NCBI GenBank assembly: GCA_045120955.1
Contig: JBGVFH010000071.1
Location: 23,631 to 87,630, forward strand
Source of the DNA: Eubacteriales bacterium
Lineage (GTDB): Bacteria > Bacillota > Clostridia > Oscillospirales > CAG-272
Direction of reading: 5' to 3'
DNA length: 64,000 bases
How positions within the stretch are numbered: position 1 is the first letter of the stretch; each line of letters opens with the position of its first letter. The notes beneath the pieces are model-generated. The model searched no databases. It was given only the letters and a program-made list of their open reading frames with translations, and was not told where the DNA came from. A program made the position numbers and the translations under genes. This document shows positions 1-64,000 of this stretch, piece after piece.

Positions 1-1
1 C

Positions 2-220
2 GAGGTGCTTGATGTTATACTCAAGAGCAGATACTTTGATTTTCTTGATATGTACGGCATAGGACATATAGTGAGCACGGCGTTTTATTCGCAGACGGAT
101 ACGGATGACTTTGACGATCTTCTCAGCGCCCGTGCGAAGTTTGCGGCAGAAGCGCTTGATATTGCGCTGAGACAGACAGTAGGCACTAATACAAACTCAA
201 ATTCCAATACATCAGAATAA
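2..220 (+). CDS. 3' end of an unidentified CDS (5'-truncated by the window edge)
   Basis: The frame of ORF 5..220 is open from the window start and ends ...TNTNSNSNTSE*. Its stop lies only 36 nt upstream of aspS, so the two are probably co-transcribed. No family recognised. Confidence 0.3.
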   Translation, partial: EVLDVILKSRYFDFLDMYGIGHIVSTAFYSQTDTDDFDDLLSARAKFAAEALDIALRQTVGTNTNSNSNTSE

Positions 221-256
221 AAATGAAATTCCAAAGAAAAGGATAAGGATAAAGAT

Positions 257-2047
257 ATGGCAGAACTTTTTTGTGAAAATGACAGAAGAACAAACTACTG
301 CGGCGAGCTCGATGAGGGCAACATCGGTCAGCACGTAACGGTGCTCGGATGGGTGCAGAGACAGCGTGACCTCGGAGCGCTGATATTTATCGATCTGCGT
401 GACCGCACGGGAATAGTACAGCTTGCCTTTGACGATACCACCGACAGAGACATATTCCAAAAGGCGTTTACGACGAGAAGTGAGTTTGTCGTATGCGCAA
501 AGGGTACGGTCCGTCCCAGAGGGGAGGGTGCCGTCAACCGCACACTTAAAAGCGGCGGCATTGAGATAGCGGTCGATGAGTACAAGGTGCTCAGTGCGGC
601 TCACACAACACCCTTCGAGGTAAATGACGATAACAACGTAAGAGACGAGATATCGCTCAAATACAGATATATCGACCTGCGCCGCCCGAAGCTGCAAAAG
701 AACATCAAGATGCGCCATGATATCGCAAGAATTGCCCGTGAGTATTTTTATGACAACGGCTTTTATGAGATAGAAACTCCCATGATGATAAAGCCTACCC
801 CCGAGGGTGCAAGAGACTATCTCGTTCCGTCGAGAATACACAACGGTAAATTTTATGCACTTCCTCAGTCGCCTCAGATATACAAACAGCTGCTCATGCT
901 TTCGGGCTTTGACAGATATATTCAGATAGCAAGGTGCTTCAGAGATGAGGACCTGCGTGCGGACAGACAGCCTGAGTTTACCCAGATAGACCTTGAGATG
1001 TCATTTGTCACACAGGAAGATATCATGCAGATGATAGAGGGATTTATGCGCCGTGTGTTCAAGGAAACGGTAAACTATGAAGTCCCCGCAAACGTAAAGC
1101 GTCTGACATACGCAGATGCAATGAACAAGTACGGCTCGGATAAGCCGGATACACGCTTCGGTATGGAGATATGCGATATATCCGACATAGTTGCAAACAG
1201 CGGCTTTTCCGTATTTTCGTCGGCTGTGGCTGACGGCGGCTCGGTGCGAGGTATCGTAGCAAAGGGCGGTGCGGCTAAGCTCACGAGAAAAGAGATCGAC
1301 AAGCTCATTGAAAAGGCAAAGGGAATAGGAGCAAAGGGTGTTGCCTACATCCGCTTTACCGAAGAGACACCCACCTGCTCGTTTGGCAAGTATATGGCAG
1401 AGGGCGAGCTTGAGACTATAATGGAGCGTCTCGGCTGTGAGCGTGGAGATGCGGCGTTTATCGTAGCGGATAAAAACCGTGTTACATTGCCTGTTCTCGG
1501 TATGCTCAGACTAACTATAGCAAAGCAGCTTGATATGATACCCGATACATGGGATCTTCTTTGGATAACCGAGTTTCCGTTCTTTGAGTGGAATGAAGAA
1601 ACACAGAATTGGGATGCGATGCACCACCCCTTTACAATGCCGCTTGACGAGTGCCTTGAATATCTCGACACGGACCCCGGAAAGGTGCGTGCAAAGGCTT
1701 ACGACTTGGTGCTTAACGGCGTTGAGCTACTCTCGGGCTCTATCCGCATTACGGACTATGAGCTTCAGGAAAAAATGTTTGACTGCTTAGGTCTGACAAA
1801 AGAGGAGATCGACTCTAAGTTCGGCTTCCTTGTTGATGCATATAAATTCGGTGCACCTCCTCACGGCGGCGCAGGTATAGGACTTGACAGACTTGCAATG
1901 CTGCTGTGCGGTGCAGAGTCTCTGCGTGATGTCATAGCTTTCCCGAAGGTGCAGAACGCAAGCGAGCTTATGTCGGGATGCCCTGCTCCTCAGGAACAGA
2001 AGGCTCTTGATGAACTCGGTATCGCTGTTGTAGCAAGCGAGGAGTAA
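257..2047 (+). CDS. aspS: aspartate--tRNA ligase (AspRS)
   Basis: 596 aa with an N-terminal OB anticodon-binding domain. Class II motifs FRDEDLRADRQPEFTQID and GGAGIGLDRL are present, and the length is typical of bacterial AspRS. Confidence 0.97.
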   Translation: MAELFCENDRRTNYCGELDEGNIGQHVTVLGWVQRQRDLGALIFIDLRDRTGIVQLAFDDTTDRDIFQKAFTTRSEFVVCAKGTVRPRGEGAVNRTLKSGGIEIAVDEYKVLSAAHTTPFEVNDDNNVRDEISLKYRYIDLRRPKLQKNIKMRHDIARIAREYFYDNGFYEIETPMMIKPTPEGARDYLVPSRIHNGKFYALPQSPQIYKQLLMLSGFDRYIQIARCFRDEDLRADRQPEFTQIDLEMSFVTQEDIMQMIEGFMRRVFKETVNYEVPANVKRLTYADAMNKYGSDKPDTRFGMEICDISDIVANSGFSVFSSAVADGGSVRGIVAKGGAAKLTRKEIDKLIEKAKGIGAKGVAYIRFTEETPTCSFGKYMAEGELETIMERLGCERGDAAFIVADKNRVTLPVLGMLRLTIAKQLDMIPDTWDLLWITEFPFFEWNEETQNWDAMHHPFTMPLDECLEYLDTDPGKVRAKAYDLVLNGVELLSGSIRITDYELQEKMFDCLGLTKEEIDSKFGFLVDAYKFGAPPHGGAGIGLDRLAMLLCGAESLRDVIAFPKVQNASELMSGCPAPQEQKALDELGIAVVASEE

Positions 2048-2060
2048 AGAATAATTCACA

Positions 2061-2086
2061 TATAGCCGCACACCCGTGCGGCTATA
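2061..2086 (+). terminator. hairpin after aspS (weak intrinsic terminator candidate)
   Basis: 11-bp stem TATAGCCGCAC/GTGCGGCTATA with a 4-nt loop, 14 nt after the aspS stop. It is followed only by TATTT, a poor T-tract. Confidence 0.35.
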
Positions 2087-2105
2087 TATTTAAGAGACGG
2101 TCAAA

Positions 2106-3020
2106 ATGAAAAACACAACTACACTTGAGCCCTCAGGTGTGCTTGTAGTAAACAAGCACGCAGGGGTAACGAGCCACGATATAGTAAACAAGGTACGACG
2201 CCTTTATAAGACGAAAAGAGTAGGGCACGCAGGAACGCTCGACCCCATGGCGACCGGAGTGTTGGTCGTCCTTGTCGGCAGAGCGGCAAAAGCGAGTGAG
2301 TATGCGCATACATCCGACAAAAGCTACCGTGCTACTCTCAAGCTTGGTCTTGTCAGTGACACAGAGGATATAACAGGGAACTGTGCGCCGACTCATGCTC
2401 CCGTCCCGGATGAGCAGACGGTAATTGATGCCTGTCGCTCCATGCTCGGTAAAAGTATGCAGACCCCTCCCATGTACTCAGCTATAAAACATGGCGGAAA
2501 AAAGCTCTACGAGCTTGCACGTGAGGGTAAGACAGTAGAGCGTGAGGCGAGAGAGATCGAGGTTTATTCTATTGATGCACAGAAAATAACTGATGACGAG
2601 TATGTTATAGATACAAAAGTCTCAAAGGGCACCTATATACGCACACTTTGCACGAATATAGGGGAGAAGTGCGGCTGCGGTGCCGTTATGGCGAGCCTTG
2701 AGAGAACGAACGCAGGCGGCTTTGACATTTCTGAGTCTCACACGCTCGAGGAGCTGGAGACGCTCGAGCTTGATGCGCTGACAGCTCTGCTTTATCCGAC
2801 GGAGAGGCTGTTTTCTCACTATCCGATAGTAACGCTCGGAGATTTTTTCTACAAGCTGTGCTACTCGGGCTGTGAGATATATCAAAAAAAGATAGGCACA
2901 CATTATGATGTCGGTCAGTATGTGCGCCTGTATTCAAAGGACGGTTTTTTTGCCCTTGGTATAGTCAAAGAATACGAAGAGGGAAGTGCCGTCAAGTGCG
3001 ATAAGATATTTGTGCTTTGA
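2106..3020 (+). CDS. truB: tRNA pseudouridine(55) synthase
   Basis: 304 aa with the TruB catalytic motif HAGTLDPMATGVLVV and a PUA-like C-terminus. Confidence 0.95.
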   Translation: MKNTTTLEPSGVLVVNKHAGVTSHDIVNKVRRLYKTKRVGHAGTLDPMATGVLVVLVGRAAKASEYAHTSDKSYRATLKLGLVSDTEDITGNCAPTHAPVPDEQTVIDACRSMLGKSMQTPPMYSAIKHGGKKLYELAREGKTVEREAREIEVYSIDAQKITDDEYVIDTKVSKGTYIRTLCTNIGEKCGCGAVMASLERTNAGGFDISESHTLEELETLELDALTALLYPTERLFSHYPIVTLGDFFYKLCYSGCEIYQKKIGTHYDVGQYVRLYSKDGFFALGIVKEYEEGSAVKCDKIFVL

Positions 3021-3113
3021 GCGCTGCGGCAGACCCAACAGCGGTGTTGCTCGTGGGTGCCATGGCGGGACCATGGTGCTACTCGGGCGAGCACACAATA
3101 AGGAAACAAGCTA

Positions 3114-3908
3114 ATGCAAATAAAACATGAAAACGGTGTGGTCTACTACACAAGCGATAAAATAAAAGTTCCCCATGCTTTTGCAACAAGACTCGGCGGC
3201 GTAAGCAAAGCACCGCATACCTCCACACTTAACCTCGCCTACGGCAGAGGGGACGATGAGGAAACTATAAAGGCGAATTTGCGCCGTTTTGCCGAGGCTG
3301 TCGGCTTTGCTCCCGAGAGCGTTTGCTCTCTGCCGCAGATACATTCAAGCAAGGTAATATATGTGAGCCGTGATATGTGCGGACAAGGATATTTTACTCC
3401 GCCGAGCACCCAATGCGACGGCTACGTTACGCACGAGCGTGGTGTTACTTTGGGAGTAAAGACAGCCGACTGCGTGCCGATACTGCTCGCAGATGAAAAG
3501 AACGGAGTGATAGCCGCACTTCATGCCGGTTGGCGCGGAACTTTTTCTGATATATGTGGGGAAGGCGTACGGCAAATGTGCGTGCATGGAGCGAAAAAAG
3601 AGAGTATCGTGGCGGTGATAGGTCCGTCAATATGCAAAAAATGTTATGAAGTGGGGCGAGATGTCTACGATGCCGCAATATCATGCATAGGCGAGGATGC
3701 GCTGCGCTTTTTTGAAGAAAAGAGCGAGTCGGGCAAGTATCTCGTCGATATAAAAGGAGCTAACCGATACCTTCTCGAGCGTGCGGGCGTGAATTGCCGG
3801 AACATAGAAATACTCCCTTTATGCACATATGAGCATCCGGAGCTTTTCTGGTCTCACAGATATACAAAAGGAGAGCGAGGCACGATGATGAGTGTGATAA
3901 CGCTGTAA
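3114..3908 (+). CDS. pgeF: peptidoglycan editing factor PgeF / YfiH (DUF152, laccase-domain) family protein
   Basis: 264 aa with family motifs TADCVPILL, ALHAGWRG and a C-terminal CTYEHPELFWSHR. Confidence 0.85.
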   Translation: MQIKHENGVVYYTSDKIKVPHAFATRLGGVSKAPHTSTLNLAYGRGDDEETIKANLRRFAEAVGFAPESVCSLPQIHSSKVIYVSRDMCGQGYFTPPSTQCDGYVTHERGVTLGVKTADCVPILLADEKNGVIAALHAGWRGTFSDICGEGVRQMCVHGAKKESIVAVIGPSICKKCYEVGRDVYDAAISCIGEDALRFFEEKSESGKYLVDIKGANRYLLERAGVNCRNIEILPLCTYEHPELFWSHRYTKGERGTMMSVITL

Positions 3909-3920
3909 AGGAGTAACAAA

Positions 3921-4532
3921 ATGGACATTCACGAAAAAATGCACAACGGTATGCTTTATAATGACCAAGGAGACCCCGATCTGCTTGCTGAGCAGAGAGC
4001 CTGCCTTGAAAAGCTATACGATTTTAACGCAACTCGCCCCTCCGAGCAGGAAAAACGCAGACAACTGCTCTGTGAAATGTTTGCCGAGCTAGGCGAGGGA
4101 TGCTATATAGAGCCTCCGCTTCACGCAAATTGGGGCGGAAGACACGTACATTTCGGAAGAAATGTGTATGCAAATTTCAGCCTTACCTTAGTGGATGATA
4201 CGCATATATATGTAGGGGACAATACACTCATAGGACCGAACGTCACCATAGCCACCGCAGGTCACCCCGTAGACCCTGAATTACGTGCTATACCCACACA
4301 GTTTAATATGCCCGTACATATAGGCAAAAACTGTTGGATCGGTGCAGGAGCTGTAATTTTACCCGGTGTCAGTATCGGAGATAATACCGTCATAGGTGCG
4401 GGCAGTATCGTCACAAAGGACATCCCCTCAAATGTTGTAGCTGTAGGCAATCCTTGCCGTGTCCTTCGTGAGATCGGCGAGCACGACAAAAAATACTATT
4501 ACCGCAACCGTTCGGTAGAGGGGAATATATGA
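3921..4532 (+). CDS. maa: maltose/galactoside O-acetyltransferase (hexapeptide-repeat acyltransferase)
   Basis: 203 aa with an N-terminal Mac domain (MHNGMLYN...) followed by left-handed beta-helix hexapeptide repeats (IGKNCWIGAGAVILPGVSIGDNTVIGAGSIV). Confidence 0.8.
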   Translation: MDIHEKMHNGMLYNDQGDPDLLAEQRACLEKLYDFNATRPSEQEKRRQLLCEMFAELGEGCYIEPPLHANWGGRHVHFGRNVYANFSLTLVDDTHIYVGDNTLIGPNVTIATAGHPVDPELRAIPTQFNMPVHIGKNCWIGAGAVILPGVSIGDNTVIGAGSIVTKDIPSNVVAVGNPCRVLREIGEHDKKYYYRNRSVEGNI

Positions 4533-4655
4533 TGGGAATGTCGGCAAGTCACTATGTTTTGCTCTTAATACATTGCAGTGTTTGCACGTATGTGCGCCGT
4601 CCTTTGTAATGGATGCCGCAGGCGAATTTTGCAACGCTTTTAAAACTATAAAACG

Positions 4656-4694
4656 AAATATGCCGTGCTCCTTTTTTGGGAGCACGGCATATTT
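4656..4694. terminator. intrinsic terminator between convergent maa and pck
   Basis: Perfect arms AAATATGCCGTGCTCC / GGAGCACGGCATATTT around a T6 loop. T-rich sequence follows on the minus strand (the pck side). Confidence 0.75.
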
Positions 4695-4703
4695 TAATAA
4701 AAC

Positions 4704-6485
4704 TTATTTAGAAAGTCTTGCTTCAAGTGCGGAGAGCTCTTCGTAAAGCTCAGCGGGAACTCTGTCACCTACGAGTGAGTAGAATTCCTTGATATTTGCA
4801 ATATCCTCGAGCCATGACTTGTTGTCTACTGTGAGAAGCTCACGGATAGTGTCAACCGTGATACCGTCAAGACCGTCGATGTCAATGTCCTCAGCCTTCG
4901 GAACAAAGCCGATAGGAGTCTCAACTGCGTCAACCTTGCCTTCGCATCTGTCAAGGATCCAGAGAAGAACACGCATATTGTCACCGAATCCGGGCCAGAT
5001 GAAGTTGCCTTCATCGTCGGTACGGAACCAGTTAACGTGGAAGATCTTGGGAGCGTTCGGGATAGAAGCCTCCATGTTGAGCCAATGCTTCCAATAGTCA
5101 CCCATGTTGTAACCTACGAACGGACGCATTGCCATCGGGTCACGGCGAACAACACCTACTGCGCCTGTAGCTGCAGCTGTTGTCTCAGAAGCCATGATAG
5201 AGCCGACAAACGTACCGTTTCTCCAGCTTGTTGACTGGTAAACAAGGGGAGCGGTCTTAGCACGGCGTCCGCCGAAGATGATAGCTGATACGGGAACACC
5301 TGTGAGTGAGTTGAATTCGGAAGAGATGCAGGGGCAGTTGATAGCCTTAGCTGTGAAACGAGAGTTGGGATGAGCGCCGCAAGTGCTCTTGTCAGCCTTG
5401 TTGTACTTAGTGTAATCCCAAGGATTGCCCTTCCAGTCGATAGCGTTTGCGGGAGGATTCTTGTCAAGACCTTCCCACCAAACTGTGTTGTTCTCTGTGT
5501 TATGAACAACGTTTGTAAAGATAGTGTCCTTCTGGCAGGTGTGAAGTGCGTTGGGGTTTGACTTTTCGTTTGTACCGGGAGCAACACCGAAGAAACCGTT
5601 TTCGGGGTTTACAGCCCACAGTCTGCCGTCCTTGCCGACACGAAGCCATGCGATGTCGTCACCTACGCACCATACCTTGTATCCGAGGTCTCTGTACTTT
5701 TTCGGAGGAATGAGCATTGCGAGGTTTGTCTTTCCGCAAGCAGAGGGGAAAGCAGCCGTAACATACTTGATATCGCCGTTAGGATATTCAACGCCGAGGA
5801 TGAGCATATGCTCAGCCATCCAGCCTTCCTTGCGGCCGAGGTAAGAAGCGATACGGAGAGCAAAGCACTTCTTTCCGAGAAGAACGTTTCCGCCGTAACC
5901 GGAGTTAACGCTCCAGATGGTGTTGTCTTCGGGGAAGTGGCAGATATATCTGTTCTCTTCATCGAGCTGTGCCTTTGCATGAAGACCCTTGATGAAGTTG
6001 TCGGAGTCGCCGAGAGCTTCGAGTACGTTTGTACCTACGCGAGTCATGATGAGCATGTTGAGTACAACATAGATAGAGTCGGTAAGCTCAATACCGTATT
6101 TAGCAAAATCAGAGCCTACAACGCCCATGGAGTAGGGAATAACATACATTGTTTTGCCCTTCATGGAGCCCTTGTGAAGCTTTGAAAGCTTTTCGTAGCA
6201 TTCCTTGGGGTCCATCCAGTTGTTGATGTTGCCTGCATCCTCTTTTTTGGAAGTGCAGATGAATGTTCTGCCCTCAACTCTTGCTACGTCGTTTACGGCT
6301 GTTCTGTGAAGGTAACAGCCGGGAAGAAGATCCTGGTTGAGCTTTATCATTTCGCCTGTTGAACAAGCCTCTGCGCGAAGCGCCTCAGCCTGCTCTTCGC
6401 TTCCGTCTATCCAGACGATTTTTTCGGGTTGTGTCATGGCCGACATTTCGTCGATCCATGCTTTGACAAACTTGTTTTCTGTCAT
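4704..6485 (-). CDS. pckG: phosphoenolpyruvate carboxykinase (GTP)
   Basis: 593 aa GTP-type PEPCK with the kinase-1a loop FPSACGKTNLAML and conserved WMAEHMLILG and NWFR motifs. Confidence 0.95.
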   Translation of the reverse strand: MTENKFVKAWIDEMSAMTQPEKIVWIDGSEEQAEALRAEACSTGEMIKLNQDLLPGCYLHRTAVNDVARVEGRTFICTSKKEDAGNINNWMDPKECYEKLSKLHKGSMKGKTMYVIPYSMGVVGSDFAKYGIELTDSIYVVLNMLIMTRVGTNVLEALGDSDNFIKGLHAKAQLDEENRYICHFPEDNTIWSVNSGYGGNVLLGKKCFALRIASYLGRKEGWMAEHMLILGVEYPNGDIKYVTAAFPSACGKTNLAMLIPPKKYRDLGYKVWCVGDDIAWLRVGKDGRLWAVNPENGFFGVAPGTNEKSNPNALHTCQKDTIFTNVVHNTENNTVWWEGLDKNPPANAIDWKGNPWDYTKYNKADKSTCGAHPNSRFTAKAINCPCISSEFNSLTGVPVSAIIFGGRRAKTAPLVYQSTSWRNGTFVGSIMASETTAAATGAVGVVRRDPMAMRPFVGYNMGDYWKHWLNMEASIPNAPKIFHVNWFRTDDEGNFIWPGFGDNMRVLLWILDRCEGKVDAVETPIGFVPKAEDIDIDGLDGITVDTIRELLTVDNKSWLEDIANIKEFYSLVGDRVPAELYEELSALEARLSK

Positions 6486-6629
6486 GTTTGGTACCTCCGG
6501 GTTGTTTTTGTTTATTTATTTTTTAAAAAACTAACTGTTGGCTCTGATATGATTTTTGCAATCTGCAGAGCAGGAAAAGCAAACAAAAAATGCAAATTTC
6601 TTTTCGCAGTTCAACTTTCCCCAAATGTC

Positions 6630-6658
6630 ATTATACTATCGTTTTGTCAAATTTGCAA
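6630..6658 (-). promoter_or_regulatory. candidate sigma-A promoter of pck
   Basis: The minus strand reads TTGCAA - 17 nt - TATAAT, about 140 nt upstream of the pck start. Confidence 0.5.
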
Positions 6659-6774
6659 GATGTTTTTTTGAAAAATTCAAACTTTAATAAAAATTTAACG
6701 AAATTTTCATAAAACAGCTCAGCAAAAATAAAAATATGTTCTTTTGTGAGAAATCATGCGAAAAAATTCTGCCC

Positions 6775-6816
6775 CCGCAAAAAAGAGCATCCCTGTCGTT
6801 TTGATAACAGAGATGC
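6775..6816 (-). terminator. intrinsic terminator after the 163-aa membrane protein gene
   Basis: The minus strand reads GCATCTCTGT...ACAGGGATGC (9 of 10 bp) followed by TTTTTT. Confidence 0.6.
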
Positions 6817-6830
6817 CCTGAAAATCCGTT

Positions 6831-7322
6831 TTATTCCTCCGCTGAGCTTTGTGCTTGATTTGCCGATTTTTCCTTTTCTTTGAGCTTTTTGCTTCTTTCG
6901 CTTGCCGCTGTGATGCTTTTTGCCAAAGCAGAAAATGCCCTGCGCAATACGTAAGCAAGAAGTACAAACACAGCGTAAATAAGGCAAAATACGACCATTA
7001 CGGAAAATCTGCCGCTCCCGCTCTGACCAAGTCCGAATACTCTCAGAAAGATTATGTAGAATGCCGCCATGACTCCGATAAAATGTATCGGCAGACGTGC
7101 GGCAAGCGGAATTTTCTTTGCTGTGAGAAGATTGTTGAGTGCTCCCGTAATAAAGGAAAAGAGCAGTATCCACGGATAATTTGAGAGCGGTATTGACTTT
7201 GTCTGAGTGAGATTTTCTCCGTCTACAAACACCGAAAGCGCTCCCATGAGCACGAACACCGTGAGCGTGAAAACGAGCGCCGTTGAATAAACGATCTTTT
7301 TTGTGATATCAAAAATTTTCAT
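6831..7322 (-). CDS. hypothetical integral membrane protein (4 predicted TM helices, Lys/Glu-rich tail)
   Basis: 163-aa ORF with hydrophobic helices and its own promoter and terminator. No family assigned with confidence. Confidence 0.6.
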   Translation of the reverse strand: MKIFDITKKIVYSTALVFTLTVFVLMGALSVFVDGENLTQTKSIPLSNYPWILLFSFITGALNNLLTAKKIPLAARLPIHFIGVMAAFYIIFLRVFGLGQSGSGRFSVMVVFCLIYAVFVLLAYVLRRAFSALAKSITAASERSKKLKEKEKSANQAQSSAEE

Positions 7323-7359
7323 ATATATCCTCGCATATAATAAAACACTTTATTTTTTA

Positions 7360-7388
7360 ATAATATCACACAAAGACATTTTTTGCAA
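7360..7388 (-). promoter_or_regulatory. candidate sigma-A promoter of the 163-aa membrane protein gene
   Basis: The minus strand reads TTGCAA - 17 nt - TATTAT, about 40 nt upstream of ATG 7322. Confidence 0.4.
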
Positions 7389-7456
7389 GGCAATATGATA
7401 ATTTTTACAAACATGATATACAATGCTGCCGTTGATGCATAAAAAGCAAGTCTCTG

Positions 7457-8482
7457 TCAGTCGGGAGAATTGTTCGGTGTGATGGTACGCTTTGAATATT
7501 TTTCGTTGCTTTTTGAGTACACCTCTGCTTTGTTTTTTGACAAAAAGGCTGTGAGGGCATACATATCCAGCCAAATCTGATTTGTGCCGTCCTTTTGCGA
7601 CTCGTCGAATATTATCTGAAGTCCGAAGTGAAGATGCGGTGTGTCAATGTTGTTCGTGTCCTCTTTTGCGCTGTAGCCTGTCATGCCGAGATATCCTATC
7701 ACTTCACCCGCATCGACTGTTTTGCCGACGTACATATCGTTGTACGGATGTCCCTTTCTCATGTGGGCATAATACCAATATCTTTTGTTGTCAAACGAGC
7801 GTATGCCGACCCTCCAGCCCCCGTACTGATTCCAACCGCAAGCCACGACCGTACCTGCTTCTACAGCCACGATCGGAGTGCCTACCGAGCCGAGCAGGTC
7901 ATGACCGAGATGTTTTCGCTTGTACCCGTATGATCTGCTGTTGCCGAAATCATCGTAGTGGCGGTAGTAATATCCCGACGCTATGGGAGAAAAGAGCATC
8001 AGTCCGTATTTTTGCTCCTCGTTTGCAAGGGTGCCGTCATCGTTGTAGCTCCACTCCTTGTGATCCCCGACAAAGCCGCCGAAAATGGCTTGATATACCT
8101 CCTTGTAATACGAAAGCAGCTTTGCGTTTTTACATATGTCCTGTTCGCTTTCGCCGTTTTGCAGTCTGGTGCAGAGCTTTTCTATATCGCCTTTTTTGTA
8201 GTTTTCATAGTTTCCGCCTTTTACGGCAGAGTAAAGCGACAGCAGCCGCACGAGCGTGATACTGCCGTCAGAGTCGTTTTTGTTTTTTATATCCAGCTTG
8301 AGTGCTTCTTCCATAGCCTCGTCGCATACCGTCAGCTCCGCCCATTTTATATAATCCTTTTTTTGCTCCTCCCCCTCGCTTTCGCTTGCGTCGGCAAAGA
8401 TATTGCTGCGGTCGAAAGCCAACGCACACGCAATACACAAAAGCAGTAGAGAAGCGGTAATTTTTAAAATTTTGTTTTTCAA
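7457..8482 (-). CDS. secreted M23 family metallopeptidase (peptidoglycan DD-endopeptidase-like)
   Basis: M23 motifs HLGHDLLGSVGTPIVAVEAGTV and PHLHFGL. The start is moved from ATG 8557 to TTG 8482. That TTG is preceded by GAGGTG at 8-nt spacing and gives a signal peptide, MKNKILKITASLLLLCIACALA. Confidence 0.85.
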   Translation of the reverse strand: MKNKILKITASLLLLCIACALAFDRSNIFADASESEGEEQKKDYIKWAELTVCDEAMEEALKLDIKNKNDSDGSITLVRLLSLYSAVKGGNYENYKKGDIEKLCTRLQNGESEQDICKNAKLLSYYKEVYQAIFGGFVGDHKEWSYNDDGTLANEEQKYGLMLFSPIASGYYYRHYDDFGNSRSYGYKRKHLGHDLLGSVGTPIVAVEAGTVVACGWNQYGGWRVGIRSFDNKRYWYYAHMRKGHPYNDMYVGKTVDAGEVIGYLGMTGYSAKEDTNNIDTPHLHFGLQIIFDESQKDGTNQIWLDMYALTAFLSKNKAEVYSKSNEKYSKRTITPNNSPD

Positions 8483-8592
8483 GTTGTGAGCACCTCGTAC
8501 GTATTTTTGTTTTTGAGTTTTTGCTCTTTTATATTTTGTGCACGCCGTGTTTTGCATATTCTTTTAAATCGTTATCGTACAGCAAAATAAAG

Positions 8593-8621
8593 TTGACAAT
8601 TACGGAAATATTATATATAAT
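8593..8621 (+). promoter_or_regulatory. candidate sigma-A promoter of the nusB...recN gene block
   Basis: TTGACA (8593-8598) - 17 nt - TATAAT (8616-8621). Confidence 0.55.
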
Positions 8622-8723
8622 AATATAGTTAGATAAAATAGCATAACTTTGCAATTTTTAAAAAAGCAAATGTTCAAAAATGACAGCGTATGAAAGGAGC
8701 CGCATAGGCGGCAGGAGAAGAAA

Positions 8724-9131
8724 ATGCTTAACAGACGTGAATCGAGAGAAGCGGTATTTTGCATGGTATATGAGCTTGATTTTAACAAGGAGTGCGATAT
8801 TGACACTCTCTTTGAAAATGCAATAGAAGAACGCTCTATTGAGAATAACGGTTACATAAAGGAGACTTTTTACGGTGTAGCGGGCAAGCTTGGCGAGATC
8901 GACGAAATGATAAAAAACAAGAGTGAGGGCTGGAACATCGATCGTATATCAAAGGTCAGTATGGCGGCGATGCGCCTGTGCACATATGAGATCATGTACA
9001 CGGACATTCCCTATAACATTGCGATAAACGAGGCACTTGAAATAGTGAAAAAGTTTGACGATGTAAAGGCAAAGGGCTTCGTAAACGGAATACTCAACTC
9101 TGTTGCACAAGAGCTTGGAAAAAATGAATAA
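8724..9131 (+). CDS. nusB: transcription antitermination factor NusB
   Basis: 135 aa of NusB fold and length, with the ...INEALEIVKKF...FVNGILN... motif region. It lies at the head of the conserved nusB-xseA block. Confidence 0.9.
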   Translation: MLNRRESREAVFCMVYELDFNKECDIDTLFENAIEERSIENNGYIKETFYGVAGKLGEIDEMIKNKSEGWNIDRISKVSMAAMRLCTYEIMYTDIPYNIAINEALEIVKKFDDVKAKGFVNGILNSVAQELGKNE

Positions 9132-10095
9132 AAACAAGATCGTGCTCGGAATAGACACCAGCAACTACACAACGTCTCTTTGCGTGACGGGAACAGACGG
9201 CAAGGTGCAAAAGAACATCAAGCTGCCGCTCGCGGTAAAGGAGGGCGAGGTGGGACTTCGCCAGTCTGATGCGGTGTTTTCTCATACGAAAAATCTTCCG
9301 TCGGCATTTCTTTTGGCAGACGGACTTATCAAAGACTCGGAGCTTGTTGCGGTTGGTGTGAGCGAACGCCCGAGAGATGTTGCGGGCTCGTATATGCCGT
9401 GCTTTTTGTGCGGTGTTGCCGCCGCCACGGCGATAAGCGAGAGTACGGGGGTAGCTCTGTATACCTGCTCTCATCAGGCGGGGCATGTTGCGGCGGCAAT
9501 GTATTCGTCCGGTATGCTCCAAAAATATGACGGAGGGCGATTTATCGCTTTTCATGTGTCGGGCGGAACTACAGAGATGCTGCTGTGTCAAAAGAGTACA
9601 GAAGGGATATCTGCAGAGATCATCGGACAGACAAAGGACCTCAACGCAGGTCAAGCGGTAGACAGATGCGGTGTCATGCTGAATATGAAGTTTCCCTGCG
9701 GTCCGTCTCTTGAACGCTCGGCGCTCGAGTTTTATGAAAGGGGCGGAGCGCTCTCCGGCTTCGGCGTGAGCGTAAAAGACTGCGACTGCTGTTTGTCGGG
9801 CGTGGAAAATCTCGCACGCAAGGCGTATGCAGACACCTCGGATGCGGGGTACGTTTCGGCGTTTGTGCTTGAATATATCGCAAAAACACTTGTAAAAATG
9901 AGCGAGGCGGCACAGAGAAAATACGGGGAGATGCCGATGCTTTACGCAGGGGGCGTTATGAGCAACAGCATAATAAAAGAAAGAATACGGCGAAAGTACC
10001 CCTGCGCATATTTTGCCGCTCCCGAGTTTTCCTCGGACAATGCGGCGGGAGTTTCGCTGCTTGCGCTCGAAAAATATCTGAGTGATAATATTTGA
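9124..10095 (+). CDS. TsaD/Kae1 (peptidase M22, ASKHA-fold) family paralogue
   Basis: N-terminus VLGIDTSNYTTSL (ASKHA phosphate-1 motif) and a TsaD-like metal site SHQAGHV. The start is taken at ATG 9124 (MNKNKIVLG), overlapping the nusB stop by 8 nt. Confidence 0.6.
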   Translation: MNKNKIVLGIDTSNYTTSLCVTGTDGKVQKNIKLPLAVKEGEVGLRQSDAVFSHTKNLPSAFLLADGLIKDSELVAVGVSERPRDVAGSYMPCFLCGVAAATAISESTGVALYTCSHQAGHVAAAMYSSGMLQKYDGGRFIAFHVSGGTTEMLLCQKSTEGISAEIIGQTKDLNAGQAVDRCGVMLNMKFPCGPSLERSALEFYERGGALSGFGVSVKDCDCCLSGVENLARKAYADTSDAGYVSAFVLEYIAKTLVKMSEAAQRKYGEMPMLYAGGVMSNSIIKERIRRKYPCAYFAAPEFSSDNAAGVSLLALEKYLSDNI

Positions 10096-10132
10096 GTGCG
10101 GAGAAAAATAAGAACAGAGAGCGGGTGATGGC

Positions 10133-11377
10133 TTGAACGAGCAGATGAAAATTGAAGACGGCGGCGCTCAGAGCCGCAATATTATCAGTGTCAGTGCGCT
10201 CAATGACTATATAAAGGGCAGACTTGAGTCTGACAGATTTTTGTATGATATATATCTCCGAGGGGAGATATCGAATTTCACAAACCACTATAAAACGGGA
10301 CATTTCTACTTTTCTATAAAGGACGAGACGAGCGTTATCAAGGCGGTCATGTTCAAGGGCTATGCGTCGAAGCTCAGGTTCATACCCGAGAACGGCATGA
10401 AGATAATAGCTCACGGGCGCATCGGTGCTTATGTGAGGGACGGACAGTATCAGATATACTGCGACGATATAGAGCCGGACGGGGTCGGGTCGCTGTACGT
10501 AGCATACGAACAGTTAAAGCGCAAGCTTGAGGCTGAGGGGCTTTTTTCTCCCGAGAGAAAAAAGCCGCTGCCGAAGATACCGTCGAGAATAGGTGTCATC
10601 ACCTCGCCGACGGGTGCGGCTGTAAGAGATATAATAAATATTCTCGGCAGAAGATTTCCGTATGCGCAGATGGTGCTCTATCCCGCCCTTGTTCAAGGGG
10701 CTGAGGCGGCACCCAGCCTGATAAGCGGAATGCGCCATTTTAAAAAGAGAGCGGATGTGGATGTTATAATTATCGGGCGCGGAGGCGGCTCTATTGAGGA
10801 TCTGTGGGCGTTTAACGACGAAACGCTCGCACGAGAGATAGCATCCTCGCCTATCCCCGTAATATCCGCTGTAGGACATGAGACTGATTTTACCATATGC
10901 GATTTTGCCGCAGACAGACGTGCGCCAACACCGTCTGCCGCCGCAGAGCTTGCGGTTCCGGATACAAAGGACCTTATGCGCAGGATATCGAACGTGACCG
11001 ACAGATGCGAGTATCTTTTGTCTTCTGCCGTTGCGCAGAGAAAAAAGTATCTTGATGCCATAGCTACAAGACCTGTGCTGAAAAATCCGGAGAGATATAT
11101 TGACGAGCGGCGCATGGATCTTTTGAGTGTTGACGAGCGCATGACAAGAGCGATGACTGATATGAAAAAAAGCAAGGAGAGCTCTTTTACGCTCCTTGCG
11201 GCAAAGCTCAACGCACTCAGCCCTCTCTCGGTATTGACAAGAGGCTACAGCTTCGTATCCGACGGAGAAGGAAAAGTGCTGAAAAACGCACACGGGCTGA
11301 ATGTCGGGCAGAAAGTACGCATAAGCTTTGCCGACGGTGAAGCAGGGTGCAGAGTGGAAGATATAAAAACGAAATAA
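10133..11377 (+). CDS. xseA: exodeoxyribonuclease VII large subunit
   Basis: 414 aa with an N-terminal OB fold (GEISNFTNHYKTGHFYFSIKD) and the catalytic region GRGGGSIEDLWAFNDE. Confidence 0.93.
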   Translation: MNEQMKIEDGGAQSRNIISVSALNDYIKGRLESDRFLYDIYLRGEISNFTNHYKTGHFYFSIKDETSVIKAVMFKGYASKLRFIPENGMKIIAHGRIGAYVRDGQYQIYCDDIEPDGVGSLYVAYEQLKRKLEAEGLFSPERKKPLPKIPSRIGVITSPTGAAVRDIINILGRRFPYAQMVLYPALVQGAEAAPSLISGMRHFKKRADVDVIIIGRGGGSIEDLWAFNDETLAREIASSPIPVISAVGHETDFTICDFAADRRAPTPSAAAELAVPDTKDLMRRISNVTDRCEYLLSSAVAQRKKYLDAIATRPVLKNPERYIDERRMDLLSVDERMTRAMTDMKKSKESSFTLLAAKLNALSPLSVLTRGYSFVSDGEGKVLKNAHGLNVGQKVRISFADGEAGCRVEDIKTK

Positions 11378-11395
11378 TGATAACGGAGAACAAAC

Positions 11396-11644
11396 ATGAA
11401 CAGCAAGACAGAAGATATGAGCTTTGAGGCGGCACTTGCGAGACTTGAGAGTATAGTTCGTATGCTTGAGAGCGGTAACGCTCCGCTCGATGAGTCGCTT
11501 TCGGTTTTCGAAGAAGGTATAAGCCTTGTTAAAATGTGCAACGAAAAGCTTGAGGCGGCAGAGCAGAAGATAAAGATACTGACAAAGGGCGAGGGCGTGG
11601 AGCTTGTCGAAGAGGATTTTAAGCCTGCCGATATAAAAGGATAA
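11396..11644 (+). CDS. xseB: exodeoxyribonuclease VII small subunit
   Basis: 82 aa containing FEAALARLESIVRMLESGNAPLDESLSVFEEGISL. Located directly after xseA. Confidence 0.9.
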   Translation: MNSKTEDMSFEAALARLESIVRMLESGNAPLDESLSVFEEGISLVKMCNEKLEAAEQKIKILTKGEGVELVEEDFKPADIKG

Positions 11645-11668
11645 CTGTTTTTCTTTGGAGAGTACGGT

Positions 11669-12559
11669 ATGACGGTACACACGGATAATATTGAAAAATA
11701 CATAAAAGAAAGCGCCCGTGAAACGGAGACAGCCCTTGCGCAATGTTTTGAAAATTCGGATGAGGATATTGCTTCGCTGTATGATGCCATGGCTTATTCA
11801 ACTCTCGGCGCAGGGAAAAGGATAAGGGCGTTTTTGGTGCTTGAGTTTTGTCGTATTTTCGGCGGCGATATCGAGACGGCAAAGACGTTTGCCTGCGCAC
11901 TTGAGATGATACACGCATTTTCTCTCATTCATGACGACCTTCCGTGCATGGATAACGATGATATGAGAAGAGGAAAGCCCTCCTGCCACGTAAAATACGG
12001 CGAGGCGCAGGCTCTTATCGCTGGTGATGCTTTGCTTATACTTGCCTTTGAGACGGCTTGCTCGGCAAACGCCGAGCCGAGAACCGTGCTCGAGGCTGTA
12101 AGGCTGCTTTCGGAAAATGCGGGAGCGAGGGGCATGTGCGGAGGTCAGATAATGGATATGCACGCAGAAAGCGTGCGTGTGCCGTATGAATATCTGAAAA
12201 AGCTGCAAAGCCTTAAAACAGGGGCACTTATCGAGGCGGCGGCAAGGCTCGGATGTATTGCCGCAGGTGCCGACGGTAAGGCGTGCGAGGATGCGGTGAA
12301 ATACGCATCATGCATCGGCAGAGCTTTTCAGATAGTTGACGATATACTCGATGTCGAGGGGGACGAGGCGAGCCTCGGAAAGCCTGTCGGCAGCGACAGC
12401 GAGAGCAACAAGAGCACCTTTGTTACCGAGCTTGGTATCGAAGGCGCAAGAGCAGAGGCGAAGCGGCTGAGCGAAATGTCAAAGGAATATATCGTAAAAT
12501 ACAAGGGAGCGCAAAATCTGCTCGCTTTGTCGGATTGGCTGCTTGAAAGAAAAAATTAA
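11669..12559 (+). CDS. ispA: (2E,6E)-farnesyl diphosphate synthase / polyprenyl synthetase
   Basis: 296 aa with the first Asp-rich motif DDLPCMDNDDMRRG and the second DDILD. Confidence 0.9.
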   Translation: MTVHTDNIEKYIKESARETETALAQCFENSDEDIASLYDAMAYSTLGAGKRIRAFLVLEFCRIFGGDIETAKTFACALEMIHAFSLIHDDLPCMDNDDMRRGKPSCHVKYGEAQALIAGDALLILAFETACSANAEPRTVLEAVRLLSENAGARGMCGGQIMDMHAESVRVPYEYLKKLQSLKTGALIEAAARLGCIAAGADGKACEDAVKYASCIGRAFQIVDDILDVEGDEASLGKPVGSDSESNKSTFVTELGIEGARAEAKRLSEMSKEYIVKYKGAQNLLALSDWLLERKN

Positions 12560-12585
12560 CGTATAAACGGGAAGCTTGGTTTTTA

Positions 12586-13365
12586 ATGAGACTTGACTTA
12601 TATTTGCAGAGCAACGGTATGTGCCGAAGCCGTACAAAGGCAAAGGAGCATATATCCGAGGGCAGAGTAAAGGTAAACGGTACCGCCGTGACAAAGGCAG
12701 GCTATGAGGTGTGCGACGGTGATACCGTCGAATTTGACCGTCCCGAAAACGAGTATGTCGGACGAGGCGCTCATAAGCTCGAAGGAGCGTTAGATGCGTT
12801 TTCGGTTGACGTGTCGGGCAAGGCGTGTATAGACGTCGGAGCATCAACGGGAGGCTTTACTCAGATACTGCTCTCTCGGGGAGCTGAGTCTGTGACGGCT
12901 GTAGACTCGGGACGGGGACAGCTCGACCCCGTACTCAGAGAGGATAAGAGAGTAAGAAACGTTGAGGGATGCAACGCACGTTATATGACACGGGACGAGG
13001 TCGGAGACGGGTATGCGCTGGCGGTAATGGATGTTTCGTTTATATCGCAGACGTATATTTTCCCCGCACTTTTCCCTTTGCTTTGTGAAGACGGTGTGCT
13101 CATCTCACTTGTAAAGCCGCAGTTCGAGCTTGACTCAAGGAGCGTGGGCAAGGGCGTTGTTAAAAACCCCGATATGCGCTACAAGGCGCTTTTGCGAGTG
13201 TACGAGTCGGTGCTCGTATTCGGCTATCATGTAAGTGACGTTGCCGTTTCCCCTATATGCGGAGGAGACGGGAATATCGAGTATTTGTTTTTGATAGAGC
13301 GAGGTGCCGAGCGTGATGCCGTCAGACAAAAGCTGAGGGTGCTTTCGAGCGGTAAAGGCATCTGA
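12586..13365 (+). CDS. tlyA: TlyA family rRNA (cytidine-2'-O)-methyltransferase
   Basis: 259 aa with an S4 RNA-binding N-terminus (RLDLYL...) and an FtsJ-type methyltransferase domain (DVGASTGGFTQ). Confidence 0.85.
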   Translation: MRLDLYLQSNGMCRSRTKAKEHISEGRVKVNGTAVTKAGYEVCDGDTVEFDRPENEYVGRGAHKLEGALDAFSVDVSGKACIDVGASTGGFTQILLSRGAESVTAVDSGRGQLDPVLREDKRVRNVEGCNARYMTRDEVGDGYALAVMDVSFISQTYIFPALFPLLCEDGVLISLVKPQFELDSRSVGKGVVKNPDMRYKALLRVYESVLVFGYHVSDVAVSPICGGDGNIEYLFLIERGAERDAVRQKLRVLSSGKGI

Positions 13366-13399
13366 GGGATATATTCACATCAGCGTTCGGAGGTATGGT

Positions 13400-14284
13400 A
13401 TGGACTGTATTTCAAAAAAAGTAAAGACGGCGGTGCTCGTTACAAACACCGTCAAGGACAGAGAGCTTGAACATTTTAAAAAAATATACGAGCTTATAAA
13501 AGACAACGGGGCTGTAGTGCGTGTCCCCATCCTTTATAAAGAAATGCTCGGAGAGCGGTTCGACGTGACATTTTGCGAGGAGAGTCAGCTTTACCGAGAG
13601 GCAGATGCGGCGGTCGTTCTCGGAGGCGACGGAACTATACTAAAGGCGGCATCGGGAGCGATAGCTGAGGACTGTCCGATTCTCGGAGTAAATCTCGGCA
13701 GAATAGGCTATATGGCTGAAATAGGCAAGGACGAGACAGAGCAGATCAAGCGTCTGTTTGAAGGAAGATATAAGATAAGCGAGCGCATGACTCTTCATGT
13801 GAGTGTGGAGGACGGAGAAATGTGCCGTACTGTGTGCGAAAATGCCCTCAACGATGCGGTGCTTCGCCCTGCGAGCATGGGGCGTGTGCAGGCACTCAAC
13901 GTTTATTCCGACGGCGTGCGTGTGTCCGAGCACAGGGGGGACGGACTTATAGTTTCGACGCCCACAGGCTCTACGGCATATTCGATGTCAGCGGGCGGTC
14001 CCGTGTTTGACCCGTCGCTTGAATGTATGTGTGTCACTCCTGTGTGTTCTCTTTCTCCTGCGGCAAGGCCGATCGTTTTTTCTGCTGAATGCGAGATAGA
14101 GATAGAAAATGCGGACGAAAATGCCGGCGGAGTGTTTCTCAGCTGCGATGGAAACGAGGGAATGATAGTTGACAAGCACGCACGGATAATAGTGCGCCGT
14201 GCACAAAAAAAGGCAAAGCTCATTTCAATGGGCAACGAGGAGTTTTTCAATGTGCTCAGAAAAAAAATAATGAGCGCTATGTAA
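13400..14284 (+). CDS. nadK: NAD(+) kinase
   Basis: 294 aa with the GGDGT motif (VVLGGDGTILKA) and TPTGSTAYSMSAGGP. Confidence 0.92.
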   Translation: MDCISKKVKTAVLVTNTVKDRELEHFKKIYELIKDNGAVVRVPILYKEMLGERFDVTFCEESQLYREADAAVVLGGDGTILKAASGAIAEDCPILGVNLGRIGYMAEIGKDETEQIKRLFEGRYKISERMTLHVSVEDGEMCRTVCENALNDAVLRPASMGRVQALNVYSDGVRVSEHRGDGLIVSTPTGSTAYSMSAGGPVFDPSLECMCVTPVCSLSPAARPIVFSAECEIEIENADENAGGVFLSCDGNEGMIVDKHARIIVRRAQKKAKLISMGNEEFFNVLRKKIMSAM

Positions 14285-14302
14285 AAATAAGGAAGTAAAA
14301 TT

Positions 14303-14755
14303 ATGAAAAAAACAAGGCAGAGCAAGATAGTCGAGCTGATAAGCTCATATGATATCGAAACGCAGGATGAGCTGATATGCAAGCTTTCGGAGCACGGCTA
14401 CAAGGTCACTCAGGCGACGATATCCCGAGATATACGAGAGCTCAAGCTCACAAAGATATCAACGGGCAGCGGAGTGTATAAATATGTTATGCCCAAAGAG
14501 GATAAGGGCGGCAAGACGAAATTCAACAGTACCTTGACCGAGTCTATCACGCACGTTGACAGCGCACTCAACCAAATAGTGCTCAAAACCTACCCCGGTA
14601 TGGCGGTAGCTGTTGCGGTAGGAATAGACTCTATAAATATGCCCGAAATACTCGGGTGTGTTGCGGGGGACGACACGATAATCGTGATATGCCGTACGGT
14701 CGAGTCGGCGGACAGCATTGCGGATAACATAAAGCATCTTATAAGAACGCTGTAA
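14303..14755 (+). CDS. argR: arginine repressor
   Basis: 150 aa with a winged helix (VTQATISRDIRELKL) and the C-terminal oligomerisation/arginine site GCVAGDDTIIV. Confidence 0.92.
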   Translation: MKKTRQSKIVELISSYDIETQDELICKLSEHGYKVTQATISRDIRELKLTKISTGSGVYKYVMPKEDKGGKTKFNSTLTESITHVDSALNQIVLKTYPGMAVAVAVGIDSINMPEILGCVAGDDTIIVICRTVESADSIADNIKHLIRTL

Positions 14756-14781
14756 AAAGTATAAAGAAGGAGACGACGCTC

Positions 14782-16476
14782 ATGCTCTCTAATATTCATA
14801 TTGAGAATATAGCCGTTATAAAGAATATTGATATAGAGTTCGGTCACGGCTTTTGCGCTATAACCGGTGAGACGGGAGCGGGAAAGACTGTCATCATGGA
14901 CGCAATAAAGCTGCTTGTCGGGGCGAAGACCGACAGGGAGCTTATTCGGCACGGAGAGGAGCGTGCGCAGATAAGCGGGCTTTTCTCGGATATCGGCGAA
15001 GATGTGCAGAGGACTCTTTGCGATATGGGATACGAGTGCGAGGACGGGGAGCTTCTTGTCAGCCGCACCATAAGTGCCGACGGCAGGTCAAGCGTGAAAA
15101 TAAACGGCAAGAGCGCAACGGCATCCATGCAGAGGAGCATTGTCGGCTCGCTGCTTGACTTTCACGGTCAGCACGACAATGTCACACTGCTTGATAAAAA
15201 AACGCATCTGCGTATGCTTGATGAGTATGCCGACACCGCCTCCGAGCTTGCTTCTTACAAGGAAAAGTACGCAGAGTACACAGATGCAAAAAGGAAGCTC
15301 TCTTCATTTATTGAGCAGAGCAAGGATAAGCAGAGACAGCTTGAGCTTCTCACAGCTCAGATAAAGGACATCTCAGCGGTAAAGCCAAAGGTAGGCGAGG
15401 AGCAAAAGCTTGAGGCGGAGAGACTGAGACTTTCTAATATAGAAAAGGTAAGAAAGCAGGCAGGCTTTGCCTACAGAGCGATATACGGCGGAGAGAAGGG
15501 AAACGCCTGTATGCTTATAGATAAGAGCATCGGTTCGTTATCTGCGCTCTCTGAGGCGGTGCCCGAGTTTGCTGAGCTTTCCGCAAGACTGCGCAATGTT
15601 TATTATGAGCTGGGAGATATAGCGGAGGCAATAGGCGAGTATGCCGATGACGGTGAAGACCCGACGGCGGCACTCGACAAAATCGAATCAAGGCTCGATG
15701 CTATACGAAAGCTAAAGAAAAAATACGGAGCGGATATAGAAGAGATACTTGCCTTTTACGAGAAAGCAAAGAAAAAGGCAGGCGAGTACGAAAACTCGGA
15801 CTTGACCAAAGAGGAGCTTGAGCGTGATTACAATGCAAGGCTCGGGGAGCTTTCAGTCTTAGCTGAGGTGCTGAGTGAAAAGAGACGCCGTGCGGCAGAG
15901 CAGCTCTCGGAGGGCGTGTGCGAGGTGCTGTCTTTTCTTGATATGCCGAAGGTGCGCTTTGAGGCTCGTGTGAGCGAGCCCGATACAGGCAAAAAAAATA
16001 AGGAAAGCGCATATTCGCCCGACGGAGCGGACGATGTGGTGTTTTTGATGGCATTGTCCTCGGGCGAGCCGATGCTTGAGCTTTCAAACGCAAGCGGAGG
16101 AGAATTGGCACGTGTTATGCTTGCGCTGAAGAGCGTTCTTTGCCAAAGGTTCGGTGCTCAGACTGTTATATACGATGAAATAGATGCAGGAGTCAGCGGT
16201 AGGACGGCGAGAAAAATAGGAATGAAACTAAAACAAAGCGCAAAAAATGCTCAGGTAATATGCGTCACACACTCGGCGCAGATAGCATCATTGGCGGATG
16301 TTCATTACAAAATATGCAAAAATACGAGCGACGGGCGCTTTGAGAGTGATATACGGGAGCTTGACAGAGAGGGCAGGATAGAGGAGCTGTCAAGAATACT
16401 CGGAGGTCTGAGCGTTACACAAGCGCAAAGGCAGGCGGCTGAGGATATGCTCAACGGCGAGAGCGGGCTTTTATAA
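14782..16476 (+). CDS. recN: DNA repair protein RecN
   Basis: 564 aa SMC-like protein with Walker A GETGAGKT, a long coiled coil, and C-terminal signature/Walker B (SGGELARVMLAL...IYDEIDAGVSG). Confidence 0.95.
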   Translation: MLSNIHIENIAVIKNIDIEFGHGFCAITGETGAGKTVIMDAIKLLVGAKTDRELIRHGEERAQISGLFSDIGEDVQRTLCDMGYECEDGELLVSRTISADGRSSVKINGKSATASMQRSIVGSLLDFHGQHDNVTLLDKKTHLRMLDEYADTASELASYKEKYAEYTDAKRKLSSFIEQSKDKQRQLELLTAQIKDISAVKPKVGEEQKLEAERLRLSNIEKVRKQAGFAYRAIYGGEKGNACMLIDKSIGSLSALSEAVPEFAELSARLRNVYYELGDIAEAIGEYADDGEDPTAALDKIESRLDAIRKLKKKYGADIEEILAFYEKAKKKAGEYENSDLTKEELERDYNARLGELSVLAEVLSEKRRRAAEQLSEGVCEVLSFLDMPKVRFEARVSEPDTGKKNKESAYSPDGADDVVFLMALSSGEPMLELSNASGGELARVMLALKSVLCQRFGAQTVIYDEIDAGVSGRTARKIGMKLKQSAKNAQVICVTHSAQIASLADVHYKICKNTSDGRFESDIRELDREGRIEELSRILGGLSVTQAQRQAAEDMLNGESGLL

Positions 16477-16520
16477 AATGTTTAATATATAAAATTTATG
16501 ATTATTAAGGAAAAAACGGT

Positions 16521-17447
16521 ATGAATTTTTCTTTTGATATACAGAGCTATTTGTCAAGGCTCAATGAATATGAAGCTAAGACGATAAGATACATAGAAAA
16601 TTGTCCGATGGCATCACTTACGACCTTCAAAATAGGCGGTCCGTGCGCAGTTGCCGTGTTCCCCGAAAATGCAAGCGAGTTAATATATGCGGCAGAATGT
16701 GCACATGGAACCGGCGCAAAAGTGAAGGTCATCGGACGGGGGAGCAATCTTCTGTGTGCCGATGCGGGCTTTGACGGTATTGTTATCGTGTGCGACAACG
16801 CAGACAAGATCCGTGTCGAGGATGACATCATAGAGTGTGAGTGCGGGGCATCTCTTACCGCTGTTGCAAACGAGGCGTGCGAGGCAGGGCTGTGCGGTGC
16901 GGAGTTTATGTACGGTATTCCCGGAAGCATCGGCGGCGGTGTGTTTATGAATGCGGGCGCTTACGGCGGACAGATATCGGATGCGGTCATACGGGTGGAG
17001 TGCATGAATATAAACACCAAGCAAAGATTTGTACTGATGCGTGAGGAGCTTGATTTTTCCTACAGGCACAGCATTTTCACCGAGCATCCTGAGTATATCG
17101 TTTTGTCGGTGATGCTCAGACTCAGACACGGAGACAGAGACGGGATACAGGCAAAAATGCGTGATTATATCACCAGACGCAGAGAAAAACAGCCGCTTGA
17201 ATATCCGAGCGCAGGCAGTACCTTCAAAAGATGCGAGGGCTACTATACCTCTCAGCTTATAGACGAGGCGGGACTCAAGGGACTCAGCGTCGGCGGTGCC
17301 GCAGTATCCGAAAAGCATGCAGGCTTCGTTATAAACCGTGGCGGCGCTACCGCATCGGATGTTCTTGCGCTTGTTGATAAAATAAAAAAAGAGATATACT
17401 CAAAATACAACGTACAAATAGAATGTGAGGTAGAGTATATTGACTGA
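16521..17447 (+). CDS. murB: UDP-N-acetylenolpyruvoylglucosamine reductase
   Basis: 308 aa with an FAD-binding domain (GRGSNLL) and the C-terminal MurB domain (PSAGSTFKR, GGAAVSEKHAGFVIN). Confidence 0.93.
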   Translation: MNFSFDIQSYLSRLNEYEAKTIRYIENCPMASLTTFKIGGPCAVAVFPENASELIYAAECAHGTGAKVKVIGRGSNLLCADAGFDGIVIVCDNADKIRVEDDIIECECGASLTAVANEACEAGLCGAEFMYGIPGSIGGGVFMNAGAYGGQISDAVIRVECMNINTKQRFVLMREELDFSYRHSIFTEHPEYIVLSVMLRLRHGDRDGIQAKMRDYITRRREKQPLEYPSAGSTFKRCEGYYTSQLIDEAGLKGLSVGGAAVSEKHAGFVINRGGATASDVLALVDKIKKEIYSKYNVQIECEVEYID

Positions 17448-18336
17448 CAGAGAGCCTTCATTTACCGAGAGAGCGATATGCGAGGCTGTAGGTATTACAA
17501 GAAAAAATCTCTGTTGCGGCAGAGCGTTTGCCTTTGGCTTTATACTCGGAGCGGGGGAGCAAAGGGATAAGGACAATATATTTCTCAGAGCAAAGACGGC
17601 AGAGCTGTCAGAGTATCTGCAAAAGCTTGTGAGGGTGCAGTTCGGGCGTGAGGCTGTAGTGCGGTGCGTGAGCCAAAAGACGGGTACATACGAGCTGTCG
17701 TTTATATCTTCCCGAGCTGCCGATATGATAAACGACGCCGAAACGGCATACGAAAAAACGATGAAATGCTCGGGGTGTTCAGGCAGCTTTCTATGCGGAC
17801 TTTTTTGTGCGTGCGCAAGCATAAGCGACCCCAAGAGCGGATATTATCTGTCGCTGAGAATACCTCCCGAATACAAGGATACGGTCAGCCGCACGCTTGT
17901 GGAAGCAGACATCTCTGCTTCTTACAGAGAGAGCGGGAAAAAAGGTGTCTTTTATATGCGTGCAAGCGGCATAATTGAGGATTTTTTGGCTGTGTGCGGA
18001 ATGCAAAAGCTTCTTTTTGACTTTATGAACTGCAAAATAGAGAAGGAGATACGCAACAACGCAAACAGAAGCTCGAATATAGAATACAACAATATACAAA
18101 AAAGTGTCGGAGCGGCAAAGAAGTACATAGAGGCTATAGATTGGCTGAGGGAAAATGACAGACTCACGGGACTTGACTCGGAACTTCATGAGGCGGCAAG
18201 ACTGCGTGCCGAAAATCCCGAGTGCTCGCTGAGCACCCTCGGAGCAATGATGACACCTCCCGTGTCAAAGTCGGGGGTACTTCACAGACTCAACCGTATT
18301 TATGACATATATATCCGTGCTCTGAAAAAGGACTGA
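17440..18336 (+). CDS. whiA: DNA-binding protein WhiA
   Basis: 298 aa with a degenerate LAGLIDADG-like core and a C-terminal HTH (SKSGVLHRLNRI). The TTG start overlaps the murB stop. Confidence 0.85.
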   Translation: MTDREPSFTERAICEAVGITRKNLCCGRAFAFGFILGAGEQRDKDNIFLRAKTAELSEYLQKLVRVQFGREAVVRCVSQKTGTYELSFISSRAADMINDAETAYEKTMKCSGCSGSFLCGLFCACASISDPKSGYYLSLRIPPEYKDTVSRTLVEADISASYRESGKKGVFYMRASGIIEDFLAVCGMQKLLFDFMNCKIEKEIRNNANRSSNIEYNNIQKSVGAAKKYIEAIDWLRENDRLTGLDSELHEAARLRAENPECSLSTLGAMMTPPVSKSGVLHRLNRIYDIYIRALKKD

Positions 18337-18408
18337 CGGAGCGGATAAAACAGAAATTAGCTTCGGTACGGGACAGGATAGATGATCTAAAGGAAAGGGG
18401 AAAAGCGT

Positions 18409-21400
18409 ATGGGCGATTTTGTACATTTGCATTTGCACAGCGAATACAGTCTGCTTGACGGAGCGTGCCGTATCAGCGACATACCGAAAGCCGCAAAGGC
18501 GGCAGGACACAGCGCCGTTGCCATAACAGATCACGGAAATCTGTTCGGTGCATATGCTTTTTACCTATCCTGCAAAGCAGAAGGGATAAAGCCTATAATC
18601 GGATGCGAGGTGTATGTTGCGCCTCGTTCGATGAAGGACAGAGAGGGCAGAAAGGATGCAAGCGCAAACCATCTTGTTCTTCTGTGCAAAAACGAGGTTG
18701 GATATAAAAACCTGATAAAGCTTGTTTCGCAGTCGTACATTGACGGCTTTTATTCAAAGCCGAGAATAGACACGGAGCTGTTAAGAGAACATACAGAGGG
18801 GCTTGTGTGTCTCTCTGCCTGCCTTGCGGGATATATCCCGAGGCAGATATTGGCGGGCAATTTTGAAGGGGCGGTCGAGTATGCACAGATGCTTGACGGT
18901 ATGTTCGGTCACGGCAACTTTTTTCTTGAGGTTCAGGATCATTTTCTGCCCGATGACCGCACCGTCTGCGGCTCGCTGCTTGAAATTTCCAGACGCACGG
19001 GCATTGAGCTTGTTGCGACAAACGATGTGCACTATCTAAAAAAAGAGGACTCGTTCAATCAGGCGGTGCTGATGTGTATTCAGACGGCAAACGTGATAAC
19101 GGACGGCAGACCCATAGGCTTTGAGACGGACGAGTTTTACTACAAGAGCACGGACGAGATGCGTGAGCTGTTCGCCTTATATCCGAGGGCGTGTGAGAAC
19201 ACGGTCAAAATAGCGGAGATGTGCGATTTCTCCTTTGAAGAGGATAAGCTGTTTTTGCCGAAATTCCCGACAGAGAACGGGCAGAGCACATCGGATATTT
19301 TGCGACGGTGTGCGTTTGAGGGGTTTGAGAGAAGAATTGCAAACTCACAGATAAGCTTTGACAAGCACTCAAAAGAGGAATATATCAGCCGTGCGGAGTA
19401 TGAGCTTGAGATAATAGACAAGATGGGCTTTTCCGACTATTATCTTATAGTTGCAGACTACGTCGGATATGCAAAGAAAAAGGGAATTCCCGTAGGTCCG
19501 GGAAGAGGCTCGGGAGCGGGCAGTATAGTTGCGTTTTTTGTAGGGATAACGGATGTTGATTCTATAAAGTTCGATCTGCTCTTTGAGAGATTTCTCAATC
19601 CCGAGAGAGTGAGTATGCCCGACTTTGACGTTGATTTTTGCTACAACAGACGTGATGAAGTAATAGAATATGTAAAGGAGCGCTACGGAAAAGAGCGTGT
19701 TGCTCAGATAATCACCTTCGGCACCATGGCGGCAAGGGCAGCGATAAGAGATGTCGGAAGAGCGCTGGGGATGAGCTATTCGGCGGTAGACGCTGTTGCA
19801 AAGTCGGTACCGAAGGGGCTTGATGTTACTCTTGCGGACGCCATGAAGACAAAGCGGTTTCGTGAGATATACGAAAGCGGCGAGTCGGAGAAAAAGCTCA
19901 TTGACATAGCAATGGCACTCGAAGGTATGCCGCGCAACGCATCCACCCATGCGGCAGGCGTGGTCATTACCGACCGACCTGTCAGCGACTATGTGCCGCT
20001 TGCACGAAACGGTGAGACAGTCGTTACACAGTTTGACATGAACACGGTGGCGAAGCTCGGACTTGTAAAGTTTGATTTTCTCGCACTTCGCTACCTTACA
20101 ATAATACACGAGGCGGAGCGGCAGATTTCTGAGAGTACGGGTGAGCCGTTTGATATAAGCTGTATACCGCTCGACGATAAAAAGACCTTTAAGCTGATAT
20201 CTGGCGGAAACACAAACGGTATCTTTCAGCTTGAAAGCGGGGGTATGCGACAGGTCCTTACTCAGCTAAAGCCCTCGTCTATCGACGATATCATAGCTAC
20301 GATAGCGCTTTACCGTCCGGGACCGATGGACTCCATTCCAAGATATATAGAGCGTCGGCACGGCAGAGAGCTGCCGACATATCTGCATCCCTCACTCGAA
20401 GAGATACTGTCCGGTACTTACGGATGTATAGTGTATCAGGAGCAGGTCATGCAGATAGTTCGAAAGCTCGGCGGCTTTAGCTTCGGTCATGCGGACCTTG
20501 TCCGCCGTGCCATGTCGAAGAAAAAGGCAGAGGCAATGGAAGCGGAGCGAGGAGAGTTTGTGCGAGGATGTGAGCAGAACGGAATTACGGCAGACACCGC
20601 AAATGCGCTGTTTGACGAAATGGCATCCTTTGCATCCTACGCTTTTAACAAAAGTCATGCCGCAGCGTATGCCGTTATATCCTACAGAACGGCATATCTC
20701 AAAGCTCACTATACAAAATATTATATGGCGGCGCTCCTCTCAAGTGTGCTCGGCAACTTTGAAAAGACTGCCGAATATATCGGAGAAAGTGCAAAATTCG
20801 GCATAAAGGTGCTTGCCCCGAATATAAATGAAAGTAAAGTTGATTTTGCGGTAGTGGGGAATAACATTCGTTTTGGGTTGCTTGCGCTCAAGAATGTGGG
20901 GCAACAGTTCATTGAAAAGATCATTTATGAGCGAAACAGAGGCAGATTTGAGTCCTTTGAGGATTTTTTACGCCGAATGCAGCAAAGTCCTCAGTTCAAC
21001 AAAAGACAGATAGAATCGCTGATAAAGAGCGGTGCGTTTGACGGATTGGGGGCAAAGAGGAGCCAGCTGTATGCAACTTATGAAAAACAGATGGACGCAC
21101 TAAGCGAACGCGGCAGAAGCGAGGTTGCGGGGCAGATAGATATGTTCAGCGCATTTGAAGAGGACCTTGAGCGAAAGGGCTTTGAGTATCCGGAAATGCC
21201 CGAATATTCGGCAAAGCAGCTGCTTATGCTTGAAAAGGAGTCGAGCGGTATGTATTTTTCGGGGCATATGCTCGATGACTATAAGCTCGCTCTGTCCGAG
21301 ATACGCACAAATACGTCAACCGAGATACTTTCAGCCGCCGACAGCGAAGATGCCGATGTCGTCTCTCCCGATGCCATGCTCGGCGCTCTCGGTGATAACA

Positions 21401-21975
21401 GCAAGGTCGTATTTGCAGGCATCGTGACAAAGGTTTCGGAGATGACCACGAAAAAAGGTGAAAAGATGGCATTTGTCATGGTCGAGGACAGATTTGCTGA
21501 GATAGAAACGGTCGTTTTTCCGACGGTATATGCAAAATGCGCAAGACTGCTCGGGGCCGAGCAGGGTATTGTCATACACGGCACGGTACAGCTGCGTGAC
21601 GATGAAAAGCCTCGTCTGCTTGCGCAAAGGATATTTTCGCTCATACCCGACTCCGAGTATAAAAAAGGGTGCATGGATGCGTGTAATACGCATGCGGAGA
21701 AAGGCAGAGCGTTCGAAGACGGGCGCAACGGTCAGACGAACAGCATACAGAAAAAAACGGCAAGGCTGTTTTTGAAGCTCGATACGCTTGACTGCGAGCT
21801 TGCAATAAAGGCTGTCAATCTCTGCGAAATATTTTGCGGAAGCACACAGGTGGTGCTTTACGACAGCTCGACACAAAAGTATACAAATTACAGCGGAAGC
21901 GGAGCGGACGCAAGCGCAAAGCTCATCTCGGAGCTGAAGGAGCTGCTTGGCGACGGGTGTGTCGTATTAAAATAA
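18409..21975 (+). CDS. dnaE: DNA polymerase III subunit alpha (DnaE type)
   Basis: 1188 aa with the N-terminal PHP domain HLHLHSEYSLLDG, a polymerase core (PDFDVDF) and a C-terminal OB fold. Confidence 0.97.
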   Translation: MGDFVHLHLHSEYSLLDGACRISDIPKAAKAAGHSAVAITDHGNLFGAYAFYLSCKAEGIKPIIGCEVYVAPRSMKDREGRKDASANHLVLLCKNEVGYKNLIKLVSQSYIDGFYSKPRIDTELLREHTEGLVCLSACLAGYIPRQILAGNFEGAVEYAQMLDGMFGHGNFFLEVQDHFLPDDRTVCGSLLEISRRTGIELVATNDVHYLKKEDSFNQAVLMCIQTANVITDGRPIGFETDEFYYKSTDEMRELFALYPRACENTVKIAEMCDFSFEEDKLFLPKFPTENGQSTSDILRRCAFEGFERRIANSQISFDKHSKEEYISRAEYELEIIDKMGFSDYYLIVADYVGYAKKKGIPVGPGRGSGAGSIVAFFVGITDVDSIKFDLLFERFLNPERVSMPDFDVDFCYNRRDEVIEYVKERYGKERVAQIITFGTMAARAAIRDVGRALGMSYSAVDAVAKSVPKGLDVTLADAMKTKRFREIYESGESEKKLIDIAMALEGMPRNASTHAAGVVITDRPVSDYVPLARNGETVVTQFDMNTVAKLGLVKFDFLALRYLTIIHEAERQISESTGEPFDISCIPLDDKKTFKLISGGNTNGIFQLESGGMRQVLTQLKPSSIDDIIATIALYRPGPMDSIPRYIERRHGRELPTYLHPSLEEILSGTYGCIVYQEQVMQIVRKLGGFSFGHADLVRRAMSKKKAEAMEAERGEFVRGCEQNGITADTANALFDEMASFASYAFNKSHAAAYAVISYRTAYLKAHYTKYYMAALLSSVLGNFEKTAEYIGESAKFGIKVLAPNINESKVDFAVVGNNIRFGLLALKNVGQQFIEKIIYERNRGRFESFEDFLRRMQQSPQFNKRQIESLIKSGAFDGLGAKRSQLYATYEKQMDALSERGRSEVAGQIDMFSAFEEDLERKGFEYPEMPEYSAKQLLMLEKESSGMYFSGHMLDDYKLALSEIRTNTSTEILSAADSEDADVVSPDAMLGALGDNSKVVFAGIVTKVSEMTTKKGEKMAFVMVEDRFAEIETVVFPTVYAKCARLLGAEQGIVIHGTVQLRDDEKPRLLAQRIFSLIPDSEYKKGCMDACNTHAEKGRAFEDGRNGQTNSIQKKTARLFLKLDTLDCELAIKAVNLCEIFCGSTQVVLYDSSTQKYTNYSGSGADASAKLISELKELLGDGCVVLK

Positions 21976-22003
21976 ATTATGCCGCACTTTGTACGGCATA
22001 ATT
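21975..22003. terminator. hairpin between convergent dnaE and the BofC-like gene
   Basis: 10-bp arms AATTATGCCG / CGGCATAATT with a 9-nt loop, overlapping the last base of the dnaE stop codon. No strong T-tract follows. Confidence 0.45.
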
Positions 22004-22038
22004 GTAAAATATATTCTCATAAATTGACAAATGTTTTT

Positions 22039-22437
22039 TCAGGATGTATAATCCTGTATAAGAGAGACAAGCTCGTTTACGGAGTAAACGGCTATCCCCT
22101 CGCTTACCGCTTCTCTGTCGCTGAGCGGAAGAGAATAAACGTAGGTGTCAAGTATATCGACCACCGTATATCCGTCTGCGGCATATATGGCGAGCTTTCC
22201 GTCCTTTACTCCGAGAACGTAGAGACGCTTTGCTTCGGCCGATATATTCTGTGAGTCTCCCGTGTCAGCGCTTGCGGATACATTCTGTGCGCAGGAGTGC
22301 GAAAGGATGTATTCACGGGTGTCGGAGAGCTTGATGCAGTTGATGGTGAGTAAAACGGTCAGTGCGATGCACAGCGAAAGGATGAGGGACAGTATTACGA
22401 TGTATATGACATCCTTGGATCTGCTTTGTCTGTTCAT
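22039..22437 (-). CDS. membrane-anchored BofC C-terminal-domain-like protein
   Basis: 132 aa with an N-terminal TM helix. The C-terminal pattern YVLGVKDGKLAIY...LPLSDREAVSEGIAVYSVNELVSLIQDY resembles BofC-type domains of sporulating Firmicutes. This is recalled from memory, not searched. Confidence 0.5.
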   Translation of the reverse strand: MNRQSRSKDVIYIVILSLILSLCIALTVLLTINCIKLSDTREYILSHSCAQNVSASADTGDSQNISAEAKRLYVLGVKDGKLAIYAADGYTVVDILDTYVYSLPLSDREAVSEGIAVYSVNELVSLIQDYTS

Positions 22438-22574
22438 TTTGTTACCTCGTTATATAATTCAAATTTTACAAATATTATTTGCATAAATTCATAATGTATT
22501 CAAAAAAATGGTATATACTCTATTATGAGCAATAATATGAAAAATAAACTTGCTTTCTGCGGAAGGGAAAAATT

Positions 22575-25313
22575 GTGAAAAAAGATATCGAACCAAACAG
22601 CAAAATTCAAAAAGAAAAGGTAGACTGGGATAAAGAGATACTGAACAGTATGCGTTTGGCGGGGAAAGGCATTTTCAAGGTGTTTTCCTACTTTTTCAAC
22701 ATAGTGTTTACTATTCTTCTCATATGTATAATCACGGGTATAATCGTGGGTTGTGCCTTTTCGATATATATCAAAAATTACATTGACCCGACAATAGACG
22801 AGTCATTGCTTGCGACGGGCGGTACGAGCCAGACCACGCAGATATATTATTACAACTACGAGGATATTGAGGCACGCCAGAACAGAACGGGTGATGCCGT
22901 TGAGCTCGAGGATCAGCGTCTGTACGGTGAGCAGAACAGCCTGTGGGCGGATTATGCCGACATCCCGCAAGATCTCAAGGATGCCTTCGTCGCAATAGAG
23001 GACAAGCGGTTTTGGGATCACAGCGGAGTCGACTGGATAAGAACGGGATCCGCTGTGCTTAAGTTCTTTGTAGGAAACAGCTCATACGGCGGCTCGTCTA
23101 TTACCCAACAGCTTGTAAAGAACCTGACCTCTTACGATGATGTTACCATTCAGAGAAAGGTGCAGGAGATAGTATGTGCGCTCAACCTTGAAAAAACGAA
23201 GTCAAAGGAAGAGATACTTGAGCTTTATTTAAATATTATTCCGCTCTCACAGCGTTGCTACGGAGTTCAGTCAGCGGCAAACACGTATTTCGGAAAGGAT
23301 GTAAGCGAGCTGTCTCTTATCGAGTGTGTGTGTATCGCATCCATTACAAATGCGCCTACAAGATATGACCCTGTACAAAACCCCGAGAACAATCAGGAAA
23401 GACGTGACAGCATCCTCGAGGAGATGCTCGCTCAGGGGTATATTACTCAAGAGGAGTTTGACAGCGCATATGACAAGGAGCTGACACTCAATCTTACCGA
23501 GGTATCAACGACGATATCGACAAACTCATGGTATACCGACACGGTTATCGAGGATGTTATAAGCGACCTTATGGAAACCTATAATTACACAAGACAGGTT
23601 GCCAGCCAAAAAATATACTCGGGAGGTCTGCAGATATACACTCTCATGGACCCCGAGGTGCAGAATGCCCTTGATGAGGTATTTTGCGATGACAGCATAT
23701 TTGAAAAGGCGCTGAAAAAAGAGGTCAGCGGAGTTCCTGCTGAGTCTGCTATGGTAATTACCGACCCGTACACGGGAGACTTGCTCGGAATAGTGGGCGG
23801 AAGAGGCGTGAAGACAGAGAACAGAATACTCAATCTGGCATCGCAAAGCGTGCGTGCGTCGGGTTCATCCATTAAGCCTCTTGCGGTCTACGGACCTGCG
23901 CTTGAGGAAGGAATAGTAACGTGGGCAACGGTGACGGACGATGTACCGGTCAACTTCGGAGACGATGCGCAAAATCCCGTTGCATGGCCTAAAAACCTCC
24001 CCGTAAAATACAGCGGACTTACGACCATTGACGATGCTATCACCCGCTCGGTAAATACCGTTTCGGTAAAGACTCTTATGAAGCTCGGTGAGGAAAAGTC
24101 CTTTGAGTATCTTACACAAAAGCTTGGTTTTTACAGCCTTATCGAGAGCAAAACTCTTGAGGACGGCAGTACGATCTCTGATATCGGACTTGCTGCGCTT
24201 GCTCTCGGTCAGCAAAACTACGGTGTGACCGTCCGTGAGATGGCGAGTGCGTTCTGCGTGTTCCAAAACGGCGGTATCTACAACAAAACAAGATCCTATC
24301 TTTACGTTTATGACTCAAACGGAGAGATCGTGCTCTCAAATGATGCGGAGTCCAATGTTGTGTTCAGCGAGGAGAACTCGTACATCATGACAAAAATGAT
24401 GCAAAATGTGTTTGCATCTACCTCCAGCTCCGCCAACAGAGTCACACTCAGGAAAACGGTAAACTGCGCAGGCAAGACGGGTACGGCAGGTAACGACTAT
24501 GACAGATGGCTGCTTGCATACACTCCTTATTATGTAGGCGGCGTATGGTACGGATACAAAACACCTAAGGTACTGACAAATGAGCTTTCCACGAGCCCTT
24601 GCTCCTATGTTTGGGACGAGGTCATGACACGCATCCATCAAAAGTATATTGATGCGGCAAAAGCAGGCACGGAGGAGCTCAGAACATTCGATGATTCAAG
24701 ACCGTCGGGTGTGATACAGTGCGAATACTGTATCGATTCGGGAAAGCTTCTCACAAGTGCGTGCAGACTTGACCCGAGAGGCAACAGAAGTGATGTGGGC
24801 TGGTTTGCAAAGGGAACAGAACCTACAGAGTACTGCGACTGTCACGTTGTAGTAGCATACGATACTGCAAACGGCGGTATAGCACATTCGGGCTCAAATC
24901 CCAACAACGTCGTTGATGTAGCGCTTATCAAGGTGACTGACAGAGATTTCCCGATACAGGTGACGATAGATGACGCTCAGTATGTTTACCGTCCGCTTTC
25001 CTCCGGTGTCAGACCGTCGGAGAGCTACGGTCAACCGTTCTTTATCAATATGGTGGCGAGCGGTCATTATGTAGGGCGAAGCTCAGCCTCGCACCAATAT
25101 AACACCTTCAGCTATGTAGGCTTTGACTATGCGGCGTATGAGGCAGGCAGACTGCAGCTTGTGATAGGGCCGAAGGAACAGGTCTTTGCCGTTCAAAAAG
25201 AGGAAGAGACTGCAAATCCGGATGATACGGAAAACACAACACCGCCCGAGGACACATCGGGACCTCCCGATGAGGATGTAATTGGTGTAGATGCTCTGAC
25301 CGCAACAGAATAA
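22575..25313 (+). CDS. class A (PBP1A-type) bifunctional penicillin-binding protein
   Basis: 912 aa with a GTG start and an N-terminal TM helix. Contains the GT51 motifs EDKRFWDHSGVD and GGSSITQQLVKN, the transpeptidase motifs SGSSIKP (SxxK) and KTGT, and a Cys-rich C-terminal extension. Confidence 0.93.
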   Translation: MKKDIEPNSKIQKEKVDWDKEILNSMRLAGKGIFKVFSYFFNIVFTILLICIITGIIVGCAFSIYIKNYIDPTIDESLLATGGTSQTTQIYYYNYEDIEARQNRTGDAVELEDQRLYGEQNSLWADYADIPQDLKDAFVAIEDKRFWDHSGVDWIRTGSAVLKFFVGNSSYGGSSITQQLVKNLTSYDDVTIQRKVQEIVCALNLEKTKSKEEILELYLNIIPLSQRCYGVQSAANTYFGKDVSELSLIECVCIASITNAPTRYDPVQNPENNQERRDSILEEMLAQGYITQEEFDSAYDKELTLNLTEVSTTISTNSWYTDTVIEDVISDLMETYNYTRQVASQKIYSGGLQIYTLMDPEVQNALDEVFCDDSIFEKALKKEVSGVPAESAMVITDPYTGDLLGIVGGRGVKTENRILNLASQSVRASGSSIKPLAVYGPALEEGIVTWATVTDDVPVNFGDDAQNPVAWPKNLPVKYSGLTTIDDAITRSVNTVSVKTLMKLGEEKSFEYLTQKLGFYSLIESKTLEDGSTISDIGLAALALGQQNYGVTVREMASAFCVFQNGGIYNKTRSYLYVYDSNGEIVLSNDAESNVVFSEENSYIMTKMMQNVFASTSSSANRVTLRKTVNCAGKTGTAGNDYDRWLLAYTPYYVGGVWYGYKTPKVLTNELSTSPCSYVWDEVMTRIHQKYIDAAKAGTEELRTFDDSRPSGVIQCEYCIDSGKLLTSACRLDPRGNRSDVGWFAKGTEPTEYCDCHVVVAYDTANGGIAHSGSNPNNVVDVALIKVTDRDFPIQVTIDDAQYVYRPLSSGVRPSESYGQPFFINMVASGHYVGRSSASHQYNTFSYVGFDYAAYEAGRLQLVIGPKEQVFAVQKEEETANPDDTENTTPPEDTSGPPDEDVIGVDALTATE

Positions 25314-25321
25314 ACAAAAAG

Positions 25322-25368
25322 CTCGGGGACATCAATTCACGGTGAATTGATGTCCCCGAGTATTTTTG
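25322..25368. terminator. bidirectional intrinsic terminator (PBP gene / DUF308 gene)
   Basis: 19-bp perfect arms CTCGGGGACATCAATTCAC / GTGAATTGATGTCCCCGAG, flanked by an A-run upstream and TATTTTTGCTTTT downstream. Confidence 0.85.
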
Positions 25369-25460
25369 CTTTTGAGTGAGACTGTACATTTCAGCGCCTT
25401 AGCGGCAGAGCCGAGAGCGGTTGCCTCGGGCGGTATTTGTACTCAGCTGAGTTTTTGCTA

Positions 25461-26069
25461 TCAGTCGATCTCGGTAATGTCTTTGCTCTTTGATGTTTCG
25501 ATGACCTCAGTTTGCTTTGATGTGCCTCTTCTTGTAGCAGCCATCGTCCATACTATCCAAATATCGGTCAGACCGTCGAAAACAAGGCTGATGCCGACAG
25601 CTATGGAGAGCCACTCCTTTTCATAGCAGACAAGCGAAAGAACACCTGCGCCTATGGTAATAAAGCCTATGATAAGAGCTACATACCATAGCTTGTGCGT
25701 AGCGCTCTTGAGATATGAGGAATACTTCATATCGGACAGACCGTGATAAAGAAGAATTACGCTGAGAATAACATATATAAGGCTTGAGCTTATTTCATCG
25801 GGACCGTCGAGCATCCAAACACCGATGACAGCCATGATGAGAGACGAGAACATAAGAAGAGTCTTTCCACCGGCGTATGTGTTGTCCTTAAAGCACATGA
25901 CCAGCTGCACAAGCGCATTTATAATGAGTATTGCGCCGAAAACCATGCATACTATCATTGATGATGTGTCCTTCCATACAAGAAGAGAAATTCCGAGAGC
26001 TACGCATACCATGGCGGATATAAGTGTACTGAACTCAAACGACTTTAAAAAGTGTATTATCTTTTTCAT
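25461..26069 (-). CDS. HdeD/DUF308-like multi-pass membrane protein
   Basis: 202 aa with six hydrophobic helices in repeated pairs, typical of DUF308. The family call is from memory only. Confidence 0.45.
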   Translation of the reverse strand: MKKIIHFLKSFEFSTLISAMVCVALGISLLVWKDTSSMIVCMVFGAILIINALVQLVMCFKDNTYAGGKTLLMFSSLIMAVIGVWMLDGPDEISSSLIYVILSVILLYHGLSDMKYSSYLKSATHKLWYVALIIGFITIGAGVLSLVCYEKEWLSIAVGISLVFDGLTDIWIVWTMAATRRGTSKQTEVIETSKSKDITEID

Positions 26070-26214
26070 TTTTATGCCACCTTTACTGCAAAATATTTTT
26101 GGACAAGTCTATTATAACAAATATTATTTAATTTGTCACTCTATATTGAAAAAATTTTTGTTTTTTGTTATACTTTACCATGGAATATATTTTGTAGGTT
26201 TATACGGAGCTTTT

Positions 26215-26769
26215 ATGGTTATCAGAAAAACGTTGCCTGAGGATATTGATGATATCATGACCCTTATAGGTATCACAAGAGATAATTTCAGAGCTGACGG
26301 CATACCGCAATGGCAGGGTGAGTACCCGTCAAGGGAGCTTATAGCGGACGATGTGGCAAGGGGCGAGTCTTACGTCTGCGACATCGACGGAAGGGTGTGC
26401 GGCTTTTGCGCTGTTGTGGGCGGCATTGAGCCCGACTATGTGAAAATATACGAGGGCAGATGGAGAAATGAGCGGCAGTATATTTCGCTTCACAGAGTTG
26501 CGGTGGACCCGAAGTATAAGGGGTGCGGAATTGCAGCGGCAATGGTATCGAATGCTGTGCGGATCGCTCAAAAAACGGGCATACTTGATATAAGGTGCGA
26601 TACTCACAGACAAAACGCAAATATGCGGCGGATGCTTGAGAAAAACGGCTTTGAATATTGCGGGATAATTTATCTGTGCGAGGACGGAGCCGAGAGAGTG
26701 GCGTATCATAAGATAATTTCGCAAAGCTGTGAAGCTTTGCCGATAAAGGAACGGAGTGAATATAAATGA
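26215..26769 (+). CDS. GNAT family N-acetyltransferase
   Basis: The acetyl-CoA site LHRVAVDPKYKGCGIAAAMV is present. The start is taken at ATG 26215 (MVIRKTLPEDIDD). The long 25825 extension is antisense to the DUF308 gene and not protein-like. Confidence 0.8.
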   Translation: MVIRKTLPEDIDDIMTLIGITRDNFRADGIPQWQGEYPSRELIADDVARGESYVCDIDGRVCGFCAVVGGIEPDYVKIYEGRWRNERQYISLHRVAVDPKYKGCGIAAAMVSNAVRIAQKTGILDIRCDTHRQNANMRRMLEKNGFEYCGIIYLCEDGAERVAYHKIISQSCEALPIKERSEYK

Positions 26770-28679
26770 AAGACGGATATATTAAATGCGCCGGATGCGG
26801 AATTGATATTACGGTAGCAAACCCGAGAGAAAATGCAAAAAGAATAATCGAAGCGGTCAACAGAGCAGAGAGCGAAGGGGTAGATCTTCTTTGTATGCCC
26901 GAGCTTTGCCTGACGGGATATAGCTGCGGAGAGCTTTTTCTCAACAGCTCTCTTATCAATGCGGCAGAAGAGGCGCTGTTTGAGATAGCGGCACAGACAA
27001 GCGGATGCAATGTTGTGTTTGCGCTCGGTCTGCCGATAAGGCATTACTCAAAGCTGTATAACTGTGCGGCGGTTGTTTGCCGCGGTGAGATACTCGGTCT
27101 TGTGCCCAAGACTCATATCCCTATGTACGGCGACCTTTACGAGGGACGCTATTTTGAGAGCGGAAGCATGATAGGCGAATATGAGTTTCACCGCTTTGCT
27201 TGCGGTGTCGAATGCTCTATAGGAAAGGATATGCTTTTCTCTCATGAAAGTCTGCGCAATTATATTTTCGGAGTTGAGATATGTGAGGATCTGTGGGTGG
27301 CACAGACACCGTCCTTGTCGCTGTGTCAGCGAGGTGCGAAGATAATCCTCAATCTTTCGGCATCGTATGAAACAGTAGGTAAGGCGGAGTACAGACATTT
27401 GCTCGTTGCATCTGCCTCGGCAAAGCTTCTTTGCGGTTATGTGTATGCAAACGCAATGGCGAGCGAGTCTACGCAGGATGCAGTCTTTGCGTCGCACAAC
27501 ATGATATATGAGTGCGGGGATCTGCTCGCAGAGAGCAAGCCCTTTGCGCAGGACAGCTTTACAACGGCTGAGATAGATGTGGATAAGCTCAGCTACGAAA
27601 GAGCAAGGATAAACACATTTAAAGAAATAGGCGGCGCTAACTTTACCGTTTTCTCGCAAGAGGTAAAGAAACACAGTCTGACCCGTGCGGTTGAGAAAAA
27701 TCCCTTTGTTCCATCGGACAAAAGCAAGCTTAGCGACAGATGCGAGCTGATATTCTCGATACAGGCGCACGGACTTCTCAAACGAATTCAGCACACAAAT
27801 ACAAAAAAACTCGTGCTCGGAATCTCCGGAGGGCTTGACAGTACGCTTGCGCTTTTGGTAGCGGTAAAGGCGTTTGATCTATGCGGACGTCCGCACAAGG
27901 ACATCATCACCGTCACGATGCCGTGCTTCGGTACCACATCGAGAACAAAATCAAACGCGCAACAGCTATGCGAGTGTTTTGGTACGGATTTTCGCGAGGT
28001 GGATATTTCCGAGAGCGTGCGCAAGCATTTTGCAGATATAGGACATGACGAGTGTGAGCATGATGCGGCATATGAAAATGCGCAGGCGAGAGAGCGTACA
28101 CAGGTGCTCATGGATATAGCAAATCAAGAGTACGGTATGGTGATAGGCACGGGAGATCTGTCAGAGCTTGCGCTTGGCTGGTGTACCTACAACGGAGACC
28201 AGATGTCTATGTACGGAGTAAACGGAGGAGTGCCGAAAACTCTCATCAAACATATCGTGAAGCACGAGGCGCAGCTCGCAGCTCAAGACGGTGAGCAAAT
28301 TCTCTCCGATACACTCTTTGATATTCTTGACACGCCCGTTTCTCCCGAGCTTTTGCCTCCGGATGAGAGCGGAGCTATCGCACAGAAGACCGAAGATATC
28401 GTAGGTCCGTATGAACTGCATGATTTCTTTTTGTACTACACGGTCAGATACGGTTTTTCAGCTTCGAAGATATACCGTTTGGCACTCAAAGCATACGAGG
28501 GAGTGTATGACGCAGAAACGGTGAAAAAGTGGCTCGAGACCTTTGTGCGCAGATTTTTCTCACAACAGTTCAAGCGTTCGAGTATGCCCGACGGAGTAAA
28601 GGTAGGCTCTGTGTCTCTTTCTCCGAGAAGCGATTGGAGAATGCCCACAGACGCAAGCTTCTCGGCATTTATGCTGTGA
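26766..28679 (+). CDS. nadE: glutamine-dependent NAD(+) synthetase
   Basis: 637 aa with an N-terminal CN-hydrolase (glutaminase) domain and a synthetase domain carrying the PP-loop GISGGLDS. An ATGA overlap joins it to the GNAT gene. Confidence 0.93.
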   Translation: MKDGYIKCAGCGIDITVANPRENAKRIIEAVNRAESEGVDLLCMPELCLTGYSCGELFLNSSLINAAEEALFEIAAQTSGCNVVFALGLPIRHYSKLYNCAAVVCRGEILGLVPKTHIPMYGDLYEGRYFESGSMIGEYEFHRFACGVECSIGKDMLFSHESLRNYIFGVEICEDLWVAQTPSLSLCQRGAKIILNLSASYETVGKAEYRHLLVASASAKLLCGYVYANAMASESTQDAVFASHNMIYECGDLLAESKPFAQDSFTTAEIDVDKLSYERARINTFKEIGGANFTVFSQEVKKHSLTRAVEKNPFVPSDKSKLSDRCELIFSIQAHGLLKRIQHTNTKKLVLGISGGLDSTLALLVAVKAFDLCGRPHKDIITVTMPCFGTTSRTKSNAQQLCECFGTDFREVDISESVRKHFADIGHDECEHDAAYENAQARERTQVLMDIANQEYGMVIGTGDLSELALGWCTYNGDQMSMYGVNGGVPKTLIKHIVKHEAQLAAQDGEQILSDTLFDILDTPVSPELLPPDESGAIAQKTEDIVGPYELHDFFLYYTVRYGFSASKIYRLALKAYEGVYDAETVKKWLETFVRRFFSQQFKRSSMPDGVKVGSVSLSPRSDWRMPTDASFSAFML

Positions 28680-28694
28680 TTTCGGTTATAAAAA

Positions 28695-29939
28695 ATGAAA
28701 AAGAGATTGACCGTTATTTTGTGTGCCGCCATGTGCGCACTTATGTGCGCCTGCGGCATAACTCCTTCTGTAAAATCACCCGGCTCTCAAACTTCCTCGA
28801 CTGATATCGGTACTGCCGAAAGCGCAGTGCCGTCTGATACGAGGGATGCGTTTGCCGACGGTGCGCAGAGCACGGATGAGGTGCCGCCCGAGGTGTCTGT
28901 TGACACGGTGAGACTCGTTATGGTAGGAGATATTTTGATGCATGACCCCGTTATCGAGAGCGGCATGACGGAGGATGGCTGCAATTACGATCATCTGTTT
29001 GCAAATATATCACAAGAGCTTGCCTATGCGGATATAGCTATGCTTAATCAAGAGGTGATCATAGCAGGAGAGCAGTTCGGCATCAGCGGTTATCCCCGTT
29101 TTAATTCTCCCCTTGAGCTTGCCGATGCAATAGGCAAGGCAGGATTTGATGTGGTTCTGCACGCAACCAACCACACCTTAGATAAGGGAAGGGATGCTAT
29201 GCTGAAATGCCTTTCTTATTGGAGACAAAACCATCCGGACGTAAAGGTGGCAGGTATGCACGACAGTGAGGCGGATGCGGATAATGTTTGCGTAATTGAG
29301 AAAAACGGGATAAAGGTCGCCGTGCTAAACTACACCTATGGCGTAAACCCTGCGGGAGATCAGTATATCAAAAGCGAACCGTATCTTGTGGATATTTTGA
29401 TAGAGAGTGAAGTAAAGCGCGACATTGAAAGAGCTAAGGAAGCAGCCGATTTTATTGTCGTTGCACCCCACTGGGGAGAAGAATACACTCATACACCTAC
29501 AAGCTCACAGAAAAAATGGTGCGAGCTGTTTTTGAAGTGCGGTGTTGACCTTGTTATAGGCACTCATCCTCATGTTCTTCAGCCTATTGAGTGGCTCGAG
29601 GGAGAGGATGGGCAAAGAACGCTTGTTTATTGGTCGCTCGGCAACTATGTAAACAGTACATCGGAGCAGGGCAGGGGCATTGGAGCGAGGATGCTCGGTG
29701 CTATGGCTGATGTGGTAATAGGCAAGGACGAAAACGGCAAGGTATATATCATGTCGGCAGGTGCGATAGGTCTTGTCACGCATGTTGATTTTGACAGCCG
29801 CGGCATCACAACATATAAATTTGAAGATTATACGCAGGAGATGCTCGCTGAGAACGAGGCAGTAAATAAAGACCCGTCATTTACTTACCAATACTGCATC
29901 GAAACCTTCAGCGAGCTGCTCGGAGATTTCCAAGATTGA
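28695..29939 (+). CDS. CapA/PGA_cap family lipoprotein (metallophosphatase-like)
   Basis: 414 aa with a lipobox LMCAC-G and CapA-type motifs MVGDILMH, NHTLD and PHWGEEY. Confidence 0.8.
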   Translation: MKKRLTVILCAAMCALMCACGITPSVKSPGSQTSSTDIGTAESAVPSDTRDAFADGAQSTDEVPPEVSVDTVRLVMVGDILMHDPVIESGMTEDGCNYDHLFANISQELAYADIAMLNQEVIIAGEQFGISGYPRFNSPLELADAIGKAGFDVVLHATNHTLDKGRDAMLKCLSYWRQNHPDVKVAGMHDSEADADNVCVIEKNGIKVAVLNYTYGVNPAGDQYIKSEPYLVDILIESEVKRDIERAKEAADFIVVAPHWGEEYTHTPTSSQKKWCELFLKCGVDLVIGTHPHVLQPIEWLEGEDGQRTLVYWSLGNYVNSTSEQGRGIGARMLGAMADVVIGKDENGKVYIMSAGAIGLVTHVDFDSRGITTYKFEDYTQEMLAENEAVNKDPSFTYQYCIETFSELLGDFQD

Positions 29940-29967
29940 TAAAACACATTTTAAAATGAGGTATGCA

Positions 29968-30969
29968 ATGAAAAAAGTAATTATTGATGTATTCGGCGCA
30001 GACACCCCCGATTCACTCATAAAGGGAGCGGCAAGAGCTACGCTTGAAAACGAAGACGTAAAAATACTTCTCCCCGGAGTGCCGCAGGTCATAGAGGATG
30101 TGCTTTGCGAATGTGAATATGATCCTCGGCGCATAGAGATACTGCCCGCAGAGCAGGTAATAACAAACGATGACGATCCCGTAAATGCAGTATTTCAAAA
30201 GCGTCGTTCGTCTGTCGTTACAGCGGCAAAGTATTTTGCGGAAAATGACGATTGCATCGGGTTTGCATCTGCGGGAAACACGGGAGCGCTGTTGGCTGCT
30301 TCAACCGCCTACGTCGGCAGACTTGACGGTATAGAGCGTCCGTCGCTGTGCACGTTTTTGCCCTCAAGCAAGGATAGATTTGTGTGTATGCTTGACTGCG
30401 GTGCAAATGTGGATTGCAAGCCGCAGCAGATGATACAGTTTGCGCTCATGGGCTCGGCACTTGTCGAGTGCTGTGTCGGGGTAAAAGACCCGACGGTCGC
30501 AATAGTATCAAACGGTACCGAGTCACGCAAGGGCAATTCGTTTACCCGTGAGGTGTATTCGCTGCTTGAAAAAATGCCGATAAATTTTGTCGGTAACATG
30601 GAGGCGAGAGATGCGCTATCGGGTAAATACGATGTAATGGTGTGTGACGGCTTTGTTGGGAATGTACTGCTGAAAAGCATCGAAGGCGCAGGTATGTTTA
30701 CAGCTTCGGTCATGTTAAAGCATCTGAAGGCAAATATGCCCGAGAACACGGACCCCGCATTTTTGAAAAAAGCCCTCGGTGCGGCGATGGCAGAGATGGA
30801 TTTTTCGAGCCGAGGCGGCGCCGTACTTATGGGACTGAAGAAAACCGTCATGAAAATACACGGAAACTCAAACGAGCGTACCGTACCCAATGTAGTAAAG
30901 CAGCTGCTCGATATTTCTGCGGGCGGATTTATAGACAGAACGAAGGAGCTTCTCCGAGCTGCGAAATAA
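29968..30969 (+). CDS. plsX: phosphate acyltransferase PlsX
   Basis: The PlsX motif SAGNTGALLAAS is present and the length is appropriate. The start is taken at ATG 29968 (GAGG 6 nt upstream) rather than 29956. Confidence 0.9.
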   Translation: MKKVIIDVFGADTPDSLIKGAARATLENEDVKILLPGVPQVIEDVLCECEYDPRRIEILPAEQVITNDDDPVNAVFQKRRSSVVTAAKYFAENDDCIGFASAGNTGALLAASTAYVGRLDGIERPSLCTFLPSSKDRFVCMLDCGANVDCKPQQMIQFALMGSALVECCVGVKDPTVAIVSNGTESRKGNSFTREVYSLLEKMPINFVGNMEARDALSGKYDVMVCDGFVGNVLLKSIEGAGMFTASVMLKHLKANMPENTDPAFLKKALGAAMAEMDFSSRGGAVLMGLKKTVMKIHGNSNERTVPNVVKQLLDISAGGFIDRTKELLRAAK

Positions 30970-30990
30970 ACATAATTTGCATAGCAAAAA

Positions 30991-31036
30991 GCCAAAACCG
31001 CCGTGAGCGCCGTTTGAGCATTCGGGCGGTTTTGGC
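30991..31036 (+). terminator. hairpin after plsX (terminator candidate without T-tract)
   Basis: 12-bp arms GCCAAAACCGCC / GGCGGTTTTGGC with a 22-nt loop. No T-run follows. Confidence 0.35.
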
Positions 31037-31107
31037 TCTGTACGTGAGAAAAATGAAAAATATTTAAAATATTTTGAAATTATAAGCCAAAAAAGACAAA
31101 AATACTA

Positions 31108-31137
31108 TTGACAAAAACGCTCACAACGTGATACAAT
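31108..31137 (+). promoter_or_regulatory. candidate sigma-A promoter of the str operon
   Basis: TTGACA (31108-31113) - 18 nt - TACAAT, with an extended -10 TG (TGaTACAAT), about 110 nt upstream of rpsL. Confidence 0.6.
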
Positions 31138-31246
31138 ATGATGTCTAATTATGATGCACGACTGCGGCAAAGCGGTTTGTGCATGTGTAGTTGGAAAATA
31201 AAAGAAGACTGCATTTGCAGCAAATTTAAGAAGAAGGAGGAAAAAC

Positions 31247-31660
31247 ATGCCAACCTTTAATCAGCTCGTAAAATACGGACGCTCAAAGTCGGTTTACAAG
31301 TCAAAGTCACCTGCTCTTCAGCACGGCTTCAACTCTTTGACAGGTACACCTACCGACAAGTCTTCTCCTCAAAAGAGAGGCGTATGCACAAAGGTTACAA
31401 CTACCAGCCCGAAAAAGCCTAACTCAGCTCTTCGTAAGATCGCCAGAGTAAGACTTACAAACGGAATGGAGGCTACTACCTACATTCCCGGTATCGGACA
31501 CAATCTTCAGGAGCACTCTGTAGTTCTTATCAGAGGCGGAAGAGTACGTGACCTTCCCGGATGCCGTTACCACATCATTCGCGGAACACTTGATGCTCAA
31601 GGCGTTGCAAACCGCAACCAGAGCCGTTCCAAGTATGGTGCTAAGCGTCCGAAGAAATAA
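31247..31660 (+). CDS. rpsL: 30S ribosomal protein S12
   Basis: 137 aa beginning [12 protein letters not shown], with ...[10 protein letters not shown]... and a strong SD (AAGGAGG). Confidence 0.98.
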
Positions 31661-31824
31661 TGGCACGGCCGTTATTTTAAAATAGACTGCCGTGCGATTA
31701 CTCGCGCATGGTCGTTTGTGCCGTCTTTTAGAGTTTAAAGTATCAATCATGTTTTTCTTTGATATAAAAACCGAGATGAGCACTTGCGGAAGAAGTCTTT
31801 CGAGTACCTATGAACTCATTAAAT

Positions 31825-32313
31825 ATGAAGGAGGGAAGTAAACGGCCAAGAAGAGGTCAAATTTCCAAAAGAGATGTTTTGCCGGATCCGCTTTATAATT
31901 CAAAGCTCGTAACAAAGCTTATCAATAACATAATGCTCGACGGCAAGAAGGGTGTTGCTCAGAAGATCGTTTACGATGCATTCGAGATCATCAATGCAAA
32001 GGAAGGCGAGAATGCTCTTGACGTGTTCGCCGCTGCTCTTGAAAACATCATGCCCGTTCTTGAGGTTAAGGCTCGCCGTGTAGGCGGTTCTACCTACCAG
32101 GTTCCTATGGAAGTTCGTGCAGAGAGACGTCAGACACTTGGTCTGCGTTGGCTCACCGCTTATTCAAGAAACCGTTCGGAGAGAACTATGGCTGAGAGAC
32201 TTGCCGCTGAGATCTTAGATGCTAAGAACAGCGCAGGCGGAGCTTTCAAGAAGAAGGAAGAAACGCACAGAATGGCTGAGGCTAACAAGGCTTTCGCTCA
32301 TTACAGATATTAA
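31825..32313 (+). CDS. rpsG: 30S ribosomal protein S7 (start codon uncertain)
   Basis: Canonical S7 sequence from [27 protein letters not shown] onward. The codon at the usual Met position is CGG (31843). The nearest in-frame ATGs are 31825 and 31810. See the rpsG finding. Confidence 0.9.
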
Positions 32314-32356
32314 GTCTTATATTGCTTAGATTAAGACCTGTTAAGGAGAAGAACTA

Positions 32357-34435
32357 ATGCCAAGAGAATATTCACTGGAGCATACCAGAAATATAGGCAT
32401 CATGGCTCACATCGATGCCGGAAAAACAACAACAACCGAAAGAATTCTGTTCTACACAGGTAAGACGCACCGCATGGGAGAAACTCATGACGGCGGCGCT
32501 ACGATGGACTGGATGGAGCAGGAACAGGAGAGAGGTATTACAATTACCTCTGCTGCTACCACTTGCTATTGGAAGGGTAACAGAATCAATATCATTGATA
32601 CCCCCGGTCACGTTGACTTTACCGTTGAGGTTGAGCGTTCGCTCAGAGTTCTCGACGGTTCCGTAACAGTTCTTTGCGCAAAGGGAGGCGTTGAGCCTCA
32701 GTCAGAGACTGTTTGGAGACAGGCTGACAAGTATCAGGTACCCCGTATGGCTTATGTAAATAAGATGGACATTACGGGTGCAAACTTCTACCGCGTTGTA
32801 GATATGATGCATGAGCGTCTTCATGCAAACGCAGTACCGATCCAGCTTCCTATCGGAGCTGAGGGCAGCTTCCGCGGAATTATCGACCTTATCAATATGG
32901 AGGCAGACGTATATTACGATGACCTCGGTAAGGATATGAGAGTCGAGCCTATTCCGGAGGATATGATTGAAAAGGCTAATGAGTACCGTACAGCTATGAT
33001 AGAGAGCGTTGCGGAGACTGATGAAGCCCTGTTTGAAAAGTACTGCGAGGGCGAGGAGCTTAGTGTTGAGGAGATAAAATCCGCACTCAGAAAAGCTACT
33101 CTCGCAAACAAGATAGTTCCCGTTGTTTGCGGAACTTCTTACAAGAATAAGGGTGTGCAGAAGCTTCTCGATGCCATCATCGACTATATGCCTGCCCCCA
33201 CAGACGTTCCCGCTATCAAGGGCGTCAACCCCGATACAGGTGATGAGGACGAGAGAATTGCAAGCGACGATGCTCCTTTCTCAGCACTTGCATTCAAGAT
33301 CATGACAGACCCCTATGTAGGTAAGTTGTGCTTCTTCAGAGTTTACTCAGGAACGGTTTCTGCCGGAACTGCTGTATACAACTCTACAAAGGACAGCACC
33401 GAGCGTATGGGACGTATACTTCAGATGCACGCAAATGAGCGTAAAGACCTTGATATCTGTTACGCAGGTGACATCGCCGCTGTTATCGGTGTAAAGAACA
33501 CCACAACAGGTGATACCTTCTGCGATGAGAAGAATCCTATCATCCTTGAATCTATGGAGTTCCCGGAACCTGTTATCAGAGTTGCTATCGAGCCCAAGAC
33601 CAAGGCAGGTCAGGAAAAGATGGGTCTTGCTCTTGCAAAGCTTGCTGAAGAAGACCCGACCTTCCGTACCTACACCGATGAAGAAACAGGACAAACCATT
33701 ATCGCCGGAATGGGCGAGCTTCACCTTGAAATTATCGTTGACAGACTTCTTCGTGAGTTTAAGGTTGAGGCTAATATCGGTAATCCTCAGGTTGCATACA
33801 AGGAAACCATCAAGAAGAAGGTTGACCATGAATGCAAGTACAAACGTCAGTCCGGTGGTTCAGGTCAATACGGTCACGTTAAGATCATTCTCGAGCCTAA
33901 CGAAACAGGCAAGGGTTATGAATTTGTCAACGCAGTTACCGGCGGTGCGATTCCGAAGGAATTTATTCCTGCCGTTGATGCAGGTATTAAGGGCGCTATG
34001 CAGTCCGGTGTACTTGCAGGCTACAATGTAGTTGACGTTAAGGTTACACTTTACGATGGTTCTTACCATGAGGTAGACTCATCCGAAATGGCGTTCAAGA
34101 TCGCAGGTTCTATGGCATTCAAGGAAGCTATGAGACTCGCAAACCCGGTTCTCACAGAGCCTATCATGAAGGTCGTAGTTACAATTCCGGACGAGTACAT
34201 GGGAGATGTTATCGGCGACATCAACTCTCGCCGCGGACAGATCCTCGGTATGGACCCCGTTTCCGGCGGTCAGCAGGTTTCGTCTCTTGTACCTCTTGCT
34301 GAAATGTTCGGTTACGCAACAGCTCTCCGTTCAAAGACACAGGGACGCGGCGTTTACGCAATGGAGCCTGCAGGCTTTATGGAAGTTCCGAAGTCTATTC
34401 AGGAAAGCATCGTAAATCAGAGAGCAAAGAAGTAA
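32357..34435 (+). CDS. fusA: elongation factor G
   Basis: 692 aa with G1 [20 protein letters not shown] and NKMD, and all five EF-G domains by length. Confidence 0.98.
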
Positions 34436-34527
34436 TTTCTTGCTTAATGATACAGCGGAATAGTGTTTCCGCATAGCACTTTTGATTTAAAATTTAAAAA
34501 ATATAATTATTTTGGAGGATATTAAAA

Positions 34528-35733
34528 ATGGCAAAAGCTAAATTTGAAAGAAACAAACCCCATGTTAATATCGGTACCATCGGACACGTTGACCACGGTA
34601 AGACAACTCTTACTGCTGCAATCACAAAGTTCCTCTCTCTCGGTGATGAAAACATCGAATTCATGGCATATGACCAGATCGATAACGCTCCCGAAGAAAG
34701 AGCAAGAGGTATCACGATCAACACCAGACACGTTGAGTACACAACTGAAGCAAGACACTATGCACACGTTGACTGCCCCGGACACGCTGACTATGTAAAG
34801 AACATGATTACAGGTGCAGCTCAGATGGACGGCGCTATTCTCGTTGTTGCAGGTACAGACGGACCTCTTCAGCAGACTCGTGAGCACGTTCTTCTTGCTC
34901 GTCAGGTTGGCGTTCCCGCAATCGTTGTTTTCATGAACAAGTGCGATATCGTTGACGACCCCGAGCTTCTCGACCTCGTTGAGATGGAGATCCGTGACCT
35001 TCTTTCTCAGTATGACTTCCCGGGCGATGATATTCCGATCATCCGCGGTTCTGCTCGTGAGGCTCTCACTTCTGAGAGCAGAGATGCAAACGATGCAGTT
35101 TATGCTCCTATCAAGGAACTCATGGACGCTGTTGACAGCTACATTCCTACTCCTGATAGAAAAGCTGACCTCGACTTCCTTATGCCCGTTGAGGACGTAT
35201 TCTCAATTTCCGGCCGTGGTACTGTTGCTACAGGTAGAGTTGAGCGTGGTACTGTTAAGATGGGTGACGTTGTTGAAATCATCGGTCTTACCACTGAGAG
35301 AAAGCAGACAACAATCACAGGTCTTGAAATGTTCCACAAGCTCCTTGACTCCGCTGAAGCAGGTGACAACGTTGGTGCACTCCTTCGTGGTGTTGCTAAG
35401 AACGAGATCGAGCGTGGACAGGTTCTCTGCAAGCCCGGTTCTGTAAACCCCCACACAAAGTTCATGGGTCAGGTTTACGTTCTTACTGAAAAAGAGGGTG
35501 GACGTCAGAAGCCCTTCTTCTCAGGCTACAGACCCCAGTTCTACTTCAGAACAACAGACGTTACAGGTACTATCAAACTTCCTGAAGGTGTTGAGATGTG
35601 CCGCCCCGGCGACAACGTAAACATGGATGTTGAGCTTATCACTCCTATCGCTGTTGAAAAGGGACTTCGTTTTGCTATCCGTGAGGGTGGTAGAACAGTT
35701 GGTTCAGGCGTTGTTTCTGAAATCTACGAATAA
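34528..35733 (+). CDS. tuf: elongation factor Tu
   Basis: 401 aa with [18 protein letters not shown] and NKCD, and highly biased (highly expressed type) codon usage. Confidence 0.97.
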
Positions 35734-35769
35734 TCTTAACGGAGCATTTCGTTAATCTAGTTATGTCGG

Positions 35770-35798
35770 ACGGGAGGCTCGCAAGAGTCTCCCGTTTT
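35770..35798 (+). terminator. intrinsic terminator of the str operon
   Basis: 11-bp stem ACGGGAGGCTC / GAGTCTCCCGT (one G-U pair) with a GCAA loop, followed by TTTT. Confidence 0.85.
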
Positions 35799-35875
35799 AC
35801 ATAATTTATCTTACATTCTTAAATTTATGCTGCGGCAAAAACGGTTGCCGCATATATTACAGTAATAATCTAAAA

Positions 35876-36047
35876 AATATCTTTGGGGAATGGTGAAATT
35901 CCATACCGGCGGTAAGTGCGATGCACAAGCCCGCGAACGCCATATGGCGCCGAACAGGTGAAATTCCTGTGCCGACGGTAAAGTCCGGATGAGAAAAGGT
36001 AAAAACATATTTTTGTGTTCCTCATCAATTCGAGGAACTTTTTGTTT
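35876..36047 (+). promoter_or_regulatory. FMN riboswitch (RFN element) with terminator expression platform
   Basis: The aptamer shows the RFN hallmarks GGGGAATGGTGAAATTCCATACCGGCGGT...AGCCCGCGAAC...GGTGAAATTCC...GCCGACGGTAAAGTCCGGATGAGAAAAGG. It is followed by the hairpin GTTCCTC/GAGGAAC (36017-36038) plus TTTTTGTTTT. A riboflavin transporter gene lies downstream. Confidence 0.85.
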
Positions 36048-36138
36048 TAAAAACAAATCATGGGATGTTTTACTCCCGAATATGCGTATTTTACTTCCCC
36101 TCCGATAGCGAAAGCTTAATTAATGGAGGAAAATGATA

Positions 36139-36735
36139 ATGGAAAAATCAAACAAAAAAATAAAACAGTGTGTACTTATAGCATTTTTTTCGGCAATCGG
36201 ATTTATACTGATGTTTATTGATATGTCCGTGCCGATAGTTCCGAGCTTTTTGAAATTTGACATATCCGAATTGCCCGCACTTTTGATGTCATTTATCTAC
36301 GGACCTGTCAGCGGTATAGCTGTGTGTCTCTTGAAAAACGCACTTCATCTTACGATAACGTCAACGGGCGGAGTAGGGGAACTGTCAAACTTTATTCTCG
36401 GTGCCGTATTTTGCATTGTTGCAGGTTTTATTTATAAATATAAACGGACAAGAGCAGGCGCAATTATAGGCATGCTTGTCGGTTCTGCCGTAATGGGAGG
36501 TATTTGTTTTTTTACAAATCTCTATATTATGTACCCGTTTTATTATAACATCATTCCAAAAGAAGCGATACTCGGTATGTGTCAGGCGATATTGCCTTCG
36601 ATAGATAGTATAGAAAAATCACTGTTGGTGTTCAACGTACCGTTTACGTTTGCAAAAGGTGTAATATGCTCGCTTGTAACCTTGCTTGCATATAAAAAAC
36701 TCAAAAAAGCACTTAAAATTGAAAGTAAAAGATAA
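36139..36735 (+). CDS. ribU: riboflavin transporter RibU (ECF-type S component)
   Basis: About 198 aa with 5-6 TM helices. It sits directly downstream of the FMN riboswitch and its sequence pattern is RibU/YpaA-like. ATG 36139 is preferred, with GGAGG 9 nt upstream. Confidence 0.8.
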   Translation: MEKSNKKIKQCVLIAFFSAIGFILMFIDMSVPIVPSFLKFDISELPALLMSFIYGPVSGIAVCLLKNALHLTITSTGGVGELSNFILGAVFCIVAGFIYKYKRTRAGAIIGMLVGSAVMGGICFFTNLYIMYPFYYNIIPKEAILGMCQAILPSIDSIEKSLLVFNVPFTFAKGVICSLVTLLAYKKLKKALKIESKR

Positions 36736-36757
36736 ATACATAAATTGTATGAAACAC

Positions 36758-36795
36758 ACGGGAAGAAACCTTGCAGGAGTTTCTTCCCGTTTTCG
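36758..36795 (+). terminator. intrinsic terminator after ribU
   Basis: 12-bp perfect arms ACGGGAAGAAAC / GTTTCTTCCCGT followed by TTTCGT. Confidence 0.8.
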
Positions 36796-36949
36796 TATAT
36801 ACGCAACCCCAACAAACCTCCTGCATGACCTTAAGCGCTTGCCTATAATATACCACCTTGAGGTTCGCTTAAACACGGATATAAAAATGTACACAATGCA
36901 CAAAACTACGCTTTAAAATTGTGCAATAATAGAAGTTATGCAAAACCTA

Positions 36950-36978
36950 TTGACGGTCACGCGACCGTGTGTTATAAT
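36950..36978 (+). promoter_or_regulatory. candidate sigma-A promoter of the DUF1836-nfeD-floT operon
   Basis: TTGACG (36950-36955) - 17 nt - TATAAT (36973-36978), with an upstream TGT. Confidence 0.55.
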
Positions 36979-37078
36979 CAAACTACGATAAGAAGAGAGA
37001 TGAGGTTAGGACCAAGACCCACTTCGAAATCGAACGGCGAAAGCTGTATACCTATTAAAAGAGGGAGGTGCAAACGAT

Positions 37079-37627
37079 GTGAATATTTTACCTGGTACTC
37101 TTATAGAAACCGGTAAACTGTCCGACGGGGATAGCCGAAAGATATTTGACAATATCTTTTCGTGCGGAGGACTTATGCTTTCTCAGGTATGCAACATGAC
37201 AGGGCTTGAGCCTTATACGGTTCAAAACTGGGTAAAGCGCAGATATGTTACAAATCCCAGAGGACGAATGTACTCGCAAGATCAGTTTTCACGCATCGTA
37301 CTGATAAATATGTTAAAGGAATCCTTGCATCTTGATATGATCGAGAGGCTGCTTTCCTATATAAACGGGCATCTTGATGATAACAGCGATGATCTGATCA
37401 CTGATTCAGAGCTTTATCATATGTTTGTGTCCTTGCTTGTAAAAATGGGTTCGCAATATGATTGCACGCAGGCGCAGCGGATCTCAGAGGAAATAACGCA
37501 AAGCTACAGCGAGCCTGTCGCAGGCGCAAGAAAACGCCTCGTAAAGGTGCTTGTTATAATGGCGCAAACATATTTCTCGGCAGAGCTGAGACGCGGCGCT
37601 GAGATGCTGATGAACGAGCTTAGCTGA
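37079..37627 (+). CDS. DUF1836-like (MerR-type HTH) protein
   Basis: 182 aa with a GTG start. The segment LSQVCNMTGLEPYTVQNWVKRRYV...YSQDQFSRIVLINMLK resembles the DUF1836 HTH region. The family call is from memory. Confidence 0.55.
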   Translation: MNILPGTLIETGKLSDGDSRKIFDNIFSCGGLMLSQVCNMTGLEPYTVQNWVKRRYVTNPRGRMYSQDQFSRIVLINMLKESLHLDMIERLLSYINGHLDDNSDDLITDSELYHMFVSLLVKMGSQYDCTQAQRISEEITQSYSEPVAGARKRLVKVLVIMAQTYFSAELRRGAEMLMNELS

Positions 37628-37663
37628 TTTGTTCCACTTATTGTATTATGGAGGTTGATATTT

Positions 37664-38314
37664 ATGCAGGCATGGTGGGATGCTCTTGACGTCTTGGGCA
37701 AAATATTTGCACTTATCGCTATTCCCTCGACGCTTATTTTAGTAGTGCAGACTATACTTATGTTTCTCGGACTCGGAGGTGACGGCGGAGCTGATGCCGT
37801 AGGGGAGGATATACCGTCAGAAATGCCGGATACTGATGTCCCCGGCGGAATTTTCGGAGATGACGTACCGGGAGGAACCGATATTGACGGAGATGTTTCA
37901 GAGGAGCCGGGACTTAAGATATTGTCGTTTCGAACGATAGTAGCTTTCCTTGCGGTTTTTGGTTGGGTAGGCATTGAACTGCTCAAGCTCGGAGCGGGCA
38001 GCGCTATAGCTATTACGGTCGGAATTGCAGCGGGGATCATTATCATGGTAGTTATGGCTCTGCTGATAAGGGAGCTGTTTAAGCTGCAATCAAACGGAAA
38101 CGTCGATATGAGAAACGCTGTCGGTGCATCGGGAACAGCCTATATTCCGATACCCGCCCAAAGAAGTGGAAAGGGAAAGGTTACCGTTACATTTCAAAAC
38201 ACATCTTGTGAATGTGATGCGGTAACGGACGAGAAGGAGGACATACCGTCATACAGCGAGGTGCTCGTAATAGGCATCAGCGGCAAGGATACTCTCGTAG
38301 TTAAGAAAAAATAA
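37664..38314 (+). CDS. NfeD/YqiJ-like membrane protein (flotillin partner)
   Basis: N-terminal TM helix, acidic Gly/Asp-rich linker, two or three further TM helices, and a C-terminal NfeD OB-like segment GTAYIPIPAQRSGKGKVTVTFQNTSCECDAVTD...VLVIGISGKDTLVV. Start at ATG 37664, with GGAGG 9 nt upstream. Confidence 0.7.
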   Translation: MQAWWDALDVLGKIFALIAIPSTLILVVQTILMFLGLGGDGGADAVGEDIPSEMPDTDVPGGIFGDDVPGGTDIDGDVSEEPGLKILSFRTIVAFLAVFGWVGIELLKLGAGSAIAITVGIAAGIIIMVVMALLIRELFKLQSNGNVDMRNAVGASGTAYIPIPAQRSGKGKVTVTFQNTSCECDAVTDEKEDIPSYSEVLVIGISGKDTLVVKKK

Positions 38315-38325
38315 AGAGCACGGGA

Positions 38326-38967
38326 GTGGATTTGCAAATGACAGAAGAAAAATACAAAGTATCGGATTTTATTTATGATTCGATGAAAAGCCTCAGACCG
38401 TATCTGCTGTTTAATGCGGCGGGCTATGTTGCATATGCGTTTACCGTCGGTCATATCATGTTGGATGAACAAGTATCGGTTGAAGCAAAAAACAGATATT
38501 TGTGCTTTTATTCCGCCGCTATGTTAGCTGCATTTTTGGCTGTTTTGTGCAGTCTTGCAAAGAATAATATAGCTCGGAAAACTGCTCTGATAAAAGCGTC
38601 AAGAGCGGATGATTTTGATGCAAAAGCGTATTATAAGAATACGGTCATAAGAAATATCTTACCGCTTTTTTGCGCAGGAATAGTTATACTTTTGCCATTT
38701 GCGATATTTTATATGCGTTGCGGCTACGGATATGAAAATTCGCTTGGAATTGAGAGGCTGTTTGCGGCAAATATGCTCTTTATGATACCGCTCGGCGGTA
38801 TTTTGGGAGTGATAGTGCAAAACATTCTTTTCTCGGGTGTGTATTCTCTGTATCTGTATAAACTGCAATGCCGTGAGCTTGCCGACAGAATGTGGCTCAA
38901 GGATGCGCCAAAGCAGGAAAAGGTCGAGCTTAAGCCGCTGAAAAAGGATAATTACAAAAATTATTAA
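38326..38967 (+). CDS. hypothetical polytopic membrane protein lying between nfeD and floT
   Basis: 213-aa ORF (start GTG 38326 or ATG 38338) with 4-5 hydrophobic helices. No family recognised. Confidence 0.6.
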   Translation: MDLQMTEEKYKVSDFIYDSMKSLRPYLLFNAAGYVAYAFTVGHIMLDEQVSVEAKNRYLCFYSAAMLAAFLAVLCSLAKNNIARKTALIKASRADDFDAKAYYKNTVIRNILPLFCAGIVILLPFAIFYMRCGYGYENSLGIERLFAANMLFMIPLGGILGVIVQNILFSGVYSLYLYKLQCRELADRMWLKDAPKQEKVELKPLKKDNYKNY

Positions 38968-39012
38968 AAGATTTTTTAATAATATATTAGGACATCAAAG
39001 GAGGAAATTGTT

Positions 39013-40437
39013 ATGGGTCCAATTATTATTTCATGTGTAGTCGCACTTGTCATCTTGATGATAATCATTTGGTTTTTTGCGCACTACAAACGCTGTCCTT
39101 CCGATAAGGTAATGGTTATTTACGGTAATATCGGTAAGAACAAAGACGGCACGAACAGAAGTGCAAAATGTATTCACGGCGGAGCTACGTTCATCTGGCC
39201 CGTGGTCCAGTCTTATGCATTCCTTGATCTTACACCTATATCCATTCAGGTCGATCTGAGAAATGCACTTTCACGCCAAAACATTCGTATTGATGTACCG
39301 TCCCGCTTTACCGTAGGTATCTCAACTGAGCAGGGAATCATGCAAAATGCCGCTGAACGGCTGCTCGGACTTAAGCTCTCCGAAATTCAGGAGCTTTCAA
39401 AGGATATCATCTTCGGTCAGCTTCGACTTATCATAGCAACGATGGATATCGAAGAGATAAACACAGACAGAGACAAGTTCCTAGTAGCTGTCAGCCGTAA
39501 TGTTGAGACAGAACTGAAAAAGATCGGTCTTCGCCTCATCAACGTAAACGTAACCGATATTACGGATGAATCGGGATATATTACAGCCCTCGGTAAAGAG
39601 GCAGCGGCTAAGGCTATCAACGATGCAAAAAAGAGCGTTGCAGAAAAGGACCGTGACGGTTCGGTAGGTGAGGCGCAGGCACGCATGGATCAGCGTATCA
39701 AGGTGTCTGAGGCTGACTCCGTAGCTATCAAGGGTGAAAACGAAGCAAAAATGCAGATCGCAATGTCAGAGGCAGCACTTCGTGAGAAGGAAGCAGAGGC
39801 TATGAGAATTGCAACATCTGCAGAAAAGATACAGGCGGCTCGTGCCCTTGAAGAGGCGTATGCCGCAGAAAAAGAAGCAGAGGATGCAAGACGCACCAAG
39901 GAACAGGCAACTCTTGAGGCAGACGTTATCGTAAAAGCAGAGATAAGAAAGCGTGAGCTCGAGCTTGCTGCAGAGGCAGAGGCAGAGCAGATAAGACGCA
40001 AGGCACAGGGTGAGGCTGATGCTGTATATGCAAAAATGGTGGCTGAGGCGAAAGGTATCGAGGAGATGCTGCGCAAGCAGGCTGCAGGTTTTGCGGAAAT
40101 AGTGCAGAGTGCAGGAGGAGATCCGAATGCCGCACTCAAGCTCATGATAGCAGATAAGCTGGAAGTGCTCATGCGTGTTCAGGTGGATGCTATCAAGAAC
40201 ATAAAGATAGACAAGGTTACTGTCTGGGATAAGGGAACTGGTGCTGACGGTAAAAACTCGACAGCAGACTTTATCTCGGGACTTATGAAGAGCGTCCCCC
40301 CGCTTGATGAGGTGTTCGGCATGGCAGGACTTTCTCTTCCCGAAATGCTCGGAAAGAAGCAGGAAGAGCAGGTAGAAGAGCCAAAGTCAGATGCTCCCAT
40401 CGAAACCACAGCGTCGTCAGAGACAGAGGAAAACTAA
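39013..40437 (+). CDS. floT: flotillin family (SPFH/band 7) protein
   Basis: 474 aa with an N-terminal membrane hairpin, an SPFH domain and a long Ala/Glu-rich coiled coil (EAEAMRIATSAEKIQAARALEEAYAAEKEAEDARR...). YuaG/YqiK-like. Confidence 0.88.
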   Translation: MGPIIISCVVALVILMIIIWFFAHYKRCPSDKVMVIYGNIGKNKDGTNRSAKCIHGGATFIWPVVQSYAFLDLTPISIQVDLRNALSRQNIRIDVPSRFTVGISTEQGIMQNAAERLLGLKLSEIQELSKDIIFGQLRLIIATMDIEEINTDRDKFLVAVSRNVETELKKIGLRLINVNVTDITDESGYITALGKEAAAKAINDAKKSVAEKDRDGSVGEAQARMDQRIKVSEADSVAIKGENEAKMQIAMSEAALREKEAEAMRIATSAEKIQAARALEEAYAAEKEAEDARRTKEQATLEADVIVKAEIRKRELELAAEAEAEQIRRKAQGEADAVYAKMVAEAKGIEEMLRKQAAGFAEIVQSAGGDPNAALKLMIADKLEVLMRVQVDAIKNIKIDKVTVWDKGTGADGKNSTADFISGLMKSVPPLDEVFGMAGLSLPEMLGKKQEEQVEEPKSDAPIETTASSETEEN

Positions 40438-40451
40438 ACAACTAAACGCAG

Positions 40452-40493
40452 TTTATCCGATGCAGGTATGCTCCATATTCTGCATCGGATAAA
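40452..40493 (+). other. perfect 14-bp-stem hairpin between floT and the downstream cassette
   Basis: TTTATCCGATGCAG / CTGCATCGGATAAA with a 14-nt loop. No T-tract follows, so read-through is plausible. Confidence 0.5.
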
Positions 40494-40514
40494 AATTATG
40501 AGGAGAGCAGCGTC

Positions 40515-41696
40515 GTGAACAGATCGTTGAAGATACTTTTGAATGTAACGGAATGTATAGCTTCCACTGTGATATATATATTTATTACAGCTTTTTTGTA
40601 CGCACTTAAACCTACAGAGGAGGCGGCATCAGATACATACCGCTTTAATATTTCACCGTATCTGAGCTTTTTGATAACGTTTTTTGCACTTTGTTCGCTT
40701 GTTCGTTTCTCATTTCTCTTTGACAAAGAAATGAAAGAAAAATTCGCCTCGGACGGTGACGGACTTTATACATACCGTGAGCATTTTCGTTTTTTGCTCG
40801 GTTTTGAAAAAACATGGATAGGACTTGTGTTTTCTGCTGTATTGTATTTGTGCTTGCCGCTTGAAATTTTGAGTATTCCGTTGTTTTACGGGACAGAACC
40901 AAGCATAGTTATCAAGCTCGCACTCTTTCCCCTTTATATGTGTATTGTCTTTGCCGTGCTGTTTTGGTCGTCTCGCTCTGCTGCACAATTCTGGTATGAT
41001 GATTCTCGGCGTATAAAAACAAAAAAATTTTATACCGCTTCCAACCGTATCCGTAAGACCGTTATGCTGATAATTTCATATTCTGTCGGCGGCGCATTGT
41101 TTGTGTATCTGGGGCACAGGGTTAGTCTCGCAGTAATGACAAATTCTTATTTGATATCAAGAAAAGCTATTTGGGCTGTGTTACTTTTCATAGTATTTAT
41201 AGTAGTTATTCCCGCACTTTACCGTCAGACAGGCTCTATACTGAAGCGAAAGAAATTTATAAAGAATTTGAAAAAAGTATGTGCGGAGCACCGTTGCTCG
41301 CTCTCAGAGATAAAGCGTCCGTACCGCTCGCTTTTTAAGCTGACTCACGGTTATGACTTCGACTTTGAACTAAACGGCACAAAATATGCGTGCAAGCTTC
41401 TGTACACCAAACACCGCCTGCGTCCGATCACTTTTTTTGAGAACGGAATGGCGGCACATGAAAACATCATAAAAGTAAAAAAGACAGAGCTGTTTCGAGT
41501 CAGATCGTGGTTTGAATACGGCTTTGATGCGGATGCGAAAAAGCTTTTGATAATCAATCCCATCCCCAAGACCGTGAACGTGAGCGAAAACGGAAAGACA
41601 GCCCTTATCGACAATGGCGACAGAGTAGGCGAATACAAGATCTACTCAGCTACTGCACTTGTCAACGCCATCGACAGAAATACACTCGAGAGATAA
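40515..41696 (+). CDS. hypothetical membrane protein, cassette ORF A (about 7 TM helices plus a soluble C-terminal domain of about 140 aa)
   Basis: 393-aa ORF with a GTG start and GAGGAG 9 nt upstream. Hydrophobic N-terminal two thirds. The C-terminus reads ...GYDFDFELNGTKYACKLLY...LLIINPIPKTVNVSENGKTALIDNGDRVGEYKIY... No family recognised. Confidence 0.7.
   Translation: MNRSLKILLNVTECIASTVIYIFITAFLYALKPTEEAASDTYRFNISPYLSFLITFFALCSLVRFSFLFDKEMKEKFASDGDGLYTYREHFRFLLGFEKTWIGLVFSAVLYLCLPLEILSIPLFYGTEPSIVIKLALFPLYMCIVFAVLFWSSRSAAQFWYDDSRRIKTKKFYTASNRIRKTVMLIISYSVGGALFVYLGHRVSLAVMTNSYLISRKAIWAVLLFIVFIVVIPALYRQTGSILKRKKFIKNLKKVCAEHRCSLSEIKRPYRSLFKLTHGYDFDFELNGTKYACKLLYTKHRLRPITFFENGMAAHENIIKVKKTELFRVRSWFEYGFDADAKKLLIINPIPKTVNVSENGKTALIDNGDRVGEYKIYSATALVNAIDRNTLER
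41545..41696 (+). repeat. direct repeat copy 1 (3' end of ORF A)
   Basis: Hand alignment to 42980-43131 gives 129/131 identical for the first 131 nt and 13/21 for the last 21 nt. The stop codons are aligned. Confidence 0.95.
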
Positions 41697-41715
41697 TGAC
41701 AGGAGACATGAGACA

Positions 41716-41984
41716 ATGAACGAAAAAAAGACGAAAGAGAAGTGCTGACATACGATTACGTCACGGCTTATTTGCGAAGAAAAGTAAAAGAAGAAATTGT
41801 CTCAGTAATAATTGCGTCTGTGGCGGCTGTGTTTTGCTTTGCTTTTACTTTTATTGTCGGGACTATCATTATATCGCGAGAACCTACTATCGTTTCGGTT
41901 TTTTATAGTATTTTGTTTATTGTTATACTCAGGATGTATTGCCTTATGCTATATAAAGCTATGGATACCTATCTGCAAAAATGA
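41716..41984 (+). pseudogene. small 2-TM protein, cassette ORF B, with the reading frame split at an A7 run
   Basis: AGGAG then ATG 41716 opens a 10-codon frame (MNEKKTKEKC*). The 80-codon 2-TM frame (41742-41984) has only a GTG with a weak SD and stays open back to 41712. The two frames are joined by -1 slippage, or by one extra A, at GAAAAAAAG (41722-41730). Confidence 0.4.
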
Positions 41985-42247
41985 TCATGAACCGTGACGG
42001 ATATTTTAAGGTTATAGAGGATACCGTAGTGCAAATAGGACCGAGCGAGCGCACAGGAAGATACAACCGGATATATCCGATATATTTTAAGGAAAACGGA
42101 AAAGCCATATGCAATACACAAAGATGGTATAAATATCTCTCTTAGGAAAGCAAGTGCATTCTTATTGTGTACGATAAAGATTACTATGCATTTAAATGTA
42201 ATATTGTAGCGGTGTATCCGTCGATTATGTACAGATACGAACAATAA
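41981..42247 (+). pseudogene. small soluble protein, cassette ORF C, interrupted by an in-frame TAG
   Basis: An ATGA overlap links it to ORF B. The sequence is 54 codons (MIMNRDGYFKVIEDTVVQIGPSERTGRYNRIYPIYFKENGKAICNTQRWYKYLS), then TAG (42143-42145), then 33 further open codons (ESKCILIVYDKDYYAFKCNIVAVYPSIMYRYEQ*). It was not in the ORF track because it falls below the length cut-off. Confidence 0.4.
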
Positions 42248-42258
42248 AGGAGAAGCTT

Positions 42259-42849
42259 ATGTCCGAGTACAGAATATCAAACTCAATGTACAAAAGAATC
42301 AAGGAGAGAAAAATCAGGCTCTACCTCTGGCTTGGAGTATGTGCAGTTATCGAGATCTTTATTATTCTCTTGTGTATATATTGCGGCAGAGACGGAATGA
42401 TTCTTTGCTGTCTGCTTGAGCCTGTATTTCTGTATCTTGTGTGGCGTTATCTCCGTCATAATATCAGAACCTTGTTTTTAAAGAATAAAACTGGTGTGCT
42501 CGAGAGGAAAATTTCCGATCGATGTGTCAACAGAAAGGGTGTTATCTCGGGTAACGCTTACGGTGGATGGAAAAGGGAAGTTGAGTATCTGCTAATTATA
42601 AGAACAGATAATAAAGAATACAGAATAGAGCTTCCCACAAAGGATTCATACCTTGCCTACAACGAGGGAGATGTGGTGCTATTTGCAGAATTTATGCCTT
42701 ATCCTATCGTTACGAGCAGGACTCCATCACTGGCTGTGTGCCCTCAGTGCGCATCCCTTCTTCACTACGAGGACGGCGCGTGTCACAGGTGCGGTCTTGA
42801 GGATATATATCCCGATTTTTGCAAAACTCCGAAATGGGAGAGAAAGTGA
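42259..42849 (+). CDS. hypothetical 2-TM protein with soluble beta-rich domain and C-terminal zinc ribbon, cassette ORF D
   Basis: 196 aa with SD AAAGGAG. Two TM helices, then ...EYLLIIRTDNKEYRIELPTKDSYLAYNEGDVVLF..., then CPQC-x12-CHRC. Confidence 0.7.
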   Translation: MSEYRISNSMYKRIKERKIRLYLWLGVCAVIEIFIILLCIYCGRDGMILCCLLEPVFLYLVWRYLRHNIRTLFLKNKTGVLERKISDRCVNRKGVISGNAYGGWKREVEYLLIIRTDNKEYRIELPTKDSYLAYNEGDVVLFAEFMPYPIVTSRTPSLAVCPQCASLLHYEDGACHRCGLEDIYPDFCKTPKWERK

Positions 42850-42858
42850 GGAAATAAA

Positions 42859-43131
42859 TTGAAATATCAAACAAGAGAACCCCTGGCGAGAAAGAACATT
42901 TACAATGAACTCGTACATGGATTTAATTTTGATATTGCGGGTGGTTGTATTACATCGATTGTTATCTCAGCTATGATGATTTTGATAATCAATCCCATCC
43001 CCAAGACCGTGAACGTGAGCGAAAATGGAAAGACAGCCCTTATCGACAATGGCGACAGAGTAGGCGAATACAAGATCTACTCAGCTACCGCACTTGTCAA
43101 CGCCATCGACCGCAACTGCCTCGACAGATAG
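42859..43131 (+). CDS. cassette ORF E: truncated, divergent copy of the C-terminal tail of ORF A
   Basis: 90 codons with a TTG start and GAGG 7 nt upstream. The last 49 codons are 47/49 identical to the end of ORF A. The N-terminal 41 codons are unrelated apart from HGFNFD vs YGFDAD. Confidence 0.5.
   Translation: MKYQTREPLARKNIYNELVHGFNFDIAGGCITSIVISAMMILIINPIPKTVNVSENGKTALIDNGDRVGEYKIYSATALVNAIDRNCLDR
42980..43131 (+). repeat. direct repeat copy 2 (3' end of ORF E)
   Basis: See copy 1. The offset between copies is 1435 bp. Confidence 0.95.
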
Positions 43132-43195
43132 TCGGTACAAGGCACAAAACGATGTCTGCCACATCTATCCCATTATTCATCAAAGGAGAAACACC

Positions 43196-43607
43196 ATGGT
43201 ATGTTCCAAATGTGGAAAAATCGTATCTGATGTAACCGTTTTTTGCCCGAGCTGCGGCGAGTCTATCGACCGTAAAGCGCAACACGATGGGCTTGTAGTA
43301 CATTCGGACGATTATTATCAAGTCAAAGACTACCAAAAAAGAGCAAAGTACGTTATGCTCTTTAATAATATCGTCATTTTTATGCGGCATGATATGGAGC
43401 TTGATATTCTCGCTTGGTGCAATATCAAAAGCGAATTCCGCAATAGAGCCTGAGATATCCGAGATGCGTCCGCCGTCTGAGAACGAGGAGATAGAAAAAG
43501 CAAGCTCAAAGATCAAAGCGGGAAAAATGATAGCTAAAATATCGGTCGGAGTCTTCATATTCAATTTCGTCTTAGGCATTGTTCTCGCTAAGCTGTTATA
43601 TCTCTGA
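43196..43607 (+). pseudogene. zinc-ribbon plus 2-TM protein, cassette ORF F, with the frame split near an A6 run
   Basis: AAAGGAG then ATG 43196 gives MVCSKCGKIVSDVTVFCPSCGE... This frame ends at 43453 in non-membrane-like sequence. The +1 frame is open from 43299 to 43607 and encodes two clean TM helices (LCSLIISSFLCGMIWSLIFSLGAI and ISVGVFIFNFVLGIVLAKLL). Removing one A from CCAAAAAAGAG (A run 43335-43340) fuses the two frames. Confidence 0.45.
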
Positions 43608-43762
43608 CAGTTACAGCAAATGTGATAGAAAAAGTAGAGGGCAAAGGTAAAGATATGCACCGATAGCGTATCCGCAATGACGCCTATCGAAGATGCTTTC
43701 AAACTCAGCTTCACCGATGGGTTGCTTTCACTGAGCATATTTCCAACAATTTTTTTGAAATT

Positions 43763-43812
43763 AAAAAAATGCGAGAGAAAGCTTTTTTAAAAAAGTTTTT
43801 TCTCGCATTTTT
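43763..43812. terminator. bidirectional intrinsic terminator closing the cassette
   Basis: About 17-bp stem ATGCGAGAGAAAGCTTT / AAAGTTTTTTCTCGCAT (two G-U pairs), with A7 upstream and T5 downstream. Confidence 0.75.
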
Positions 43813-43841
43813 GTTATCGAATAGGTAATTGAACGGATCCT

Positions 43842-43919
43842 CGCTCGCCGTTATGCACAGCTTCTGTAACAGAAAAACAACGGTAGGCGGGAGGATGGAG
43901 GCGGGCACTGCCCGCTTTG
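43842..43919 (+). repeat. two-hairpin GC-rich element, copy 1
   Basis: The core GGCGGGAGGATGGAGGCGGGCACTGCCCGCTTT (43886-43918) is 30/33 identical to 63247-63279. An upstream arm, CTCGCCGTT, pairs with AACGG..CGGG. The element ends 1 nt before the malQ stop codon. Confidence 0.6.
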
Positions 43920-45413
43920 TTATTTTTGGTCTTCAACCTTTGGCAGACGGCAGTATGTCTGTGTCAGCTTTTTCATAATTCCTGCCAACCAAAAATTGAT
44001 GCACTCGTCCTTTATTCTCCAGCACCAGTTTCCACCGAGCGTTGAGGGGGTATTCATGCGGGCGCTGTTGTCAAGTCCGAGCAGGTCCTGCATCTGCAGA
44101 ATGCAGGTGTCAGCCGTGCTTTGCATAACGGCTTTTATCATTCCCCAGCTGTAGCCCTCGACCTCGTTCAGCCTCAAATATTTTTTTGCGTACTCGACCT
44201 CTGAGTCAGCTGCATCGTTTATCCATCCCATGATAGTGTCGTTGTCGTGAGTACCTGTATAGACTACACAGTTTTTTTCGTAATTATGCGGCAGGTATTC
44301 GCTGTCTCCGCTTGAGTCAAAAGCGAACTGAAGCACCTTTATACCCGGAAAACCACAGTCACTCAGCAGTTTTCTTACCGACGGAGTGATAAAGCCGAGG
44401 TCCTCGGCGATGATCTCGGTTTCGCCGCAGCTTTGTTTGATAGCGTCAAACAGCTTTATACCGGGACCCGTAACCCATTTACCGTCCTTTGCGGTCTTGT
44501 TTTTGTAGGGTATCTGATAATATTCTGCAAAGCCGCGGAAATGGTCTATGCGAATAATGTCGAACATTCCCGTCATAGCCTTCATTCTTCTGCAAAACCA
44601 TTTATATCCGTCCTCTGACATTCTGTCCCAATCATATATGGGATTTCCCCATCTCTGTCCGTCCTCCGAAAAGCTGTCGGGGGGACAGCCTGCCACATGA
44701 GTAGGGCAAAGCTCCTCATCAAGCTTGAACAGTTGAGTGTTTGCCCATACATCTGCGCTGTCATACGCCGTGTATATCGGCATATCACCTATTATTTTGA
44801 TATTTTTGGCATTTACATATTTTTTGAGGTCACTCCATTGAGAAAAAAACAGATATTGCTGCATAAGGTACAGCGAAATGCTGTCCGAATGTTCCTCTTT
44901 GAAGCTTGCTAATGCTTGTGCATCTCTGTTTTTGTAGCATTGGGGCCACTCGTTCCATGCTTTTCCGCCGTGTGCGTCCTTGAGCGCCATGAAAAGCGCA
45001 TAATTGTCAAGCCATGCAGAATTTTTGGCGCAAAAGGCAGTAAACTCTGGGTTTGACTTATCAAAGCGTGAATAAGCAATATCGAAAATGCTTTTGCGGT
45101 TGTGATAGACCCAAGCATAGTCGACCTTTTCGATGTCTTGCGTGTATTTTGATTTTTTCAGCTCAAATTCTGTGAGCAGTCCCATTTCGCAGAGTATATC
45201 GAGATCTATAAAATACGGGTTTCCCGCAAAAACGGAAAAGGACTGATACGGCGAGTCTCCGAAGGAGGTCGGTGTTGTCGGCAGCATCTGCCACAGCGAC
45301 TGTCCTGCCTCGGAGAGAAAGTCCGCAAACCTGTATGCGGGCTTGCCCATGCTTCCTATTCCGTAGTCTGAGGGAAGGGATGATATATGCATTAAAATTC
45401 CGTTTTTTCTCAT
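43920..45413 (-). CDS. malQ: 4-alpha-glucanotransferase (amylomaltase, GH77)
   Basis: 497 aa beginning GILMHISSLPSDYGIGS, with conserved GH77 blocks (IGDMPIY, RIDHFRGF, IAEDLG, YTGTHDNDT). Confidence 0.95.
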   Translation of the reverse strand: MRKNGILMHISSLPSDYGIGSMGKPAYRFADFLSEAGQSLWQMLPTTPTSFGDSPYQSFSVFAGNPYFIDLDILCEMGLLTEFELKKSKYTQDIEKVDYAWVYHNRKSIFDIAYSRFDKSNPEFTAFCAKNSAWLDNYALFMALKDAHGGKAWNEWPQCYKNRDAQALASFKEEHSDSISLYLMQQYLFFSQWSDLKKYVNAKNIKIIGDMPIYTAYDSADVWANTQLFKLDEELCPTHVAGCPPDSFSEDGQRWGNPIYDWDRMSEDGYKWFCRRMKAMTGMFDIIRIDHFRGFAEYYQIPYKNKTAKDGKWVTGPGIKLFDAIKQSCGETEIIAEDLGFITPSVRKLLSDCGFPGIKVLQFAFDSSGDSEYLPHNYEKNCVVYTGTHDNDTIMGWINDAADSEVEYAKKYLRLNEVEGYSWGMIKAVMQSTADTCILQMQDLLGLDNSARMNTPSTLGGNWCWRIKDECINFWLAGIMKKLTQTYCRLPKVEDQK

Positions 45414-45482
45414 TGTCTTGTGTCTCCGGATAAGTGTGTTTGTGATATGAGTTTACGCTTCTTTTTTCATAAACATGATACT

Positions 45483-45511
45483 ATAATACCACTTTTTTTG
45501 CATAATTACAA
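45483..45511 (-). promoter_or_regulatory. candidate promoter of malQ
   Basis: The minus strand reads TTGTAA - 17 nt - TATTAT, with an extended -10 TG (TGgTATTAT). Confidence 0.45.
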
Positions 45512-45526
45512 TATTAAAATGCATAT

Positions 45527-46402
45527 TTATCCTTTTACTGCGCCTGCAACTATACCCTTTACAATGCTTTTTTGGCAGAACAGATAGAAAATAATGATAG
45601 GAATGATGCTTATTATTACCATTGACATCATAGCTCCGATATCCTTTAGTCCGTAGCCTGCGTTAAGGTATTGTATCTGTATCGGAATGGTTCTGTATTT
45701 GTTGAGATCCAGCACTCTGTACGGCAACAGATAATCGTTCCATATCCACATAAGCTCCAGGATGCTCACCGATACGACGGTCGGCTTCATTATCGGAAGG
45801 ACCACACTGAAAAAGGTGCGGATAGGTCCGCAGCCATCTATTGTTGCCGCTTCTTCTATCTCGAGCGGAATGCTCTTGACAAAACCCGAAAACATGAAAA
45901 CCGCAAGCCCTGCACCGAAGCCGAGGTATATGACGATGATACCGAGAGGGTTGCCAAGACCTAACCTGTTTGCAAGCTGAGGTAATGTATACATTACTGT
46001 CTGAAAGGGAACTACCATAGACACTATGCACAAAAGATAAAAGAATTTACTTGTCCTTGAGTTTCTGCGCGTGATATACCATGCGCACATAGAGGTGCAC
46101 AGCAGGATCACAAATGTAGACGCAACCGTGATAAAGACAGAATATAACACCGCACTGTAAAATGGGTAGTTGCCGCTTGCCATGCCGTTTACATAGTTTT
46201 CAAATCCCACAAAGCTCTCTCCGGTAGGAACTGAGAAAGGTGAGCGTGATATTTCATTGCGGCTTTTAAAGGAGTTTATGAGCACGACCGCAATAGGCAT
46301 GATATACACAACTGATATAACGGAGAAGAGAATTGTGAGCAGCGTATTTACATGCTTGTTTGTGCCCGGCTTTTGAGACGGGTTATGCTTTTCTTTGGTC
46401 AT
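45527..46402 (-). CDS. carbohydrate ABC transporter permease (MalG-like)
   Basis: 291 aa with 6 TM helices and the EAA loop IEEAATIDGCGPIRTFFSVVLP. Confidence 0.9.
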   Translation of the reverse strand: MTKEKHNPSQKPGTNKHVNTLLTILFSVISVVYIMPIAVVLINSFKSRNEISRSPFSVPTGESFVGFENYVNGMASGNYPFYSAVLYSVFITVASTFVILLCTSMCAWYITRRNSRTSKFFYLLCIVSMVVPFQTVMYTLPQLANRLGLGNPLGIIVIYLGFGAGLAVFMFSGFVKSIPLEIEEAATIDGCGPIRTFFSVVLPIMKPTVVSVSILELMWIWNDYLLPYRVLDLNKYRTIPIQIQYLNAGYGLKDIGAMMSMVIISIIPIIIFYLFCQKSIVKGIVAGAVKG

Positions 46403-47343
46403 TGCTGTATCTCCTTTTTCTTTGTAAGTCTCAACTGCACAAGAGAAATTATGACAACAAAAACAAAAAATATGATGGATTTTGCCTGAGCGGTACCGTT
46501 GGCTGAGAGATATGTCTCGTTGAACTGATCTACTATATTTCTTGCAATCGTGGAGGCGGTCTGTATGGTCTGACCGTTTTCGAGAACTACGCTCGGATTT
46601 GACGAGGTGATGAGTGCCGCATTTTGGTCATAGAGCTTAAATGAGTTTGTGAGTGTCAGAAATGTGCATATAGTAATAGAGGGACGCACTATCGGGATGG
46701 TGACCTTGAACAGGGTCCTTGCGGGAGAGGCACCGTCTATTTTTGCCGCTTCTATCAACGTTTCGGGTACACTTTGCAATCCTGCTATATATATTATCAT
46801 CATATACCCGATCTGCTGCCAGCACATAAGAATGATAAGTCCCCAGAAGGCGTTTTGAGTGTTAGAGGTTACGTTCATGCCGTAGTTTGCAAGTATTCCG
46901 TTTAATATGATCTGCCATATAAAGCCAAGAACGATACCGCCGATAAGATTTGGCATAAAAAACACGGTTCTGAAAATGTTTGTTCCCCTTATTGCTCTTG
47001 TCAGCACATACGCAACGGCGAATGCGATTATATTTATGAGAAGAACCGAAACCACGGTAAACAAAGCGGTAAAACCGAATGAATACCAAAATTGCGGGTC
47101 TGAGAAAGCTTTGACATAATTCTCAAAACCCACAAAGCGCAGCTTTTGTACTGTGCGGAATTCGAAAAAAGAAAGGTATATTCCCCATAAAAACGGAATG
47201 AGAAAACCTATGCAAAACGTAAGTGCCGTAGGAAGAAAGAAAATCGGAGAATATTTTGAGAGATGAGATTTGCTTTTCTGACGGCGGACTTTGCCGTTTG
47301 CGTGCTTAGTCTGCCTTTTATCCACAGAAGCATTGTTGTTCAT
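46399..47343 (-). CDS. carbohydrate ABC transporter permease (MalF-like)
   Basis: EAA loop LIEAAKIDGASPARTLFKVTIP. Start at ATG 47343 (MNNNASV...), preceded by AAGGAGG at 6-nt spacing. A 4-nt overlap joins it to the downstream permease gene. Confidence 0.9.
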   Translation of the reverse strand: MNNNASVDKRQTKHANGKVRRQKSKSHLSKYSPIFFLPTALTFCIGFLIPFLWGIYLSFFEFRTVQKLRFVGFENYVKAFSDPQFWYSFGFTALFTVVSVLLINIIAFAVAYVLTRAIRGTNIFRTVFFMPNLIGGIVLGFIWQIILNGILANYGMNVTSNTQNAFWGLIILMCWQQIGYMMIIYIAGLQSVPETLIEAAKIDGASPARTLFKVTIPIVRPSITICTFLTLTNSFKLYDQNAALITSSNPSVVLENGQTIQTASTIARNIVDQFNETYLSANGTAQAKSIIFFVFVVIISLVQLRLTKKKEIQQ

Positions 47344-47433
47344 GCAGTACCTCCTTGTTGTTTTTTGCACGACTCTGTTTTAAAGCTGTATATGCAACCG
47401 AAAGAGTTTGCTCTTTCGGTTGCATACGGATAT

Positions 47434-48747
47434 TCAGTGAGTTTTGTTATACTCGCTTGCCCATCCTGAGATAAATGCATTTTTCACGTCATCCCAAGTG
47501 CCCGTACCCTCAGCATAAGCGGTAAGTGCGCCGCCTACACCGTTTTTCCATGTGTCAGAGGGAATGGTGGAAAAGTACCATGCCACAGGAGTTTTGCCGC
47601 TGTCAATATAGGCGTTTGCATCCTTTACAAGGACGTTTGATGACTCTTTTGCCGCTTTAAACGGAGATACAAATCCCATCTCCTCGGCGAGTGCCGCAGT
47701 ACCCTCGTCGCTTGTCACCACCCAATAAAGGAAGTCGAGCGTAGCCTTTATATCCGTCTCTGACGCATCCTTGTTTACGCACCAATAGTTCTCTGAGCCC
47801 GTGCACAGTGCTTGATTTTCCTCCCCTTCAACTCCTATATATATAGGGATAATTCCTATCTCGTCCGTGTCGAGCTTGCCCTCGCCTGTAATATCATTTA
47901 CAGCCCAAGTTCCGTTTTGATAAAATACCGCTTTCCCGCTTGAAAATTCAGCCACGGCATCATCTCCCGTTTTAGTAGCTATCTGATTTTTGTTGCAGGT
48001 CGCATTGTTTATATAAAGATCCCATATAGCTCTGTAATTGTCAAGGTACTTTCCCTTAATGGCAGGGCTAGAGATGATGTTTTCATCCTTGTATTCGTAG
48101 TATATCGGTACATTTGCGAGATGAGTCTTAAAGCGCCAGTCGGAGGAGCCGTCCATTCCGGCGGATGTGAACGCTCCGTCTACACCAAGCTCCGTCTTGT
48201 GAGCCTGTATCTGTTCTGCGACGGTCTTTAGCTTTTCAAAGTTATTTATATCCTCGACGTTTTTTACGGTTGAGTAATCAGCCGAGAAATATTTGTTTAG
48301 AACGGTTTTGTTGTATATAAGTCCGTATGACTCGACTACGTATGCAATACCGAGCACCTGATCGTCTTCCTTGAGCGCAAACTCATCACTTGTCAGCTCT
48401 GAGTAAAGTGCGGATGATGAAAGATCATAACAATAGTCCTTCCAGTTTGACAGCCCTACAGGACCGTTGACCTGAAACAGCGTAGGAGCGTTCGTCTTTG
48501 TAATCTCAGATGTGAGAGTCGCCTCGTATTCGCCCGAAGCGGCTGTCAGTACCGTGACAGCTACTCCCGTTTTGTCCGTGTATGTCTTTGCGAGCTTTTG
48601 CCATGCATTATTTTGCTCGGGCTTGAAGTTCAGATAGTATACTTTTCCATCACCTGCATTTTGGCTTGAATTAAAGCATGATGAAAGAACAGATGCCGGC
48701 ATGATTATCATTAAAGCGGCAAGAAATGCATAAATAATTTTTTTCAT
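47434..48747 (-). CDS. ABC transporter sugar-binding lipoprotein (solute-binding family 1)
   Basis: 437 aa with the signal/lipobox ...ASVLSSC-F and a family-1 SBP pattern. First gene of the SBP-permease-permease(-malQ) string. Confidence 0.88.
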   Translation of the reverse strand: MKKIIYAFLAALMIIMPASVLSSCFNSSQNAGDGKVYYLNFKPEQNNAWQKLAKTYTDKTGVAVTVLTAASGEYEATLTSEITKTNAPTLFQVNGPVGLSNWKDYCYDLSSSALYSELTSDEFALKEDDQVLGIAYVVESYGLIYNKTVLNKYFSADYSTVKNVEDINNFEKLKTVAEQIQAHKTELGVDGAFTSAGMDGSSDWRFKTHLANVPIYYEYKDENIISSPAIKGKYLDNYRAIWDLYINNATCNKNQIATKTGDDAVAEFSSGKAVFYQNGTWAVNDITGEGKLDTDEIGIIPIYIGVEGEENQALCTGSENYWCVNKDASETDIKATLDFLYWVVTSDEGTAALAEEMGFVSPFKAAKESSNVLVKDANAYIDSGKTPVAWYFSTIPSDTWKNGVGGALTAYAEGTGTWDDVKNAFISGWASEYNKTH

Positions 48748-48836
48748 TTATCCTCCGTGTGCAGCTTGCAGTTTTTCTTTGTTTGAGCGTTTTTTCGTTA
48801 CGCTATTTATTATGTGCATTTTTTTGATATTTACTA

Positions 48837-48865
48837 TTGACAAGTAAAAAAATTAATAATATAAT
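48837..48865 (+). promoter_or_regulatory. sigma-A promoter of the metal-resistance operon
   Basis: TTGACA (48837-48842) - 17 nt - TATAAT (48860-48865). Confidence 0.6.
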
Positions 48866-48869
48866 ACAC

Positions 48870-48885
48870 ATGAACAATTATTCAT
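48870..48885. promoter_or_regulatory. candidate ArsR/SmtB-type operator
   Basis: Imperfect palindrome ATGAACAA|TTATTCAT (7 of 8 positions symmetric) immediately downstream of the -10 box. It resembles the TGAACA-type operators of CzrA/CadC regulators. Confidence 0.5.
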
Positions 48886-48907
48886 ATGTTTGAGTGAGGT
48901 GAAACGC

Positions 48908-49348
48908 ATGAGTGAAAAAACAAATGCCAATATCAAAAGCGGCCTTTGTGACAATGAAGACACATCAGAGCAAGATACGTCATTGTCTGCAGGCTTTCAG
49001 GGGGACGAATGCTGTGATTATATGCACGCACACAAGGTCATTATCGAGAGCATAAAGGAGCAGATGCCGAGCGAGGAGACATTGCTTGACCTGTCAGAAT
49101 TTTTTCGTGTGTTCGGAGATAGCACGAGAATAAAAATACTGTACGTTCTTTTTGAGAGCGAGATGTGTGTCTGCGATATTGCAAGGCTGGTGTCAATGAC
49201 TCAGTCCGCTATCTCCCATCAGCTAAAGATATTGAGGCAGATGCGGCTGATAAAGTCGAGACGGCAGGGAAAGACCGTGTTTTATTCGCTTGCGGATGAA
49301 CACGTCAGGAGCATAATATTCGGCGGTATGGAACATATATCAGAGTGA
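48908..49348 (+). CDS. ArsR/SmtB family metal-sensing transcriptional repressor
   Basis: HTH and metal site ...ESEMCVCDIARLVSMTQSAISHQLKILRQMRLI..., with a Cys-containing N-terminal arm (GDECCDYMHAH). Start at ATG 48908, with GAGGTG 7 nt upstream. Confidence 0.85.
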   Translation: MSEKTNANIKSGLCDNEDTSEQDTSLSAGFQGDECCDYMHAHKVIIESIKEQMPSEETLLDLSEFFRVFGDSTRIKILYVLFESEMCVCDIARLVSMTQSAISHQLKILRQMRLIKSRRQGKTVFYSLADEHVRSIIFGGMEHISE

Positions 49349-49364
49349 TTTTTGGAGGTACGAC

Positions 49365-49583
49365 ATGACAAAAACTTATAAAATTATAGGTGTTGACTGC
49401 GCAAACTGCGCCGCAAAAACAGAGGCGAGAATATTAAAGATAAAAGGAGTCAATGACTGCTCGATATCTTATATGACGCAAAAATTGTATCTTGAGGCTG
49501 ATGACGAGCGATTCGAAAGTGTGCTGCAAGAGGTATTGCGTGTTATAAAAAAGTATGAGCCGGACTACAAGGTGATACTCTGA
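49365..49583 (+). CDS. stand-alone heavy-metal-associated (HMA) domain protein
   Basis: 72 aa with a ferredoxin-like HMA fold and the metal motif GVDCANCA. Confidence 0.85.
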   Translation: MTKTYKIIGVDCANCAAKTEARILKIKGVNDCSISYMTQKLYLEADDERFESVLQEVLRVIKKYEPDYKVIL

Positions 49584-49596
49584 AAGAGGAAAATGT

Positions 49597-51474
49597 ATGG
49601 CTGAGATATATCGAGAAAACAAAAAAGAAATATTAAAGATAGCGGCAGGTACGCTGACGCTTATTTTGGCTTTTGCGTTAAATCTGCCGACAGACGGAGG
49701 CTTTGCGTGGGTATATTTTGTACCGTATATTATTTGCGGCTTTAACACTTTATACAAGATGGTACGAAACATTTTGCGTCTTGATTTTTTTGATGAGAAT
49801 TTTCTCATGGGCATAGCTACTATAGGTGCGCTGTGTACGGGCGAATATCCTGAGGCGGTGCTTGTAATGCTGCTTTACAAGGTAGGGGAGCTTTTTGAGA
49901 ATATCGCAGTTTCCAAAACCAGAAAAAGCGTGGCGGCTCTGAGCGAGATATGTCCGCAGAGTGCATGTGTTTACCGTGGTGAAAATTTGGTATGTGTGCC
50001 TGTAGAACAGATAGAAATATCCGACATTCTGGCTGTAAAGGCAGGGGAACTGATACCTGTTGACGGCGAGATATGTGAGGGTGTCACAACGCTTGATGCC
50101 TCAGCTCTTACGGGAGAGTCGCTTCCGCAGGAAAAGTCGGCAGGAGACAAGGTGTACTCGGGATGCATCAACATCAGCGCCTTTATCAAGGTGAGAGCGG
50201 AGAAAAAGGCAGCAGACAGCACCGCCGCAAAAATACTTGAAATAACAGAGAATGCGGCACGGAGAAAAGCGAAAACCGAAAAGTTCATTTCAAGGTTTGC
50301 ACGCATATATACGCCTGCCGTGGTTTTGGCAGCCGTTGCGCTTGCATTTATCGGACCGTGCTTTACGGGGGACTACGGTGCTAATTTTATACCGTGGCTG
50401 CACCGTGCGCTTATATTTCTTGTAGTGTCATGCCCGTGTGCCCTTGTAATAAGTGTGCCGCTCGGATTTTTTGCGGGTATAGGTGCTGCCTCAAAGCAGG
50501 GAATACTCATAAAAGGCTCGGGCTTTGTTGAGGCACTGTCAGAAGCGCACACGGCAGTCTTTGATAAAACGGGAACTCTCACAAACGGCAATTTTTCCGT
50601 CGTAGGAGTTACCTGTACGGCAGAAGTGAATGCTGATACGATTTTGCTCTATGCGGCATCGGTAGAAGCCGCCTCAAACCACCCTACGGCAAAGGCAATA
50701 GCAAAAAGCGTCGGCGATAAGCTTGCTTGCTCGGATATAAGCGAGACGGCGGGGGAAGGTATCACTGGCATTATAGACGGAAAACGCATCGCATGCGGAA
50801 ATCTCCGCCTTATGCAAAGAGAAGGCATTGATATAGGCGAGGATAATAGCGGCAATGATGCTTCAAGCGTCGTATATGTCGCATATGACGGCAAGTATTG
50901 GGGTCATATTGAGCTGTCCGACACACTAAAGCATGATGCCGCCGAAACGGTAGCGGCGCTCGGTGAGATAGGCATAGCAAGAACGGTAATGCTCACCGGA
51001 GATATGCAAAGCGTTGCGGCTCAAATATCCGAGAAAGTAGGGATAGATGAGTACATAGCATCTCTTTTGCCGCATCAAAAGCTTGAGCATATCGAGCAGA
51101 TGTGCGCACGACTTAAAAAAGGTCAAAGACTGATATATGCAGGCGACGGAATAAACGATGCGCCCTCGCTTTCACGTGCGGATATAGGAATAGCCATGGG
51201 TGGGCTTGGAAGCGATGCGGCGGTCGAGGCTGCTGACGTTGTACTCATGGACGACGATATTTCGAAGATCGCAAAGGCTGTCGATATATCAAAGAAGGCA
51301 ATGAGGACCGTGCGTTTCAATATTGCATTTTCTCTTGCTGTAAAGGCTGTCGTTATGTTGCTCGGTGTCGGGGGTGTTGCGGGAATGGGACTTGCGATAT
51401 TTGCGGATGTCGGTGTTTGCGTGATAGCAATAGTAAATTCGATGTCGTTGCTTTCGTATAAGACAAGGGTATAA
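49597..51474 (+). CDS. heavy-metal translocating P1B-type ATPase (Cd/Zn/Co type), lacking an N-terminal HMA domain
   Basis: 625 aa with TM CPC motif VSCPCALVISVP, phosphorylation site DKTGTLT, NHPTAKAI, GDGINDAP and a TM8 ADVG. Confidence 0.93.
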   Translation: MAEIYRENKKEILKIAAGTLTLILAFALNLPTDGGFAWVYFVPYIICGFNTLYKMVRNILRLDFFDENFLMGIATIGALCTGEYPEAVLVMLLYKVGELFENIAVSKTRKSVAALSEICPQSACVYRGENLVCVPVEQIEISDILAVKAGELIPVDGEICEGVTTLDASALTGESLPQEKSAGDKVYSGCINISAFIKVRAEKKAADSTAAKILEITENAARRKAKTEKFISRFARIYTPAVVLAAVALAFIGPCFTGDYGANFIPWLHRALIFLVVSCPCALVISVPLGFFAGIGAASKQGILIKGSGFVEALSEAHTAVFDKTGTLTNGNFSVVGVTCTAEVNADTILLYAASVEAASNHPTAKAIAKSVGDKLACSDISETAGEGITGIIDGKRIACGNLRLMQREGIDIGEDNSGNDASSVVYVAYDGKYWGHIELSDTLKHDAAETVAALGEIGIARTVMLTGDMQSVAAQISEKVGIDEYIASLLPHQKLEHIEQMCARLKKGQRLIYAGDGINDAPSLSRADIGIAMGGLGSDAAVEAADVVLMDDDISKIAKAVDISKKAMRTVRFNIAFSLAVKAVVMLLGVGGVAGMGLAIFADVGVCVIAIVNSMSLLSYKTRV

Positions 51475-51483
51475 AATGAAACA

Positions 51484-51526
51484 AAAAGGGTACGGAAAAT
51501 ACCGAATATTTTCCGTACCCTTTTTT
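51484..51526. terminator. bidirectional-type intrinsic terminator after the ATPase gene
   Basis: Arms GGGTACGGAAAATA / TATTTTCCGTACCC flanked by A5 and T6. Confidence 0.85.
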
Positions 51527-51657
51527 CAGCTTTTATGTGACAATAATTGAAACGAAATGCGTATTTAGATGCGTGTCTAACAGCAGATGACAAAAAACAA
51601 AGAGAAAAAACATCATCTGCCAAAGTATAGCAAAAGTTTTCCACAACGGTTGTGTGA

Positions 51658-51745
51658 AAAATGTGCAAAACTTGAAGCACTTTTCCGCATTGCAATGCGG
51701 TTTTGTTTTTTTGAGGAAAAAATTCGGGAAAGTTTTGCACATTTT
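51658..51745. other. nested inverted-repeat structure in the convergent spacer
   Basis: 16-bp perfect outer arms AAAATGTGCAAAACTT (51658-51673) / AAGTTTTGCACATTTT (51730-51745) enclose the self-complementary hairpin CCGCATTGCAATGCGG (51685-51700) plus TTTTGTTTTTTT. Confidence 0.5.
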
Positions 51746-51805
51746 CTGTCTCTCGATACCTGAGTGTCGTGTGCGATTTTATGTTAGAAAAATATAAAAG
51801 GAGAG

Positions 51806-53455
51806 CTACTGCACCTTGATGCTTTTTTCATCTACCGTATGAAGCTTAAACCAAAAATCTGAACCGTGACCTATTTTACTGCTGACACCGAAAGCGGCAT
51901 TGTGAGCATCAAGTATATCCTTTACAATAGACAGCCCGATTCCCATGCCTAACTCGGAGCGCTTGTGATAAGCGTCAGCACGATAGTATCTCTGCCATAT
52001 ATGCGGCAGCTTTTCGGCTTCTATTCCGTCACCCGTGTCGTATATATCTATTCTTACGACAGACTCGGCATTTGTTTGCGAGACAAACACCTGCTTGTCC
52101 TCGCCCGTGTAGTTTACCGCATTTCCTATGAGGTTGTAGAGCACCTGAGATATCTTTTCCTTGTCAGCAAAAACGAACGCATCCTCCTTGGCATCAAGCA
52201 TAAAGGTGTAGCCCTTACATTCGTTTAGCTTTTCAAAGCGTGCGACGGTTTCCCGCAAAAGCTCCGTTATGCAAAAGACCTGACAGTTGAGCACCCTTGC
52301 GTCCTTTTGCGCTTTTGAGACCTCGAGCAGATTATTTACAAGAGAGCTGAGCCTTTTAGTTTCGTCAATGATGACCTGTACGTTTTCGGAAGTGTTCTCT
52401 CCCGGAATATCACGCATGACCTCTGCATAGCCGTTGATCATGGTCAGAGGCGTGCGTAGATCATGCGAAATGTTTGAAATCAGCTCGTTTTGCAGTTTTT
52501 CAAGCTTTGAAAGCTCCGTGCAGGCATAAGAAAGCGTCTCTGACAGCTCGTCTATCTCCCTGCACCCGCCCCCTTCAAAGGCAACGTCGTATTTTCCTTT
52601 TGCAAGCTGTTTTGCGCTGTCGTTGATTTTTGATATCGGTTTTGATACCTTGTTAGAGAAGAGAAGGGCAACCGCAAGAGAAAATGCGATGCACAAAATG
52701 CTGATAATAAAGAGCTGTATTTTTATTGTTTCGCTCACCGTGTCAACAGGTGTGAGTGAGCAATCAAAAAGTATCAGATAATCGGTACCCGACTCCGAGC
52801 TTGTGATCCTCGAATATACCAGCCGCACGATGCTCGACTCAGCCTTTTGTTTTTTTTGAGTGAATTCGTCGGTCTCTCCGCTATGCGATCGGTCGCTGTT
52901 CGGAGAGGGAAAACCGTCGGGTATGCTCGAAAACGCTTCTGTGTCGGTCGGCAGCGTAGGCTTGTCTGTATTGCCGACCCCTTGATCTCCTACTGCGATA
53001 TCTGAAAAATCAAGGGTGTAGCTGTATGTTCCGCCGTTTGCCTTCGTTTTTTCATATATGTCGGATATCATATCCGAGCTGAAATGACCGATTATGCTGT
53101 TTGGGTGCTCGCTTGAAGCGGCAAGCTGTTCGGCTTTTGACGAGTAGACTATCACACTTATGTTTTCTTCAGATGCAATTCCGTCTGTATATGTTTGTAT
53201 CTCCTCTTCGCTCATGCCTACGTATCCGTCGGCGGCGCTTGAGAGACTGTTTATTGTAACGTGATAGTAAAACTCATCAAGAAAAATTATCTGAAATACC
53301 CACAAAAGAGAAATGGTGAAAATACAAAGAGCCGCAAGATAAGCAAAAATTTTAAATTTAAGCGAAAGCTTCTTCTTGTACTTGCTCGTTGTGACGGAGT
53401 TATTTTTGGGGGACTCGTTTTCTTTATTTTTTCGGCGCATCAAATCTGTATCCAA
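51806..53455 (-). CDS. sensor histidine kinase (two TM helices, HAMP, HisKA, HATPase_c)
   Basis: 549 aa with H-box SHDLRTPLT, N box NLIGNAVNYT, and G boxes DTGDGI and GMGIGLSIV. Confidence 0.9.
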   Translation of the reverse strand: MDTDLMRRKNKENESPKNNSVTTSKYKKKLSLKFKIFAYLAALCIFTISLLWVFQIIFLDEFYYHVTINSLSSAADGYVGMSEEEIQTYTDGIASEENISVIVYSSKAEQLAASSEHPNSIIGHFSSDMISDIYEKTKANGGTYSYTLDFSDIAVGDQGVGNTDKPTLPTDTEAFSSIPDGFPSPNSDRSHSGETDEFTQKKQKAESSIVRLVYSRITSSESGTDYLILFDCSLTPVDTVSETIKIQLFIISILCIAFSLAVALLFSNKVSKPISKINDSAKQLAKGKYDVAFEGGGCREIDELSETLSYACTELSKLEKLQNELISNISHDLRTPLTMINGYAEVMRDIPGENTSENVQVIIDETKRLSSLVNNLLEVSKAQKDARVLNCQVFCITELLRETVARFEKLNECKGYTFMLDAKEDAFVFADKEKISQVLYNLIGNAVNYTGEDKQVFVSQTNAESVVRIDIYDTGDGIEAEKLPHIWQRYYRADAYHKRSELGMGIGLSIVKDILDAHNAAFGVSSKIGHGSDFWFKLHTVDEKSIKVQ

Positions 53456-54119
53456 CTCCTCGCAAGGTTACTATAAATTTGCTGTATTCTCCAAGACTGT
53501 GGCGAAGCAGCTTTATATGAGTGTCAAGCGTTCTGTCTCCGCCGAAAAAATCATATCCCCAGACCTCGCATATCAGCTTTTCTCTTGTCAGAGCAATATT
53601 TCTGTTGCGGACAAGATAAAAAAGAAGCTCATATTCCTTCGGAGAGATGCTTATGGGTTCGCCGTTTATATATACTATTCTTGCGGTGAAGTCTATCTTC
53701 AGCCCCTCCGCCTCGTATGTTTCGTTTCCGCCTTGCTTTTCTTCTGCGTCCGTCCTTGCGTTTCTGCGTTTGAGTATGGCGTCTATTCTCAGCATCAGCT
53801 CTTTAGGAGAAAAGGGCTTTACTACATAGTCGTCTATCCCAAGCTCAAAGCCGTTTATTTTATCGTATTCCTCTCCCCTTGCCGAGAGCATGATTATCGG
53901 GACGTTGCTGTTTTTTCTTATCTCTCTGCAAGCGGAAAAGCCGTCAAGCTCGGGCATCATTATGTCCATAATGATGATGTCAAACTCATACTGACGGCAC
54001 ATTGCAAGTGCGGCAAGACCGTCTGCCGCCTCGTATATCTTATGTCCGTCAAATTCCGCATATTTCTTTATAAGTTCTCTTATTTTAACCTCATCGTCTA
54101 CAACAAGAATGTTATACAT
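53424..54119 (-). CDS. OmpR/PhoB family response regulator
   Basis: 231 aa with a receiver domain (VVDDE..., IIIMDIMMPELDG) and a winged-helix C-terminus (LRGVGYRF). It overlaps the kinase gene. Confidence 0.93.
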   Translation of the reverse strand: MYNILVVDDEVKIRELIKKYAEFDGHKIYEAADGLAALAMCRQYEFDIIIMDIMMPELDGFSACREIRKNSNVPIIMLSARGEEYDKINGFELGIDDYVVKPFSPKELMLRIDAILKRRNARTDAEEKQGGNETYEAEGLKIDFTARIVYINGEPISISPKEYELLFYLVRNRNIALTREKLICEVWGYDFFGGDRTLDTHIKLLRHSLGEYSKFIVTLRGVGYRFDAPKK

Positions 54120-54239
54120 TTACTGCCTCCCTTGCAATATAACACGGTGATAAATGCGCAAATCGGTGCGAAAAAACATGAGCTTTCCGCACCGCCTGCA
54201 CTATATTTAAAAAACTTTAACTGCTTTGCCTTTGCTGTG

Positions 54240-55793
54240 TCATGAAGCGGGCACGTACTCGTAGCAGGTGAGGGTGACTTCCGTATGATATTCACGTCCG
54301 TTTTCTGTTCTTGCAACGGTTGCTTTTATCGTGTCACCGACCTCATGCTCGGCAAGAATGCTCTTTATGTCCGACATTGTCGATACGGATATGCCGTCTA
54401 TAGATACAAATCTGTCATCCTTTTCAAGCTCGGTATTCTTGCCGGGATCGTCTACATAAACGCCGGCTTTTACCGTATAATACTTAAAGCCCTGTACATA
54501 TGTCATATCCTTGTCGTACGAATATACGGTAATGCCGAGGCTGACCTTGCCCTTTACATAGCCGTATTCGATAAGCTGAGAAGCAACATCAAATGCGTGG
54601 TTTATCGGAATAGCAAAGCCGAGTCCCTCAATGGTTGTCTCTGATGAGGAAGATGAGGATTTTGCATTTACAACACCGATAAGCTCCCCTGCCATGTTAA
54701 AGAGTCCTCCGCCGGAGTTTCCGGGATTTACGGCAGCGTTTGTCTGGAGAAGCACCATTTTCTGTCCGTCTATCGTTATCTCACGGTTGAGTGCGCTGAT
54801 TATTCCGTTTGTAACCGTTCCGCCGAGAGAACCGAGAGGATTTCCTATTGCGATGACATCTTCTCCGAGCTTAATTGCGTCGCTGTCACCGAGAGTAGCG
54901 GCACTCAATCCCGTTGCGTCTATTTTTATTACCGCAACGTCTGACTCTTCATCTGCACCGACTACGGTTGCCTGGTATTGCTGTTCATCTGTCGTGCGGA
55001 CATAAATAGTGTTTGCGCCGTTGACGACATGGTTGTTGGTGATGATATATCCGTTTTCGCTGATGATAACACCCGAGCCTGCACCGCTTGTAACGTATTG
55101 ACCGTAGAACTGTGACTCTTGAATGTTCTCTGTCACTATCTCAACTACCGAGTTTCTGACCGCAGCGATAACGTCCGTCATGGTGGTGTTTTGTGTGGTG
55201 GAGCCTTCGACCTTGTTTATGTTTACGGGAGCATTTACCTCATTGTCGGAGATATCGGCGGACGAGTCATCTGCTCCTTTGTCATTTGAACTGTCTGTAT
55301 CGGAATAGTCGGGGTCATTTATAAGGAAGCTGTACGCAAGATATGCACCTCCTATACCTGTAGCTCCTGCCAATATGATGCAGGAAAGTATGACAGCTGC
55401 GACCTTTAATGCGCCGCTCTTTTTCTTTGCCTTCTTTTTGGGTTGATTTTCAGCGTTGGCACCGTATGAGGGGTCGTTTGAAAATGTATAGCTCGCCTGT
55501 GCTCCGCCGTCATTTCCGCCTCTGAAATATGGGTTTGAGTACGGGGTGTTTTGATACTGTCCGTGAGAGCCGACGCCCATGCCGGACGGAGCGCTTGCCT
55601 GCGATGCTTGAGAGGTACCGGTGTTTGCTTGAGTGCTTTGTTGATCGTTACCTCTTTCGCATGCACTCTGCTCGCTTGTTATCGGTTCGTATACGTTATC
55701 TGTAAGGTTGCTGTTTTTTTGTGTGTTCTCGGCTATGTCCGAATTGTTGTTATCATTTTGATTGTTTGAGTTGTTTATGTTGTATTCCGCCAT
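54240..55793 (-). CDS. htrA: HtrA/DegP family serine protease with PDZ domain and a long low-complexity N-terminus
   Basis: 517 aa with the catalytic triad context TNNHV, D(V)AVIK and GNSGGGL, and a C-terminal PDZ domain. An Asn/Gln/Ser-rich segment of about 125 aa precedes the single TM anchor. Confidence 0.9.
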   Translation of the reverse strand: MAEYNINNSNNQNDNNNSDIAENTQKNSNLTDNVYEPITSEQSACERGNDQQSTQANTGTSQASQASAPSGMGVGSHGQYQNTPYSNPYFRGGNDGGAQASYTFSNDPSYGANAENQPKKKAKKKSGALKVAAVILSCIILAGATGIGGAYLAYSFLINDPDYSDTDSSNDKGADDSSADISDNEVNAPVNINKVEGSTTQNTTMTDVIAAVRNSVVEIVTENIQESQFYGQYVTSGAGSGVIISENGYIITNNHVVNGANTIYVRTTDEQQYQATVVGADEESDVAVIKIDATGLSAATLGDSDAIKLGEDVIAIGNPLGSLGGTVTNGIISALNREITIDGQKMVLLQTNAAVNPGNSGGGLFNMAGELIGVVNAKSSSSSSETTIEGLGFAIPINHAFDVASQLIEYGYVKGKVSLGITVYSYDKDMTYVQGFKYYTVKAGVYVDDPGKNTELEKDDRFVSIDGISVSTMSDIKSILAEHEVGDTIKATVARTENGREYHTEVTLTCYEYVPAS

Positions 55794-55968
55794 TTTATTG
55801 CTCCTCTCTACAAATTTTGACTTGTCGTCAAAATCAGCTTTTAGGCTTTCACTGTTATTAGTATATCCGTAAAATGTGACGGTTTTATGATTGTTGAAAA
55901 AATAATAGTTGAATAATGAACGAACAACTCATGCATTCACTGCACAGAGGCATATAAAGCGCCGACTC

Positions 55969-56385
55969 TTAATTTCTTTGGCTGTCAAGGTAGTTTTGCA
56001 GTATTATCTGAGCGCTGAGAGTGTCTATGACCTGCTTGCGTTTTTTGCTCTTTATGTCTGTGATGGAAAGCATCCTGTGCGCCTGCATGGTGGAGAGACG
56101 CTCATCATAAAGGATTATCTCGCTGTCGGTGTGCTCCTTCAATATCTCAACAAAAGCCCGCACCGTTTCCGCGCGCCATCCCTCGCTTCCGTCCATGTTT
56201 TTTGGCAATCCCACAACTATTTTTTCGCATTTGTTTTCTTTTGCAGCTTTTGCTACCTCTTCGGCGGTGCTTTTCATCCCTCCGGGAGAGATATAACCGA
56301 TGCCCGAAGCAAGAAAACCCGTTTCGTCCGAACGGGCAAGCCCTGTCCTTTTGTCTCCGTAGTCAACTCCGAGTATTTTTGGCAT
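55969..56385 (-). CDS. ruvX: Holliday junction resolvase-like RNase RuvX/YqgF
   Basis: 138 aa beginning ILGVDYGDKRTGLA, with YqgF fold and length. Confidence 0.9.
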   Translation of the reverse strand: MPKILGVDYGDKRTGLARSDETGFLASGIGYISPGGMKSTAEEVAKAAKENKCEKIVVGLPKNMDGSEGWRAETVRAFVEILKEHTDSEIILYDERLSTMQAHRMLSITDIKSKKRKQVIDTLSAQIILQNYLDSQRN

Positions 56386-56442
56386 ATTTCTTTATCCTTT
56401 ACATTATTTCTTCAGAAAAACTTTTTATTATTCATTCTTCAC

Positions 56443-57522
56443 TTATACAATCAGCATTGCGTCTCCGAATGAGAAAAATCTGTATTTCTGCTCTACGGCG
56501 GTTTTGTATGCGTCCATCACAAATTCTTTTCCCGCAAAGGCGGAAACAAGCATGAGAAGTGATGACTCAGGCAAATGAAAGTTTGTGATGAGCGCATCGG
56601 TCGCCTTGAATTTGTATCCGGGATAGATAAATATTTTTGTTTGCTCGGATACGGGGTGTACCGTTCCGTCCTCGCTTGCCGCAGACTCAATGGTGCGGCA
56701 TGATGTTGTGCCCACACATATGACTCTGCCGCCGTTTTTTCTGCGTTCGTTGATAATGTCAGCCGCCTCTTTGGTCACTGTGATAGTCTCTGCGTGCATG
56801 ACATGGTCTGTTATTTTATCTGCCTTGACGGGGCGAAATGTACCGAGCCCCACATGGAGCATTACGGGTACGACTGCCGTGCCCTGCGCTTTTATTTTAT
56901 CGAGAAGCTCCGTCGTAAAATGAAGCCCCGCCGTCGGCGCCGCGGCACTTCCGCGCTCGTTTGCATACACGGTTTGGTAGCGCTCGTTTGGATTGTCTGT
57001 TGAATGGATATACGGGGGCAGAGGCATAGCGCCTACCTCGTCAAGCAGAGCAAAAAATTCATCGTTTGGTGAGTATTCAAATCTTATCTTTCTGTTGCCT
57101 TCTTCGACTATATCAACGACCTCTGCACGGAGCACTCCTCCTCCGAACTCAAATCTCCGCCCGACCTTGGCACGTTTGCCGGGGCGGGTCAGGCACTCCC
57201 ACGTGTCTTTTTCTTCGCATTGCTTTAAAAGCAACAGCTCAATGCTTTTCTCGGGGGATCCCTCGGCGTTGCCGATAAGGCGTGCGGGTATGACCTTTGA
57301 GTCGTTTATAACAAGGACGTCCTCTGGGCGAATATACTCGGTTATGTCATGAAAGATACGGTGTGCAAGCGTTTTCTTTTCTCTGTCAAGACACATCAGG
57401 CGTGAGCCGTCACGATGCTCTGCAGGATGCTGAGCTATCAGCTCTTCGGGAAGGTCGTAAAAAAAGTCGCTTGTAAGTAGCTGTGTATCTATTCTTGTGT
57501 TTTCTATCATTATGCTTTTCAC
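56443..57522 (-). CDS. queA: tRNA preQ1(34) S-adenosylmethionine ribosyltransferase-isomerase
   Basis: 359 aa with FFYDLPEELIAQHP, PLPPYI and FFSFGDAMLI. Confidence 0.95.
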   Translation of the reverse strand: MKSIMIENTRIDTQLLTSDFFYDLPEELIAQHPAEHRDGSRLMCLDREKKTLAHRIFHDITEYIRPEDVLVINDSKVIPARLIGNAEGSPEKSIELLLLKQCEEKDTWECLTRPGKRAKVGRRFEFGGGVLRAEVVDIVEEGNRKIRFEYSPNDEFFALLDEVGAMPLPPYIHSTDNPNERYQTVYANERGSAAAPTAGLHFTTELLDKIKAQGTAVVPVMLHVGLGTFRPVKADKITDHVMHAETITVTKEAADIINERRKNGGRVICVGTTSCRTIESAASEDGTVHPVSEQTKIFIYPGYKFKATDALITNFHLPESSLLMLVSAFAGKEFVMDAYKTAVEQKYRFFSFGDAMLIV

Positions 57523-57629
57523 TTTCTGTTATACTGTCATATACTGAAAGAAGACAGTAATTCTTACAATAAATTATATACTATCAAGACTTATTTTTCA
57601 AGAGATTTTATCATACAGGAGAAAAACAT

Positions 57630-58532
57630 ATGAAAAAAACATATGCGAAAACAAAGAAAAAAATCTTTGAAGGGGTTGCTACCGCTCTGATAACCCCGTT
57701 CAAAAACGACAGAATAGACTACACGGCATTTGAAAATCTTATCGAGCGGCAGATAGAGCTTGGGGTGAATGCGTTGCTTTTCTGCGGAACGACAGGGGAA
57801 GCACCGACACTCAGCGAAAAGGAAAAGGCAAATATTTTCACCTTTGCAAAGAAAACGGCAGGGGATCGTGTACCGCTCATATTCGGAAGCGGCACCAACT
57901 CCCACGCCGCCACCATGCGGCTCTGAGCCCGTGCGATAGAGTGCGGCGCCGATGCGCTTTTGTGTGTGACTCCGTATTACAACAAGGGCACACCGAGAGG
58001 GATAGTTACGGCGTTTTCCGAGGTATGCTCGCTCGGGGCACCCGTTATTTTATATAATATTCCGTCGAGGACAGGTGTGGATGTTGATATGGATATGCTA
58101 AAGCAGCTCTCGGAGGAGGAAAACCTCTGCGCTATAAAGGAATGTGCGGGTGTTAGCCGTATCAGCAGCATATGTGCGGAATTTCCCGATAAGTACGCAG
58201 TATATTCGGGAAATGACGGTGAATTTTTGCCCTCGCTCAGTGTAGGGGCAGTGGGAGTTGTCAGCGTTATGTCAAATCTGTATCCGGAGCTTATTTCGGG
58301 CATATACAAGGATTTTTGCGCAAACGACAATCAAAACGCAAGAAAAAAGCATCTTATGATGCAAAGACTGAATTCCTTGCTTTTTTCCGTTACAAATCCC
58401 GCCCCGATAAAATACGCAATGAGCATAAGGGGACTGTGCGAAAACACGCTTCGTCTGCCTCTTATGCCTGTCGAGGGAGAAATTTGCAAAAAAATAGAGA
58501 ATGAAATGAAAAAAATCGAACAAAACATTTGA
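57630..58532 (+). pseudogene. dapA: 4-hydroxy-tetrahydrodipicolinate synthase interrupted by one in-frame TGA
   Basis: ORFs 57630-57926 and 57960-58532 are in the same frame and read ...[35 protein letters not shown]... across TGA 57924-57926. The DapA motifs (GTTGE, TPYYNK, Schiff-base Lys in AIKEC) are otherwise intact. Confidence 0.85.
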
Positions 58533-58557
58533 CTTAACGACCGTTTGCGGTTATAAT
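58529..58557 (+). promoter_or_regulatory. candidate sigma-A promoter of the transketolase genes
   Basis: TTGACT (58529-58534) - 17 nt - TATAAT (58552-58557). Confidence 0.55.
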
Positions 58558-58622
58558 AGATAAGTAAATGATAAAATGCGAAACAATGTGCATTTTGCAG
58601 TTTTTCGTGAAAGGACTTACAA

Positions 58623-59468
58623 ATGAATTCTGAGAAGATAAAAATGCTCAAGAAGACTGCCGCAGAGGTACGTCTCGGAATACTTGAGGGTGTTTACAAT
58701 GCGGGCAGCGGACATCCGGGCGGCTCGCTTTCGGCAGCTGACGTGATGACATATCTTTATTTTTGCGAGATGAATATCGACCCGCAAAATCCCAAAATGC
58801 CGAACCGTGACAGATTTGTTCTGTCAAAAGGACACGCGGCGCCCCTTTACTATTCGGTGCTTGCAAACAGAGGTTACTTCCCCAAGCAGGACCTTGCCAC
58901 CCTGCGCAAGCTTGACAGCTACCTTCAGGGACATCCCGATATGAAGCACACCCCCGGCGTTGATATGTCGACAGGTTCGCTCGGACTTGGCATTTCGGCG
59001 GCGTGCGGTATGGCTCTTGCAGGAAAAATAGGTAAGTATGATTACCGTGTTTATACAATGATAGGAGACGGTGAATCAGAGGAAGGACAGGTATGGGAGG
59101 CGGCTATGTTTGCCGCTCATTACAAGCTCGATAATCTGTGCGCTCTGCTCGATCTCAACGGCCTTCAGATAGACGGAAAGATAACCGATGTTATGGACCC
59201 GACTCCGCATGATGAAAAGTTCAGAGCGTTCGGCTGGAACGTGTTTACGTGTGACGCACACGATTTTGACTCTATCGAGGCGGCATTCAACGAGGCAAAG
59301 AACGCAAACAACGGCAAGCCCTCTGTTATTATCTCTTCTTCGGTAAAAGGAAAGGGCGTATCGTTTATGGAAAATCAGTGCGACTGGCACGGAAAAGCAC
59401 CGTCAAAGGAAGAATATGAAACGGCGGTCAGCGAGATAAAAGCTTATATGGAAAGGGAGTGTCTGTGA
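58623..59468 (+). CDS. transketolase, N-terminal (TPP-binding) subunit
   Basis: 281 aa with GHPGGSLS and GDGESEEGQVWEA. Split-type transketolase. Confidence 0.92.
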   Translation: MNSEKIKMLKKTAAEVRLGILEGVYNAGSGHPGGSLSAADVMTYLYFCEMNIDPQNPKMPNRDRFVLSKGHAAPLYYSVLANRGYFPKQDLATLRKLDSYLQGHPDMKHTPGVDMSTGSLGLGISAACGMALAGKIGKYDYRVYTMIGDGESEEGQVWEAAMFAAHYKLDNLCALLDLNGLQIDGKITDVMDPTPHDEKFRAFGWNVFTCDAHDFDSIEAAFNEAKNANNGKPSVIISSSVKGKGVSFMENQCDWHGKAPSKEEYETAVSEIKAYMERECL

Positions 59469-60412
59469 TGGCGGATAAGATAGCAACAAGACAGGCTTAC
59501 GGCGAGACTTTGCGTGACATTGCAGAGCAGTTTCCCGAGCTTGTAGTTCTCGATGCAGACCTTGCGGCGGCTACTAAGACAGAAATATTTAAAAAGGCAT
59601 ACCCCGACAGATTTTTTGACTGCGGTATTGCTGAGGGCAACATGATGGGCGTAGCGGCGGGACTTGCATCCTGCGGAAAGATACCGTTTGCATCCAGCTT
59701 TGCAATGTTTGCAGCAGGCAGAGCGTTTGAGCAGGTGAGAAATATCATCGGATATCCTCATCTCAATGTAAAAATAGGAGCTACTCATGCGGGCTGTACC
59801 GTAGGCGAGGACGGCGCTACACACCAATGCAACGAGGATATCGCTCTCATGCGTACTATTCCGGGTATGGTAGTTATCAATCCTGCTGACGCAGTTGAAG
59901 CGAGAGCTGCGGTGATCGCAGCAGCTGAATACGTAGGACCTGTATATCTGCGTTTCGGAAGAGCGAATGTTCCGACAGTAAACGACAGCAAGGACTACAA
60001 ATTTGAGATAGGCAAGGGAGTTACCCTGCGTGACGGCACAGATGCTACCATCGTAGCGAGCGGAATTACCGTTCATATTGCGCTTGAGGCGGCACAGCTT
60101 CTCAGCGACGAGGGAATAGATGCAAGGGTCATAAATATCCATACGATAAAGCCGATAGACAAGGATCTTCTTATAAAGGCGGCAAAAGAGACGGGAGCTA
60201 TCGTTACCGCTGAGGAGCACAACATTATAGGAGGACTCGGAAGTGCGGTATGCGAGGCTGTATGCGAGCAATGTCCCGTACCCGTTGTCAGAGTCGGCAT
60301 GAACGATGAATACGGCAGAAGCGCATCTGCGGCTCGGCTTCTTGAATATTACGGCTTTACTGCGGAAAATATCGCAGCCAAGGTTAAGGAAGCTATTGCA
60401 AAGAAGAGATAA
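59468..60412 (+). CDS. transketolase, C-terminal (pyrimidine-binding) subunit
   Basis: Contains FFDCGIAEGNMMGVAAGLA and a C-terminal transketolase domain. Start at ATG 59468 (TGATG overlap with the upstream stop, AAGGGAG 8 nt upstream). Confidence 0.92.
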   Translation: MADKIATRQAYGETLRDIAEQFPELVVLDADLAAATKTEIFKKAYPDRFFDCGIAEGNMMGVAAGLASCGKIPFASSFAMFAAGRAFEQVRNIIGYPHLNVKIGATHAGCTVGEDGATHQCNEDIALMRTIPGMVVINPADAVEARAAVIAAAEYVGPVYLRFGRANVPTVNDSKDYKFEIGKGVTLRDGTDATIVASGITVHIALEAAQLLSDEGIDARVINIHTIKPIDKDLLIKAAKETGAIVTAEEHNIIGGLGSAVCEAVCEQCPVPVVRVGMNDEYGRSASAARLLEYYGFTAENIAAKVKEAIAKKR

Positions 60413-60439
60413 GCATATTTATATTTGTTTTACAGAGTA

Positions 60440-60470
60440 AAAGCAGGCGGAGATTTCTGTCTGCTTTTCG
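60440..60470 (+). terminator. intrinsic terminator candidate after tkt
   Basis: Stem AAAGCAGGCGG / CTGTCTGCTTT (with G-U pairs), followed by TCGGTT. Confidence 0.5.
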
Positions 60471-60503
60471 GTTATAAAAAGAAAAAAACACAAGGAGGAC
60501 GAC

Positions 60504-60965
60504 ATGAAAAAAATTGCAAGCTTTACGGTTAACCACGACAAGCTGAAAAAGGGAATGTACATCTCACGCATCGACGGAGATGCCGTGACGTACGATATAA
60601 GGATGAAAATACCCAACGGCGGCGACTATCTCGGCTGCGGGGAGCTTCATACCTTCGAGCATCTTTTTGCTACTTTTGCACGCAACAGCTGTTATTCTGA
60701 CAGTGTTATATATGTAGGGCCTATGGGATGCCGTACGGGATTTTATCTTATTTTGCGTGACACGGTGAGCCATTCTCAGGCAATCGGGCTTGTTAGGGAT
60801 GCGTTTTCGTTCATATCGGATTTTGAGGGTGAGATACCGGGAAATAAGCGTGAGGAATGCGGCAATTATCTTGAGCATGACCTTACAGGAGCTAAAGCGG
60901 TCGCGGCTGACATGGCATCCGTACTCTCTGATTGGAACGAGCAAAAGCTCAATTACGAAAACTAA
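60504..60965 (+). CDS. luxS: S-ribosylhomocysteine lyase (AI-2 synthase)
   Basis: 153 aa with the metal motif HTFEHL and GPMGCRTGFY. Confidence 0.95.
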   Translation: MKKIASFTVNHDKLKKGMYISRIDGDAVTYDIRMKIPNGGDYLGCGELHTFEHLFATFARNSCYSDSVIYVGPMGCRTGFYLILRDTVSHSQAIGLVRDAFSFISDFEGEIPGNKREECGNYLEHDLTGAKAVAADMASVLSDWNEQKLNYEN

Positions 60966-60995
60966 CAAAAATTGTTTGCTCATTTGTATGAGTGC

Positions 60996-61024
60996 TTGAC
61001 TATCTCCCGAAAAAATGATACAGT
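60996..61024 (+). promoter_or_regulatory. candidate promoter of the 676-aa gene
   Basis: TTGACT - 17 nt - TACAGT, with an extended -10 TG. Confidence 0.4.
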
Positions 61025-61073
61025 TATTGTAATAGTATGATTATTTAGGCAGTGTAACGAAAGGAGCGCAGGC

Positions 61074-63104
61074 ATGGACCAAAATAATGAGCGCATGACT
61101 TTATCCGAGCAAAAACCTACAGCTCAGGATACTGCAAACGGCGAAAATGAGAAAAACTCCGTTTCGATATCACCCGAGGGTATGGCCTCAGGAGGGCATG
61201 AGACGGACGGCGAACAAGACTGTTACGGTGCTGTTGCGGCATATGAACAAGATACCGAAAATACAAGCTCCGAGCAGAATGTTTCGAAGGATGTCACTGT
61301 ACCTCCGCAAATTACATATGAGGCGGCTGTTTCAAAGAAAAAGAGGGGATATTTGCGTATTGCGCTGATAGCGGCGGCACTCGTACTGTTGGCAGGCATT
61401 ATAAGTGCTGCAGTTTTGATTGTTCCGATAATGGGGAGCGCATCCGCTATTAAAAAAACGTTCAGTGCGGTCTTTTTCGACCTTGATGTTGCCGACGCTA
61501 TTGGTAATGCCGCTCAAAAGAGCGGAGCAGAGGTCAAATATGAGATAAATCTGCCAAGCGAAGCTTGCATAGGAGATTCGAGCTTTTATATTGGATTTGA
61601 AAGCTGCACCGCTCCAAAGGACGGAGCAGGCAGTGCAAATCTGACCTTGGAATATGAGCCTGACAGCTTTGAGCTTGATTTTTATTATGACGAGGATATA
61701 TTTGCTGTCGGAGGTCTGTACGAGGACTCGGATAAATACATAAGCATTCCTCGCAAGGATGCCGTGAGCGCACTTGAGAACTCTGTTTTTCATCCCGACA
61801 GCGGCTCTGCTTATGCGCTTGACACAGAGAGCTATGAGCAGCTCGTCAACGCTCTGAAGATGTACGCATCAGAGCATGACAAGGAGACGAAAAAGGAGCT
61901 AAAGGAAATAAATGATGCCTTTGGCGATATACTCAAAGAGTGGAGCAAGCAACTTCGCCCAAAAACCTCGATATATTTCTCTGAGGACGCCTTTTGCCTC
62001 TGCAAAAAGGTGAGCTACAAGCTCACGGAAGACAACATCGGCGACATGATAGATGCTGTTCTCACACAGACAGAAGAGAGCGAGGTATTTGAGCAATATC
62101 TCAATTATATATATATTCTCGGGGAAGAAGAAACAAAAAAGACCGTGACAGAGCTGCTTGAAGAGCTTGAGGACTCGCTTGATAATTGCGAGCTTGAGCT
62201 TTCTTATGTCATAAGCAAAGGCAAGGTGTGTGAGCTTGACTGTGTCATCGACACAAACGGTGACACGATCGAGGTCGAGATAGATTTTTTTTACTCAAAC
62301 AACGGTCAGTGCAGCTTTGACGCTTATATTCTGAACGATCCGGCGTCAGGCAGTGAGACTGAGACGGAGCTTGAATATCGCAAGAAAACGTATGCATCAA
62401 GTACCGATATTGAGATCGACATTGAGCAGATATCATATAGCGGAAAAAGCTCGACTACCAAAAAATTTGATGTTGAGATCAAATATGACCGAGATAAAAA
62501 TACATATGAGATCGATTTGGGCAGCATTGATATATGCGGGGATTTCGTTTTGAACGAAAAGGACAGAAAATTCCGTTTGTCCGTCGATGTGATCGAAATT
62601 TACGGAAGCAACCTGCTGGACTCGCTCAACGGGAAAACCTTTGTTGATATTTCAGTTGAGGGATGCAAAGACACCCCCAAGCTTTCTGTGCCTGAAAATG
62701 TCGATCTGTTTTCAATGGCGGAGGAGGATGTTCGCTCGTTTGTACGGCAGATCCCGATACAAGAGCTTGACTGTGTGATGAAAGGGCTGTCTGAGCAAGG
62801 CTTGATGATCGAGTTTACGCGTGACGGACAGATCTTTGACGAGACTGAGAAGCATTTGGCTAAAAAATATCAATACATAGCGCATTATGAACGGTATATT
62901 ATACAGAAGCAGTCGATGGGCAGAGATTATTCGAAGAAGGTATATATCTATAACGATGAATTTGATGTATATTATCTGCTTGCCTACTCGTCCAAAACAG
63001 GCGAGATAAGTGTCGAGTACGCATATGAGCTTACATCAAAGATAAAGGCGGCGTATAACGAGGCATTTACCGACAGCGACTACGGACTTATAGTGCGTTC
63101 TTAA
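61074..63104 (+). CDS. hypothetical single-pass membrane protein with a large acidic extracytoplasmic region
   Basis: 676 aa. A disordered N-terminus of about 95 aa, one TM helix (LRIALIAAALVLLAGIISAAVLIV) and an Asp/Glu-rich beta-type region of about 560 aa. No family recognised. Confidence 0.7.
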   Translation: MDQNNERMTLSEQKPTAQDTANGENEKNSVSISPEGMASGGHETDGEQDCYGAVAAYEQDTENTSSEQNVSKDVTVPPQITYEAAVSKKKRGYLRIALIAAALVLLAGIISAAVLIVPIMGSASAIKKTFSAVFFDLDVADAIGNAAQKSGAEVKYEINLPSEACIGDSSFYIGFESCTAPKDGAGSANLTLEYEPDSFELDFYYDEDIFAVGGLYEDSDKYISIPRKDAVSALENSVFHPDSGSAYALDTESYEQLVNALKMYASEHDKETKKELKEINDAFGDILKEWSKQLRPKTSIYFSEDAFCLCKKVSYKLTEDNIGDMIDAVLTQTEESEVFEQYLNYIYILGEEETKKTVTELLEELEDSLDNCELELSYVISKGKVCELDCVIDTNGDTIEVEIDFFYSNNGQCSFDAYILNDPASGSETETELEYRKKTYASSTDIEIDIEQISYSGKSSTTKKFDVEIKYDRDKNTYEIDLGSIDICGDFVLNEKDRKFRLSVDVIEIYGSNLLDSLNGKTFVDISVEGCKDTPKLSVPENVDLFSMAEEDVRSFVRQIPIQELDCVMKGLSEQGLMIEFTRDGQIFDETEKHLAKKYQYIAHYERYIIQKQSMGRDYSKKVYIYNDEFDVYYLLAYSSKTGEISVEYAYELTSKIKAAYNEAFTDSDYGLIVRS

Positions 63105-63128
63105 AAACGGTACAGAACATTTATAACG

Positions 63129-63178
63129 AAAAACCGTATATGAAAGCCGAAATGCTTTCATATACGGTTTCCTTTTTG
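63129..63178. terminator. bidirectional-type intrinsic terminator
   Basis: 17-bp perfect arms AAACCGTATATGAAAGC / GCTTTCATATACGGTTT, with A-rich sequence upstream and TCCTTTTTGTT downstream. Confidence 0.85.
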
Positions 63179-63201
63179 TTGCATAGGAAATTGCAAAGTT
63201 A

Positions 63202-63281
63202 CGTCCCGCCGTTTGGTTGAGTTAAAGAAGATCCAAAGATACAACAGGCGGGAGGACGGGTGCGGGCACTGCCCGCTTTTG
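63202..63281 (+). repeat. two-hairpin GC-rich element, copy 2
   Basis: TCCCGCCGTT...AACAGGCGGGA stem followed by GGCGGGAGGACGGGTGCGGGCACTGCCCGCTTTT. See copy 1 at 43842-43919. Confidence 0.6.
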
Positions 63282-63298
63282 CACTCAGACGGTAAAGG

Positions 63299-64000
63299 TC
63301 ATATGTTGCTCGACTGTATTTTGTCCATTTCAGCGTAAATGCCGCCGAGTCGAAGCAGCTGCTCGTGCGTTCCGCATTCTGCTATCCTGCCGTCGGATAT
63401 CACAAGAATAAGATCGGCATTGCGTATGGTCGAGAGACGGTGTGCTATTGCAAATATTGTATGTTTGCCGCTGATAGCCGAGATAGCTTTTTGTATTTGC
63501 TTTTCCGTCTGTACATCGACAGAGGCTGTAGCCTCGTCCAAAATGATTATCGGTGCCTTGCGAAGGATAGCTCTTGCGATGGCTACACGCTGCTTTTGAC
63601 CGCCCGAGAGACGAAGACCGCGCTCGCCTACCATAGTGTCATATTTATTCGGCATATTCATAATATCGTCGTGTATGTTCGCCGCCTTTGCCGCATCTGT
63701 TATCTCCTCGTGCGTTGCATCCGGCTTTGCATATGCGATGTTTTCCTCTATGCTTCCGTTAAAAAGAAATGTATCCTGCAGTACGGGCGCAATGTTCTTT
63801 CTCAGACTTTTCAGACTTGCATCCTTTATGTCTACTCCGTCGATGAGAATTCTGCCCTCTGTCGGGTCGTAAAAACGTGAGATGAGCTGTGTCAAGGTCG
63901 TTTTTCCGACTCCGGTGGGACCTACGAGCGCAACGGTCATGCCTGCATGAGCCTCAAAGGATATGTTTTTGAGTATAGACTCAGACAGAGCGTCTGAGTA
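63299..64000 (-). CDS. ABC exporter ATP-binding domain (type I exporter, MsbA-like); 5' part lies beyond the window
   Basis: Walker A GPTGVGKTT, signature LSGGQKQR, Walker B IIILDEATS and an H-loop. The frame remains open upstream of Met 63940 to the window end (…ILKNISFEAHAGMTVALVG). Confidence 0.9.
   Translation of the reverse strand, partial: YSDALSESILKNISFEAHAGMTVALVGPTGVGKTTLTQLISRFYDPTEGRILIDGVDIKDASLKSLRKNIAPVLQDTFLFNGSIEENIAYAKPDATHEEITDAAKAANIHDDIMNMPNKYDTMVGERGLRLSGGQKQRVAIARAILRKAPIIILDEATASVDVQTEKQIQKAISAISGKHTIFAIAHRLSTIRNADLILVISDGRIAECGTHEQLLRLGGIYAEMDKIQSSNI

Follow-up and report, generated by a model that had tools for sequence, protein, structure and literature searches.

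How did the 3' end of a membrane-protein gene come to stand twice in one locus, with other reading frames between the copies? The 64,000-nucleotide stretch of DNA analysed here (the window) comes from an uncultured Clostridia/Eubacteriales genome known from metagenomes, and is itself part of a metagenome-assembled genome. In it, the tail of gene A recurs beyond ORFs B, C and D as the 3' portion of a short ORF, E. An earlier note had offered three readings of this arrangement: a plain partial tandem duplication, an insertion of B-D at the 3' end of A with that end duplicated, and an alternative-C-terminus device. Gene A encodes a multi-helix membrane N-terminal half followed by a soluble α/β C-terminal domain (AlphaFold2 mean pLDDT 79.5) and adjoins a flotillin (Band_7) gene. 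Its family is uncharacterised: A had no match in Pfam, NCBIfam or PADLOC, a sequence-profile search of the PDB with the family returned none, and only 14 homologues were present in a set of 5.8 billion proteins. The C-terminal domain resembles the fold of RecU/Hjc-type nucleases only at a non-significant level. The tail is the best-conserved part of the family, and a scan of GTDB genomes found seven A loci with one tail each.

A repeat search of the window paired 41545-41695 with 42980-43130 (151 nt, 94% identity, spacing 1435), and all repeated 20-mers in the 64 kb derive from this one repeat, well above chance expectation. When 41545-41696 and 42980-43131 were compared base by base, they aligned without gaps and with 10 differences, distributed as 129/131 and then 13/21 identical positions (2/131 versus 8/21 differences; Fisher exact p = 1.3e-6). 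Both core differences are synonymous and fall at third codon positions (copy 1/copy 2: C/T at 41591 in codon 359, T/C at 41654 in codon 380), and the eight differences in the last 21 nt include the stop codon (TAA versus TAG). The encoded tails are identical at 47 of 49 residues and end in RNTLER and RNCLDR. The gapless 152-bp repeat, the two synonymous and eight terminal differences, and the shared tail ending in RN(T/C)L(E/D)R, as the earlier note had described them, were all reproduced, the last from the ORF translations. The features of the locus are collected in Table 1.

Table 1 Features of the A locus, in window coordinates (BC, D, F and zinc-ribbon denote genes found 3' of A)
Feature	Position	Strand	Basis
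Gene A, 393 aa	40515..41696	+	ORF list
Haplotype patch divergent from 13 insert-free loci	41426..43181	.	mismatch map
Repeat copy 1, 131-nt core (A codons 344-387), assigned to the A-zinc-ribbon lineage	41545..41675	+	129/131 vs copy 2
Copy 1 end, last 6 A codons and stop (RNTLER-TAA), A-BC-D operon type	41676..41696	+	identity counts
BC pseudogene: ORF B (41742-41984), ORF C (41981-42145) and the stretch to 42247	41742..42247	+	
Gene D, 196 aa, intact; conserved A neighbour in other lineages	42259..42849	+	
Chimeric ORF E, 90 codons, TTG start, GAGG 7 nt upstream	42859..43131	+	
Repeat copy 2, 131-nt core	42980..43110	+	129/131 vs copy 1
Putative illegitimate junction, TTTTG microhomology	42980..42984	+	codon-level comparison with L004 F and copy 1 context
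Copy 2 end (RNCLDR-TAG), native A end of the A-zinc-ribbon type on its native spacer	43111..43131	+	
Zinc-ribbon/membrane gene, directly after A in insert-free strains	43196..43607	+	Pfam Zn_Ribbon_1
Terminator-like hairpin, first one 3' of A	43767..43810	+	consensus scan

The metagenomic origin of the window raises the prospect of an assembly artefact, and the junction between the truncated F-like gene (F', the first part of E) and the second tail is of the type that a simple partial tandem duplication makes. The junctions are, however, present in two other assemblies, and the arrangement is thus not an artefact. One contig (L012, Logan SRR25030053), whose dataset may be that of the window contig, matches 41624-43009 at 100% identity and covers both the junction from tail 1 to B and that from E to tail 2. 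The other (L013, ENA ERZ27303126, k=141) is 98.1% identical to 42428-43423 and runs in a single contig through the 3' part of D, E, the entire second tail, the spacer and the zinc-ribbon gene, so that copy 2 is completely spanned; because its sequence differs from that of the window, it is independent of it. Plain tandem duplication fails as the whole story, since the sequence 3' of copy 2 is no copy of that 3' of copy 1 but corresponds, in spacer and gene alike, to what stands after A in insert-free strains, and such a duplication could be a first step at most. We assign very little probability to either explanation.

Comparison with related strains lacking B-D, proposed in the earlier note, revealed a presence/absence polymorphism. 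Thirteen same-species loci, drawn from many samples and with flanks ~99.5% identical to the window, lack B-D, and in them the zinc-ribbon gene comes directly after A; the insert-free 3' end occurs in 11 of the 12 A variants of the 90% cluster. The window has no mismatches to one of these loci (L001) from 40679 to 41425, dense mismatches from 41426 to 43181 and then ~1 per 500 nt, and several further recombination tracts are visible in the same mismatch map. The divergent patch covers the final 271 nt of A and everything from there, through the insert and copy 2, to nucleotide 50 of the spacer. Twelve insert-free loci are almost invariant over it, and the window minus the insert differs from them throughout. 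Identity to the insert-free type is even across the patch (104/119 upstream of the repeat, 111/131 in each core, 17/21 in the end of copy 2), and colinear homology to that type runs from copy 2 on into the downstream genes. Since the insert-free tail differs from each window copy at 20/131 positions, the insert-free strains are not a simple deletion product of the window arrangement.

The two ends of the repeat match different relatives. The last 21 nt of copy 1 are identical at 21/21 positions in L014, 20/21 in L029 and 19/21 in L027 but at 13/21 in the insert-free type, whereas the copy 1 core is closer to the insert-free type (111/131) than to A genes preceding BC/D (88-96/131, 68-73%). Conversely, the end of copy 2 matches the insert-free type at 17/21 and the BC/D type at 12-14/21, and from there the spacer and next gene line up colinearly with those of the insert-free loci. 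The two cores, like the 119 nt upstream, lie 13-15% from the insert-free type and 27-33% from the BC/D-type genes, distances that place both cores, on sequence comparison, in the A-zinc-ribbon lineage. With the insert-free type as outgroup, each core difference is private to one copy (one change per copy), so the two cores were once identical. Across loci, A ends in ...NTLER where BC/D (/F or G) lie downstream and in ...CLxx where other genes do; each A preceding BC/D ends T-L-x-R, and the ending matches the downstream gene at all loci examined. The zinc-ribbon membrane gene follows A in two lineages of the ...CLxx type, and BC and D are conserved A neighbours in seven other lineages. The recombination boundary that the earlier note had seen in the 131/21 switch is upheld by this match of the two ends to two operon types. 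Its suggestion that both tails are or recently were translated is not: the synonymous pattern does not show current translation, as the core changes are private and the end differences are inherited from two functional A lineages. The T/C residue at A ends also corresponds with the downstream operon type.

Between the copies (41697-42979) the only ORFs are BC, D and F', and none contains a recombinase domain. Frame reading shows two lesions in BC, a -1 frameshift within the A-run at 41977-41981 and a TAG at 42143 in place of the Glu of relatives; with BC a pseudogene, the structure is by now in decay. Intact BC homologues of 179-212 aa are found in L003, L027, L028 and L029, and the 210-aa L003 gene aligned to 41936-42241 by tblastn (31%, 2e-16). 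A kinship between BC and F was considered and was not detectable (E = 0.06). D combines a membrane N-terminus with a C-terminal CPxC...CHxC zinc-ribbon-like motif; its homologues follow A in L003, L004, L006, L014 and L027-L029, and the family, with 12 clusters and a nearest member at 74% identity, was found nowhere except beside A. Searches with BC, D, F and neighbouring genes against Pfam, NCBIfam and PADLOC returned only a generic zinc ribbon and Band_7. The GC content of the insert is not distinctive (BC 0.34-0.38 versus flanks 0.40-0.45). Further downstream, the zinc-ribbon gene carries an 11-nt deletion after 43363 in the window, leaving ORFs of 85 and 72 aa; it is intact (140 aa) in eight loci and has the deletion in six, and its homologue in L007 has 144 aa. 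As a consensus scan found no terminator between A and 43767, A-BC-D-E probably share a transcript with the zinc-ribbon gene.

The earlier note had called the sequences upstream of the two copies unrelated. This holds for the bases (9/30 matches over 30 nt upstream, and 7/40 over 40 nt downstream) but misses that copy 2 is preceded by 41 codons from the 5' end of an F-like gene, so that the downstream ORF is what remains of a fusion rather than another A-like gene. Codons 1-41 of E correspond to the 5' end of F, as represented by the gene after D in L004, and codons 42-90 to the displaced original tail of A. The E N-terminus matched the N-terminus of the L004 gene colinearly in BLASTP (12/41 identities, E = 3e-6) and in tblastx (E = 0.001), and its assignment to F is based on these 12/41 identities with one distant homologue. 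An origin from an internally deleted copy of the 'HGYDFDFELNG' region of A was also considered (5/9 residues, E = 4.9), and the F-like match was preferred. In the databases, E is represented by the exact protein and one variant; no other orphan tails were present in the protein set searched. At the junction, F-like ...ATGATTTT joins A's ...AAGCTTTTGATA in a non-homologous joint at TTTTG, a short microhomology common to the A and F-like contexts. The same codons of the L004 gene read ATGATTTT (GCC ATG ATT TTT CTT), and the parental F sequence at the microhomology is deduced from this distant homologue.

We consider it probable (about 0.65) that the repeat is a scar, left by a 3'-end displacement involving both alternative architectures of a single operon; as such it is an ordinary kind of mosaic, neither a switch nor a mobile element. 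A BC/D-type fragment, running from the final 21 nt of A through the spacer, BC and D to F codon 41, would now lie inside a zinc-ribbon-type gene. Its left boundary, at repeat position 131, would be a homologous crossover in the conserved A tail, and its right boundary an illegitimate join at TTTTG between F codon 41/42 and A codon 344/345; the 131 nt would be present twice because the illegitimate join lies 131 nt upstream of the crossover. The reading frame of A would thereby stay complete with the substituted end RNTLER, and the original end RNCLDR, now in the 3' half of E, would have been shifted 1435 bp downstream together with its spacer and the zinc-ribbon gene. In a first step, homologous replacement would bring in the BC-D-F block, crossing over on the left where the conserved tail ends. 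In a second, original-type DNA would be taken up, with homology anchoring it downstream and an illegitimate join on its left (homology-facilitated illegitimate recombination). Later, the finished haplotype (41426-43181) would have moved by homologous recombination into a genome ~99.5% like the insert-free strains.

The presence/absence polymorphism, the patch, the identity of the pieces, the mosaic tail ends and the microhomology are all in the data, and this two-step route is the cheapest that we can build with standard events, whose order and number we infer. A window-type haplotype lacking the insert did not turn up, and the succession of events therefore goes unobserved. None of the sequences on record is a donor, the nearest D being that at 74% identity and no intact F coming close to the E N-terminus, and scans of JGI metagenomes with window-type tail DNA and the D family gave no match. 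That the patch moved into the window lineage rather than out of the majority lineage is judged from allele frequency only. Of the readings in the earlier note, the second, in which B-D inserted at A's 3' end and duplicated that end without an integrase, comes closest to the comparative data.

Later gene conversion between tails of different origin could explain the close match of the cores just as well. Such tails might have been joined by one illegitimate event, or by Campbell-type integration of a tail-BC-D-F' circle, with the first 131 nt homogenised afterwards and the 131/21 switch marking the end of the conversion tract. The geometry would be the same as for 3'-end displacement, circular intermediates are the proposed model for Rhs tip displacement (PMC2935791), and conversion tracts end where homology falls, the last 21 nt here being only 62% identical. 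Against this, one extra event is required, conversion must have run from copy 2 to copy 1, and the equal distances of the cores and the upstream 119 nt given above are expected from a single lineage. We judge this explanation unlikely, if far from negligible.

We see only a slight chance that the locus is an alternative-C-terminus or cassette-exchange device in which the repeats recombine to remove B-D reversibly and give A its other end. Direct repeats of 131 nt placed 1.4 kb apart are able to recombine, and they remain a substrate for RecA-type deletion; the insert also varies in presence within the species, and a plausible ribosome-binding site precedes E. Yet deletion would be irreversible, recombinase, invertase and inverted repeats are all absent, and the two ends differ by T/C and E/D only. 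The predicted recombinant (core NVSENGKTAL with RNCLDR) was seen in 0/12 A variants across >36 contigs, and the insert-free allele, at 20/131 differences from both copies, is not that product either. BC is moreover already a pseudogene. The locus thus has neither the recombinase nor the recombinant form of A that a programmed system of the shufflon or phase-variation kind would show.

Transposons and insertion sequences carry a transposase and terminal inverted repeats and generate a short (2-14 bp) duplication. The locus has no transposase, no flanking inverted repeats and a duplication of 131-152 bp, far in excess of any target-site duplication. In favour of a prophage-like element supplying a replacement 3' end, a substitute 3' end, an insert and a displaced original 3' end reproduce the icd-e14-icdC geometry. 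According to PMC13626634, which relays Hill et al. 1989, e14 of E. coli K-12 is a 15-kb prophage with its own site-specific recombination system. The likeness extends to an insert-supplied 3' end that keeps the frame, an original end left as a pseudogene fragment on the far side, differences that are mostly synonymous or conservative, and a chimeric gene that excision would recreate. The site is likewise empty in relatives, the empty-site allele on record here being a diverged haplotype. Unlike e14 as outlined there, our insert holds 1.4 kb of ordinary operon genes and no recombinase. The insert measures merely 1435 bp without integrase or transposase, its genes are chromosomal A neighbours in other lineages, its right end interrupts a gene at codon 41, and blastn found no match in phage or plasmid collections. 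A mobile element of either kind has next to no probability in our view.

Rhs and CDI proteins share a conserved core followed, after a PxxxxDPxGL or VENN motif, by a variable C-terminal toxin domain. Rhs/CdiA domains and a toxin tip are absent from the A locus. Where Rhs/CDI loci have a cognate immunity gene directly after each tip, it has BC, D and the zinc-ribbon gene, which encode small membrane proteins; none is a demonstrated immunity gene. A itself lacks any Pfam, NCBIfam or PADLOC match, and the exchanged end is only 6 codons long. The 3'-end displacement that we favour nevertheless has a close counterpart in the displaced C-termini and orphan tips of Rhs genes, to which CDI orphan modules are related (Jackson et al. 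2009, PMC2935791). There, a conserved part of the gene serves as anchor for incoming DNA that takes the place of the 3' end, and the incumbent end is displaced downstream with a near-identical conserved piece, creating a direct repeat; the displaced fragments are mostly silent and decaying (PMC2935791). Copy 2 is likewise a partial copy of the conserved region with a different end. In contrast to Rhs, the duplicated piece here is the best-conserved part of the protein, the replaced tip of 6 codons carries two amino-acid differences, and a single displaced fragment is present, with no orphan tail found in any other lineage. Homology-facilitated illegitimate recombination was put forward to account for displaced T6SS effector-immunity modules in Vibrio cholerae (PMC5361080). 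The A locus resembles that case in having what would be a single homologous anchor, one microhomology join, an old 3' remnant downstream and no integrase, and differs from it in that the process here is deduced from the product and a 131-nt duplication would need two steps or a sister-chromosome event.

The locus offers a clean, dissected example of an operon mosaic arising without mobile-element machinery: a single homologous crossover in the final stretch of a gene that is conserved, plus one microhomology join, would suffice to leave a direct repeat and a leftover chimeric ORF. It also carries a warning for annotation, since the 90-codon ORF E and ORFs B and C are remnants and not genes. 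More tentatively, and with the odds well against it, the A tail may be a recurrent recombination anchor for the exchange between strains of small membrane-protein gene sets (BC, D, F, G, zinc-ribbon) 3' of a flotillin-linked membrane protein, the last A residues co-varying with the set (T-L-x-R with BC/D, C-L-x-x otherwise). If this is true, A and its downstream genes would form a polymorphic, possibly conflict-related or partner-specific module, of which E would be an exchange by-product. The analysis brings out a rare, unnamed family linked to flotillin operons in which the downstream gene set and the last residues of A co-vary, and this correlation could guide work on the binding partners of the A family.

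Base-by-base comparison of the two copies bore out the 152-bp direct repeat that the earlier note had described at these coordinates, including its division into a near-identical core (first 131 nt) and a divergent end (last 21 nt). A repeat search of the window paired 41545-41695 with 42980-43130 (151 nt, 94% identity, spacing 1435). The core differs at only two positions, 41591 (C/T) and 41654 (T/C), both synonymous and in the third codon position, compared with eight in the end (Fisher p = 1.3e-6). The sequences flanking the copies are unrelated on both sides, and no other 20-mer occurs twice across the 64-kb window.

Features of the repeat locus (window coordinates)
Feature	Coordinates	Description
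Repeat copy 1	41545-41696	Codons 345-393 of ORF A (40515-41696)
BC pseudogene	41742-42247	ORFs B and C, fragments of a 179-212-aa membrane-protein gene
D	42259-42849	Intact member of a 196-201-aa family
Repeat copy 2	42980-43131	Final 49 codons of the 90-codon ORF E (42859-43131)

The window comes from a metagenome-assembled NCBI contig of 89 kb. The arrangement is not an assembly artefact, a possibility that the earlier note had wanted excluded. A Logan contig (L012, SRR25030053) matches 41624-43009 at 100% identity, its ends sitting exactly where 31-mers cease to be unique; it may derive from the window's own dataset. An ENA contig (L013, ERZ27303126, k=141), 98.1% identical to 42428-43423, spans copy 2 in full, reaching unique sequence at either side, and encodes a variant of the 90-aa ORF with one residue changed.

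The majority arrangement in the species, found at thirteen loci from many samples, places a zinc-ribbon/membrane gene immediately after A and lacks B-D. One such locus, L001, is 98.9% identical to the window up to 41697 and 99.5% from 43151; mismatches are absent from 40679-41425, dense in 41426-43181 and then fall to about 1 per 500 nt. With the insert removed in silico, the window is colinear with 12 aligned majority loci and diverges from them over exactly 41426-43181. Because the divergence is confined to this interval, where the majority loci are almost invariant among themselves, the window appears to carry a discrete foreign haplotype inside a conserved background. A deletion in the window allele is ruled out as the source of the majority allele, since the tail of the latter departs from both copies at 20/131 positions. 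In the spacer between A and the zinc-ribbon gene (window 43132-43195, L016 5183-5321), the majority type has 75 nt absent from the window, which include a GC-rich stretch and, after it, a T-run. The zinc-ribbon/membrane gene itself (43196-43607) has an 11-nt deletion (GCCGTAATAGG) after 43363 that leaves 85-aa and 72-aa ORFs; the deletion is polymorphic in the species, being present in the window, L001, L002, L020, L022 and L024, with the gene intact (140 aa) in L013, L016, L017, L019, L021, L023, L025 and L026. Further tight substitution clusters between near-identical strains, at 49574-49744 and, against L002, at 39537-39630 in the flotillin gene (the latter mostly at every third base), point to other short recombination tracts in the species.

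At all loci examined, the final residues of A vary with the gene that comes next. Where BC or D lies downstream (seven lineages), A ends N/K-T-L-x-R; where zinc-ribbon or other genes follow (majority type, L007-L011), it ends C-L-x-x. The last 21 nt of copy 1 match BC/D-type loci at 21/21 (L014), 20/21 (L029) and 19/21 (L027) positions but the majority type at only 13/21, whereas those of copy 2 match the majority type at 17/21 and the BC/D type at 12-14/21. Each 131-nt core, like the 119 nt preceding copy 1, shares 85-87% identity with the majority type but only 58-76% with BC/D-type genes. Copy 1 thus reads as a mosaic of an A-zinc-ribbon-lineage core and an A-BC-D-lineage end, and the 131/21 switch, rightly suspected to be a recombination boundary, as a crossover between two operon architectures. 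When the majority type serves as outgroup, both core differences turn out to be private, one to each copy, so the cores were once identical. The 21-nt DNA encoding the RNTLER end is nearly invariant (19-21/21 in three lineages) next to sequence only ~70% identical, which suggests constraint, e.g., translational coupling or partner contact.

Distant relatives (L003, L004, L006, L014, L015, L027-L029) carry, after A, one or both of the genes represented in the window by BC and D. B and C, previously read as separate ORFs, are pieces of one gene broken by a -1 frameshift in an A5 run (41977-41981, where homologues point to A6) and by a TAG codon (42143) at a position that is Glu in homologues. 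As BC is already inactivated twice, the block is decaying, perhaps with the exception of D. The earlier note had described the sequences upstream of the two repeat copies as unrelated to each other. Far from random, the 41 codons preceding copy 2 are colinear, N-terminus to N-terminus, with F, the gene after D in L004 (BLASTP E = 3e-6; tblastx E = 0.001). At the junction, F reads GCC ATG ATT TTT CTT, the window GCT ATG ATG ATT TTG ATA, and A AAG CTT TTG ATA, placing the joint within TTTTG microhomology at 42980-42984. From this match and joint, E appears to have the opening 41 codons of an F-like gene fused to the tail of A. E may still be translated, as a GAGG motif lies 7 nt upstream of its TTG start and no terminator-like site was found between A and 43767. 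The synonymous pattern need not mean that both tails are translated, as had been proposed, because the end differences were inherited from two functional A lineages. In an AlphaFold2 model of A (mean pLDDT 79.5), the tail contributes strands 342-347, 354-358, 361-364 and 374-378 and helix 379-387 to a C-terminal alpha/beta domain; alone and fused to half a membrane helix, it would be unlikely to fold.

Taken from the sequences, the locus shows the marks of one homologous exchange ending at tail position 131 and one illegitimate join, mediated by microhomology, between F codon 41/42 and A codon 344/345; 131 nt are duplicated because the join sits upstream of the exchange point. In the simplest series of standard events, homologous replacement would first have put a BC-D-F block behind an A-zinc-ribbon-type gene, its left crossover falling where the conserved tail ends. 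Uptake of original-type DNA, with a homologous anchor downstream and the illegitimate join at its left end, would then have deleted the remainder of F, and ordinary homologous recombination, with crossovers near 41426 and 43181, would have moved the finished haplotype into its present background. Two possible alternatives, the integration of a small circle by a Campbell-type event and gene conversion at a later stage, would each yield the same picture at the cost of one more assumption. As the earlier note had stated, no integrase or transposase is present at the locus, nor are inverted repeats, and nothing similar was found in phage or plasmid collections.

The geometry of the locus corresponds to Rhs 'C-terminal displacement', in which incumbent tips, pushed aside by incoming ones, retain a near-identical stretch of core (PMC2935791). 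It also fits homology-facilitated illegitimate recombination as proposed for the displacement of T6SS effectors (PMC5361080) and is similar to icd/e14/icdC (PMC13626634). The locus belongs to none of these systems: Rhs/CdiA domains, a variable toxin tip and a recombinase are all missing, and the exchanged end is six codons.

The A family is rare and unnamed: a set of 5.8 billion proteins contains 14 clusters and the GTDB genomes seven loci, all from uncultured Eubacteriales/Clostridia. Within the 90% cluster of A, 11 of 12 variants share the 3' end ...TVSASENGRISL...RNCLDR; the window's alone ends ...TVNVSENGKTAL...RNTLER. A belongs to a conserved operon (37079-41696), where it follows a DUF1836/MerR-like gene, two unnamed membrane proteins and flotillin (Band_7). 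Against the closest lineages with the operon (L003, L004, L006), flotillin is 89-91% identical and A only 46-54%, its N-terminal half only 30-42%. The C-terminal domain gave weak, non-significant fold matches to RecU/Hjc-type nucleases. A 187-aa short A, with one membrane helix and the C-terminal domain, directly follows the flotillin gene in L028 (848-1411) and L029 (2932-3495; same sample as L001), so the multi-helix N-terminal half is dispensable or separately encoded in some lineages. In L026 (ENA ERZ27297635 k141_76121), nt 1-98 are unrelated to the locus and meet A internally at about codon 247; the contig is either a chimeric assembly or a record of a further rearrangement in this gene.

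The repeat is a recombination scar that includes a chimeric pseudo-ORF, in a gene family that is rare, uncharacterised and linked to flotillin; the feature is real, explainable and of low general interest, and the co-variation of the last residues of A with its downstream partners is the one mildly intriguing lead.
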